Of a stretch of DNA of 59,756 bases, positions 1 to 59,756 are shown piece by piece (the first letter of the stretch is position 1; each line of letters opens with the position of its first letter). The translations under genes and the position numbers were made by a program. The DNA is from a virus (lineage: Duplodnaviria; Caudoviricetes), in the IMG/VR virus record IMGVR_UViG_3300029787_000037, positions 1-59,756 of that record; one strand, written 5' to 3'. The notes under the pieces were generated by a model that saw nothing but the letters and a program-made list of their open reading frames with translations, ran no database searches and was not told the origin of the DNA.

Positions 1-100
1 CCATGAATGGTGGAGGGGGTGGAGGACTTGCGTGGCTAAACGATTACCCAGTCCAACCTGGGCAAGGATATGTAGTTGTCGTAGGAGCGGGGGGATCAGG
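1..100. repeat. Terminal direct repeat, left copy (circular assembly overlap)
   Basis: Bases 1-100 equal 59657-59756 except position 99 (g vs a); an ORF reads through the junction. Confidence 0.95.
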
Positions 101-812
101 GGGCGCATATTCTTCTGGGTCTACTGCTGGAGGAGAAAGTTTCTTTGTATCCACAGTTACATGCAAAGGGTTTGGTGGAAACCCAGGCCGATATAATCAG
201 GACGTTGCTGGAGGTGGGTGGGTTGCCTCAAACTCATACGGCACCTCTGGTGGGGGTACGGGGGGAACCGCTGACATAACAACCTCCTGGTTTTGGGGGC
301 CAGCGGGCGGGGGTGGCGCGGGCGGTTATTCAGGGAATGGAGGGAATGGAAGGCAGTTAGGACAGTCCAGTGGCCCAAGCGTAGGATCAGGAGGAGGTGC
401 TGGAGGAGGATACCCTGGAACAACAGCATTTTCTTATAATGATACAAGAGGTTGGATCACTGGGGGTGGCGGTGGTACGGCGATACATGGAGAGGGAACT
501 TCTGGTGTTGCTGGTGCTGCTAGTCCGTCAAACCCAGGCGGTGGGGAAGGTTCGGCAGATCGACTAAGTAACACTGCACTAGGTCTGTACTCTCAGCACT
601 CGACTTCAGGCGGCTCTGCAACATCATCGGTAAGCTACGATCAGACGGGTGGTGATTTTGGTGGTGGTGGGGGAGGCCGAAGTAGCACCGCCTATGGTGG
701 TTCTGCCGCTTTGCAGAATGGGGGTAAAGGTGTCGTCCGTATAATTTGGGGGCCAGGGAGAGCTTGGCCTAACATCGGTGATCTATCCTATGTAAATGAG
801 AGTTTCAACTAA
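1..812 (+). CDS. 3' part of glycine-rich tail fibre/virion protein (starts at 59413, crosses the circular junction, ~351 aa)
   Basis: GGGGGG...VVVGAGG and GxGVVRIIWG motifs typical of phage Gly-rich fibre domains; in frame with ATG 59413. Confidence 0.75.
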   Translation, partial: MNGGGGGGLAWLNDYPVQPGQGYVVVVGAGGSGGAYSSGSTAGGESFFVSTVTCKGFGGNPGRYNQDVAGGGWVASNSYGTSGGGTGGTADITTSWFWGPAGGGGAGGYSGNGGNGRQLGQSSGPSVGSGGGAGGGYPGTTAFSYNDTRGWITGGGGGTAIHGEGTSGVAGAASPSNPGGGEGSADRLSNTALGLYSQHSTSGGSATSSVSYDQTGGDFGGGGGGRSSTAYGGSAALQNGGKGVVRIIWGPGRAWPNIGDLSYVNESFN

Positions 813-2125
813 TGCGAAGGAACTCTGGTTACATCACACAAACGAGACACACAATTACTGACGCTGAAGCGGGGGGCGTGTATGACTTACACGACCAAGG
901 TCAGCAGAGAGTTCAAGATGCTTGGCCCCCTACATTGAGATTTACAGATTGTCAGGCGTCAACACTCTCTGCCACTGAGGGTACGGCGATGAATGTCACT
1001 ACTACAGTTACAGGAGGGATAGACGGAAACACGATACCTTACCGTGTGATAACGGTAAGTGGCACAACGATGGTAGATGCAGATTTCTCTGGGATTGTTG
1101 TCTCGGGAGGTACAGGAACCATTAGTAATAACGGAACACAGATGGTGCTTTCATTCTCACCCGTTTCTGGGGATGGGGTAGAGAACAACACGTTCCGAAT
1201 AGAAATATTAGACAACGATGGTAATGTGGCGATAAAGGATAATGGATTTCTTTGTCAAACTCCGACAATAACTTTAACAGACGTAGCTGGTTCACCGCAT
1301 CCATCAGGGCAGGGCGGGGATGTGCAGTGGGAACTTTGGGCAGAAGAAGCTCCTTCAACAAGTAACTTTACATCTAGCACCCAGATTAGCACTCCGTGGG
1401 TAAACTCAAGCCCCGCTGTTGATACTTGGATATCTGCAAATGCTGTCACAAGAACCAGTTTCACCAACTCTGCTGGATTAACTAAGTACTATTTAGAGCT
1501 TCCCCCTGACTCAAACTTTACACTGACCAGTAACTCCAGTGACGGTCCATCGATGATATCGAATGGGGGTTATACTTTCTGGCTGAGTTTTATTGCAGAT
1601 ACCACTCAGAATAATTTCACAAGACCGTTCACTTATAGAGGAGTAGCTGACAAAGATGGCACGATCTCTAGCACCACTCCTTCCACTGCATATCAGTATA
1701 CTGCCCCGCTTGTGTTTTCTTGGAAGAACGGGCTTCGGCTACAAATAAGGAGACCTTCCAATACCACTGGTAGTGGAAGGTATCATTATATCAATAATAT
1801 GAATTATGGCTCAACAATATCATTCAACCTCGTACACTCTTTAAATCTATCTGACGGCTCAGGTAACTATTCTTTCTACAGTAAGGATTATAGCAGCGGG
1901 ACGGTACACGATAATTTATCCGTCTCATCTATGAATTGGATCGGCTCGGTTGGTTACGCCATAAAGAACTCTACTAATACGGGGAGACCGTTCTTTGCAG
2001 ATTCTGCTTATTGGTCCGACTGGAACCCATACTTAAAGCTGTGTTCCGCTGGCTGGATAAACCGACAACTTACCTCAGCAGAACGCACTGATCTATTAGA
2101 TGAACTCAAAACAAGGTATACCTGA
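812..2125 (+). CDS. Putative tail/receptor-binding virion protein, C-terminal beta-sandwich (LamG-like?)
   Basis: 437 aa, S/T-rich; C-terminal 'WINRQLTSAER' resembles LamG domain ends; tail gene context; TAATG coupling. Confidence 0.55.
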   Translation: MRRNSGYITQTRHTITDAEAGGVYDLHDQGQQRVQDAWPPTLRFTDCQASTLSATEGTAMNVTTTVTGGIDGNTIPYRVITVSGTTMVDADFSGIVVSGGTGTISNNGTQMVLSFSPVSGDGVENNTFRIEILDNDGNVAIKDNGFLCQTPTITLTDVAGSPHPSGQGGDVQWELWAEEAPSTSNFTSSTQISTPWVNSSPAVDTWISANAVTRTSFTNSAGLTKYYLELPPDSNFTLTSNSSDGPSMISNGGYTFWLSFIADTTQNNFTRPFTYRGVADKDGTISSTTPSTAYQYTAPLVFSWKNGLRLQIRRPSNTTGSGRYHYINNMNYGSTISFNLVHSLNLSDGSGNYSFYSKDYSSGTVHDNLSVSSMNWIGSVGYAIKNSTNTGRPFFADSAYWSDWNPYLKLCSAGWINRQLTSAERTDLLDELKTRYT

Positions 2126-2127
2126 CC

Positions 2128-2586
2128 ATGACTATGTACTCCCTCAACAAAGCTACCCCCGTAGATACAATGCCAGAGAGGATACGCCTCTCTGACAACT
2201 CAACGCGAACCGACTCAACTACCTTCACCTCGGAAGAATTTACGGATGCTGGGTGGGCAGAAGTAGAAGACAAGCCAAGTGTAAATGAAAAGACCCACAA
2301 AGTTATCTGGAGCGGTGAGGAGTGGCAGACTGTCGCTTTGAGTGTCGATGAGTTACAGACTGTGAAGACCCATACGTTAGATGCTCTGGTTAAACAACGT
2401 GACCAAGAGATCGATGCCTTTGAATGGCGCATCCAGCGGTATCATAGTTTTGCGAGACAGGGGAAAGATCAGATCGATGACATCGCTAAATTAGACAAGT
2501 ACGTGCAAGACCTTCGTGACTGTATAAATAGAGACGACCCTGATGCTACGGTTTTCCCTAGTTGGGAGGTAGGAGAAGAAGTGTAA
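2128..2586 (+). CDS. Tail fibre assembly/chaperone-like protein
   Basis: 'RDQEI...WRIQR...YVQDLRD...FPSW' pattern of tail assembly chaperones; follows fibre genes. Confidence 0.6.
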   Translation: MTMYSLNKATPVDTMPERIRLSDNSTRTDSTTFTSEEFTDAGWAEVEDKPSVNEKTHKVIWSGEEWQTVALSVDELQTVKTHTLDALVKQRDQEIDAFEWRIQRYHSFARQGKDQIDDIAKLDKYVQDLRDCINRDDPDATVFPSWEVGEEV

Positions 2587-2739
2587 AGGTGTGACCACCG
2601 CTACATACAAACTAGGAAGCATCTGGTATATTACGAGAAGACAGTACCTACAGGCTCTCGCTTTAAAAAGAGCGGGAGTATCAAGTGAAAATTTTAAGAG
2701 GCGCAGATGGGAGGTGCGTCAGTCTAGTAGGTAAAGCCT

Positions 2740-3300
2740 ATGGTTGTCGAAGTCATTGCTGGTATTGCCTTGATGAAACAAGGTGTCGGTGCTGTGAAGC
2801 AACTCCTCAACACTGCCGAGGACGTTTCGGAGATCACGCACCATTTAACGGACATTTTGCGTGGGCATGAACAGGTCCAAAAAAAGCTCCATAAAGCGAA
2901 ATCTAAGCCCCTGACCAAGTGGCAGCTTTACTTCAAGCAGACTATTGGTCGGAGCACAGAGGACGAAGCTCACGATAGTCTTGCAGCCATAGCCGCAGAG
3001 GTGATGGAAAAACGGCAAGCTGACCGTGTGCTTCTACAGGTGGAGCGAGCTTGTAACAAACGCTTCCCAGGATCGTGGAAAGAGATCCTAGAGATATACG
3101 AACAGCGGAAGAAAGAAGCGGCAGAGAAAGAGAAAGAGAGACGGATACTAGCGGAAGCCAAGGCGCGGGAAGAGCGAGAGTTCTGGGACCATGTCTACCA
3201 CTGGTTTCTTGAGTTTGGGAAACTCCTCCTCATCGTGATCCTAGTAATCGGGATGGCTTGGTTCATCTGGACAAACCGCTGTACCACGGGGACCTGTTAG
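2740..3300 (+). CDS. Hypothetical coiled-coil protein with C-terminal TM helix
   Basis: 186-aa ORF, AGGT RBS, hydrophobic LLLIVILVIGMAWFIW. Confidence 0.65.
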   Translation: MVVEVIAGIALMKQGVGAVKQLLNTAEDVSEITHHLTDILRGHEQVQKKLHKAKSKPLTKWQLYFKQTIGRSTEDEAHDSLAAIAAEVMEKRQADRVLLQVERACNKRFPGSWKEILEIYEQRKKEAAEKEKERRILAEAKAREEREFWDHVYHWFLEFGKLLLIVILVIGMAWFIWTNRCTTGTC

Positions 3301-3675
3301 ATGTTTGAAGACCCGAGGTTACTCATGCAGATCGGGACTATAGTGGTAACCTTAGCTGGTGGCTGGGCGATGATAAGGTCCTCCTTGGCTACAGCACAAA
3401 GAGATCTCAGAAACCTTGAAGCCTTGTTTAAAGAAAATATGCAAGAGCTTCATGCCCGTGTTGATACCATAGAACAAGACAAGGGTGTCCTAGTCCGACA
3501 GGCTGAGGTGTTCTCTACGATCCTTAGCCCGAAAGAATTACAAATCGCCCACCGAGAGATGGGAGCCTTATTGAATAGGGTGCATCAATTAGAGCAAACC
3601 GTTAAGGCGCATAAAGATCTGTACGACAAGTCACACAATAACACGCATAAGTATGTGCCACCCCCGAAAGGATAA
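3301..3675 (+). CDS. Hypothetical membrane-anchored coiled-coil protein (lysis region)
   Basis: N-terminal TM (IGTIVVTLAGGWAMI) then coiled coil; abuts previous stop. Confidence 0.6.
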   Translation: MFEDPRLLMQIGTIVVTLAGGWAMIRSSLATAQRDLRNLEALFKENMQELHARVDTIEQDKGVLVRQAEVFSTILSPKELQIAHREMGALLNRVHQLEQTVKAHKDLYDKSHNNTHKYVPPPKG

Positions 3676-3680
3676 AGCTG

Positions 3681-3848
3681 ATGAATAAAACAACTGTTGA
3701 TGTCGGCATCGGGGCGGGGGCCATCTCTGTACCAGCGTGGCTCACAACTGCTACCAGTGTTGGCGAGCTAGTCGTCGTCGGACTGGGTATTGGTCTCGTT
3801 TCTATGAGATTAATTATTGCGTGGCGCGAGCTACGCCAATCTAAATAA
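3681..3848 (+). CDS. Small membrane protein, holin-like (55 aa; not in ORF track)
   Basis: MNKTTVDVGIGAGAISVPAWLTTATSVGELVVVGLGIGLVSMRLIIAWRELRQSK; AAGGA RBS; two hydrophobic stretches and basic tail. Confidence 0.6.
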   Translation: MNKTTVDVGIGAGAISVPAWLTTATSVGELVVVGLGIGLVSMRLIIAWRELRQSK

Positions 3849-3877
3849 TTGCGGATGTCCAGACAAAACAGTATACT
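3849..3877 (+). promoter_or_regulatory. Sigma70-like promoter for endolysin region, overlapped by AGACA sites
   Basis: TTGCGG-N17-TATACT. Confidence 0.5.
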
Positions 3878-3889
3878 CAGACATAGTTT

Positions 3890-4159
3890 TTGTCTGGCTT
3901 GTCTGGATTTTCGATGTTCAAAACAATCGTAGTTATTTTAGTTTTAGGACAGGGTCATATAACTCTGGACGATAGCCTTGGGCCTTATGACACAAAACAA
4001 GAGTGCTTCATGCGGGGGGCAGAAATGCTTCACTTTGCTACCACTAAGTTGCCAATAATCTGGGCAAACGTGGGATGCGCCGAAAGACTTAAAAAGGATG
4101 GTCAAGACAACAAGGAAGATACAGAGGAGGAGGATAAGGCAAAGAAGGTCGGCGTTTAG
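3890..4159 (+). CDS. Hypothetical protein with signal-like N-terminus (start probably ATG 3914)
   Basis: MFKTIVVILVLG...GPYDTKQEC...VGC. Confidence 0.55.
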   Translation: MSGLSGFSMFKTIVVILVLGQGHITLDDSLGPYDTKQECFMRGAEMLHFATTKLPIIWANVGCAERLKKDGQDNKEDTEEEDKAKKVGV

Positions 4160-4161
4160 GT

Positions 4162-4602
4162 ATGAAGGCTAGATCAGGAACAGAATTGATTGTTGTTCAT
4201 TGCTCGGACACATACGAGACAATGGACATTGACGCTGAGACGATCCGCAAATGGCACGTTGAAGAGCGCGGATGGTCAGACATTGGCTATCATAAAGTTA
4301 TTCAAAGAGATGGTACGGTAGAACAAGGCCGCGCAGATAATGTCAGTGGCGCACACGCTGCTGGCTATAACGGTGTGAGTTATGCCGTATGTCTAGTGGG
4401 CGGTAGAAGCTCTGAAGATGAAGCAGAAGACAACTTCACCGAGCCTCAATGGCAATCCTTGAAAGAAGTATTGGTCGATCTTCGGGAGACTTACCCTGAA
4501 GCCGATATCCTTGGGCATCGTGATCTGGATGGTGTGAATAAGGAATGTCCCGCATTTGATGTGCGAAAGAAGCTGGCCCAATGGGAAGTATCTCGTTGGT
4601 AG
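4162..4602 (+). CDS. N-acetylmuramoyl-L-alanine amidase endolysin (T7 lysozyme-like)
   Basis: IVVHCS, WH..RGWSDIGYH, GAHA.GYN, GHRD...KECPAFDV zinc-amidase motifs. Confidence 0.93.
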   Translation: MKARSGTELIVVHCSDTYETMDIDAETIRKWHVEERGWSDIGYHKVIQRDGTVEQGRADNVSGAHAAGYNGVSYAVCLVGGRSSEDEAEDNFTEPQWQSLKEVLVDLRETYPEADILGHRDLDGVNKECPAFDVRKKLAQWEVSRW

Positions 4603-4637
4603 GAATGTTAGTTATTAGAGCAATGGAAGGAATACCA

Positions 4638-4724
4638 ATGGCCTACGGAAGCAAGATGAAACCAAAGAAGAAAAAGGCCCCAAAGAAGAAGGGGAAGAAA
4701 ATCGGATACAAGAAGGTCTACTGA
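4638..4724 (+). CDS. 28-aa lysine-rich peptide (not in ORF track)
   Basis: MAYGSKMKPKKKKAPKKKGKKIGYKKVY; GGAAGG RBS; fills the gap to the next ATG. Confidence 0.5.
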   Translation: MAYGSKMKPKKKKAPKKKGKKIGYKKVY

Positions 4725-4726
4725 CT

Positions 4727-6058
4727 ATGTGGGATATGATCTCTAAGTTCACGGGAAAGAACTTTGATAATGCTGCTTGGCTTACACAGGGGCTAGTTAA
4801 CTCCGTCTTGCCTGAAGGGCTAGATAAAGACGAGATCACTTGGGAAGATATGAACCCCAAGTCTCAGGCCGCGCTTCAAAAGTTTATTGATGCTAAATAT
4901 GAAGCGGAACCTTGGACGGGGAAGAGAGGTTTCAAGTACGAGGACCTCAATGACTTCTTTAAGTCGAAGAGTATCTTTGAGGGTGGTGATGCCTTCTCTG
5001 ACGTTGGGGCTTTAAAGACCGCTCTAGGTCAATTTGCTGTAGAGCGATTTGATGACGGGGGCTACGAAGTAAGTGACACATACGACTTTAATAAAGGAAG
5101 TAAGTATGGGGACGCCACATGGGGGAACATAGTCAAAAGTTTCGATCCTTCGATGGAAGCACCTGGGGGTTTTAAGGGACGTGCCTACAGAGCTTTAAGA
5201 TTGCTGGGGGAAAACCGTATACCTGTAGGTAGCCCCAACGCTATGTCGGTGCGGATGAGAATTCCAGGGCGCAAACAAGTTGTCGAGCCGATGGCACCAA
5301 CAGTAACAGATGCGACTGGAAACCAGACCGACGATACTTCTATCTTCCAAAAGATATCCAACTTCATAATGCCTGGTGCTCAAGCGGCAGACAGACAAGA
5401 AGTATACAGACAACCCAATGATGTCTTCACTGATGAGCTTCAAAAGAATGGGTGGGAAGGCGCAACAGTATTGTCACCACAAGAAGAAACCGCCTTCAGA
5501 CAGTGGTTTGTCCAATCACCCTTTTATAAAGAGTTTCAGAATGAGCATGGTAGGGTCCCCGATATAGACGATCCTGACTATGATTATCGCGGACTATGGA
5601 AATCCTACGGCGATGATGCTTTTGCCCGTAACTCTGGTGACGGACGATATCATGGTTTCAGTAGAGCTAAGGATGGGAAGTGGTTGAAGAACCCCGCCAA
5701 GCATCCAACCGCATGGAAAGAAGTTGCCATGTCTGCGCTCAATCCAAAGTTCTTAGCGGAGAGATATAACATTGTTGATGATCGTCAGTTGGCTCAAGCC
5801 ATAGATGCCCCGAACTCAGACAGGGCGGCGTGGGCTAAAATCCTACAGCAAAGCCGTGATTGGGAAGCTAATCAGGCAGCGACGACGGTGGCAGCGGAGA
5901 GGTCGCCAGTGTCCCAGACATACGCAGCCCAACCAAACTACGACAAACTCTCCTTTGGTGAAGCCTTCAGACAAGCAATGAAGAACCCAGACGCTGTCGC
6001 TAAAGGCCGCTTCATGTGGCGGGGCAGACCATATGCAACTCAGTATGCAAAGGGGTAG
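4727..6058 (+). CDS. Hypothetical multi-module phage protein
   Basis: 443-aa ORF; segments 'LGQF...DTYDFN', 'DYDYRG...KHPT', 'SFGEAF...FMWRGRPYAT'. Confidence 0.7.
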   Translation: MWDMISKFTGKNFDNAAWLTQGLVNSVLPEGLDKDEITWEDMNPKSQAALQKFIDAKYEAEPWTGKRGFKYEDLNDFFKSKSIFEGGDAFSDVGALKTALGQFAVERFDDGGYEVSDTYDFNKGSKYGDATWGNIVKSFDPSMEAPGGFKGRAYRALRLLGENRIPVGSPNAMSVRMRIPGRKQVVEPMAPTVTDATGNQTDDTSIFQKISNFIMPGAQAADRQEVYRQPNDVFTDELQKNGWEGATVLSPQEETAFRQWFVQSPFYKEFQNEHGRVPDIDDPDYDYRGLWKSYGDDAFARNSGDGRYHGFSRAKDGKWLKNPAKHPTAWKEVAMSALNPKFLAERYNIVDDRQLAQAIDAPNSDRAAWAKILQQSRDWEANQAATTVAAERSPVSQTYAAQPNYDKLSFGEAFRQAMKNPDAVAKGRFMWRGRPYATQYAKG

Positions 6059-6061
6059 CTA

Positions 6062-6475
6062 ATGTTCGGTTTGGCAGAAAGCGTAGTCGGGGTTGCGGGG
6101 AAGGTCTTAGATAAATTCGTTGAGGACAAGGACCTCAAGACCAAGATCGAAGGCGAATTGAAGGGCCAAATGATCCAGTTGGATTTGGCTCAAGCCCAAG
6201 CAAACGTCGAGGCCGCGAAGCATCCCAGTTTGTTCGTCAGCGGTGCTCGACCAGCTATCCTCTGGATCTGTGCCTTTGGCCTGGGATGGCAGTTTGTCTT
6301 TCAGCCTATCTTTGTCTGGGCAGTAGCTGTGTCTGGAAGTGATCTGGTGATACCCATAATCCCGACTGAGGGCCTGATGTCTTTGACGCTCAGTCTTCTG
6401 GGATTAGGGGCAATGCGATCAGCGGAAAAGTTCAAGGGTAAAGCTAGAGAGAATATGCGATCTACACTGCGATAG
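6062..6475 (+). CDS. Holin, 3-TM (GTA-holin-like family)
   Basis: 'EAAKHPSLFVSGARPAILWIC...LLGLGAMRSAEKFKG' family signature. Confidence 0.85.
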   Translation: MFGLAESVVGVAGKVLDKFVEDKDLKTKIEGELKGQMIQLDLAQAQANVEAAKHPSLFVSGARPAILWICAFGLGWQFVFQPIFVWAVAVSGSDLVIPIIPTEGLMSLTLSLLGLGAMRSAEKFKGKARENMRSTLR

Positions 6476-6692
6476 TGTTATGGCGCATTTTTTCCCTAAC
6501 CCATAGACCAAAGAACAACGCTATAAGGGCTGGCTGGATAATTATGAACAGCCAAATGTTGAGGGCCTCATATGAGATGCCCGTCAGACCACATATGTAA
6601 TACATGATCTTCACACAAGCGACGAAGACTGTGTCCACCATATCCTGTGGGACCCAATCAAATGCCGCCCTTACTCGTTCCTGTAGTGTCAT
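6462..6692 (-). CDS. Small membrane protein
   Basis: AGGAG RBS; 'GISYEALNIWLFIIIQP' hydrophobic motif; co-oriented with hsp20. Confidence 0.6.
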   Translation of the reverse strand: MTLQERVRAAFDWVPQDMVDTVFVACVKIMYYICGLTGISYEALNIWLFIIIQPALIALFFGLWVREKMRHNTIAV

Positions 6693-6706
6693 CTGTCTTA
6701 CTCTCC

Positions 6707-7183
6707 TTAGTTCATCTCAAGGATATCGATCTTACGAGGTTTCTTCTCCTCGGGTACGTGCCGATCTATATCAACCCGTAGCATACCGTTCTTGAAGGTA
6801 CTGCTATTAACCACAACATCGTCAGCTAGCTGAAAGCTCAACGTGAACTTCCGTTCAGCTATACCTTTATGGATGTCATCCCCCAAGTGGGCAGGGTCTA
6901 CATCCGTCATGTCGGTACGCTCTGCATAAGCCTCATTGGTTTTGATGGTGAGGGTGTTATCAGTTTCCTCTACATCAATATCGGCAGAACTAAACCCTGC
7001 TAATGCGACCCTGATCACATATCTATCAGGGTGCGCCTCGCACATCTCGTAATAGGTGATGTTGTAAGCAGGGTACTTGGTTGGCTCTACCATCCGCATG
7101 TTGCGAGATAGCTCATCGAAGATACGATCAAAGCCAATGGAGTAGGGACGGAAGGTGGGTATATTTAAGGATAGAGTATTCAT
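6707..7183 (-). CDS. Small heat-shock protein Hsp20 (IbpA-like)
   Basis: IGFDRIF, YPAYNI, VALAGFS, HKGIAERKF.LSFQLA, NGML.VD, VPEEKKPRKIDI. Confidence 0.95.
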   Translation of the reverse strand: MNTLSLNIPTFRPYSIGFDRIFDELSRNMRMVEPTKYPAYNITYYEMCEAHPDRYVIRVALAGFSSADIDVEETDNTLTIKTNEAYAERTDMTDVDPAHLGDDIHKGIAERKFTLSFQLADDVVVNSSTFKNGMLRVDIDRHVPEEKKPRKIDILEMN

Positions 7184-7240
7184 GCTGATAAACTCCTTTT
7201 CAGCGAGTTAAATATGTGGTCCCGATTGGCAACCACTACA
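7184..7240 (-). promoter_or_regulatory. ROSE-like RNA thermometer in hsp20 5' UTR
   Basis: Minus strand: hairpin GUGGU..ACCAC, then AACUCGCU-GAAA-AGGAGUU, with UCGCU pairing the SD and a bulged G. Confidence 0.75.
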
Positions 7241-7243
7241 GAT

Positions 7244-7272
7244 AATATAGTATGAAATGCAGACAAGAACAA
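7244..7272 (-). promoter_or_regulatory. Putative hsp20 promoter
   Basis: TTGTTC-N17-TATATT on minus strand. Confidence 0.45.
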
Positions 7273-7277
7273 CGACT

Positions 7278-7335
7278 GACCCGCTGATTATTTGTCTGGA
7301 CCCGCTGATTATGTGTCTAGTTCCGCTGATTTATG
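7278..7335 (+). repeat. Three 21-bp-period repeats containing CCGCTGATT
   Basis: gacccgctgattatttgtctg / gacccgctgattatgtgtcta / gttccgctgatttatg. Confidence 0.85.
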
Positions 7336-7340
7336 GGAGT

Positions 7341-7679
7341 AAGTATGATTAAAACATTAGAACAGGTATGACCAAAGGTATGACCGATCATGGTATGACC
7401 GCCCTAAGTTGTTGATGTTGTTTGATGTGTTTGTCTGGGGCCGAAGGATTACAAATCAGCCGCTCTACCAACTGAGCTAAACCGGCTTATAGGTGAATTA
7501 TCAAACAAAACAACAACTTAGAGCAATCAAAGTCATAGTGTTTTCAACCACTTATATGACATCATATGACACCATATGACACCATATGACAACAAAAGTA
7601 TGACGGAAAGTATGACCGAAAAAGTATGACCGAGCATATCAAAAGTATGACCGAGCATATCAAAAGTATGACCGAGCAT
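7341..7679. mobile_element. attP: arm-type TATGAC repeats on both sides, two IHF-like sites, tRNA-Thr core
   Basis: GGTATGACC x3 (7364-7400); ATATGACANC x4 (7554-7593); AAGTATGACSG x5 (7595-7679); IHF-like sites near 7405-7417 and 7508-7520; adjacent to int 3' end. Confidence 0.88.
7447..7486 (-). other. attP core: 5' 40 nt of tRNA-Thr(TGT), not a full tRNA
   Basis: GCCGGTTTAGCTCAGTTGGTAGAGCGGCTGATTTGTAATC = acceptor 5' strand, D-arm, anticodon loop TTTGTAA; similarity stops 2 nt after the loop. Confidence 0.9.
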
Positions 7680-7696
7680 TTTTTTTCGGCGTCCGT

Positions 7697-8851
7697 CTAA
7701 ACTGCTATCTGTAATTCGATAGGCGCAGAAGCAGTCGCATCATGTAGGTCTTTAGATGCATGATTGGCATACTTCATAGTCTGGGATATGTCGTTATGCC
7801 CCATAATTTTTGACAAGTATGCTAGCGACATACCCCGCCTTAAACGGTGTGCCGCATAGGTGTGACGAAGATCATGGAAACGGAAGTCCGTCACCTTGGC
7901 GAACTCCTTAGTCTCTTGCCACGCACGTTTAAGGTCTTTGTAGTGTGTGCGGCTTCTTTGGTTCCAGAAGACATATGCATCAGGACACCTTGGTTCAGAC
8001 ATCATCCGCTTCAAGGTTGGTACAAATTCCTGGGGGACAGGCACTACTCTTTCTTTATTCCCCTTACATATCTCAGGGGGTAAGCGGAACTGATAACCAG
8101 AAGTCTGGTTTTCAATCTCCAGATAATCCCATCGATTAAGGAACAGTTCGCCTTGTCGCAGCCCCATCAAGAACGCCATGAGTATGATGTCATGCATGTC
8201 TGGGTTACAGCATTTCCGTGACGCTGCTAACAAACGCTCCATCTCTTCTAACTCTAAGAAGCGAGTGCGCTCAACAAGAGTGAAGTCTGACTTATCATAG
8301 TCTCTTATGGGGTTGGTCTTGATGACTGATGTAGTTCTCTTTGCATGTGTAAAGATACTACTCAGGGTTTGGAGATCCCCTAGTATGGTGCGACCTGTGA
8401 TGTATGAACCTTGTACGTTTTTGTCCAACCTCCGAGATTGGACATAAGCATGGATAGTTTCATTACTCATGTCCAAGAGGTTGACGCCACGAAACACAGG
8501 CAGAATTCGCCTCACAACCTTCATATGATCTTTCGCATACTTCTCAGACTTTGTGTTGAGTTCCTTAATATGCGTCAGATTTGTCAGGTCCTTCTCGGGA
8601 TGGAACCAACCAAACCTATCATGCAGAAAGTTGTATGCGGCATCCTCAAATAGGATCGCATCCTTCCTTAATGTGATAGTCCCTGCCAGATACTCATCAC
8701 GTTTTTCGATAGCCAGTTTCGCGGCCTCTATAGTAGAGGAACACTCCAATGGTATCTGAACAGGCTTACCTTGGTGTTTGAATTGGGAGTAGTATTTGGT
8801 TCCCCCTTTTCTTTCCCGCACCAGTAGGTACGGGTACTTCTTTGTAGCCAT
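7697..8851 (-). CDS. int: Tyrosine integrase (start probably ATG 8851)
   Basis: GLRQGEL (Arg), KGNKER, FRFHDLRHTYA (HxxR), MGH, TMKYA (Tyr); N-terminal arm-binding-like segment. Confidence 0.96.
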   Translation of the reverse strand: MATKKYPYLLVRERKGGTKYYSQFKHQGKPVQIPLECSSTIEAAKLAIEKRDEYLAGTITLRKDAILFEDAAYNFLHDRFGWFHPEKDLTNLTHIKELNTKSEKYAKDHMKVVRRILPVFRGVNLLDMSNETIHAYVQSRRLDKNVQGSYITGRTILGDLQTLSSIFTHAKRTTSVIKTNPIRDYDKSDFTLVERTRFLELEEMERLLAASRKCCNPDMHDIILMAFLMGLRQGELFLNRWDYLEIENQTSGYQFRLPPEICKGNKERVVPVPQEFVPTLKRMMSEPRCPDAYVFWNQRSRTHYKDLKRAWQETKEFAKVTDFRFHDLRHTYAAHRLRRGMSLAYLSKIMGHNDISQTMKYANHASKDLHDATASAPIELQIAV

Positions 8852-8862
8852 GCCACATCCTT

Positions 8863-9033
8863 TCAATTATGTAGTTCTGTCAAACGGTCACCATTAAAAC
8901 GCCAACCTCTTCCTACTCGAAAGACGATGCCTTCTGGCACCTTGTTTTCAGCAAGCCAGCGGTAGATGGTGCGCCTTGATAATTTTAGCTGATCTGCTGT
9001 TTCTTGTGGAGTTAATAAATTTTTAATTGGCAT
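8863..9033 (-). CDS. xis: Excisionase / HTH_17-type DNA-binding protein (56 aa; not in ORF track)
   Basis: MPIKNLLTPQETADQLKLSRRTIYRWLAENKVPEGIVFRVGRGWRF; AAGGAG RBS; immediately upstream of int. Confidence 0.85.
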   Translation of the reverse strand: MPIKNLLTPQETADQLKLSRRTIYRWLAENKVPEGIVFRVGRGWRFNGDRLTELHN

Positions 9034-9063
9034 AATTTACTCCTTATGTTTTAATAGTGGAAG

Positions 9064-9079
9064 TTAATGTTTAGTTAAC
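9064..9079. promoter_or_regulatory. CtrA-type binding site
   Basis: TTAA-tgtttag-TTAAC (TTAA-N7-TTAAC) between divergent xis and HTH genes. Confidence 0.6.
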
Positions 9080-9096
9080 CGGATGAGAGACGTAAT

Positions 9097-9363
9097 GTGA
9101 GTATCGATACAGACAGCGACTACGAGTATGTACATCCCGAATATTATGGAATTGATCTCTACCTCCACAAAATCAGAACATGGGCGCACAAATACGGGTT
9201 CTCCGCACACGGGCTAGCCAAAGCGTGTGATATGTCGCCAGGAACCTTACAGAAAATGTTCCGAAAAGAATGGAACCCAACCGTTAACACACTCGCGGCA
9301 CTTGAGTACTTCATGTACAATTATGAGAAGAAGATGGAGTGGAAAGCGAAGATGCAAAAGTAG
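9097..9363 (+). CDS. XRE/Cro-like HTH regulator (candidate repressor/Cro)
   Basis: 'SAHGLAKACDMSPGTLQKM...WNPTVNTLAALE'; divergent from xis-int. Confidence 0.7.
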   Translation: MSIDTDSDYEYVHPEYYGIDLYLHKIRTWAHKYGFSAHGLAKACDMSPGTLQKMFRKEWNPTVNTLAALEYFMYNYEKKMEWKAKMQK

Positions 9364-9721
9364 AGAGCATCTTCTCTAGATACCACTGAGCCTTTTTCAG
9401 ATCTTCCTCTTGGTTCTTATATTTATATCGCCAGATATATTTGATGCAGTTGCCTTGGCAATAGGAACGAAACCCATCGACATCTAATGCCGCTTCAATG
9501 GCATCGATACATTCAATCCCCGCCTGATTATAGTGCGGCGGGGAGTTCACCATGTCTTCTGGTGGGAGATCAAAAGTGTCTTCCACCTTGTGGCCTTTCG
9601 CACGGTGCTCTTCCCGTGCCTTTTGTATCATCCTAAGATAATAATCGTGACTGCGCTCCCCTTTGTAGGGGGTTGTGTCACGATCCACAGGTGCCGCCTT
9701 TTCCGGTAATGTCACAGACAT
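9311..9721 (-). CDS. DUF3310 / T7 gp1.7-like putative nucleotide kinase (start uncertain, 9688-9721)
   Basis: VNSPPHY..GIECIDAI...GNCIKYIWRY.YKN..EDLKKAQWYL. Confidence 0.88.
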   Translation of the reverse strand: MSVTLPEKAAPVDRDTTPYKGERSHDYYLRMIQKAREEHRAKGHKVEDTFDLPPEDMVNSPPHYNQAGIECIDAIEAALDVDGFRSYCQGNCIKYIWRYKYKNQEEDLKKAQWYLEKMLSTFASSLSTPSSSHNCT

Positions 9722-11354
9722 CGATTGCCTCCATACTTTCGTCAAATTTCTCACCAAGTTTTGCCTTCGCCTCACTGTACGGCACCGCCGTAAGCGGTTG
9801 ACCACCGCGACTTCCATCGGGATAGCAAGTAAAGCCCCTAAGACGATGAGCATATTTTGCTAACGTCTCGGCAAACGGTTGGACTGTGTCTGGATTGTTT
9901 AGCTTATGTCCCCACTGTGGGAGATTGATGGTCGAGCTAATCGACATATCAACGTAGTCTTGAACATCCGCCTGGAACTTTATGCGCTGCTCGTAATTCT
10001 CAGACAAATCGAGGCTTGTCTGGATCTTGTCTGGATCAACGTCATATCTATCAATGACGTTTTGCGCTGCGGTATCCACCACATACTGGTACTTCCATCG
10101 CTTGTTCTCTAGGTAACGGCGTTTGAAAGCGACAGCGAACAGGGGTTCGATCCCAGAACTGGTACTTGCCAAAATGGCTATCGATCCGGTGGGAGCGATA
10201 GCTCTACGAGCGACGGGCTGGCTCAAACTAAGATCGTCAGCACCGCGAGAAGCTGCTTGGTCGGACACATTTTTATAAACGTGTAACCACCGCTTGAGTT
10301 CCGGTGTAACCTCATAGGGCATCCGTCTCTGGAGCAACCATTCATGGATGCCCATCAGACCAAGGCCTAACCGCCTGTTCTTCTCGCGGACACCATAGAT
10401 ATGATCATAAGGAAGCTCGGCCTTGATTGTGCCGCAAAGTAGGAACTTAGTAGCCAACTCGGTACATAGGCCGAACTCTTTGATGTTCTCAATACGAGAC
10501 ATATTGAGAGAGCCAAGGTTACAGACATCACCGTCATCGGAAGATGTTACTTCAGTGCAAGCGTTACGAAGTGTCTCGGTCTCTTTGTCAAAGAAGTTAA
10601 ATGAGAACCCTGGCTCTCCGGTACGCATGGCTTGTTCGACATTTGACAGCCAGACATCAGACAGTTTGCCCGTCTCCCAGTAGTCGGTTAGCCACTTAGT
10701 GTTCCAGTTAATGCTGATGTTAGTCATGTCCAAGTCAGCCTCGTAATTAAAGTCGGCTTGCTTGGCATCGGCTACGGAGAGGTCCGTGCCTTGGATCTTC
10801 TTACTATGCCAGTCCTTGGCTTTGAGGAAGTTTAGGACATCGGAATGGTCACAAGAAAGTGAGGCATAAATAGCAGAGCGACGGCTACCGCCTTGCATGA
10901 CGGTGCGGCCAATATTGTTGACTGCCTTCATCAGATCGATGGGGCCAGAGGCTATGCCGCCTGTCCCGCCTAGCTTAGAGCCAGCCCCACGCAAAATAGA
11001 ATAGTCAATCCCAATCCCGCCACCTGTCATCAGACACATCGTCGCATCGTGGACAGTCTTAGCCCACTGTTCGCGGGTGTCTTCCTCACAATTCAACAGG
11101 AAACAGTTGTTGAAGAACTTCCGTTTGCGACCAGCGTAATAGAGATACCTACCGCCTGGGATGAAACGCATGGTGGCGATCATCCACTTCAAACCGTCAA
11201 TATCTGTCTTGTCCAAAAGTCCTGAACAAACATCTTCAACCAAGGTGTTGGCTAGCTCGGGCCAAGTCTCAGCGTTCTCATGTTTATATTTCAGATTAAA
11301 AATGTCTTCTGAAAGGTGGTCACGGAAAATCTTGTTGTCGGCATTGATGCTCAT
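9678..11354 (-). CDS. nrdJ: Class II (adenosylcobalamin-dependent) ribonucleotide reductase
   Basis: PGGR, NNCF, RNACTE, CNLGSLN, RRLGLGLMG, IAPTGS, SSGIEP, C-terminal Cys pair; no nrdB in the genome. Confidence 0.9.
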   Translation of the reverse strand: MSINADNKIFRDHLSEDIFNLKYKHENAETWPELANTLVEDVCSGLLDKTDIDGLKWMIATMRFIPGGRYLYYAGRKRKFFNNCFLLNCEEDTREQWAKTVHDATMCLMTGGGIGIDYSILRGAGSKLGGTGGIASGPIDLMKAVNNIGRTVMQGGSRRSAIYASLSCDHSDVLNFLKAKDWHSKKIQGTDLSVADAKQADFNYEADLDMTNISINWNTKWLTDYWETGKLSDVWLSNVEQAMRTGEPGFSFNFFDKETETLRNACTEVTSSDDGDVCNLGSLNMSRIENIKEFGLCTELATKFLLCGTIKAELPYDHIYGVREKNRRLGLGLMGIHEWLLQRRMPYEVTPELKRWLHVYKNVSDQAASRGADDLSLSQPVARRAIAPTGSIAILASTSSGIEPLFAVAFKRRYLENKRWKYQYVVDTAAQNVIDRYDVDPDKIQTSLDLSENYEQRIKFQADVQDYVDMSISSTINLPQWGHKLNNPDTVQPFAETLAKYAHRLRGFTCYPDGSRGGQPLTAVPYSEAKAKLGEKFDESMEAIDVCDITGKGGTCGS

Positions 11355-11363
11355 GTTCTGATC

Positions 11364-13508
11364 TCACTTAGCGGAAGCCCAAGTCAAACCCGTGTGGTGT
11401 GTAACGAGTTCTCGTTGGGGAATGTTTGGAAAGAATTCTGTCGCAGCCCAAGTCATGGCATCGACCATGATCTTCTCGGCTTTCTTCACTTCCGCATTTG
11501 GGACTTCAGCAATGATCTCATCATGCACCACATGGATCAGCTTCGCTTTGAGGTCACCCCAGACATTCGGGAATTTTGACAGACAAAGAAGCATGATCTC
11601 GGCGGCTCCACCTTGGCAGACTGTGTTGACAGACTTTGTAAAAAGTTGTGACGGATAATGGGGCGCATACACACGCCCTTGAGGCGTCCATAAGAACCCT
11701 GTGTCATCGCTTGATTTGTGAGTTTGTCTGATCCACTTCTTGAGGTCTGGATATAACTCCAACATCTCATGCTGGATACGAGATGCCTCATTCGGTGATG
11801 TCTGCTGGCCTTGCGCCGTTAACTTTTGGGCGAGACCCCGTGGACCTTGTCCATAGACCAGACCAAATATACACGCTTTCGCCGCGTCACGATAGGGTTG
11901 TCCATCTCCTTTGGTGAAATAATCATCATCCACTCCTTCGGGGTATTCCCCTTTGAAGCAGTGACGGGCCACCATTGTGTGTACATCTAAGCCATCTTCG
12001 ATAGCCTTGAGAAGGACACGGTCTTGAGCCACAGATGCAGCAACCCTGATTTCAATCTGCCCATAATCACAGACCACAAGTTGGTGATTGGGTTTGCTGA
12101 CAAACAAATGTCTGAACTCGTTTGTCTTGTTAATTGTCTGAAGGGCTGGCTCGGTAACAGAGAACCGCCCAGTCTCAGTGCCGCCGATCCGAAAATTAGC
12201 GTGTAGCCTTTTCGTGATTGGATTCACAAATCTTGTGAAGTCAGAACCAAGTGTCGAGTTATTCTTCTTTGCGTTTGCCCAGTTCGCCAAAGCAATAAGA
12301 GGGGGCCTGTGGTCTTCAGGAACCAACCCAACATTCTCAAGCAGATGTTCCTTACCCACTTGAAGCTGACCTGTGTCTGTCTTAGGCCAACCATCAGTAT
12401 TGAAGGGTGGAAACTTTTCAAGATGGAAGCGAAGCCATGCAGCCACTTGTTTGGTGGAGCCTGGGTTATCCACCTCGGGTGCGCCAGCAGCACTGTGAGA
12501 AGCGAAGGCTTTAGTGGCGTCAGACAAGCCCGTGTTAAACTCAGACAAAAGTTTGTCTGACAAGACTTTGTGCTGCTTGGCGTCAAACTCGACGCCCGTG
12601 ATCATCACCTCATTGGTTGCTCGAATTGCAGACCGCATGAGGTCATAGGTCCACTCACAATCTTCAGAGGGTAACCGCTTGATTGTGCTCACCAGATGCT
12701 TCTGCTTCTGATAAAGCATCCAAGTCGCAACAACGTCTCCAGCCGCATAGTGGATTTGGTTCTGATCAAGAGGGTCTCTAGACCAGTCACTGGCTTGCTG
12801 CTGTTTGTTGAGTTCTTTTCCAAGGATCAACTTGCAACGTGCCGCCAATGCCTTGCTCACAAAACCGACACTCTCCAGAGCGTGAGCTTGCAAAAGGCTA
12901 CAGTGGGGATGCCTTGCTGGTGTGATCCCCAACGTACTCAACATTTTAACATCGAACTGGGCGTTATGCGCCAGCCAGATAACAGTGTTTTTGTTAAGAA
13001 CACGTTGACCTAGCTCGTCAAACTTCCCAGCCCCGACATGCCAGCGGTCAATAACAATGACCTCGTCGCCGCCATCATATAACTGAAGCAGTCGAACCTG
13101 ACCTGTGTAGACATTGAGGCCAGCCCTCTTCACATGACGAGCTACCTCATTGAGATTTGATCTAGCCTGGGCAAGGTCAGATTTAGCCGCATCACGACTT
13201 ATGCGTTGTTCGGGGGAACACTTGGCAGCATGAGGAAATGCCGCAAAAGTTTTTTGAACCTTGTCATGCTCATTGAAACGTCTGTCGTATTCATCCAACA
13301 ACGATTGGACAGCAGCCGTCTCAACGTCCACAGACAAGAGCAAGGGGTCAGACTTTGTCTGGCTCTCAAGTTTTGTTTCTAGCTCCCTGATGACATTTTC
13401 TAGTTCGCCGTCATCTGTCACATAGCGAAGATGTTTGTCTTCCATAAAATCATGGAAGCTGGGGGCGGCTGATGTGCCGCTCCCCAACACCGCTTCCAAT
13501 GCCGTCAT
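11364..13508 (-). CDS. polA: DNA polymerase family A with 3'-5' exonuclease
   Basis: DVET, HNAQFD, YAAGD exo motifs; TGRFS, DYGQIE (A), RDAAKACIFGLVYG (B), VHDEI (C). Confidence 0.95.
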   Translation of the reverse strand: MTALEAVLGSGTSAAPSFHDFMEDKHLRYVTDDGELENVIRELETKLESQTKSDPLLLSVDVETAAVQSLLDEYDRRFNEHDKVQKTFAAFPHAAKCSPEQRISRDAAKSDLAQARSNLNEVARHVKRAGLNVYTGQVRLLQLYDGGDEVIVIDRWHVGAGKFDELGQRVLNKNTVIWLAHNAQFDVKMLSTLGITPARHPHCSLLQAHALESVGFVSKALAARCKLILGKELNKQQQASDWSRDPLDQNQIHYAAGDVVATWMLYQKQKHLVSTIKRLPSEDCEWTYDLMRSAIRATNEVMITGVEFDAKQHKVLSDKLLSEFNTGLSDATKAFASHSAAGAPEVDNPGSTKQVAAWLRFHLEKFPPFNTDGWPKTDTGQLQVGKEHLLENVGLVPEDHRPPLIALANWANAKKNNSTLGSDFTRFVNPITKRLHANFRIGGTETGRFSVTEPALQTINKTNEFRHLFVSKPNHQLVVCDYGQIEIRVAASVAQDRVLLKAIEDGLDVHTMVARHCFKGEYPEGVDDDYFTKGDGQPYRDAAKACIFGLVYGQGPRGLAQKLTAQGQQTSPNEASRIQHEMLELYPDLKKWIRQTHKSSDDTGFLWTPQGRVYAPHYPSQLFTKSVNTVCQGGAAEIMLLCLSKFPNVWGDLKAKLIHVVHDEIIAEVPNAEVKKAEKIMVDAMTWAATEFFPNIPQRELVTHHTGLTWASAK

Positions 13509-14209
13509 CAGTTTTCTAAAGACGGCTTCTTCTTAGAGGACTTCTTTGGCTCGGCAGCTTCCGGTGTTTCCAAAGGAAGCTCACCTTGTTCTCCGTCCAT
13601 CGAAATATAGCGAGTAATAGTCATAAGGGGAATGTGGGTCTTCCCGCCATACTTCTTGTTGTTATAGAAGCCAGTGTCAAACAGGACTACGGGAACCTTG
13701 CCTAGGGCGTCACCGCTTTTGCAGTCACGAATCCACTGCTTCATCATGTTACCGATTGCAGCTTGCCCACCTTTAGAAGAGGTAGTGAACTGGGCAGCGA
13801 TCTCATCTGGTATACCGTAACTCGCCAAAATTTTGAGATCGAACCGGAAGTTCTCGGACCAGCCATCATTTTGTTGGGAGTAGGGTCCGTGGTCGGCAAG
13901 CGTATGTTGTTCTGGTAGAGGTTGCCCCACCGTCACCCAATGCTCATCAATCGGATTGCCGTCCTTCCAGCAAACCCAGCCATGCTGAAGCTGAGGCAAA
14001 TTCGGAACAGCCTCAAACTTGTTTTCAGGAAAGCTGTCTTGGGCTTTGCCAATCATCCAGTCGCCCTGCTTGTATTTAAGGTACTGGACACCCGCCACTG
14101 ACATGCGGTCAGCTAGGCTATCGATTGCGTTGACTAAGGAGGAAGTCAATGCTACCCCCATGTCTGGGGTTGGGCTTGTCTGAAGTTCACTCATTTGTCT
14201 ACCTTTCAC
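13508..14209 (-). CDS. Putative ssDNA-binding/replication protein (start probably 14194)
   Basis: YLKYKQGDW, HGWVCWKDG, YNNKKYG motifs; position between nuclease and polA. Confidence 0.55.
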   Translation of the reverse strand: MKGRQMSELQTSPTPDMGVALTSSLVNAIDSLADRMSVAGVQYLKYKQGDWMIGKAQDSFPENKFEAVPNLPQLQHGWVCWKDGNPIDEHWVTVGQPLPEQHTLADHGPYSQQNDGWSENFRFDLKILASYGIPDEIAAQFTTSSKGGQAAIGNMMKQWIRDCKSGDALGKVPVVLFDTGFYNNKKYGGKTHIPLMTITRYISMDGEQGELPLETPEAAEPKKSSKKKPSLEN

Positions 14210-14239
14210 GGTTGCTTGATGAAAAAGTCTGTCTGTCTG

Positions 14240-15340
14240 TCAACTTACATTCTTAATCGTTATGTTGATCCTTGGGGTGTAGTCACCAGATGTTTGAAAA
14301 TCTTTCGGGTCCAGCCCCTGTTCCTCAAAGATAGTCTTGTCATAACGAGGGGGGCTTTTGGCAGAGAACGCCGTGACGCTCCCCCAGTCACCTGACACTT
14401 TGCGAGTGCCAGCCTCACGCAGAACCTCCATTATCTCGTTGTCAATTAACTTGAGATCAGAGGCGTCAGACTTTGTCTGAGCGTGAAGTTCTTTGCGCTG
14501 CACAGCCAAGGCGTGAATACGTTCCTCGACGGCAATCGCGTAATTGGATTTTTCACTGGTCGGAATTGCGGCAACTTCGTGGCCTTGGCATCGCTGCCGC
14601 CATGCACACCACTGACAGTCTTTGCCGCCTTCAAGTTTACCTTCTGGCATAGGCAAGTTGTCTGGACTGTAGTTATCCCAGACAGAGTTAGCCCGTTGCT
14701 CCAGAGACAAGGCAAGGTCAGCGTCTCGCTCAACCAGAAAGAATTTTATCTGGTTAACAAAAGACGCATTAATGTACGCAATTACCGAATATTTCGGTGC
14801 ATATTTACCACCCGTTGTGATGTAAGTAAGGTGCATCCCTTGCTGACACTGGAGCCTATGTTGATCCTTCGGCTCAGACAAATTGTCAAATGGTCGGGGG
14901 TCTATCGATTTGATCTCAAAATACAGACAGTTTGTAAGAATTGTCTGGGTGTCTAGCTCATACTTAAATTGTTGGAGTGGGTCCTTAGAAACCAGCAACC
15001 CGTCAGGTGTCGCACTTTGTTTACCGTGAACCAGGGTTTGCTGATCTGAACCAGACCAAATGAGTTCAACATCAGAGGGTAGGCCCTTCTGAACTAGGTC
15101 TTCAAACCATGTCTCAATAATGTTGCCACGCTCTGCTGCGCCCAGGTCTTGAACGAAGTCTTCGTCTTGTTCGACTCCGTGTTTTGAGTAGACGAGTTTT
15201 CTCAGACAACCACCAATCTCAGACGCACCGACTGTCTGGGAGCGGTCATGTCCACCCCAGGTCTTCGCATCCGAAGCGCGGCTTATGTTCTCGGAAACGA
15301 GATCAGTTAGGTTCAACATGATCCACGTTCCAATTTGCAA
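14240..15340 (-). CDS. Cas4-like PD-(D/E)XK exonuclease
   Basis: ASEIGGC.RK, TPDG, EIKS, QCQQGM, C-terminal CQWC.WRQRC (4-Cys Fe-S pattern). Confidence 0.85.
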   Translation of the reverse strand: MQIGTWIMLNLTDLVSENISRASDAKTWGGHDRSQTVGASEIGGCLRKLVYSKHGVEQDEDFVQDLGAAERGNIIETWFEDLVQKGLPSDVELIWSGSDQQTLVHGKQSATPDGLLVSKDPLQQFKYELDTQTILTNCLYFEIKSIDPRPFDNLSEPKDQHRLQCQQGMHLTYITTGGKYAPKYSVIAYINASFVNQIKFFLVERDADLALSLEQRANSVWDNYSPDNLPMPEGKLEGGKDCQWCAWRQRCQGHEVAAIPTSEKSNYAIAVEERIHALAVQRKELHAQTKSDASDLKLIDNEIMEVLREAGTRKVSGDWGSVTAFSAKSPPRYDKTIFEEQGLDPKDFQTSGDYTPRINITIKNVS

Positions 15341-15635
15341 GATAGTCGTCCATAGTGAAAGGCACCAGCGACCAGAAGGAAGAGAGGGTATGGTAGTTAT
15401 TATAGAATGAGGGACCTAACCCTAGATGTTTCTGGTCATCAGGAACAACAGGCGTTTCCTCGTATGGATTATAAACAACCACTTCAAGGATGGTCTCATC
15501 ACAAGGAAGAAGGGTCTTCCTTATTATGTCTGGGGGATTATCAAATAAAACTGGACCGTCCAAATGTTCAGCTAGTTCGTTGTTGTGCTGAACTGCTGCC
15601 CAGATTAAATCATTATCAGTTACCTTGCTTGTCAT
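15303..15635 (-). CDS. Hypothetical protein
   Basis: GAGGGAG RBS, ATGA coupling. Confidence 0.6.
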   Translation of the reverse strand: MTSKVTDNDLIWAAVQHNNELAEHLDGPVLFDNPPDIIRKTLLPCDETILEVVVYNPYEETPVVPDDQKHLGLGPSFYNNYHTLSSFWSLVPFTMDDYLANWNVDHVEPN

Positions 15636-15916
15636 GTCTGATCTCCCTCGTTGTCATTTGCTGTCACCAGTTCAGGGTATTTGAACCGCAACTCTTGCTG
15701 TCTCTGTTCCCACTCCTCATCCGTGAATGAATGACGAATGGTGGCATACAGCAAAGCGTCCAACCCGTTGTCTGCCGCATTATCATAGTCTCCGCTCTCA
15801 TGGTTACGGAGAAACCGAGAGGCGGCTAACAGTTTGATGGCAGGGTCAAGCTGAACTTCTGGGTCAAAATACATGCCCAAGTCTTCGGCTTTCTTAATAA
15901 GCTGTTTGTCTGTCAT
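15632..15916 (-). CDS. Hypothetical protein
   Basis: ATGA-coupled in the operon. Confidence 0.6.
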   Translation of the reverse strand: MTDKQLIKKAEDLGMYFDPEVQLDPAIKLLAASRFLRNHESGDYDNAADNGLDALLYATIRHSFTDEEWEQRQQELRFKYPELVTANDNEGDQT

Positions 15917-16038
15917 GTCTGGTCTCTTTCCCGTTCAGCGTTCACACAGGGCGCACATTTGAACACCCCGTCGATCTTCACAGTGGCGTTCATTACCCCA
16001 CAGTTTGAACAGCGGACGTTTGTCAAAACGATTGTCAT
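15913..16038 (-). CDS. 41-aa CxxC-CxxC zinc-finger peptide (not in ORF track)
   Basis: MTIVLTNVRCSNCGVMNATVKIDGVFKCAPCVNAERERDQT; AAGGGAG RBS. Confidence 0.55.
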   Translation of the reverse strand: MTIVLTNVRCSNCGVMNATVKIDGVFKCAPCVNAERERDQT

Positions 16039-16051
16039 GTCTGATCTCCCT

Positions 16052-16100
16052 TAAAAAGAAAGAGGGGAACAGGCACCTGAACAATACCTGTCCCCCCCTT
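16052..16100 (-). terminator. Intrinsic terminator inside the leftward replication operon
   Basis: GGGGGACAGGTA...TGCCTGTTCCCC stem followed by TCTTTCTTTTT. Confidence 0.65.
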
Positions 16101-16290
16101 TAGTTGGTTTCTTCCGCTAGTGTGATCCTTGACGGGAACGCTGGTAGGGGAAACGCGAAACCCATTAGCGTTCTGTAACCGATTTACCCTCAAGTCAGAG
16201 GGAGAACCACTGATGACAGCCCCTAGCAACGGGCTGGTGTGGGGGCGAGGTACACCCCCGTGAGGAGCCATGCGTAAGAACTCCCCAAAA
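16101..16290 (-). ncRNA. Candidate structured RNA (five consecutive hairpins)
   Basis: Stems GGGGAG/CTCCTC, GGGGG/CCCCC, CAGCCC/GGGCTG, CCCTC/GAGGG, GAACGCT/AGCGTTC. Confidence 0.45.
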
Positions 16291-16294
16291 AACA

Positions 16295-17656
16295 TCACGC
16301 CACCTCATTTACTAAGGTTGCGCGGGTCTGCTTGAACAGTTCGCCAAACAGATTTTCATTCGGGTCAATAACACCATCGATGACACGGTTCGCCATGCAG
16401 TACTTGCTGATGAGCAAACGAAATAGCTTTTCGTCATAGGTGTCTTCGGCCACTAAATAGTAGATGTTCGCACCGCCCGTCATGCCAGCGCGGTGGATGC
16501 GATCTTCGGCTTGAAGCATCTGCATTGGAGAGAAGTCCATCTCCACGAACATCAGTTGCTCGGCAAATTGAAGATTAAGCCCCATGCCACCCGCACCTAT
16601 CGTCGTGATGAGCGTGTTGGTTCCACGGTCCTGTTCAAACTGCCGCACAATATTGTCACGTTTGGTTTGTGTGGTTTCGCCAGTGAATAAAACAGACTGG
16701 CCTTTACCGTTAAGGTGGATGCGTTTTGCGACCTCAACATGCGTGGTAAAGATCACCAGCTTTTCGTCACGCCGTGTCAGCCGCCAGTCATCACGCCACC
16801 GAATTGCAGCGTCTGCCTTCTGAAGGCCAACGTCTAAAGTCTCCTCATGCCAGTCGAGGTAATCTTTTGGCGCAACTTTGACGGGGACTTTGGTGCGGAT
16901 TTTTTCGGGCAAATCCATGCAGTCGGATTTGTGAACCCGATGCATTATAGACTTTGTCAACGAGGATAGTTCGTCTGCATGACTGAGGCCGTCAGCTAAA
17001 TACCCAAAAGGTCCTTGCCGTCCGTTACAGAAGCGGCGGGTGAACCGCCACCAATCGTCAAATTTGTCGGGGTTAGCGATCCGAAGCTGAGTGAATAAAT
17101 CCACAGGCCGATTAATAATGGGAGTGCCAGATAACATAAGAACAAAAGGGATCGTCCGAACAATCGCCTCAACGTCCTTGGTCCTCGCCGCCTTGTGGTT
17201 CTTGATGAAAGTGCTTTCGTCACAAACAGCAAATTCAAATTTATAGGGTAGGCTCTTGATAGCCGTTTTGAATTTTGCAGTTCTTGCGTAAGAGCAAATG
17301 ACGAGGGTTTCGGTGGGATCTGAAGCATCAATAGTATCCTTGAAGATTTGAATGGTGCGATCTGGCAAAGCCTTCTCTAACTCACGCTTGTGTTGCAGCA
17401 TGATTGAGGCGGGGCAAAAGACGACCACCGGACCAGCGTTAATCGCATGAATAATAAGAGCGGCCCCGATTGTCTTTCCCGCGCCCATCTCCCAACCCAG
17501 CATCATGCGCCCGTCTGAGCTTATGAAGTCAGCGGCGGCATCTATTTGGTGGTCGAAGGGAGTGATGGGAAAATCATCAGGCCAGTCTTTGCGTACACGG
17601 GTACTGAGGATCTGACGATTGTAGTCACGGATAAGAGAGAACGCTGTCTGTTGCAT
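16295..17656 (-). CDS. SNF2-family (HARP-like) helicase
   Basis: EMGAGKT, CDEST, LSGTP..NRP, GMGLNLQ, QAEDRIHRAG. Confidence 0.92.
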   Translation of the reverse strand: MQQTAFSLIRDYNRQILSTRVRKDWPDDFPITPFDHQIDAAADFISSDGRMMLGWEMGAGKTIGAALIIHAINAGPVVVFCPASIMLQHKRELEKALPDRTIQIFKDTIDASDPTETLVICSYARTAKFKTAIKSLPYKFEFAVCDESTFIKNHKAARTKDVEAIVRTIPFVLMLSGTPIINRPVDLFTQLRIANPDKFDDWWRFTRRFCNGRQGPFGYLADGLSHADELSSLTKSIMHRVHKSDCMDLPEKIRTKVPVKVAPKDYLDWHEETLDVGLQKADAAIRWRDDWRLTRRDEKLVIFTTHVEVAKRIHLNGKGQSVLFTGETTQTKRDNIVRQFEQDRGTNTLITTIGAGGMGLNLQFAEQLMFVEMDFSPMQMLQAEDRIHRAGMTGGANIYYLVAEDTYDEKLFRLLISKYCMANRVIDGVIDPNENLFGELFKQTRATLVNEVA

Positions 17657-17917
17657 GATTTGCCTGTCTGTCTGTCTTGCTCAAAAAAAGTCTGATCTAA
17701 ATATAATCGCGTCAGACAATTATGCAATAGTAAAACATGCAAAAAAGACGAGGACCGCTAAAAAAATAGCGGCCCCCGAAGGATGACAGACTACAGGATG
17801 TGGTAGGTCAGGGAGGTGAACCTAGCCACAATGGGGATTATAACACCACATCTTGTGGTTAGCCAGACAAATTGAAAAATGTTTTCGATTGAATTATATT
17901 AGTCAGGCTTTCATTAA

Positions 17918-18805
17918 ATGATAGGTGACAGACAGATGGACAACAATTTAATAACCACTTTCCTCACGGAAATTTATAGACACCAGACAGACGGTAAGCT
18001 GGTGTTCCACGCATTTAAACAAGACAAGGCGTCTAGCTTCTCCGCTGATATGAGTGACGACTTCTTCTCTTGGATCGAACAACATGAGAATGACGGATAC
18101 GGAATTCATGTACGGCAAGCCCGTATGAAAAACGGAAGCTACAGTGCAACCAAACGAGATGTCTGCCAGATCACGCATCTATGGATCGACATTGACAAAG
18201 CGAGAGACGAGATCAATTTCGTTGAGAGTGGGGATGACCCGATCCCCGATCCCACCTTTGTGGTGGATAGTGGCAAGGGCGTTCATATGTACTGGCGTCT
18301 CACGGAACCCGCGACAGACTTCCGGTTGTTTGAAGTCGAGGAGGTCAACAAAAAGCTGGCCTCTTATTTCGATGGCGATCCCGCGCCCACACATATCGCA
18401 AGCACTCTCCGATTGGTTGGAACTTTAAACCACAAATACGACCCCCCTCGTATGTGTAAAATTTTGCGCCATAACGAGGGTGCCGAGGTGTCCTTGGGCT
18501 ATATGGCAGACTGGTTGAAGCGGAACGAAAACCCCGTGGAAGCGTTTGCTGACAGGCTGCTGGGGAACATCAAACCCCAGACAGATTGGCAAGCAGTGCT
18601 CGACAACTTGGCAGTTGAGGGACCCTCGAATGAGTTTGGTGGTCGCAACAACTGCGTCACCAAGTTAGCAGGGTGGTGGGCCAGACAAGGTATCGAACCC
18701 GAGGTTCAGATTAAGACACTTGTTCACCACGGATGTACGCTGCCGATGTGGGAGATGCACTCCATTGTAAATCGCATGTACCAGAGGGAGCTTGAAGATG
18801 CCTGA
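17918..18805 (+). CDS. Primase, RepB/AEP-like with PriCT-like C-terminus (start probably 17936)
   Basis: LWIDID, PTFVVDSGKGVHMYW, LRLVGTLNHK, GGRNN. Confidence 0.85.
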   Translation: MIGDRQMDNNLITTFLTEIYRHQTDGKLVFHAFKQDKASSFSADMSDDFFSWIEQHENDGYGIHVRQARMKNGSYSATKRDVCQITHLWIDIDKARDEINFVESGDDPIPDPTFVVDSGKGVHMYWRLTEPATDFRLFEVEEVNKKLASYFDGDPAPTHIASTLRLVGTLNHKYDPPRMCKILRHNEGAEVSLGYMADWLKRNENPVEAFADRLLGNIKPQTDWQAVLDNLAVEGPSNEFGGRNNCVTKLAGWWARQGIEPEVQIKTLVHHGCTLPMWEMHSIVNRMYQRELEDA

Positions 18806-20330
18806 AGGTTTAGCACCACTGCCACCACTCACAGCGACAGACAGAGTTCGATCTTATGTCACGGCTCAAGTCCAGAGCGGTAAATCACCGTCAGTCATTG
18901 CAATCCTGGGAGATGTCGTCGAATCAATCGTTGACGATGACATCAGAAAAAGCGGTGAAGACATCATGCATACGGAAGACACTTGGTATGCCTACCAGTC
19001 TCGCGGCATCTGGGTTTCAAGAGACCCAGTCTGGATAAAGACAATCATCGACAAGTGGCATCGTCAGACTGTGTTGCGTGTTCCAAGCAAGACGGTTCGC
19101 GGTGAGATCCTTGAAGCCATAATGATGTACGTCCATGAGGAAGACATTGATTGGGCGAACTGTGGCAACGTCATTATCTCTGCCAACAATCAGGCTTACG
19201 ATCTGGAACAAGACAAGACTGTCACGGTTAAGAAGAGTTGGTATCTGCGAGAGGACAACCTTCTGGCTGTAGAGTATGACGCCACCAAGACTGACACCCC
19301 GATATGGGATCAGACTGTGTCCACCATCATGCAACATATCCCCGATACAGAGAGGGCCGATGTTATTACGCTTCTTGAGGAGTGGATGGGTTCAACACTT
19401 TTGCGCCATAACAAGCCAAGAGCGTTGTCCAAGTGTCTGTTCCTTTATGGTGAGCGGCGCACGGGTAAGTCCACGATCCTTGATATCCCGAGACAAATCT
19501 TCGGGGAGAGTAGGGCAACAGCAGTGGGCCTGGGCGAGACAGATGGTTTCGGATCGATGGCCCTTTTGTCTAAGGCTGTCTGGTTGTCTGACGAGATTGC
19601 TGTGGGTTCGGTGATGAATGACAGCGTGATGAAGCGGGTCATAACAAACGAGCCAATCAGTATTAAGGTTAAGATGAAGAACCCGATAGAGATCAGATTG
19701 AACATGACTGTCGGGATGGCGGGGAACAGCTTGCCCACAATCAAGGACACCAGTGATGCGGTCTATGACCGGATGCTGTTTGTGCCTTGTGATACGGTGA
19801 TCACCAACCAACAGGATGACCCCGCGCTGAGGGACAAACTGTTGGCGGAACTTCCCGCGATCCTGAACCGTCTTATTCAAAGTCTGCAAAATGCCAGACA
19901 AAGAGGGTTCTTTCAGATCCCAGATTGTCTGGTTCGCAAGGCAGACGAGATTAAGACTGAACAAGACCCGATCCGAGTTTTCTTGGAGCAAGCGTTCAGC
20001 TTGGTAAACATTTCTTGTGGCGTTGAGAACCCAGACATACAGACAGCCTATAAGGGTTTTTTGTCTAAGACCGATGGGGAAGAGACAGCCAGACATACCC
20101 GAGTAAATCCGACGCATCTCAGTCGGAGGATATCGGAGGTGTTCCCAAACACGGTGACTGGCAAAACGAAATCTGGTACAGTACGGGCAAAGTACGGTAT
20201 CCATTTTACGGACCAAGGTAAGGCGTGGTTGGATGCTGGCTGGAACCTAGAAGATAATTTCTATAAGACAGATCAGGTCAGGCTCAGGTCGGCTAACATT
20301 GGGCCAACCTTAACCACCGTCGAGAAGTAG
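18792..20330 (+). CDS. Superfamily 3 (D5/P4-type) helicase
   Basis: LFLYGERRTGKST (Walker A), SDE (B), MAGNSLP...DAVYDR. Confidence 0.9.
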   Translation: MKMPEGLAPLPPLTATDRVRSYVTAQVQSGKSPSVIAILGDVVESIVDDDIRKSGEDIMHTEDTWYAYQSRGIWVSRDPVWIKTIIDKWHRQTVLRVPSKTVRGEILEAIMMYVHEEDIDWANCGNVIISANNQAYDLEQDKTVTVKKSWYLREDNLLAVEYDATKTDTPIWDQTVSTIMQHIPDTERADVITLLEEWMGSTLLRHNKPRALSKCLFLYGERRTGKSTILDIPRQIFGESRATAVGLGETDGFGSMALLSKAVWLSDEIAVGSVMNDSVMKRVITNEPISIKVKMKNPIEIRLNMTVGMAGNSLPTIKDTSDAVYDRMLFVPCDTVITNQQDDPALRDKLLAELPAILNRLIQSLQNARQRGFFQIPDCLVRKADEIKTEQDPIRVFLEQAFSLVNISCGVENPDIQTAYKGFLSKTDGEETARHTRVNPTHLSRRISEVFPNTVTGKTKSGTVRAKYGIHFTDQGKAWLDAGWNLEDNFYKTDQVRLRSANIGPTLTTVEK

Positions 20331-20357
20331 GGGGGTCCACTATAGAAAGGTCACCCT

Positions 20358-20495
20358 ATGCACCGTCTTCGCTTCAGACTTTGGCTCCGACTAATGCGGT
20401 TCTTCGGCGCATTGCATCAGACCTGTTGGCATCGACATGAAAAAGCACTCAGGAAAATGCGGGTTGCGGAAAGGCTCACCCCAAGGAAAACGTAA
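20358..20495 (+). CDS. 45-aa basic hypothetical peptide (not in ORF track)
   Basis: GAAAGG RBS; MHRLRFRLWLRLMRFFG... Confidence 0.35.
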   Translation: MHRLRFRLWLRLMRFFGALHQTCWHRHEKALRKMRVAERLTPRKT

Positions 20496-20569
20496 CGCTT
20501 TCGCGGCGGCACTAGCTAACCCGCTATTCAAACAGAAAGTTATCCCAAATAAAAAGCGGGAGGAGAGGG

Positions 20570-20734
20570 TTAAGCGGCCTTCTCGCTCCGCGCTAAAATT
20601 AATGTGTCCTTAACACATTCACAGATCTTGTCTGGGTCATCCCCAACGGGGAAATCTGTAAAGCCTAGGTTCCCACACTTGTCGCAAAACATCTGGAAGC
20701 TATCGTTTTTATTTATGTCGTCTGTCAACTTCAT
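20570..20734 (-). CDS. 54-aa Cys-motif peptide (not in ORF track)
   Basis: CDKC...CEC pattern; weak RBS. Confidence 0.35.
   Translation of the reverse strand: MKLTDDINKNDSFQMFCDKCGNLGFTDFPVGDDPDKICECVKDTLILARSEKAA
20599..20614. promoter_or_regulatory. Second CtrA-type site
   Basis: TTAA-tgtgtcc-TTAAC. Confidence 0.4.
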
Positions 20735-20804
20735 AAATTAAATGTATCACGGCTTTCAGAATAGTTGAGTGTGTTAATTACCACTTAGCTTTAGTAGCTT
20801 TTAC

Positions 20805-21524
20805 CTACACATCTCTGCGACCATTAATACCATCATTAAAAATATGCTGGTTACGGGAAACATTAACGTCATCGATGTCAGCCAGATCAAGTATGCCGCC
20901 AGGGGGATTAAAGATGTCCCAGAACCTACCGTTCAAGACGCTGTTTAGGTAAGTATCAGTTGGACTACCTTCACTTGCGTAGTTCGGCATCTTTAAAAGA
21001 TGGGCATCGCGGATAGCATAAAGATTGATGAAAAATATATAACACAAGTGACGGTACAACCGACTTTGTGGTATTGCCGCCACTGCCATGCTGGCATCCA
21101 GCTTATACTTTATGCATTCCTCAGACAGGTAATTGTCTGGTGTACAGAGGCCCAGTTCCCGCGCTTCCTTGAGGACCTTGGTGATGTGCGCTCGGTCAAC
21201 ATCGATCTCACGGGACATCTGCGCGATATTAATTGGGTCTCCCTGGTATTCGGCAATGAAGAGATAATGCCAAATAGATTTGATGCTTTCTGTTCGACGC
21301 CAAAAGCTGGAGACAATGTCCTTACGGCGAGGGTTCTGGTTGCGTAGACGCCGTAGCTCTAGCTCCATCCGCGCCCAGGCTACCGATATCTTTATGATCT
21401 GGCGTCGGCCCCAACTGGTATCAGCCGCCAGAGTGCTCACTTGAAGGTCTTCAAAATGTTGAGCAGTCTCTAGTTCTGTTACAGTGTTCGGCCAAAAGTC
21501 TCGTAAATATCCCTTCTTAGACAT
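20805..21524 (-). CDS. Winged-HTH (MarR-like) domain protein
   Basis: 'INIAQMSREIDVDRAHITKVLKEARELG'; AGGAG RBS. Confidence 0.65.
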   Translation of the reverse strand: MSKKGYLRDFWPNTVTELETAQHFEDLQVSTLAADTSWGRRQIIKISVAWARMELELRRLRNQNPRRKDIVSSFWRRTESIKSIWHYLFIAEYQGDPINIAQMSREIDVDRAHITKVLKEARELGLCTPDNYLSEECIKYKLDASMAVAAIPQSRLYRHLCYIFFINLYAIRDAHLLKMPNYASEGSPTDTYLNSVLNGRFWDIFNPPGGILDLADIDDVNVSRNQHIFNDGINGRRDV

Positions 21525-21704
21525 AGTCTGTTCTCCTGTTTCTGTCTGTCATACTGTAGTCTGAGCCTACATTAATAAAGAACATTTATAGAACTTATTG
21601 TAGTGTGAGGCTACACTTTTTTAACTTAACGCAAAATAATTATTAGGTGTTGTCTGTGGAAAAGGCAAGGGCTTGTACAATTTAGGTGTGTGTAAACAAG
21701 TTTT

Positions 21705-21865
21705 ACCGTCACCAGCGTCACCGTGCGTCACCGAATAAGTGATTGTAAACCAGGGAAAAATGACGGCGGTGACGGTAAGGACGCTAATTTCTTCATTAGA
21801 TGTTTATAGAGTAATAGTTAGAAGGGATGTCGGGATTTAGCGTCACTTGCGTCCTTGGTGTCCGT
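21705..21865. repeat. Probable replication origin with inverted CGTCAC iterons
   Basis: CGTCACC x3, then TGACG/GGACG x3 inverted, AT-rich spacer, then CGTCAC/CGTCC again; IHF-like site at ~21736-21748. Confidence 0.6.
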
Positions 21866-21968
21866 GTTGTTTGCCTACAGATTTACGGACTTTGTCTGTG
21901 TAGACAAGCTACACATACTATTCCATGTGACCTTGTCTGATCGCGCATTTCTGTTGTATATTAGGCAG

Positions 21969-22448
21969 ATGGCAGACGATCTCAAAACCATCGTCGCCGT
22001 TGACCTCGGCACCAAGTCTGGGATTGCTTGGTCTACGGGTGACGATATTGAAACCACTGCATTTGATTTTTCTAAGGTGCGTCAGATGGGGGCTGGGATG
22101 CGTCCCCTTATGCTCAGACAAGAATTACTTACCTTGTTTGAGAGGTTATCTCCCATTGACCAAGTGGTGTTTGAAAATGTGGAGAGACACAGTGCCACCT
22201 ACGCAGCCCAGATCTTCGGTGAACTTCGCGGTTGTCTGATGTCTGTCTGTGAAGAGATGGACATCCCGTATCGGGGTTTGTCTGTGACGCGGATCAAGAA
22301 GCATGTCACTGGCTCTGGCATCTGTAAAAAGGATGTCACCCGTGAAGCGATAGCCAAACTCTGGCCCCACATTCCTGTTTCCGATCTGACTGAGGATGAA
22401 GTGGACGCACTCAGTATTCTAAAGTGTGCTCTAGACAAGGTGATTTGA
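21969..22448 (+). CDS. RuvC-like Holliday junction resolvase
   Basis: VAVDLGTKSGIA, VVFE, IKKHVTGSG..KK, DEVDAL. Confidence 0.88.
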   Translation: MADDLKTIVAVDLGTKSGIAWSTGDDIETTAFDFSKVRQMGAGMRPLMLRQELLTLFERLSPIDQVVFENVERHSATYAAQIFGELRGCLMSVCEEMDIPYRGLSVTRIKKHVTGSGICKKDVTREAIAKLWPHIPVSDLTEDEVDALSILKCALDKVI

Positions 22449-22715
22449 ATGTCTGATGACCAACCCGATGATGATAATGTAATCCAGTTTCCTCTATCTA
22501 GCTTGCTAGACAAAAGGTTTGTCTTGGGGTGTCCGCATTGTGAGGAGACACGTTGGCATATCCTCCTACCCGAAAGTGAGATCAGGTTTTCTTCGGATTT
22601 GTCTGACGATTTGTCTGATGAAGGCCTCACATTCCAGGCAACACCCGCACCTGAAGTGCTGGAGTGCTCGGGCTGTGGGTTCCGAATTGAGATGGAAGAC
22701 CCAGTCACACACTGA
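22449..22715 (+). CDS. Zinc-ribbon hypothetical protein
   Basis: NVIQFP motif, CPHC...CSGC. Confidence 0.6.
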   Translation: MSDDQPDDDNVIQFPLSSLLDKRFVLGCPHCEETRWHILLPESEIRFSSDLSDDLSDEGLTFQATPAPEVLECSGCGFRIEMEDPVTH

Positions 22716-22717
22716 CC

Positions 22718-22809
22718 ACATCCGACATCCGACATCCGACATCCGACATCCCTCCTAGATAAACTTAATCCCAGACAAAAATTTGTCTGGCTTGTCTGGC
22801 TTGTCTGGG
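22718..22809. repeat. (ACATCCG)x~5 tandem repeat followed by AGACA/TTGTCTGG cluster
   Basis: Read directly: acatccg x4 + acatcc; ccagacaaaaatttgtctggcttgtctggcttgtctgg. Confidence 0.9.
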
Positions 22810-22863
22810 ATTTCGAGAACGCACCTGGTGCTGCGGCAGACGACACCAGGCGGAATTTCTTAC

Positions 22864-22893
22864 AAAAAAAGCGGCCCGAAAGCCGCCTTTTTC
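22864..22893. terminator. Bidirectional intrinsic terminator between convergent units
   Basis: A7-GCGGC-ccgaaa-GCCGC-c-T5. Confidence 0.75.
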
Positions 22894-22913
22894 TTCGTTA
22901 ATTTTTGATACCG

Positions 22914-23045
22914 CTACGGGCCATCACCCCGCATTTCTATTTGCTGTTCCACAAAGTCCTTAGCTTCAGCTTCGGACATGCCCTTGTCTAGGGCCTCTTG
23001 AAACCAGTCTTCTAACTGGCCTTGATAGACAGATGGTAAACTCAT
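22914..23045 (-). CDS. 43-aa acidic hypothetical peptide (not in ORF track)
   Basis: MSLPSVYQGQLEDWFQEALDKGMSEAEAKDFVEQQIEMRGDGP; TAATG coupling, AGGAAGG RBS. Confidence 0.55.
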   Translation of the reverse strand: MSLPSVYQGQLEDWFQEALDKGMSEAEAKDFVEQQIEMRGDGP

Positions 23046-23464
23046 TAGCCTTCCTTTCCTAAATATGCTTTCAGATTTTCTAGAATGATTTCGATTGCGG
23101 CTAACGCCCCCGCACTAGGGTTGTCAGACAAATCCTCATCAACTTGGATGGGCGTACCTGTAGCAATCGACATTGCCCTTATCCGTTGGGCAACCCTCAG
23201 CCTCAGATAGTCCGCAACCCCTTTTGGTAGGGGGGTACGTCCGCTAGACCAGTTGTGATAGACAGCAGCGGTCAGACCAAACAAGCCGCGCAGTTCCTTC
23301 GGCTCCATGTCTAATGCCAACATGCATAGTCTGAACTGATCAGGTGACATAGTCCGCTGGCTTATACGCGGGTCATCCGTGGGGATAGCCTCAACATACC
23401 CAGCATTCTTACGGCTCCGATGGAACCGACTATCTAACAGTTTATCTGGCAGCATGTTAATCAT
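23045..23464 (-). CDS. HTH (XRE-like) DNA-binding protein
   Basis: MSPDQFR...ELRGLFGLT..VYHNWSSGRTPLP. Confidence 0.7.
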   Translation of the reverse strand: MINMLPDKLLDSRFHRSRKNAGYVEAIPTDDPRISQRTMSPDQFRLCMLALDMEPKELRGLFGLTAAVYHNWSSGRTPLPKGVADYLRLRVAQRIRAMSIATGTPIQVDEDLSDNPSAGALAAIEIILENLKAYLGKEG

Positions 23465-23519
23465 AACAGCCTCATCAGGTTTTCAACCATCCGTGCGACA
23501 GCATCTATAAATTCCAGCA

Positions 23520-24047
23520 TTACCGTCTCCTCTCATATGATCTGCCAACCTTCCAGAGGCGGCGGTCTTTACACAGGCGGCGAATACACCGCTCGTAATC
23601 CGTCTCTAGAAGATCATCGATGGCCTCGACTGACGCCATGAATTTAGCCTTCAGTTTCCGACCAGAGATTGTCTCTTCTTTGGCGAGGCCATCCATGATG
23701 ATGTCCATACCTTTCACCAGCCTGTCGCGTTTGCTCTCACGTTTAACGACTTTCTGTCGCCACTCTGGCATCTCAATGGCGGGTCTCTGGGCGGGTTGTA
23801 GAAGGCGTTGCCTCCGCTCATCTTCCTCGTATTGTTTGACCCTTTTCTCCCAGGCTGCACGTACTTCGGGACGCCTGTGATCAAGGAAGGCTGGGATTTC
23901 ACATAACAGATCGACCTCTGCATCCCTATTTACGACTGGCACCACTTCAGCCTTTGGCTTCGGCGTTGCTTTTGGCTTTCCCTTCGGGGTCTCCTGGCGG
24001 GAGACGATTGCACCCGCCAAGTCTTCCATGCCTACGTTATGCCGCAT
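23520..24047 (-). CDS. Early hypothetical protein containing EIPAFL motif (start uncertain)
   Basis: ORF in early operon; possible C-terminal winged helix. Confidence 0.6.
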   Translation of the reverse strand: MRHNVGMEDLAGAIVSRQETPKGKPKATPKPKAEVVPVVNRDAEVDLLCEIPAFLDHRRPEVRAAWEKRVKQYEEDERRQRLLQPAQRPAIEMPEWRQKVVKRESKRDRLVKGMDIIMDGLAKEETISGRKLKAKFMASVEAIDDLLETDYERCIRRLCKDRRLWKVGRSYERRR

Positions 24048-24720
24048 TTTTATCGGCCCCCTCGCCCACAACAGGGTTAACCAAACGTGCAGTGATCACG
24101 CTACGGGCCTCTAAAAATTTCTGGGTCATAGCTTCCCCGAAATTCTGATCCAATAACCACTTCGGTGCATCAAAGGCATGGAAGGTAATAAGACCGTCAC
24201 CTTTCATCTCTCCGACTTCTGTGATCTGTGAGAACGGCCACCATTCTGTTACCCCATTGATGCTTAACTGCACCGCTTTCTCAGTTGTGCGGGACTTAAC
24301 CGCATAGAAGCGGATGATGGGGGACGGGGTGCCAGACTTGCCCCCGCCGCTGGACCGTCCACGGGGGACAAAATTATCGATGCGACTATCTAGGTCTACC
24401 ACTGTGGTGCGGACGCTGGTATCCAGAACATTAAATGTGTTCTCATCTAGGTAGTTCATGCTGATCCAGTCGATGGCATAGTCTGCGTCATTATACAGAT
24501 ACGCCTCACCCAACCGACCTGTTACGTCCCGCTTATCTTTGCGGTGAATGACCAGTGCGGCGGGACCCCACTTGCCATCCAGCTTTACCAGTTTCACCCA
24601 GACCTTTGTATGGGGTGCGAATTTTCCGCTACGCCCCACCTTCGGGCCAGTGGTTGCACCAAATGGGAAGGCCAGTTCGGTGCCGTCTTGAAGTTTGAAT
24701 GTGTTTTGACTGATAGTCAT
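24037..24720 (-). CDS. Early hypothetical protein
   Basis: GAAAGGA RBS; 'TEKAVQL...WWPFSQI' module. Confidence 0.7.
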   Translation of the reverse strand: MTISQNTFKLQDGTELAFPFGATTGPKVGRSGKFAPHTKVWVKLVKLDGKWGPAALVIHRKDKRDVTGRLGEAYLYNDADYAIDWISMNYLDENTFNVLDTSVRTTVVDLDSRIDNFVPRGRSSGGGKSGTPSPIIRFYAVKSRTTEKAVQLSINGVTEWWPFSQITEVGEMKGDGLITFHAFDAPKWLLDQNFGEAMTQKFLEARSVITARLVNPVVGEGADKNAA

Positions 24721-24840
24721 TTCTTGATCCTTTCGGTTGCTAAAAATTTGTCTGTCTGTCTGTCTGTCGTTTGATGCAGGTGCATCGTCATGTCCACCAG
24801 ACCCGATGTTCTGGGCCTGATGGACATTGCGTTGAACCCG

Positions 24841-25740
24841 CTAGCTAAAGTGAGCCTTTCGGTACTTGTCGCTCTCGCGTATCAACGTATCGAGAACCTC
24901 CGTGCAGAGGTTCCCAGCATGGCAACCATCGATGCCAACGGGGAAAGTGGAGTTGATTTTGACAGAACCAATGCCAACCCCGATGGCTTCAATGCCCCAC
25001 GCCGTTAATAGTCTGACGATGCTAGCCTCTCGCGGCCCAACGCATCCATCTGTCAGGACTAACATGACCTTGCGGTCTTCTGGACGGGACCGCATTTGAA
25101 GGCCAGCCCATGCCATGCATTTATCTAGCGGGGTCCCGCCCACGGATTTGATACGTGCCACAAACCCTTCGCGCTTAATCCAGGGGTCTCTGAACCCCTT
25201 GATCAGGGTGCCGCCGCGCCCCGTGACATCACCGCCATAGTGGTTAGATGTTGTTTTACCTTCACTGATACAGGCACCTTCATCCCTGGACCGCCAGTAT
25301 CCATTCGCCCGATTGCCTTGGGCGTCGACATAGGTTTGGCATTTGTCGTGCCGTCTATCTTCAATACCAGGGAAGGCCATCATGTTGAATGTGACCCCTG
25401 CCTCTTCCAGTGCATCGCCTAACACCAGGGCTAGCCCATTGGCGTTATATTGGCGTATGCCGCCCATGCTGCCCGAATTGTCGATCAGGATGGACACGGC
25501 GGTGGTGAAACCCTTTTCCTTCCATTTTGTTTTGAAGACGTTGGTGTTTCCCGTCTTAACCGCTGACAGGCGGCGGGTATCTAACCGCCCTGCCTCGCGG
25601 AGACGTTTCACGCCCTGTCTGTCTGGGTTCAGCAGTAGCCGTGCCAGCTTGGCTTTCAGGACTGAAGTGCTAACCCGCATTGTCTTGCGAATTTCCTTAG
25701 TGGCTTTCGCCCGTGCTCTGAAATTTGCATCCGTTGCCAT
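24841..25740 (-). CDS. VWA domain protein (CobT C-terminal-like)
   Basis: GRLDTRRL, LIDNSGSM (MIDAS), GTP, LVLTDG, IGVGIG. Confidence 0.9.
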   Translation of the reverse strand: MATDANFRARAKATKEIRKTMRVSTSVLKAKLARLLLNPDRQGVKRLREAGRLDTRRLSAVKTGNTNVFKTKWKEKGFTTAVSILIDNSGSMGGIRQYNANGLALVLGDALEEAGVTFNMMAFPGIEDRRHDKCQTYVDAQGNRANGYWRSRDEGACISEGKTTSNHYGGDVTGRGGTLIKGFRDPWIKREGFVARIKSVGGTPLDKCMAWAGLQMRSRPEDRKVMLVLTDGCVGPREASIVRLLTAWGIEAIGVGIGSVKINSTFPVGIDGCHAGNLCTEVLDTLIRESDKYRKAHFS

Positions 25741-25744
25741 TGTC

Positions 25745-26926
25745 TTAGTCCTCCAAAATGCCCATGAAAATTTCGTTAGGGTTCATTACTCCGATATCGA
25801 CGCCATGCTCCTCAAAGCCCTCCAGCATCGTGTGGCGTTCTACAATTTCATCTACAAGGCTTCCGATATCGCGGCCCGAATGTTCCGCAATGTGCTTGTC
25901 ATCCAGGGGGGACCCTGCATCCCCATTTTCGGAGTACCCACGGCTAGGGCCTTCGCTCTCGCCTTCGCCTTCGGGGCGTCCTTCGCCTTCCTGATCGGAC
26001 CCGCCGCTGCCGCCGCCTTCGCCTTCTTGATCGGACGCACCGCCCTGGCCCTGGCCTTCGCCTTCGCCTTCGCCTTCGCGGTTAGACGGTCCACCCTGAC
26101 CATCCTCTTCAGTAACGTCCCCGTCTTCGCTCTCGCCTTCGCCTTGGCCTTCGCCTTGGCCTTCATCTTCGCGGTCATCATCGTTGAATTCATCATCCGA
26201 CTTCGGCGGCGTTGGGCCTTCGCCTTCGCCTTCGCCTTCGGGCGGCTCTGGCGCGACCTGTTTTCCCGCCAAGTCTGCGAACCAACGGGCGGTCTCCAGA
26301 ATATCTTGTGTGTTTTCAGCGGCTGCAATTTCCGCAACGGCTCGTTCAAAGATAGCGAGGGTATCGGGGGGTATCCCGTCTAGCATCTCTGCCACTTGGT
26401 CCCCCAGGTTGCCATACAGTGCATGGTACGCCATCAAGTTAACGCAGTATCCCCACTGGTCCTCGCATCTGGGGTCAGGGGTCCCCATCTTCGCGCAATA
26501 GCTGGTAAGTGCTGCGAGAATGTTACGGGCGTTGCCAAACTGAAATTTGTTGATCAGTTCCCGCTCCTGGCGCGGGTCCTCAAAACAGTTCACCAAATGT
26601 GAGAGGCCTTCCGCACAGGCTTCCTTCCAGACCTCTACGTCTGTGTAGAGGTTATGCCCCATTTCATGGGCGGCGAACCCAGAGAATACATCTGCCTCAT
26701 AACGCGATAGAACCGCATTGGCTGGTAGGTATGGGAAGGTGATCTTTGTGCGGATCACCCGCTCACCTTCCGCATTGGTTTTGATGTTCCACGATGTGGA
26801 CGCCGTGTCCCCGTGGAAGTCCACCCGTACCGTCTCCACTTTTAGACCCGCATTGGCGAGACTGGTATGGCAAGATGCCTGTAAGGCGGTGCTCAGATCC
26901 TGTGCTATGACTTGTTGATGTTTCAC
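25745..26926 (-). CDS. CobT N-terminal-like HExxH protein with acidic Gly/Glu-rich tail (GTG start)
   Basis: GFAAHEMGH..YTD, N.FED.R.E; GEGEGE low-complexity tail; GAAAGGA RBS. Confidence 0.8.
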   Translation of the reverse strand: MKHQQVIAQDLSTALQASCHTSLANAGLKVETVRVDFHGDTASTSWNIKTNAEGERVIRTKITFPYLPANAVLSRYEADVFSGFAAHEMGHNLYTDVEVWKEACAEGLSHLVNCFEDPRQERELINKFQFGNARNILAALTSYCAKMGTPDPRCEDQWGYCVNLMAYHALYGNLGDQVAEMLDGIPPDTLAIFERAVAEIAAAENTQDILETARWFADLAGKQVAPEPPEGEGEGEGPTPPKSDDEFNDDDREDEGQGEGQGEGESEDGDVTEEDGQGGPSNREGEGEGEGQGQGGASDQEGEGGGSGGSDQEGEGRPEGEGESEGPSRGYSENGDAGSPLDDKHIAEHSGRDIGSLVDEIVERHTMLEGFEEHGVDIGVMNPNEIFMGILED

Positions 26927-27024
26927 TGTCTTGTCCTTTCGGTTGCTTTGTCTGTCTGTCTGTCTGTCTAGGGGTATTGTGTGAGGCCCCGCCGTGTATG
27001 CTGCGAGGCCCCAAGGCAATAACC

Positions 27025-28530
27025 CTATTGGCTGAAGGGAAGGTCCCCTTCGGCTTCGTTGGCTTCGCCTTCTTGATCCTTCGCGGCGGCGGCGTCCAAC
27101 TCCGCTTGGACCGCTTCGGTATCTTCCCCGCGAATTGCAGCAATCATAGCCGCCTTGTGGTTATGAATATTCCAGAGTTGCACGGCGGTCTCCTGATCAT
27201 CAGGACGGGCCGCACCGATAACGGTGGACATGAACGCATGTTCAGGGGACCAGCCGTCCTTGATGGCACAAACAAAGGGGACAAGGGACCGCATCGACGG
27301 GCCGATATCGGCGGCTTGGCCTTCGCGCTCTGCCTTCCTAAGTACGTTGGCGAATGAAATCACCTTCTGTGCAGCCGCCTTCGTAATGGCGGCGTCCTTG
27401 GACAGGATAGTGGCTTCCAAGTCCTTGTCTGGATAGTCCACCCGCTCCTTGAAGGCCCAACGGTCCATCATGCTTGTGTCCTGTACCTGACAGCCGCTGT
27501 ACTGGCCTGTCAGGTCCCCATTACCGTTGGAATTGTCACAGGCAAATATCAGGACATCTTCGGCAATGTTGACCACTTCGCCCGTCTCCAGGGTAAACTG
27601 GCGGTCATCAACGTCCAGCATGTTGAGGAATACGAGGTCCGCTGGATCTGCGCGGAAAATTTCATCTAAGACAATCACGGCCCCCCGCTGCTTAAGTGCA
27701 TGGGTGAGGGAACCATCATTCCAAACCGTGTCCCCGTTTTCGATACCCATCGCCCCAACAAGTTCAATCGGGTTTACTGAGCGGGAAAAATTGATCTTAA
27801 AAAATGGGCGTCCGGTCATGGCCGCGAATTGTTTGGGAGCGGACGTTTTACCGGACCCCTTCGGACCCCATAGCAGTGCGGTGTAGCGGCCCCCGCTATT
27901 GTAGCCGCCCAGGGTTGCGAGTGTTTGGGCGATCTGCGGTTGCCACTGATAGTGAGATTTCAGCGGCGGGGTCTGGGGACAATCGAAAGTCTTGATCACC
28001 CCGTTCAGGCCTTCAACGCCGAATAGGTCTGTGGCGTAGGCGTCCTCGCCCTGGTTAACAGGGATGGTTTTGAGCTTCGGCTTGATTGGCCCTGCATCCC
28101 TGTTTGGGGCGGCGGCGGTATTATCCACGACCACTTTTGGCGCACGGGCGGCGGCGATTAATTCGCCTATCTTTTCCCGCTTTTCCGCATAGCCCAGGTT
28201 GGCTATGGCGTCGATCTCAGCCGTGTCGGGATCAACCCCAACGGGTACGGGGACTGGCTCCGCAATCGGTGCAGCCGCGACCGCTGCGGCCACAGACTGC
28301 GGCGGCGTTGGGCGTGGCGTTGATGCTGAGGGGGAAGGGGCGGGGGAGCCTTTAAGGCGTCCAAAGTCTGAAGGATCAATCCCCAAGGCCTGGGCGGTGT
28401 CGGTAATTTCAGCAACCCGTAGGGCCTCTGGTTTGATGTGTTTGAAACGGCCTGAAGTGTCCGCTTTCATCCGGTTACGAATTTCCGCGAGAATGGCGGT
28501 TCGTTGGTCTGGGCTGTATTTGTACTCCAC
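27025..28530 (-). CDS. MoxR/CobS-like AAA+ ATPase
   Basis: WGPKGSGKT, IVLDE, ACDN..G.GD..G.Y, MDRW, SMR. Confidence 0.9.
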   Translation of the reverse strand: MEYKYSPDQRTAILAEIRNRMKADTSGRFKHIKPEALRVAEITDTAQALGIDPSDFGRLKGSPAPSPSASTPRPTPPQSVAAAVAAAPIAEPVPVPVGVDPDTAEIDAIANLGYAEKREKIGELIAAARAPKVVVDNTAAAPNRDAGPIKPKLKTIPVNQGEDAYATDLFGVEGLNGVIKTFDCPQTPPLKSHYQWQPQIAQTLATLGGYNSGGRYTALLWGPKGSGKTSAPKQFAAMTGRPFFKINFSRSVNPIELVGAMGIENGDTVWNDGSLTHALKQRGAVIVLDEIFRADPADLVFLNMLDVDDRQFTLETGEVVNIAEDVLIFACDNSNGNGDLTGQYSGCQVQDTSMMDRWAFKERVDYPDKDLEATILSKDAAITKAAAQKVISFANVLRKAEREGQAADIGPSMRSLVPFVCAIKDGWSPEHAFMSTVIGAARPDDQETAVQLWNIHNHKAAMIAAIRGEDTEAVQAELDAAAAKDQEGEANEAEGDLPFSQ

Positions 28531-28686
28531 TTTTTATCTCCTAGTCTGTCTGTTTTGGTTCTGTCATAGGCTCTGCCCACGGGCAACGCCCAACACCAAT
28601 ATATTCGCGTTCGCTGTATAAAACAAGGGCTACATGCATTTTTTACAGGGGCCTTATGTCTGATACCAATGTGCAGGGCCTCAGAG

Positions 28687-28925
28687 AGTATGACGGCCCG
28701 CCCCCCGGTTTCTTACATCGTCCAGAAAACTTTTATTTTCCGCGCCAGACAGACAGACAGACAAGGCCCCGCCCCAGACAAACGGCCCACAGACAGACAA
28801 GGTATGACCGAAAGTATGACCGCCCGCCGCAGCCCGCCGCGCAGCCCCCGTCCCGCCTCACTATCCCGCCGTGGCCCCGCTGATTTCATATCAGCCGCCC
28901 AGACAAATCGAACACTTTGTCTGGC
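28687..28925. other. Second att-like site: Int arm repeats, symmetric core and AGACA cluster
   Basis: AGTATGACGG (28687), GGTATGACCGAAAGTATGACCGCCC (28801-28825), CCGCTGA-TTTCATA-TCAGCCGC (28877-28898). Confidence 0.7.
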
Positions 28926-29098
28926 CCTGGCCCACATCGACCAGAAGACACTCTGGCACCCCAGACCTGATCTCCGCGCCGCCCGCGATCCGCCCTGAAC
29001 CCAGTGCTTACGTTTTTGAGGGCTTAAACACGTTGTCTGAAAACACTGTTTTTAAAAATTTTTTTATATTATATTGTTGTCTATGGTCTGGAGGATCT

Positions 29099-29605
29099 AT
29101 GGCTAGACGAATAGACAAAAAGCCACCTAAGCATTTGCGGAAGATGGCGGCATTTAACCAAGAGATTTCAAAGATTGAACAAGAAGACATGCTGTTTCAG
29201 CACCCGTCCTTCTTGGGAAATCAACGGCAGTTTATTGATACGTTATATAAAGAGCTACCCGCCCTAGCGGATCGCTTGGTCAGTTATATGTCCGCTGTTC
29301 CAGAGCGTCATGTCAGCGCAAATGGCACGATGCAGTTGATGATCCCTGAGAAAGCCGCTCTTACAGACGGGCAACTCCAGCTTTTTAAGATGATCTTACA
29401 GAAAGGGCTACCGAACCAGCAGCCTGTAAATATGAACGGCGACCAGAGCCAAAAGACGGACGGGAAAGTCCACATCACCATCAACCAGTCTGGTCCTGAG
29501 ATAGACTTTGACCAGAGTGGGGAAGTAATACAGGGGGTCCAACAAGGTCGGGCAAAACAGGTGGGGACCCTGACGTTCAAGAAGCCCGAGGTTCTCAAGA
29601 AGTGA
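29099..29605 (+). CDS. Putative terminase small subunit (ATG 29099)
   Basis: GGAGG RBS; directly upstream of and overlapping terL. Confidence 0.55.
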   Translation: MARRIDKKPPKHLRKMAAFNQEISKIEQEDMLFQHPSFLGNQRQFIDTLYKELPALADRLVSYMSAVPERHVSANGTMQLMIPEKAALTDGQLQLFKMILQKGLPNQQPVNMNGDQSQKTDGKVHITINQSGPEIDFDQSGEVIQGVQQGRAKQVGTLTFKKPEVLKK

Positions 29606-30921
29606 GCCAAGAGGTAACCTTTGAGGCGCATCACGGGCAACAACTAGTCCTTGCGGACGAACATCGTTTTATGACCCTGGTATGTGGACGGCGTTGGGGT
29701 AAGGATCACCTAGCTTGTATTAAAATCCTCTCTCATAGCTTGTCTCATGTGTCTCCTCGCGGCGGTAAAATCTACGCTTGGTTAAATCCAGTCTATAATC
29801 CGCAAGGGAAAGAGAGCTTCCGTGTCTTTCGGACTTTTGCGGAGTCCGGTGGCTTGGTTCAGAAGTGCATAGAAACCCCACCAATGGAGATACGACTAAT
29901 AAACGGAGACAAGGTTGTCTTCTTTTCGGCAGATCAACCGGATAACTTACGGGGTGGTCAGTATGATGGGGTCATAATTAACGAGGCGGGGCTTATTGGG
30001 GACCTTGAAGATCTATGGTCTGGTCCTGTCGCTGCTATGTTGTTGGATAGAGCGGGGTGGGCTTGGCTACAGGGGACCCCGAAAGGGAAAGGACCCCTAC
30101 ATAAATTCTTCCTTCGCGGCCTTGTAGACAAATTAGACAACGGTAAACCTAATCCTTGGAAGTCTTACCGTTTCCCCACCAAGACAAATCCATTTATTCC
30201 CGCCGAAGAACTGGATCGTCTCAAGGACGAACTACCGGAGGATATGTTTCAGCAAGAATTCCTTGCTGAATTCCTTGATAGTGGTGGTGCAGTCTTCAGA
30301 GGCTTAGATCGAATGAGGGCTAATAGTGAAAACACTCGTATTTTACCTCAAAGCGATATGTGTCGAGTTGGTGTCGATCTTGCTAAACACACTGATTTCA
30401 CTGTTGCTGTTGCTTTGGACCCTGCCAGCAATGTTATTGGCTTTGATCGTTTTAACAATCTTGACTGGAATATCGTCACCACGCGGATTGAGAGGTTCTG
30501 TTCACGCTATAGGGGAACGGTGGTCCTTGATGCCTCTGGAGTGGGCGATCCGATCTACGACAACCTTGCGTCAAAAGGCTTGGCTATTCGACCAGTTAAG
30601 TTCACGAATGAGAGAAAGACCCAGATGGTTCAAAATCTCATGCTCCTTATTGAAGAGGGGATAATGCGGATACCGATACCTGATGGCTCCACTGGTATAG
30701 ACAATTCCACGGAACATCTTTGGCGTGAACTAGAGGCTTACAGCTATAACATCACTGCCACTGGTCGTATTCGTTACGAAGCTCCGCGAGGCTTCCATGA
30801 TGACTGTGTAACTGCCCTCTTCTTGGCTGCATCTGAGTTGGCTCCCCAAATGTCAGGTCATCATATGTTTAATGAATTAGAACTCTCCCGCGAAATCGGA
30901 CAGGCAAGCCACGGGTACTAG
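29602..30921 (+). CDS. terL: Terminase large subunit
   Basis: CGRRWGKD, NLRG, IINEA, GTPKG, FQQEFLAEF, GVDLA..DFT, LDASGVG, HDDCVTAL. Confidence 0.95.
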   Translation: MSQEVTFEAHHGQQLVLADEHRFMTLVCGRRWGKDHLACIKILSHSLSHVSPRGGKIYAWLNPVYNPQGKESFRVFRTFAESGGLVQKCIETPPMEIRLINGDKVVFFSADQPDNLRGGQYDGVIINEAGLIGDLEDLWSGPVAAMLLDRAGWAWLQGTPKGKGPLHKFFLRGLVDKLDNGKPNPWKSYRFPTKTNPFIPAEELDRLKDELPEDMFQQEFLAEFLDSGGAVFRGLDRMRANSENTRILPQSDMCRVGVDLAKHTDFTVAVALDPASNVIGFDRFNNLDWNIVTTRIERFCSRYRGTVVLDASGVGDPIYDNLASKGLAIRPVKFTNERKTQMVQNLMLLIEEGIMRIPIPDGSTGIDNSTEHLWRELEAYSYNITATGRIRYEAPRGFHDDCVTALFLAASELAPQMSGHHMFNELELSREIGQASHGY

Positions 30922-30929
30922 ACAAAATC

Positions 30930-30958
30930 TAGACAAAAACAATAGAAAAGCGTATATT
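30930..30958 (+). promoter_or_regulatory. Promoter upstream of portal operon
   Basis: TAGACA-N17-TATATT, within AGACAAAATCTAGACAAAA shared with 36175. Confidence 0.55.
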
Positions 30959-30998
30959 TTTGTCTGAGTTAACTTTTTTGTCTGGGATTTATTTTTCT

Positions 30999-31196
30999 AT
31001 GCATGGTAACCCTCGACTGAAAACAGGCGCACAGCGGTTGCGTACTAATACTAAACCCGCGAGGAAACCAGCGGCTGACAGAAAATCTAATAATGCTGTA
31101 GGCAGCGGTAAGGGATGGGGTCTACACACAATGGCAAAGAGTGATGCCACACATTATGAACCCCGATTAAAACGTAAGATACTGCCCCCTTATTAG
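30999..31196 (+). CDS. Small basic hypothetical protein
   Basis: ORF between terL and portal; weak RBS. Confidence 0.4.
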   Translation: MHGNPRLKTGAQRLRTNTKPARKPAADRKSNNAVGSGKGWGLHTMAKSDATHYEPRLKRKILPPY

Positions 31197-31205
31197 AGGT
31201 ACATT

Positions 31206-33440
31206 ATGGCCCGTAAGCCTAGACAAGGCGACCAGTCCGAAATCGACAGTGTCGTTAATCCTACCGATCAGATACACGATAATGTTGCTGATGGTCGTAT
31301 TCCAGAGGCTGACCCCAGACAGCTTGGACCTTACGTTGACCCAGAAGTAGCTTTAGAAAACGCGAGGACAGACTTGGTCAAAGACGCAGTTAACGAGATG
31401 ACTGCGATGGAAACACTTGAAAGGACGGGACCTAAATATGATCAAGCACTGGTTGATGAACTTAATGCAGAAGATGAAGACCCTGTGGTTGTGGTTAAAG
31501 CAGAAGTTGAAAATGCTTCTGTCATGCCTGACCAACAAGGGCCTGAAGCTGTTGGTAATGCTCTTAACCGCGACGACAACGCTGCTGAGTGGTTGGACCC
31601 AGAAACTGAAAGAAAACTTATAGACTATGCGAGAGCGCACTTTGATCTCAGCTATGATCGTATCTCTGACCGATATGAATACTGGCGGGACAGTGAGGTA
31701 ACCCATGACATCTATGTCCCAGCGTCCGTTGTTGAACGAACTAGCTCTACCGCGAGAACCTTCTCAACAGGTACTCTTTCTCAAGCCGAGGCGGCTGGAC
31801 GCTATAACGCCAAGAGTAAGGTTATCGATCAGATTAAGACCCCTTATAGCCGTGCTATCTCTGATACGATTTGTACATACAACCTTGCGATTTTTGGTGG
31901 AGCACCACCGTTTAAGCTAGAGAGTTCCGGTGACAGTCGGCAGCGTCGATCAGCGAAGATTCTTGAACGGGAGCTTCACCGGAATATGCGGAAGGTTGGT
32001 TATGAACAACGGCTCTATCAAGTCTTTCTGGACAACAATCGTTACGGCATGGCCCCTATCGCCTGTTTCTATGGCGCAGATGGAAACGTGCCTGTTAATA
32101 TTGATCCTTGGGCTTACTTCCCTGACCCGAGGGTAACCAGTCAAAACCGACACGAAGCTGAGTTTGTTGGGTACAGGTCTTGGGCTTCTCGCACTACGCT
32201 TTATAGACGTAACCATTACCAGAACCTTGATCGTCTAGAACAGAACCGCCCTTCCACCGCTTGGCGTTCTAATTCTTATCTAAAGGAAGTCATACGAGGT
32301 CAGTCCATCGATCCAGCTTTAGCCAGTGCGGCTGAGGAGATGAGCGGGGCAGGGGCTAAGATTGGGTATGCACATATTCTAAATACCTTATATGTGTATT
32401 GTGATCCGAGACGATTTAATATCCCAGCACCTTTTGGTTTATATCGGATGGTGATTGCGGACGAGACAGTAATTATCCAATTCGATAAGTCTCCTTACCC
32501 GCACGATCAGATACCCGTCATTCATGGTGAAGCAAACTATGATGCTCACCGGACTTTCGCTACATCTCTTTATGATCTTTTGATGCCGCTCCAGCGATAT
32601 CAAGATTGGTTGCTCCGTACCCGTGTGGAGAATGTACAGAGTATTGTTCAGAACCGTTTGGTAGTTGATCCGAACCGAGTGAACATCCGAGATATTCTTG
32701 ACCCGAACTCAGCGCGATTAATTAGAACTCTTCCAGGCTCTAACCCGAGTGATGCCTTACTCCCATTGAATATTCCAGACGCAACTCGCAATTACTGGGC
32801 AGACATGGACACGGCTGGTCAGTTAATGCAGCGGGTGGCTGCTGCTTCGGACACTGCCCAAGGTATTCAAGCGGAGACTCAAAGAACGGCTACCGAGATT
32901 GCACGTTTAACTAGCCTTGGTCAGCAGCGTCTTGGGATGCAAGCACGGCTCTTATCTGCTTCTACGATCCGTCCCCTGGTGCGTCAGATGATATCGAACA
33001 CGCAGTTCTTTAAAGTTGATGGCGGGTTCATCGATCTTCCCGAGGAGGTGTCTAATGAGAACCCGTCAGGCACGGTAGGGTTCAATCGATCTGAGATACT
33101 GGGAGACTTTGACTATGTCGTTGTAGATGGCACGTTGCCTACATCTCCCGAGGAGAACTCAGAAAATATTATGCGCTCAATTCGTATCCTGTCCGAGACA
33201 GGCGCAGCCCAAGGGTGGGACATGAATAAATTTGTTGAGCGACTTATAGAGAGCTTTGGCTTCCATGATGTCGAGAATTGGAAAGCGGCTCCTCAACAAG
33301 TCATGCCTGATCAACAGATCCAACAAGAGCTAGCCGCTGGCAACATCTTACCGATGCAACAAGCCCAGCAAGAGATGGGTATGGGGCAACCACCAATCGC
33401 TCCAGAGCCTGACTTAGCTCCACAACCACAGGTCGGTTAA
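31206..33440 (+). CDS. Portal protein
   Basis: 744 aa after terL; IDPW.YFPDP, LMPLQ, RTATEI motifs; Q/P-rich tail. Confidence 0.88.
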   Translation: MARKPRQGDQSEIDSVVNPTDQIHDNVADGRIPEADPRQLGPYVDPEVALENARTDLVKDAVNEMTAMETLERTGPKYDQALVDELNAEDEDPVVVVKAEVENASVMPDQQGPEAVGNALNRDDNAAEWLDPETERKLIDYARAHFDLSYDRISDRYEYWRDSEVTHDIYVPASVVERTSSTARTFSTGTLSQAEAAGRYNAKSKVIDQIKTPYSRAISDTICTYNLAIFGGAPPFKLESSGDSRQRRSAKILERELHRNMRKVGYEQRLYQVFLDNNRYGMAPIACFYGADGNVPVNIDPWAYFPDPRVTSQNRHEAEFVGYRSWASRTTLYRRNHYQNLDRLEQNRPSTAWRSNSYLKEVIRGQSIDPALASAAEEMSGAGAKIGYAHILNTLYVYCDPRRFNIPAPFGLYRMVIADETVIIQFDKSPYPHDQIPVIHGEANYDAHRTFATSLYDLLMPLQRYQDWLLRTRVENVQSIVQNRLVVDPNRVNIRDILDPNSARLIRTLPGSNPSDALLPLNIPDATRNYWADMDTAGQLMQRVAAASDTAQGIQAETQRTATEIARLTSLGQQRLGMQARLLSASTIRPLVRQMISNTQFFKVDGGFIDLPEEVSNENPSGTVGFNRSEILGDFDYVVVDGTLPTSPEENSENIMRSIRILSETGAAQGWDMNKFVERLIESFGFHDVENWKAAPQQVMPDQQIQQELAAGNILPMQQAQQEMGMGQPPIAPEPDLAPQPQVG

Positions 33441-33715
33441 TGAAAAACTTATCAAGCAGCGAACTCAAGACGGGGTTTGCAAAGCTGGAAGACAACGCCT
33501 TCTGGCAGATCTACAGGGAAAAGTTACAGGGAGAGTTTGACCGAGTGCAGCAGACTTTAATCTCAAATGCTTCAGCCGAGGCAGATACGATTAGGGTTTG
33601 TGCGTCACTTATGTCGGCGTTTCAAACAGCGTTAGATTTGCCTCAAAGGATTATAGAGCAAGTCGAAACGGACGAGGAACTGAAAGGACCTTCCGATGGC
33701 AAGAACGAAGAGTGA
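33440..33715 (+). CDS. Small conserved post-portal protein
   Basis: 91 aa, helical; typical podophage synteny. Confidence 0.65.
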   Translation: MKNLSSSELKTGFAKLEDNAFWQIYREKLQGEFDRVQQTLISNASAEADTIRVCASLMSAFQTALDLPQRIIEQVETDEELKGPSDGKNEE

Positions 33716-34829
33716 AGCTGAAGTAACCGCAACCAAGAACCAAGGTTCCGGTGCTATTACTGATCCTAACCAAGCTGCTAATCCTCCCGCTGAGGCCCCC
33801 CAGCCAGCAACTGATGCTGAAGCGAACCCTGATAAAGATGGGCTTCGTGCGGCTGATCGCTTGTATGCGAATGATCGTCTGGAAGCAGACTATGATTATG
33901 ACGTTATGCAAGATGTAGATCCGCGAGAGGATCGCCAGCCCGAGGACGCCAATCAGCAAGATCTAGCCGAAGAAGGTGAGAGTGCTATTGATCGGATGCT
34001 TCGTATTAAATATCGCGGCAAAGAAGAAGATGTCAGCGAAGAAGATGCGGTCACTATGATCCAACAGTTTAAGATGATGGATAATAAATATGGGCCAATC
34101 CTTCAGCTAGCTAGAAACTTATCTGAGCAAACTGGTGAGTCTGACCCACAGAAGCTCGCAGAAATTATGGCGGGGAGCATTGGGCAAGCTGTTGAGAACA
34201 GAGTCAATGAGATGCAGCCCGAAGCCGCTGCGATGCAACAACCGGAGCAACCTGACCCCGCTCTTATGCAAAGGCAGCAACAAGACTTAGAAACCTCTCG
34301 TCAGCAAGCACAGGCTTTCTTTGACGATAATGGGCTTACCCCTACTAATGAGGCTATGCACTCAATGACCAACATGATCATGTACGGGGATCAGATATCT
34401 AGAGTTGCTAACACTCTGCCCCAGCTTATGGCTGATGTGGAAGCCTTCAAACAATCCCAGGCTATGAACGCTCAAGAAAGCCAGCGCAAATTAGTTGATA
34501 GCACAGCGTCGGCTGTAGCCGCAGAACTTGGCATCGATACCGAGCAAGAGTTCAATGACTATCTGAGTTGGGTAGACGGGCAAGAGGAGTTTATCCCAAA
34601 CTACAAACAAGTCATTTCTCAAAACCCGAAAGCGATGGAGCGGTCCATACGTGACTATCATGCTATCGCTACGGGTAACAGAAATACCCAAGAGCAAATG
34701 GCTATGAAGAAACAAGTTGAAAAGAATATCCAACGGGCTGGAGGAGAAACGGTAGCAAGCCGTGGCTCTGATGCGCCTGGGGGACCCGCTCCAGCAAACT
34801 TTAACGATGAGATTATGAATCTCATTTAA
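33696..34829 (+). CDS. Capsid scaffolding protein
   Basis: Acidic N-terminus, 'IKYRGKEEDVS', coiled coil; precedes MCP. Confidence 0.75.
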   Translation: MARTKSEAEVTATKNQGSGAITDPNQAANPPAEAPQPATDAEANPDKDGLRAADRLYANDRLEADYDYDVMQDVDPREDRQPEDANQQDLAEEGESAIDRMLRIKYRGKEEDVSEEDAVTMIQQFKMMDNKYGPILQLARNLSEQTGESDPQKLAEIMAGSIGQAVENRVNEMQPEAAAMQQPEQPDPALMQRQQQDLETSRQQAQAFFDDNGLTPTNEAMHSMTNMIMYGDQISRVANTLPQLMADVEAFKQSQAMNAQESQRKLVDSTASAVAAELGIDTEQEFNDYLSWVDGQEEFIPNYKQVISQNPKAMERSIRDYHAIATGNRNTQEQMAMKKQVEKNIQRAGGETVASRGSDAPGGPAPANFNDEIMNLI

Positions 34830-34853
34830 TAGTTAACATTTGTCTGAGCTTTT

Positions 34854-34862
34854 GTTATAATA
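34854..34862 (+). promoter_or_regulatory. Extended -10 promoter for major capsid gene
   Basis: TGTTATAAT about 145 nt upstream of the ATG. Confidence 0.5.
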
Positions 34863-35006
34863 TTGACACTACATCGGCCTACCAAGGTTTGCCGCATAAC
34901 AGTCAAGACCATTATGGACACTCACTGTTCTGCCGCTAGATAACTGTCGGAGCCACCGTAGCGAATAAACCCTAAACCCATTCTCATGCCATGAAAGGAT
35001 TGTACT

Positions 35007-44668: not shown

Positions 44669-47600
44669 TGGCTGAGATGAATGATCAGTTGTTTAGCAAC
44701 CCTACAAACAGGGATGCGGTAGACAGTCTTAACCAAGCCCAGCGCGATATGATGGACTTGACGGCGAAGCCGCCTAAGACGATGGACGAGATCCGTAGTT
44801 TTATGGCTCCTCAGCGCGGCATGTTTGGGCAAGAACAACCATCTCAAATGTTATCTGGCCTTGCTGACATTGCAGCCCAGTTCCCGAATGATGCGCCCCT
44901 CGCACCGGAAGGGCAGAACCATAACTTGTCTGCTGATACGGATAGTTTCACAGATAGCTTTGGTGAGGCTTTCTCTCAAGGGTGGGCGGATGTGCATTTT
45001 GGTGCATCTCTTATTACGGGAGATGACGACACCAACATGATGTCGTTGGAGCAAAAGTTCCAACGCATGAAGGATGGTCTGGATATACCTCCTGAGAAAT
45101 GGACACCGGAAGCGGAGACCTTTAGCGAGGGCTTAGGTCAAATGTTTACGGGTAAGCACCGCTTCTTTGACACCGACTACTGGGGCAACTTTGCTGGGGG
45201 AACTGCCCCAAGCATTATGACAATGCTTACAGGTGCTGGTATAGGTGCTGGGGGTGGAGCCTTGGTCGGCGGCATCGGCGCAGTACCTGGCGCGATTGGT
45301 GGTGGTGTCGTCGGTTCCGGTAGCGGTGTAGCTTTACAAACCCTTGGGTCTACCATGACCGAAGCCTATAAGGCTTACAGAGAGCAAGGTAAATCTGTCA
45401 AAGAAGCGTTTCAGATGGCGAGGTCTGTCGCCAACGTAGACGCTATGAAGTCGGGAGCGATTGCCAGTATTGCTACCTTGATTGCCCCTGCCCGTGTTGT
45501 GGCGGGATCGGCTGGAAGTATGGTCCCACGCCTGACTTATGCGGCACCCGCTGGCGGTACTACAGCCAAAACATTAGGCGCACAATTTTTACAACAATCT
45601 TTAGTTATTCAACCAAGTCTGGAAGTTAGTGATGTCGTCAGTTCTAATAGTATTGCTGCAAATTCTTTTGACCCCAATCGTACTTTAACCCAAGGCTCCA
45701 TCGATGCCTTTGTGGGTAGCGTCTTTTTTGATCTACCAACAACGGCTGGCGGTGTCGCCGTTCAGTATGCGAAGAGACGTAGACCTCTTGGTGAAGATCG
45801 ACAGATCGAATACAAGCCAGCGTTTGATGACCCAGAGGTTGAGACCGAGGCACCGCCAGAGGCTAGCCCGACCTTAGCCCTCCCTGATTACACGCCTCGT
45901 TTTAATCCCGTCCAACAAGAAGACGGTAGCTGGACTATCGTAGACAAAGATGAGGCCCCAGGTCCGAAGAGTGCGTTCATTGCACCTGAGACCTACCAGA
46001 TGCTGAGTGTGAGGTTAAGTGAACTCTATAAGATTCAGACAGCCGCCGTTGAAAAAGTAAACAAGGCGAAAAACCCGACTGAGCAAGCCCTGGAGAAGAT
46101 CGAAGAAACCCGTCAACAAATCCAGACAATCCTCGACCAGATGGAAGGGAAGGTTCAGCCTGTAGACACTGCTACTGATCCAGAGCTTATCTTCGATACT
46201 GAAGCACAGGCACAAGAGGCCGCTGACAGTCGTAATGAGTTTGCTGACTCCTCATGGAAATCTCCATACTTCCCCGACAGTAAGAGCGGTAGAGCACAGT
46301 TTGTCCAAGAACAGATAGAGCGCATCACCGCACTGGACGCACGTAACAGAGAGCGTCAACAGACTTACACGGGTAGTGAGAAGGTAAACACAGCCATCGG
46401 TTTCTTCCGGTATCTCGGAGAGGCAGACAGAATTATCGCTGAGATAGACAGTCTGCCAGTCGAACAACGTAACACTGCAAAGAACCAATCTCTCTACGCT
46501 GACGCCAAGGAACGATTGGCGTTACTCAAGATGATCATGGACCCTGTCCAGAATGTGATGATCCCTCAATTTATCTTTGAGACGAAGGGTACGTTCTATC
46601 GGGTGCAGATGGAGAACGGACGACCAGTTCGTCCTACTAATCCAAAGACAGGTGCGGTTATGCCAAACCACATTACTGTCTACGACCCTGCATCAAAGAC
46701 AGGTGTTCGGAATGTCGCTGTTACAAGTGGCGACTTGTCAGACAGTGGTGTCCCCGTCCCCACAAATATGCTGACCACGGCTGATGTGTACGCACGGTTA
46801 AAGGAAGCAAAGCGTAGGTATGAACAGACGCTTCTACAGATTGAAGACCAGACTGATCTGACAGCGGAACAAGCTACCCAGGCAGAAGCTGCCGAGACCC
46901 GCGAAGCAGATGCAGCACAACGCGAAGGTTTCCAAGCAAAGACATCCGAGATCAGGGACCGACAAGATCGTGCGGAGATCGGAGAGTACCTACGCGATCA
47001 AGCTGGTGAGAACGAAACGATAGCTTTGGATGATAGGTCACCAGACGCACCACGGACGGCAGACCCTGCAATACTGGAAGAGGCAGCGGCTCCAAACGAG
47101 TGGGCTACGGCAGAAGTAGACCAAGGTCCTCAAGCTGAGATGACGGAAGCTGACATCAAGTTTGCCCGTCAGACTGTGGTGGATCGGGTCTTGGCTTTTG
47201 TCCCCGAGGAAAGCCGCTCCCGTGTTCGCAAAATCTTAGAGATGTGGGCAGATGCCTTGGGGCCAGAGTTCAACTCTGTCCGAGTTATGGACATTGCAGA
47301 GTGGATCGCCCAGGTAAGGCCCGATACTCCCGCTGGAACCGCCGCTGTATTCCACCAGTTTGTGAATGGAATGGACGGTAAGCTAGAGCGGATCATTGCT
47401 CTGAGTTCTGACAGGGATACCACTAGCCTACTCACCGACTTCACCCACGAACTGGTTCACCTGGCAGTACAGCTAAAGAAGCTACCCGAAGCTGGGATGT
47501 TGGATTGGTATCGTCAGCTACCGTCAGACAATTACCACAAGGCGTTTATTGAGAACGATCCCGTCTATAGCCAAGAGACCGAAGCCGTTAAGGCCGAAGA

Positions 47601-50600
47601 AGCTATGGCGATGATCTTGTCTGAGATGTCTACCCGCCGCTATACCGGACGGTTACAGAACGAGAGTGGTTTCCAGTATCTGATGCGTCAGGTCATACGT
47701 CTCTTCAACGAGATGTACGAAGGTTTCACTGGCACCAATATGGTCAATCGCTTCTTAGATAACATCGCGTCTTATGGTGTGGATGTTGAAGCGAAGAACC
47801 CCTTCGACACATATCGTTATGACGATATAGTGGATGATCCCCGCCTTAACTTCGATGACCTCGACCTGAAGAATGATCCCCGTCTGAACTTCAGTGACCT
47901 TGAGTTATTGAATGATCCTCGCCGCGAGACTGTTCGCTATTCTCGTATCAACGATAAGAACCCCCTCGGCGGTGGAAAGATCGGCTTGGTCTACGATGCA
48001 ATGCCCGAGGAGCAAGCCCCTAAGAAGACCCGCCGCGTCTACAAACTTATGAAGCTGATGGGGCGCAAGGGTCTCTTGTTCCCCTTATATGCAAAAGCCC
48101 GTACTGGTCCTACGTCCCGAGAGAGCCAAGGCTTCACGATAGGCGATTGGTTCAAAGCGGAATACCAGCGTCCTGTTATTGGACAAGAGCTAGCTCCCCG
48201 TTCCGGTATCCACTCGCTAGGTAATCCTGTATTTGATCAGGGTAAGGTCCTAGCCGAAAACGAGACCCGTATTTGGGTAGAAGCGGAAATCCCCGTTATA
48301 TCCAAAGCCACGCAACAGGAATCAGATAGTTCTCCTGATGCTGGGAACGGGCAACGTGAAGGTATTCGCAATAGATTACTCCGTGCCGATGAGAGTTATG
48401 ACTTTAAGACAAATGAGTCGGCCTCTCCCGCAGCGGGGACATGGCCCATCTCTGGCTCGTTTAGGATCACTAAGGTTCTTGGTGATGAGACAGTAGGTAA
48501 GATCCTCCAAGATTCGGGGCTAGAAGAATTTGTTGAGGCGTCACGTTCCAATGTGTCTGATGCCGATGCAGCCGCTCTAGTTCAAGATGCAGAAACCGTG
48601 GCAGAGGCGGTACGGAACGCCGAAGATGTCACGCCGTTTGAACCTTACGTTGACCCCAAGGATGCCACCCTTGCTCGGGTCAGAGAGAACGCCCAAGCCG
48701 AAGTTATACGGTATAGTCGGATACCCGAGGACCGCAGGGCAACTAGGTCAAAACCTCAAGGACAACCACAAGAACATTCCGATGGTAGGTCCTATAAAGA
48801 GCAAGACCTCACGGCGACTTCAGCCAGCATCAACACACTTAACTTCAATGTGAAAGACCTGTGGCGGGAAGTTGTTGAGAGCTACGGACCATCAGGCCAA
48901 CTCCTCCTAGACATACTAGCGTCTAAGAATGGGGGTAAGACAGTCGAGCCAAGAGAGAACGCTTTCTGGCTCAGAGCCTTGAAGTTACCTGACCGCGCTC
49001 GGTTCTGGTATGAAATCTCCAGTGAGCGTTTTGCCCAAATTTTCAGGTCCTTTAACGACTCAGCTTTTGTGGCAAAAATAATCGATCTGGTAGCGGCGAC
49101 CTCTGTTCAGGCTGGTCCCCTTGATAACCTCCTCCGAACTGTCTCTGTGTTAGCAGAGCATGTTCAGGATCGTCCGGTAATGACTGACCTCACAGACAAG
49201 GGCCAAGGGGCAGGGGTCAACAAGGCTTTGTCTGAAGATAACTTGTCTGGAGACAAGACAGGTAACTTCGCTGGCACGATGAATTACCTGATGGGTCTCA
49301 TAGACACAGTGCCTTTGTCTACCAATGACAGACAAGTCGCCGTGTACTTCAATACTAGTGGCGAGCTTATAGCTGGCGCACCAAAGTTGGGACTGGATGC
49401 TGACGGTAATAAAGTCGAATTGCCTAGCTTCTACGACATGATCTCAGAGTTCCATATCCGCTTACGGGATCGTCTCAATGCCGAGTTGCCCATCGATGCC
49501 GAACCTTTTGAGACTTGGCAGCTACAAGCACTTGGTTGGGTACAGATACGTGCAGAGCTTAATGCCAAGAAGGGCGATGTCAGCGGATATGATGATTATG
49601 ACCAAGTCATCGATGAGGTATTCAGAAGGCTAGACAAGGCTGGTGTTGATGTAAGCTCCGGTGAGTTGTCTCCCAGTGTCCTCCGCGATCCGAAAGTACC
49701 TTTCGCCCTACGCGATACGATGAGGGCTTTCGTTACAAGTCCCACGGGGACAGTCGAGACAATTACTCGTAACACTCCTGTCGGCAAGATCTATAGCGCA
49801 GTCACAGGCATAATGAAGGACATGGGTGGCACAACCACAGTGCTCAAGACGGTTGATGCCATTAACAAACGTCCGATCAACAACCTTGCGCGAAGAAAAG
49901 CTAAGAACCCATCGATAGTCTCTAAGCTCGTATCGGTCATCACAGACAAGAAGACGGACGTTTCGAGGCTCGGTGTTGGCACGGGGACCTTCCAGGGCGA
50001 AGCTAACTACAACCTTCGTATCCCTTTAATGGCTCTAGACACAGAGCAACGCGGTGTCTTCTTGTCTATTCTTGGCAGTCATCTCAGACAAAGTTCGATG
50101 GCGGCACACCAATTACATCAAGCGGAGCCTGGATCTACTCCACAGCCTGGAATGAAGAGAACATTCCGTATCTTCGTGTCTAACGTGGATCGTGATCTCG
50201 TCAATCAAAACGATCTTGCTACGTTTAGCAGAGAACTTGGTATTGAGATGGCGGCACAAAGAGTTGCTAACGGTAATGTCATAGACATATTGGTTGGTAA
50301 CTACGAAGGGACTTTGTCTGAGCAGACAGTTTCTGCTGCTTTGAGAAAGACGGATTTGCCAGACAAGGGAGAGATTTTTGTCTACCCGATGGATTTCTTG
50401 TCTGAGACAGGGGACTATGTACAGGCAAACGTAGATACCGAACAGGATTACGACTATAATCAGAATTACGAGAACTTCATTAAAGGAGTGAAGAATGGCA
50501 CGATCTCGGAAATCGAAAGCCTCGACCCCCGCATCACCAGACGCGAAGCCCGATCTTTCGTCAGCAAAGACCATGAGAACCTCACCCGCGCCGAAACAGA

Positions 50601-53325
50601 CAGTGAAGGCAAAACCACAAGAAAAGCCCTTCCCGACTCTGTCAATAAAAGAGCGCAGCGAATTAGGGCTAAATACCGAACCCGAATTACTGATCTCCGT
50701 AAGGTAGAAGCAGAGGCCCAAGCTCTCTTCGCGCAACAGGAAGTTGAGCAACTACAGTTCCTAGAGGAAAACCTCGCAAAGATTTGGCCCAAGCTAAATC
50801 GTAAACAGCAAGAGGCCCTGTCCCAAGAGTTCTCTCTTGATCCTTCTTTGGATCGCCCTGATGAGAACATCGAACAGATTATTGCTGACGCGAGAGAGAA
50901 TGTTATCCGTTACAGTCGGATAAATTCAGATCCCAATATAAGTGTCACCCGCAAGAAACGGATTATGAATTGGTGGTCGAGACGTTATTTGTCTGCCGTC
51001 TTCACAGGCAGTGCAAAACGTGTACGTCAACTTGCCAAGAACACAAGAGCGGGTTTCAAACTGGCTAACATATTAGACCGTGATCAGTTCGCGTACACAG
51101 GCGTTAAAGAGCACGGCATCATAGAAGAGGACGTACACGGTCAGATAGAGGAAATGTCTGCACGGTACTCCAACGCTTACGCTCAGATACTGCGCGGCCT
51201 ATCAAACGCACAGATTAAACAGATCCCTGACCTGATGCGGGGCAAAGACAAATACTTTGATCAAGCGACGAACCGTTGGATCGTTCCCTTGAAAGGGTTC
51301 CCCGCTGCCAAAGCGAGGGCAATGCGCCAGCTTATGGATATGGTCTGGGCTGACATTGAGAAAGTCTACGCAGATCAGGGCATGGCTCCTCCCCAGAAGT
51401 TGCGAAACTATTTCCCACAGCGTTACAAGCTGGAGGGACAGAAGCATGACATGGAAACTGACCAAGCCTTCCGTTACTTCTTGGCCTCAGTCTTTGCTGA
51501 TCCAACAGATCCTAATGGTTCGGTTGAAAACTCATTAGCCAGCGCAGACAAAATTCTAAGCAAGATTAAGGAAGAAGGGTTCCAGCCTATCTGGGGTAAT
51601 GACGTTGCTCCGATGGACCCTGACCAAGATGTGACCCGTCCATATCAGCTTACACCTTACGAGATGAGACGGATGATTAATATTGATCCGTACACAAAGT
51701 TTGATGTGGCTCTACCTGATGGTCGGACAGTGAAGATGTCGCTGGTTGATTTCCTCGACAATGACACAGGCACCGTCCTGAACGGTTATATGCTGAACAT
51801 GGCGAGACGCTTAATCTTTGCCAGACGCTTCGGTGTTAACGGTCACTTCGTTAGGAACATAGTCGATGAGTTCCAGAAAGACGCCATAGGGAAAGTCCTC
51901 CGTGATGTAGACGGTAACCCGATCCGTGGTGAGATTGATCAGGAACTAATTGCTGAAGGTAAAGCACCTCTGACCGCTGGGGAAAGAAAGGATATTCTAA
52001 ACCTAGTGCGCTTGAACATGGGCCTCGCCAAACCTCTCCGCAAAGGCTTAGGTGACACCTTCGGTGCTATGAAGTTCTTCGGCAATTTGACCCTACTGTC
52101 CCTCGCTACAATTCAGTCTTTAGCAGAACCGCTGTTGATCGGGTCAAGACTTGGCTTGTTCCCAATGCTCATTGGTATGCGGACACAGATGCATGAGCTT
52201 CTAAGAGTGCCTGTCAAATTAGCTCGGGCTGGATATCGGACTATGGCAGACGGGCCGCAGCCGACAACCCGTGATAAGTTCAAAAGATTCCGTGAGCATT
52301 ATGGGTATGACCAGACTGATGTGAAGATGTTTGCTAAGGATCTCGGCATCATCTTTGAGAATATGCAATACGTCCTACAGAACTCCGTCGAGGATGTATC
52401 CTATGTCCGCTGGGATAAACTGAACAATGTCTTCTTCCGAAGCATCTTGCTTCAGCCTCTTACAGAGATGCAACAGACAGCCGCTCTCTCGGCAAGTATG
52501 ACTTCTCTCCGAAGCTGGAGAAAGAAAGCCAGCAACGGTAGCCAACGTCACCTTCGGTATCTGCAAGAGGTCGGGCTTACCTTACAAGACGTAGCAGACT
52601 TTGACATCGATGCACCGATGGATACCGCCAACGCAAAAGTCCGAGCGGCTCTTCGTCAGATGAACCGTGAGATCATCATGGCTCCTGATGCTGGACGAAA
52701 GCCTGGGTGGATGAGTGATCCAAGGTTCCAGCTAATCTCACATATCAAGACTTGGATATTCACCTTCAACAACACGGTGCTCCAACGGTCTTGGCGAGAG
52801 TTGGGTAAAGGAAACCCGATGCCCCTAATGTACTTGGCTGGTTTCGGACTTGCTAACGCAATGCTGTATGAGTGGCGAGAGTGGATGCGGTATGGAGACG
52901 AGGGTAACCCATACATGAACCGTATTGGTATGGGTAAAGATAACCCGCATCGTCTTTTGTATGTTGCTTTTGAGCGCGGCGGTCTGTTCGGGCCAACACA
53001 ATATGCTTTGGATATGGTGTTAGGTAGTCGGATCGGTTCCGATAGCGGGATAGTAGGAACACTTGCTCCTAGTTTGAACATTGCAGATCGGATCATCATG
53101 GGTATAGCGACAGCCGCGAATATCCCAGCTTCCGAGAACAAGGCTCGTACAACCAGAAAAGCCCTCGACCATCTCTCAAGAGCGGTCCCCGTTCTCAATG
53201 CGATGGGACAATATAGGGCCGAAGCTGTGAATAAGATATCCGGTTACACCCCAGGACAGAGGCGTAAGAAATCTAAGGGTAGATACTCTAGTAGTAGAGA
53301 CTATTCGTCCAGCCGAGGTAAGTAA
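44668..53325 (+). CDS. Giant polyvalent internal virion (ejection) protein, 2885 aa
   Basis: N-terminal Gly-rich hydrophobic region, HELVH metallopeptidase motif, three RYSRI linkers, NYFPQRY and C-terminal helical region. Confidence 0.8.
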   Translation: MAEMNDQLFSNPTNRDAVDSLNQAQRDMMDLTAKPPKTMDEIRSFMAPQRGMFGQEQPSQMLSGLADIAAQFPNDAPLAPEGQNHNLSADTDSFTDSFGEAFSQGWADVHFGASLITGDDDTNMMSLEQKFQRMKDGLDIPPEKWTPEAETFSEGLGQMFTGKHRFFDTDYWGNFAGGTAPSIMTMLTGAGIGAGGGALVGGIGAVPGAIGGGVVGSGSGVALQTLGSTMTEAYKAYREQGKSVKEAFQMARSVANVDAMKSGAIASIATLIAPARVVAGSAGSMVPRLTYAAPAGGTTAKTLGAQFLQQSLVIQPSLEVSDVVSSNSIAANSFDPNRTLTQGSIDAFVGSVFFDLPTTAGGVAVQYAKRRRPLGEDRQIEYKPAFDDPEVETEAPPEASPTLALPDYTPRFNPVQQEDGSWTIVDKDEAPGPKSAFIAPETYQMLSVRLSELYKIQTAAVEKVNKAKNPTEQALEKIEETRQQIQTILDQMEGKVQPVDTATDPELIFDTEAQAQEAADSRNEFADSSWKSPYFPDSKSGRAQFVQEQIERITALDARNRERQQTYTGSEKVNTAIGFFRYLGEADRIIAEIDSLPVEQRNTAKNQSLYADAKERLALLKMIMDPVQNVMIPQFIFETKGTFYRVQMENGRPVRPTNPKTGAVMPNHITVYDPASKTGVRNVAVTSGDLSDSGVPVPTNMLTTADVYARLKEAKRRYEQTLLQIEDQTDLTAEQATQAEAAETREADAAQREGFQAKTSEIRDRQDRAEIGEYLRDQAGENETIALDDRSPDAPRTADPAILEEAAAPNEWATAEVDQGPQAEMTEADIKFARQTVVDRVLAFVPEESRSRVRKILEMWADALGPEFNSVRVMDIAEWIAQVRPDTPAGTAAVFHQFVNGMDGKLERIIALSSDRDTTSLLTDFTHELVHLAVQLKKLPEAGMLDWYRQLPSDNYHKAFIENDPVYSQETEAVKAEEAMAMILSEMSTRRYTGRLQNESGFQYLMRQVIRLFNEMYEGFTGTNMVNRFLDNIASYGVDVEAKNPFDTYRYDDIVDDPRLNFDDLDLKNDPRLNFSDLELLNDPRRETVRYSRINDKNPLGGGKIGLVYDAMPEEQAPKKTRRVYKLMKLMGRKGLLFPLYAKARTGPTSRESQGFTIGDWFKAEYQRPVIGQELAPRSGIHSLGNPVFDQGKVLAENETRIWVEAEIPVISKATQQESDSSPDAGNGQREGIRNRLLRADESYDFKTNESASPAAGTWPISGSFRITKVLGDETVGKILQDSGLEEFVEASRSNVSDADAAALVQDAETVAEAVRNAEDVTPFEPYVDPKDATLARVRENAQAEVIRYSRIPEDRRATRSKPQGQPQEHSDGRSYKEQDLTATSASINTLNFNVKDLWREVVESYGPSGQLLLDILASKNGGKTVEPRENAFWLRALKLPDRARFWYEISSERFAQIFRSFNDSAFVAKIIDLVAATSVQAGPLDNLLRTVSVLAEHVQDRPVMTDLTDKGQGAGVNKALSEDNLSGDKTGNFAGTMNYLMGLIDTVPLSTNDRQVAVYFNTSGELIAGAPKLGLDADGNKVELPSFYDMISEFHIRLRDRLNAELPIDAEPFETWQLQALGWVQIRAELNAKKGDVSGYDDYDQVIDEVFRRLDKAGVDVSSGELSPSVLRDPKVPFALRDTMRAFVTSPTGTVETITRNTPVGKIYSAVTGIMKDMGGTTTVLKTVDAINKRPINNLARRKAKNPSIVSKLVSVITDKKTDVSRLGVGTGTFQGEANYNLRIPLMALDTEQRGVFLSILGSHLRQSSMAAHQLHQAEPGSTPQPGMKRTFRIFVSNVDRDLVNQNDLATFSRELGIEMAAQRVANGNVIDILVGNYEGTLSEQTVSAALRKTDLPDKGEIFVYPMDFLSETGDYVQANVDTEQDYDYNQNYENFIKGVKNGTISEIESLDPRITRREARSFVSKDHENLTRAETDSEGKTTRKALPDSVNKRAQRIRAKYRTRITDLRKVEAEAQALFAQQEVEQLQFLEENLAKIWPKLNRKQQEALSQEFSLDPSLDRPDENIEQIIADARENVIRYSRINSDPNISVTRKKRIMNWWSRRYLSAVFTGSAKRVRQLAKNTRAGFKLANILDRDQFAYTGVKEHGIIEEDVHGQIEEMSARYSNAYAQILRGLSNAQIKQIPDLMRGKDKYFDQATNRWIVPLKGFPAAKARAMRQLMDMVWADIEKVYADQGMAPPQKLRNYFPQRYKLEGQKHDMETDQAFRYFLASVFADPTDPNGSVENSLASADKILSKIKEEGFQPIWGNDVAPMDPDQDVTRPYQLTPYEMRRMINIDPYTKFDVALPDGRTVKMSLVDFLDNDTGTVLNGYMLNMARRLIFARRFGVNGHFVRNIVDEFQKDAIGKVLRDVDGNPIRGEIDQELIAEGKAPLTAGERKDILNLVRLNMGLAKPLRKGLGDTFGAMKFFGNLTLLSLATIQSLAEPLLIGSRLGLFPMLIGMRTQMHELLRVPVKLARAGYRTMADGPQPTTRDKFKRFREHYGYDQTDVKMFAKDLGIIFENMQYVLQNSVEDVSYVRWDKLNNVFFRSILLQPLTEMQQTAALSASMTSLRSWRKKASNGSQRHLRYLQEVGLTLQDVADFDIDAPMDTANAKVRAALRQMNREIIMAPDAGRKPGWMSDPRFQLISHIKTWIFTFNNTVLQRSWRELGKGNPMPLMYLAGFGLANAMLYEWREWMRYGDEGNPYMNRIGMGKDNPHRLLYVAFERGGLFGPTQYALDMVLGSRIGSDSGIVGTLAPSLNIADRIIMGIATAANIPASENKARTTRKALDHLSRAVPVLNAMGQYRAEAVNKISGYTPGQRRKKSKGRYSSSRDYSSSRGK

Positions 53326-53327
53326 GC

Positions 53328-56300
53328 ATGGCTATCAAGACAACTCGGTACGGCACCAGTAATGAGATACCTCCACTAGCAAGCCCCCTTGAAACGGGGA
53401 AGACGGTCACTTTCCCTTACAAGGCGTCTGATAGTCAGAGCCAGATGTCCACGGCTGGGGGTGTCCACCTGATGATCATTGAAGGTGGGCGTCTCATATT
53501 CACTGATGACAATAACACTTTCTTACCGACTTTTAATGCCAGTGATATCACGATCACATGGAAGCACCCGTTCCACCGTGTGGACTATAAAGATGAGGTT
53601 GTCTTTATCTTTAACGCCTTCGCTAAGGAGAGCGAGGGCATGGTTCACTTTCGGTATGTGGCGACGGGGGGACAAACCACATTCTCTGGCGCGGATGCTG
53701 ATGGCAACACCTTGGCTTACTCTGTGGCAGACGCTGTGCAAGTGTTCAAGAATGGAGCCTATCTCCCCCAGACAGATTACACTGCAACCAGTCTTACCAG
53801 TGTCGTCCTAAACTCGGGTGCTTCGGTATCAGACACCATAACCATCTGGGCCTTACAGAACTTAGTTGATCAGACAGACCTCGTAACTGCCATCAACAGT
53901 TCTAGTGCTTCCGCAACTGCCGCCGCAACCTCAGCAACAAATGCCAGTAACGATGCGGACGATGCGGAGAAGTGGGCTAACCACAACTTCAATACGTTAT
54001 TTACTCTTAGTGATGGCGTCACCACAGGTTATTCGGCAAAATCTAGGTCCACAGATGCCCAAAGATTTGCCGAACATCCAGTGAATACGACCTTCGGCAT
54101 CACTGGGGAAAACACCTCAACGCATTATTCTGCGAAGCATTACGCAAATGCGGCCTCTAACTCCGCGACTTCCGCTGGCAACTCTGCGACCTCTGCGACA
54201 AACGATGCCGCCACAGCCGCCGCCGCCGCTGTCACGGCTCAAAATGCAATCGATGCATTCGAGGCAGTTTACATTGGAGCTTCAGCTACCGATCCAACTA
54301 CGGACCTTAATGGGAACGCCCTAACGGCGGGAGACCAATACTTTAATACAACGAGTAACAACCTCTACGTCTACACAGGTAGTGCATGGCAGATAGCGGG
54401 TAACCCGACTAACCTTGCTGGGCTAAATGACGTAGACAACTCTATGTCCCCCACGTCAGGACAGGTCCTTCAATATGATGGAACGGATTGGGATGCTGTC
54501 ACCATAAATGTGACAGGTACTCTGTCAGGGATGACGGATACAAATATCACCAGTGTCCAAGATGATCAGGTCCTTCAGTACGATAACGCGAGTAGTCAGT
54601 GGAAGAACGAGACACTAAACCTGACCACCACTTTGGCCTCTCTAACAGACACTACTATAAGTTCGCCCCAGAACGATCAAATCCTCCGCTATGACAGTTC
54701 GGATAGTAAGTGGAAGAATGAGATTGCTGGCTACCTTACAAGCTCTAACCCTCTTGCTTCTCTTAGTGATGTTGCGATGTACACAGCAAGCTCTGGGGAT
54801 GTCCTCGTATGGGACGGGAGTCAATGGGATGCTACCAGTGGTTATCTCACTACCGCCGTTACAAGTGTGGCAACAGGAACAGGCTTGAGCGGAGGACCCA
54901 TTACATCTACTGGAACTATTTCTTTAGCTGATACGGCTGTAACAGCAGCTAGCTACACAAATGCAGATATTACAGTAGATGCACAGGGTAGGATAACAGC
55001 AGCGAGCAACGGTACTAGTGGAGCTATAACAGCGTTAAATAACGCTACCGAAAATGAAATTGTTACCGTTGGTAGTACCACTACTGAACTTGATGCCGAG
55101 TCTAATTTAACCTTTGATGGTACTTTTCTTTCCGTCAATGCTTCTAGTGGAATATTATTACCTGACGGTAAGAAGTTAATTTGGGGTAATAGCGTATCTG
55201 GGGCTTCTTACATCGAAGGAAGTAAAGCAAGTGATTATTTAAAATTCTGGGTAAGCAGTGGATCTAATACGTCAAGCGCATCTTTGTACTTATATCAAGG
55301 TGAAGTAAAGCTACCTACTGCCGTCTCTCTAAAATTTGAGGGGGCTACATCTAATGCTTATGCCACAGAACTAACTGTTGTAGACCCGTCAGCTAATAAT
55401 GTCATAACACTGCCTAATGAAACTGGGACTGTATTAACTTCAGCTAGTCAATTAAGTACTCTATCAGATGTGTCTTACGCAGGACCTAGTGATGGAGATG
55501 TCCTAACTTGGGACAGCGGTAATCAAAGATGGGAAAATCAAACAGGCGGTGGTGGTTCTCTCGTAACTCTGACGGACACCAATTTAAACTCTCCAACAAA
55601 TAATCAGTTTATTCGTTATGACAGTGCCAACAGTCAGTGGAGAAACGAAAGTGTAACTATCCCGTCAACTATGACGGACTTTACTGATGTAAACAGTGCC
55701 ATGTCTCCGAGCACGGGAGATGTATTGTATTACACAGGAGCAGAATGGAGTGCGAGTGGCGACTTTCTTACTGGTAACGACAGTATTCAGAACCTCAATG
55801 ACGTAGCCGCAATGACCCCTTCCACTGGTGATCACCTCTACTATAACGGATCACAATGGACGGCATCTACAAACACACTCACAACCGCAAGCAGCCTCGA
55901 CAGCCTGTCTGATGTAAGTGCGTCATCCCCGTCAATGGATGAGGTATTAAAGTGGAATGGAAGTAATTGGACTAGTGGCACTGCCCCCAGCGGAAGTCTC
56001 CCTACTTTAACTGACGTAGCAATCTCCAGTCCTAATAATGAGCAAATCTTACAATACTCCAGCGTTAACTCTCAGTGGGAGAATAAGGCTCTTAGTGTGC
56101 CGATAGACTTAATTACTTCGGGATCACAGGCTACACTCTCTACCTCTTCTGGTTATATAAAGTTAGATGCACACACGTACTTAGACTTTGAATCAGACCA
56201 AGACATAACACTTGATCATGGCGGTTCGTATTACACGAAGTTTCAAGAGACAGGAACAGATTATCTCACCCTTCGTATAGACACTGATGTCCAATTCAAA

Positions 56301-59756: not shown

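Follow-up and report, generated by a model that had tools for sequence, protein, structure and literature searches.

Introduction

The attL and attR sites of phage lambda are half-sites that belong to a heterobivalent integrase system. In each, inverted half-sites flank a 7-bp overlap to form the core, and arm-type sites lie on one side only, approximately 55–85 bp away; the arms are bound by an N-terminal domain of lambda Int. Segall and Nash are said to have described recombination between two attL sites, the "bent-L" reaction. In phage P1, Cre-loxP cyclises terminally redundant DNA. Here, loxP combines symmetric half-sites with an asymmetric spacer and lies near the packaging genes; Cre works without arms and has no part in integrating the phage.

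P4 Int reportedly regulates its own gene through arm-type sites. Arm-type sites are likewise used outside recombination by the KplE1 integrase IntS, which is autoregulated (PMC2951348). In those two systems the arms are the att site's own and lie over the integrase promoter. Apl of phage 186 and Cox of P2 bind both att and a divergent promoter region, using direct repeats about one helix turn apart (PMC7498355).

The DNA analysed here, referred to as the window, is the whole 59,756-base genome record of a marine phage. It contains a candidate second integrase site, called site 2 (positions 28687–28925), which lies 21 kb from attP and beside the terminase genes. Site 2 resembles lambda attL and attR in its inverted half-site core, 7-bp overlap and one-sided arms, and the window integrase is likewise predicted to have an arm-binding N-terminal domain. 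In contrast to attL and attR, site 2 is not an integration product: it lies inside the free phage genome, its half-sites are both of the bacterial (attB) type and its spacer is private. With loxP it shares symmetric half-sites, an asymmetric spacer and a position near packaging genes, and a recombinase that circularises incoming DNA is the putative counterpart of Cre; unlike the situation in P1, one integrase would here serve two insulated sites. The Apl and Cox sites are excisionase (RDF) sites with no core mimic and no conserved arm-to-core geometry, whereas site 2 is a candidate Int arm-plus-core composite. It also differs from the IntS and P4 cases in being a separate locus: it lies 19.8 kb from the start of int and faces terS, the putative small terminase gene, so that its arms are not over the integrase promoter. 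In the literature surveyed, no arm-plus-core integrase site beside terminase genes, co-varying with the integrase, was found described.

The Phage Genome

The record, from IMG/VR, has a completeness rating of 100%. Positions 1–98 have the same bases as 59657–59754, the copy stopping two bases before the contig end, and the record is a closed circle though it is classed as linear. This 98-nt overlap is compatible with repeat-ended or permuted virion DNA, but is not proof of either. Two related genomes, G001 and G003, are circular permutations of the window record.

The genes for DNA polymerase A, primase, helicase, ribonucleotide reductase and a CobS-like AAA+ ATPase are on the minus strand. 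The plus strand encodes the small and large terminase subunits, an SU10-type portal, the capsid protein and very large virion proteins. The large terminase, TerL (29602–30921, plus strand), matches phrog_2 (1.2e-35) and is at most 32% identical to that of any cultured phage, none of which is closely related to the window phage. It is preceded by terS (29099–29605, plus strand; 168 aa), which has no family match and is assigned from its position before TerL and its conservation in relatives. The capsid protein has its nearest cultured relative in Roseobacter phage CRP-810 (43% identity), which is placed in another family (PMC11288001). A brief look at CRP-810 revealed no site comparable to site 2, and cultured phages gave no DNA match to window 28300–29300.

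Site 2 lies within a 570-bp region that separates two divergent operons: the leftward early/replication operon, whose first gene is the AAA+ (MoxR/CbbQ, CobS-like) ATPase (27025–28530, minus strand), and the rightward terS/late operon. The region was recovered in other studies as well. A 268-nt contig from one of these is identical to window 28826–29093, and an 874-nt contig from a third study is approximately 90% identical to window 28167–29039, with 87 differences. The 22 public runs listed for this sequence are all stored as contigs, a form in which molecule ends and rare recombinants do not show; in four of them compared with the window, neither joints nor ends were seen.

The Lysogeny Cassette and Its attP

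The lysogeny cassette (7251–9368) comprises attP, a tyrosine integrase, an HTH_17 excisionase and a small HTH protein. The attP core, GAAGGA-TTACAAA-TCAGCCGC, is at 7443–7463 (plus strand). On the P side, it is preceded by three arm-type sites, GGTATGACC (7365–7401, plus strand), whose GTATGAC units start 83, 71 and 56 bp before the spacer, and more distally by three direct CCGCTGATT repeats 21 bp apart (7281–7331, plus strand). The latter are copies of the core half-site motif and go unmentioned in the preliminary description of this DNA, which was made from the sequence alone. The P' arm (7554–7674, plus strand) consists of four ATATGACA repeats followed by five AGTATGAC(C/G)G arm-type sites.

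Window 7447–7486 is the reverse complement of positions 1–40 of tRNA-Thr(UGU), and among 401 sampled Alphaproteobacteria genomes, 21 contain a 31-mer of this tRNA with one mismatch or none. One host tRNA-Thr equals the phage sequence over all 40 positions, identity stopping inside the anticodon loop. In the tRNAs inspected, the anticodon stem of the host attB reads GCTGA or ACTGA-TTACAAA-TCAGC. The attP thus holds the 5' 40 bases of the tRNA and not the usual 3' part, and integration at such an attP would mean that the phage provides the 5' half of the tRNA together with the DNA upstream of it. A 5' tRNA half is also found in the attP of the tRNA-Leu lineages (G003, G004, G006 and G007), and the attP of G005 holds the 3' part of tRNA-Trp.

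The integrase gene (7697–8866, minus strand; likely start ATG at 8851) encodes a protein with a PF00589 match (9.8e-26). Its R232, K263, H326, R329, H330, H352 and Y361 are invariant in all six aligned integrases, which completes the R, K, H-x-x-R-H, H, Y set. Residues 1–92 lie outside every sequence match to solved catalytic domains. For this region, a structure model built from a 6-sequence alignment (mean pLDDT 69) predicts three strands (9–35) and a helix (40–57) with pLDDT of 80–87, and a fold search with the model ranked full-length lambda Int (1z1b_A) third. The integrase is therefore predicted to carry a separate N-terminal arm-binding domain. Next to it is the gene for an excisionase-like HTH_17 protein of 56 aa (8863–9033, minus strand; 1.1e-10). 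The whole cassette, that is attP, int, xis and the gene for an 88-aa HTH protein, is a swappable unit and is missing in G001, where approximately 260 bp (46789–47048) stand in its place.

Close relatives of the integrase were not found in IMG/VR, nor was the exact 21-mer arm pair. Host relationships are hinted at by L061:2821–3235, the end of a Rhodospirillaceae MAG contig, which has a complete tRNA-Phe, then a P'-like array and then the 3' end of an integrase gene. This array contains three ATGACA-type repeats and four GTATGACCG. The stretch is 74% identical to window 7507–7744 and hints at the host clade of the window integrase type. The MAG G016, which has a related P' arm array, gave neither a tRNA-Thr match nor TerL. 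As an arm motif, the pair AGTATGACCGAAAGTATGACCG is widespread among unrelated elements (metagenome contigs L062–L067). Two such pairs flank a tRNA fragment in L065, the motif being found in L062 and L064 as well, and a triple lies between tail-fibre-like ORFs of a 132-kb contig (L063/L067).

Architecture of Site 2

The arm motif of attP recurs three times in site 2, which also contains the only exact GCTGA-N7-TCAGC palindrome of the genome. The distal arm-type site, AGTATGACGG (28687–28696, plus strand), is a 10-mer identical to attP 7597–7606 and is located approximately 197 bp before the site-2 spacer. The other two copies form a pair with a 12-bp period, GGTATGACCG-AA-AGTATGACCG (28801–28822, plus strand), in which GTATGAC starts 82 and 70 bp before the spacer. 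A cluster of seven YAGACA/(CAGA)n repeats (28746–28800, plus strand) lies immediately 5' of the pair; its position is conserved in the family and the motif occurs genome-wide. The pair is separated from the core by 54 bp of GC-rich DNA (28823–28876) which, by reading of the sequence, contains four CCCGCC units in steps of 10–20 bp. By eye, no IHF-like consensus was seen in 28823–28876, in contrast to the P-arm spacer of attP. All strings quoted in the preliminary description are in place: GGTATGACCGAAAGTATGACCGCCC at 28801–28825, the palindrome at 28877–28898, 54 bp past the pair, and, 21.4 kb from site 2, the attP strings AGTATGACGGAAAGTATGACCG (7597–7618) and GGTATGACCGCCC (7392–7404) and the attP core.

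The core-type palindrome CCGCTGA-TTTCATA-TCAGCCGC (28877–28898) is an arrangement of inverted core-type half-sites around an overlap within the usual 6–8 bp, with the spacer at 28884–28890. In its half-sites it reproduces the tRNA-Thr attB anticodon stem. All eight bases of the right half are those of the attP core. The left half, GCTGA, is absent from the attP core and present in the tRNA, and the site-2 core does not duplicate that of attP. Compared with the tRNA-Thr attB, 15 of 17 positions are the same, and both mismatches fall in the spacer. Here, TTTCATA replaces the TTACAAA of attP and attB, a difference at two of seven bases that had been pointed out before and that our comparison bears out. 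No second TTTCATA spacer with core half-sites exists anywhere in the genome.

The arms are restricted to the left of the core (28687, 28801 and 28813), with none between 28898 and terS, so that the two-sided arrangement of a full attP is not seen. Site 2 is therefore a half-att site, like attL or attR, and is not attP-like. The core is abutted by an inverted repeat, CCAGACAAA-N8-TTTGTCTGG (28899–28924), built from the genome-wide YAGACA motif. Further on is a family-wide conserved box, GAACCCAGTGCTTACGTTTTTGAG (28997–29020, plus strand), which is found in the window and in 30 of 34 related loci and could be a packaging or promoter signal; from here, AT-rich DNA runs up to terS. A small gene (ORF 28669–28998) was considered for this region and set aside; the parts conserved in relatives are short boxes in AT-rich, non-coding-looking DNA.

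Motif Frequencies

The arm and core elements occur together at site 2 and match those of attP beyond chance, which upholds the initial designation as an integrase-type site. RGTATGACSG has 11 matches in the window where 0.35 are expected, a number reached in none of 100 shuffles. Of these, attP accounts for seven and site 2 for three (28687, 28801 and 28813), and one is inside the capsid gene (35382). The core half-site motif CSGCTGATW has nine matches in the window against 1.6 expected: four in attP including its core, two that form the site-2 palindrome and three elsewhere. Exact GCTGA-N7-TCAGC occurs once in 59.7 kb, at 28879–28895. The best local alignment of attP with site 2 scored 40, compared with 18.0 ± 2.1 and a maximum of 26 in 200 shuffles. 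The 17-mer of the site-2 core was found at six IMG/VR loci, all in unrelated coding DNA, and an Rfam search returned nothing near threshold.

The shared GTCTGG/CAGACA sequences of attP and site 2 were rejected as att-specific, YAGACA being present 218 times in the window against approximately 60 expected. This motif also flanks both the attP core and the site-2 core. Intergenic YAGACA/(CAGA)n clusters, direct or inverted, are found at 3860–3900, 22772–22802, 24749–24761, 26949–26965, 28544–28553, 28746–28794 and 30919–30979, and runs of (CAGA)3–4 lie just 5' of the ribosome-binding sites of several leftward genes. It looks like the binding motif of some family-wide factor.

Site 2 in Relatives That Carry an Integrase

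TerL searches of IMG/VR retrieved 34 related loci at first and 38 later. The window and 30 of the initial 34 loci share the conserved box (GAACC...TTTTTGAG), which anchors the region before terS, and the elements ahead of this box have a constant order. A YAGACA run is followed by two direct repeats, 12 bp apart and different in sequence between lineages, then by approximately 55–70 bp of DNA and a palindrome with a 7-bp spacer. Downstream of the palindrome come the conserved boxes, AT-rich DNA and terS.

An integrase and the terS-upstream region are both available in six genomes: the window, G003, G004, G005, G006 and G007. Their integrases fall into three classes with approximately 30% identity between classes, and the targets are tRNA-Thr, tRNA-Leu and tRNA-Trp. 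The composite site 2 is present in all six, and the arm motif flanks the core on both attP arms in the window and in G003–G007, including G005. The preliminary description had suggested asking whether the arm motifs co-vary at the two loci, and they do so in five of the six genomes, six genomes and three integrase classes being the full extent of this evidence. The site-2 pair matches the arms of its own attP at 20 of 22 positions in the window, 21 of 21 in G004 and G007, 17 of 21 in G006 and 18 of 23 in G005, each value exceeding all 300 shuffles; compared with the attPs of other integrase classes, only 11–15 positions agree. The exception is G003, where the pair agrees with its own arms at 13 of 21 positions by this ungapped measure and is not above the shuffles. 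Its second repeat, AGGACACAA, includes the GGACAC of its own arms.

From the start of each arm to the first spacer base, the window has 83/71 bp in attP and 82/70 in site 2, G005 has 82/70 in both, and G004 and G003 have 81/69 in attP and 80/68 in site 2. Thus, in each of the four genomes measured, site 2 and attP differ in spacing by no more than 1 bp. Three further lineages, represented by contigs without attP, have site-2 spacings of 81–82/69–70, giving distances of 80–82 and 68–70 bp across every lineage examined. The DNA between arms and core is unrelated in site 2 and attP.

The site-2 palindromes also tend towards the attB of the same phage. By hand count, the G005 core matches its own attB at 13 of 17 positions (CCGGT-CTGCCAG-ACCGT versus CCGGT-CTCCAAA-ACCGG of tRNA-Trp), and resemblance to the tRNA-Leu attB is weak in G004 (10 of 17) and G003 (9 of 17). 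In the G004 lineage the palindrome is imperfect, with four of six stem pairs. In the G005 lineage it is near-perfect and made of the genome-wide YAGAC motif, so that direction could be set only by the centre base and the arms.

Relatives That Lack an Integrase

The closest relatives by TerL (89%) are G001, which is rated 100% complete, and G002. Neither has a PF00589 match or an attP-int cassette, and neither has the pair or the palindrome at the homologous place. In G418, a more distant complete genome that also lacks an integrase, no pair is found in the approximately 200 bases available before the contig end; its two ends (L115/L116) share an element of approximately 75 bp, about 80% alike as judged by eye. 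In G001, two inverted arms of approximately 30 bp, made of GATGAC units around approximately 70 bp of AT-rich DNA (L009:1886–2012), are inserted between the conserved box and terS, and GATGACA clusters are found elsewhere in that genome too.

Fourteen related contigs end at most 3 kb upstream of TerL, and seven of these ends are 687–977 bp upstream, i.e., in the site-2 region. Two assemblies (L012 and L015) share one start position. This accumulation of ends could reflect physical ends, repeats or strain variability.

What Site 2 Probably Is and How It May Function

Three unrelated arm motifs and three tRNA targets are associated with one fixed geometry, and the site is lost alongside the integrase. 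Consequently, chance, a recent copy of attP and a protein encoded outside the cassette are all very hard fits. The small terminase, for instance, is conserved across the family and cannot follow an arm motif that changes, and a recent attP copy is difficult to hold when the stretch from arms to core bears no relation to its attP counterpart. On the strength of these sequence comparisons, site 2 is very probably a real half-att site, attL-like in build and kept by selection, that serves the lambda-type Int of this phage, and the integrase probably has a second job there.

What that job might be was also raised in the preliminary description, which favoured circularisation of the genome. In such a mechanism, Int would bridge arm and core at site 2 as in attP, and the different spacer would prevent recombination with attP or the tRNA. 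Tyrosine recombinases mostly require overlap identity (PMC2817482). Since overlap identity is generally required and the genome holds no other site with this spacer, only site 2 × site 2 exchange is permitted, in keeping with the insulation proposed earlier. Site 2 would then recombine with another copy of itself, as carried by concatemers or repeat-ended virion DNA, and this exchange would release the monomer circle needed for integration at attP; P1 Cre-lox is the precedent. Such a reaction would be useful to an integrating phage and needless for the integrase-less relatives, and the location beside terS would fit if site 2 lies within a terminal repeat or redundancy. Features that speak for self-recombination are the two strong attB-type half-sites, the 7-bp spacer at the place of the attP crossover, arms with attP geometry and the unique spacer. 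Against it count the one-sided arms, the imperfect palindrome of G004, the weakly attB-like half-sites of the tRNA-Leu lineages, the G005 core made from a genome-wide motif and the 13 of 21 match of the G003 pair to its own arms. In addition, precedents for a second locus are mostly regulatory (Apl, Cox and IntS), and integrase-less relatives replicate and package without site 2. Taken as a whole, the statement that site 2 is an Int site which also recombines with itself to give monomer circles is plausible from these features, but we place it slightly below an even chance. The more general form, in which one lambda-type integrase would act at two orthogonal sites, attP for the tRNA and a private, insulated, attL-like site that circularises DNA in a lox-like manner and is re-tuned with each cassette swap, is offered more tentatively still.

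The site type, the spacer difference and the co-variation anticipated earlier have therefore held up; a circularising role remains conjectural, and an Int operator is about as likely. In the operator reading, Int, with or without Xis, would form a docking complex at site 2 that represses or times late transcription, or the access of terminase to the conserved boxes, with no strand exchange. We regard this as a real possibility that nevertheless falls short of being the expected outcome. Site 2 lies between divergent operons, straight after a YAGACA cluster and approximately 100 bp before the family-wide boxes, and the co-variation with int-xis and the absence from integrase-less relatives suit docking equally well. 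There is precedent in Apl of phage 186, which binds att and the pR-pL region (PMC7498355), and in IntS of KplE1, which regulates its own gene (PMC2951348). However, these precedents are RDF sites or arms over an integrase promoter and not an arm-plus-core composite 21 kb from int. For docking alone, attB-like inverted half-sites and a 7-bp spacer placed exactly at the crossover would be unnecessary, yet these are conserved. A simple sigma-70 scan found no promoter overlapping site 2 where 1.0 was expected, and the likely promoter DNA (AT-rich, 29040–29090) is at least 150 bp away. A further idea is that the repeats are excisionase operators of the Apl/Cox kind, with the HTH_17 protein binding the 12-bp-spaced repeats, CSGCTGATW or both, at attP and the control region. 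In its favour, RDFs bind direct repeats spaced by roughly one helix turn (PMC7498355), co-variation follows the whole int-xis cassette, which moves as a unit, and not Int alone, and CCGCTGATT forms three direct repeats in one attP arm only. Conversely, GTATGAC lies on either side of the core in attP, as do the corresponding motifs of relatives, which is the pattern of Int arm-type sites and not the single-arm one of Apl and Cox despite the 12-bp repeats; the CSGCTGATW units of site 2 are inverted and coincide with tRNA-derived core sequence. An RDF operator is accordingly improbable.

Site 2 could instead be a by-product with no function, left behind when Int or homologous recombination exchanged DNA with attP in the past (gene conversion), or it could be a second attP. 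Recent copying could explain why the pair of G004 and that of G007 equal the P' arm pair over all 21 bases. This does not account for the DNA between arms and core, which is unrelated to attP although the spacing is held within 1 bp in three integrase classes, nor for the loss of site 2 together with the integrase. The preliminary description had listed a second attP for another host site among its alternatives, and this is now unlikely: P'-type arms are absent, and the spacer is unfit as a tRNA anticodon loop. In such loops U is obligatory at position 33 and a purine at position 37, and neither TTTCATA nor TATGAAA can serve. We consider the by-product explanation, in either form, to have little chance of being correct.

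Implications

The pair and palindrome of site 2 should predict the arm motif and tRNA target where attP is off the contig. For L011, the prediction is CGGGAA for the arms and, for the tRNA, an anticodon stem of the ACTGA/TCAGT type; for L036–L038, it is GGTGTCCC arms. Judged from its sequences, the family may provide natural examples of one integrase acting on spacer-insulated, orthogonal sites. If the docking reading is true, late functions or packaging would be coupled to the lysogeny decision or to completed excision.

More broadly, site 2 bears on two poorly understood questions: how temperate tailed phages that lack cohesive ends come by the supercoiled monomer circle for integration, and how integrase-bearing marine podoviruses without an obvious repressor couple lysogeny and late functions. 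Both would become directly testable through a second, conserved Int site where packaging and late genes are controlled.
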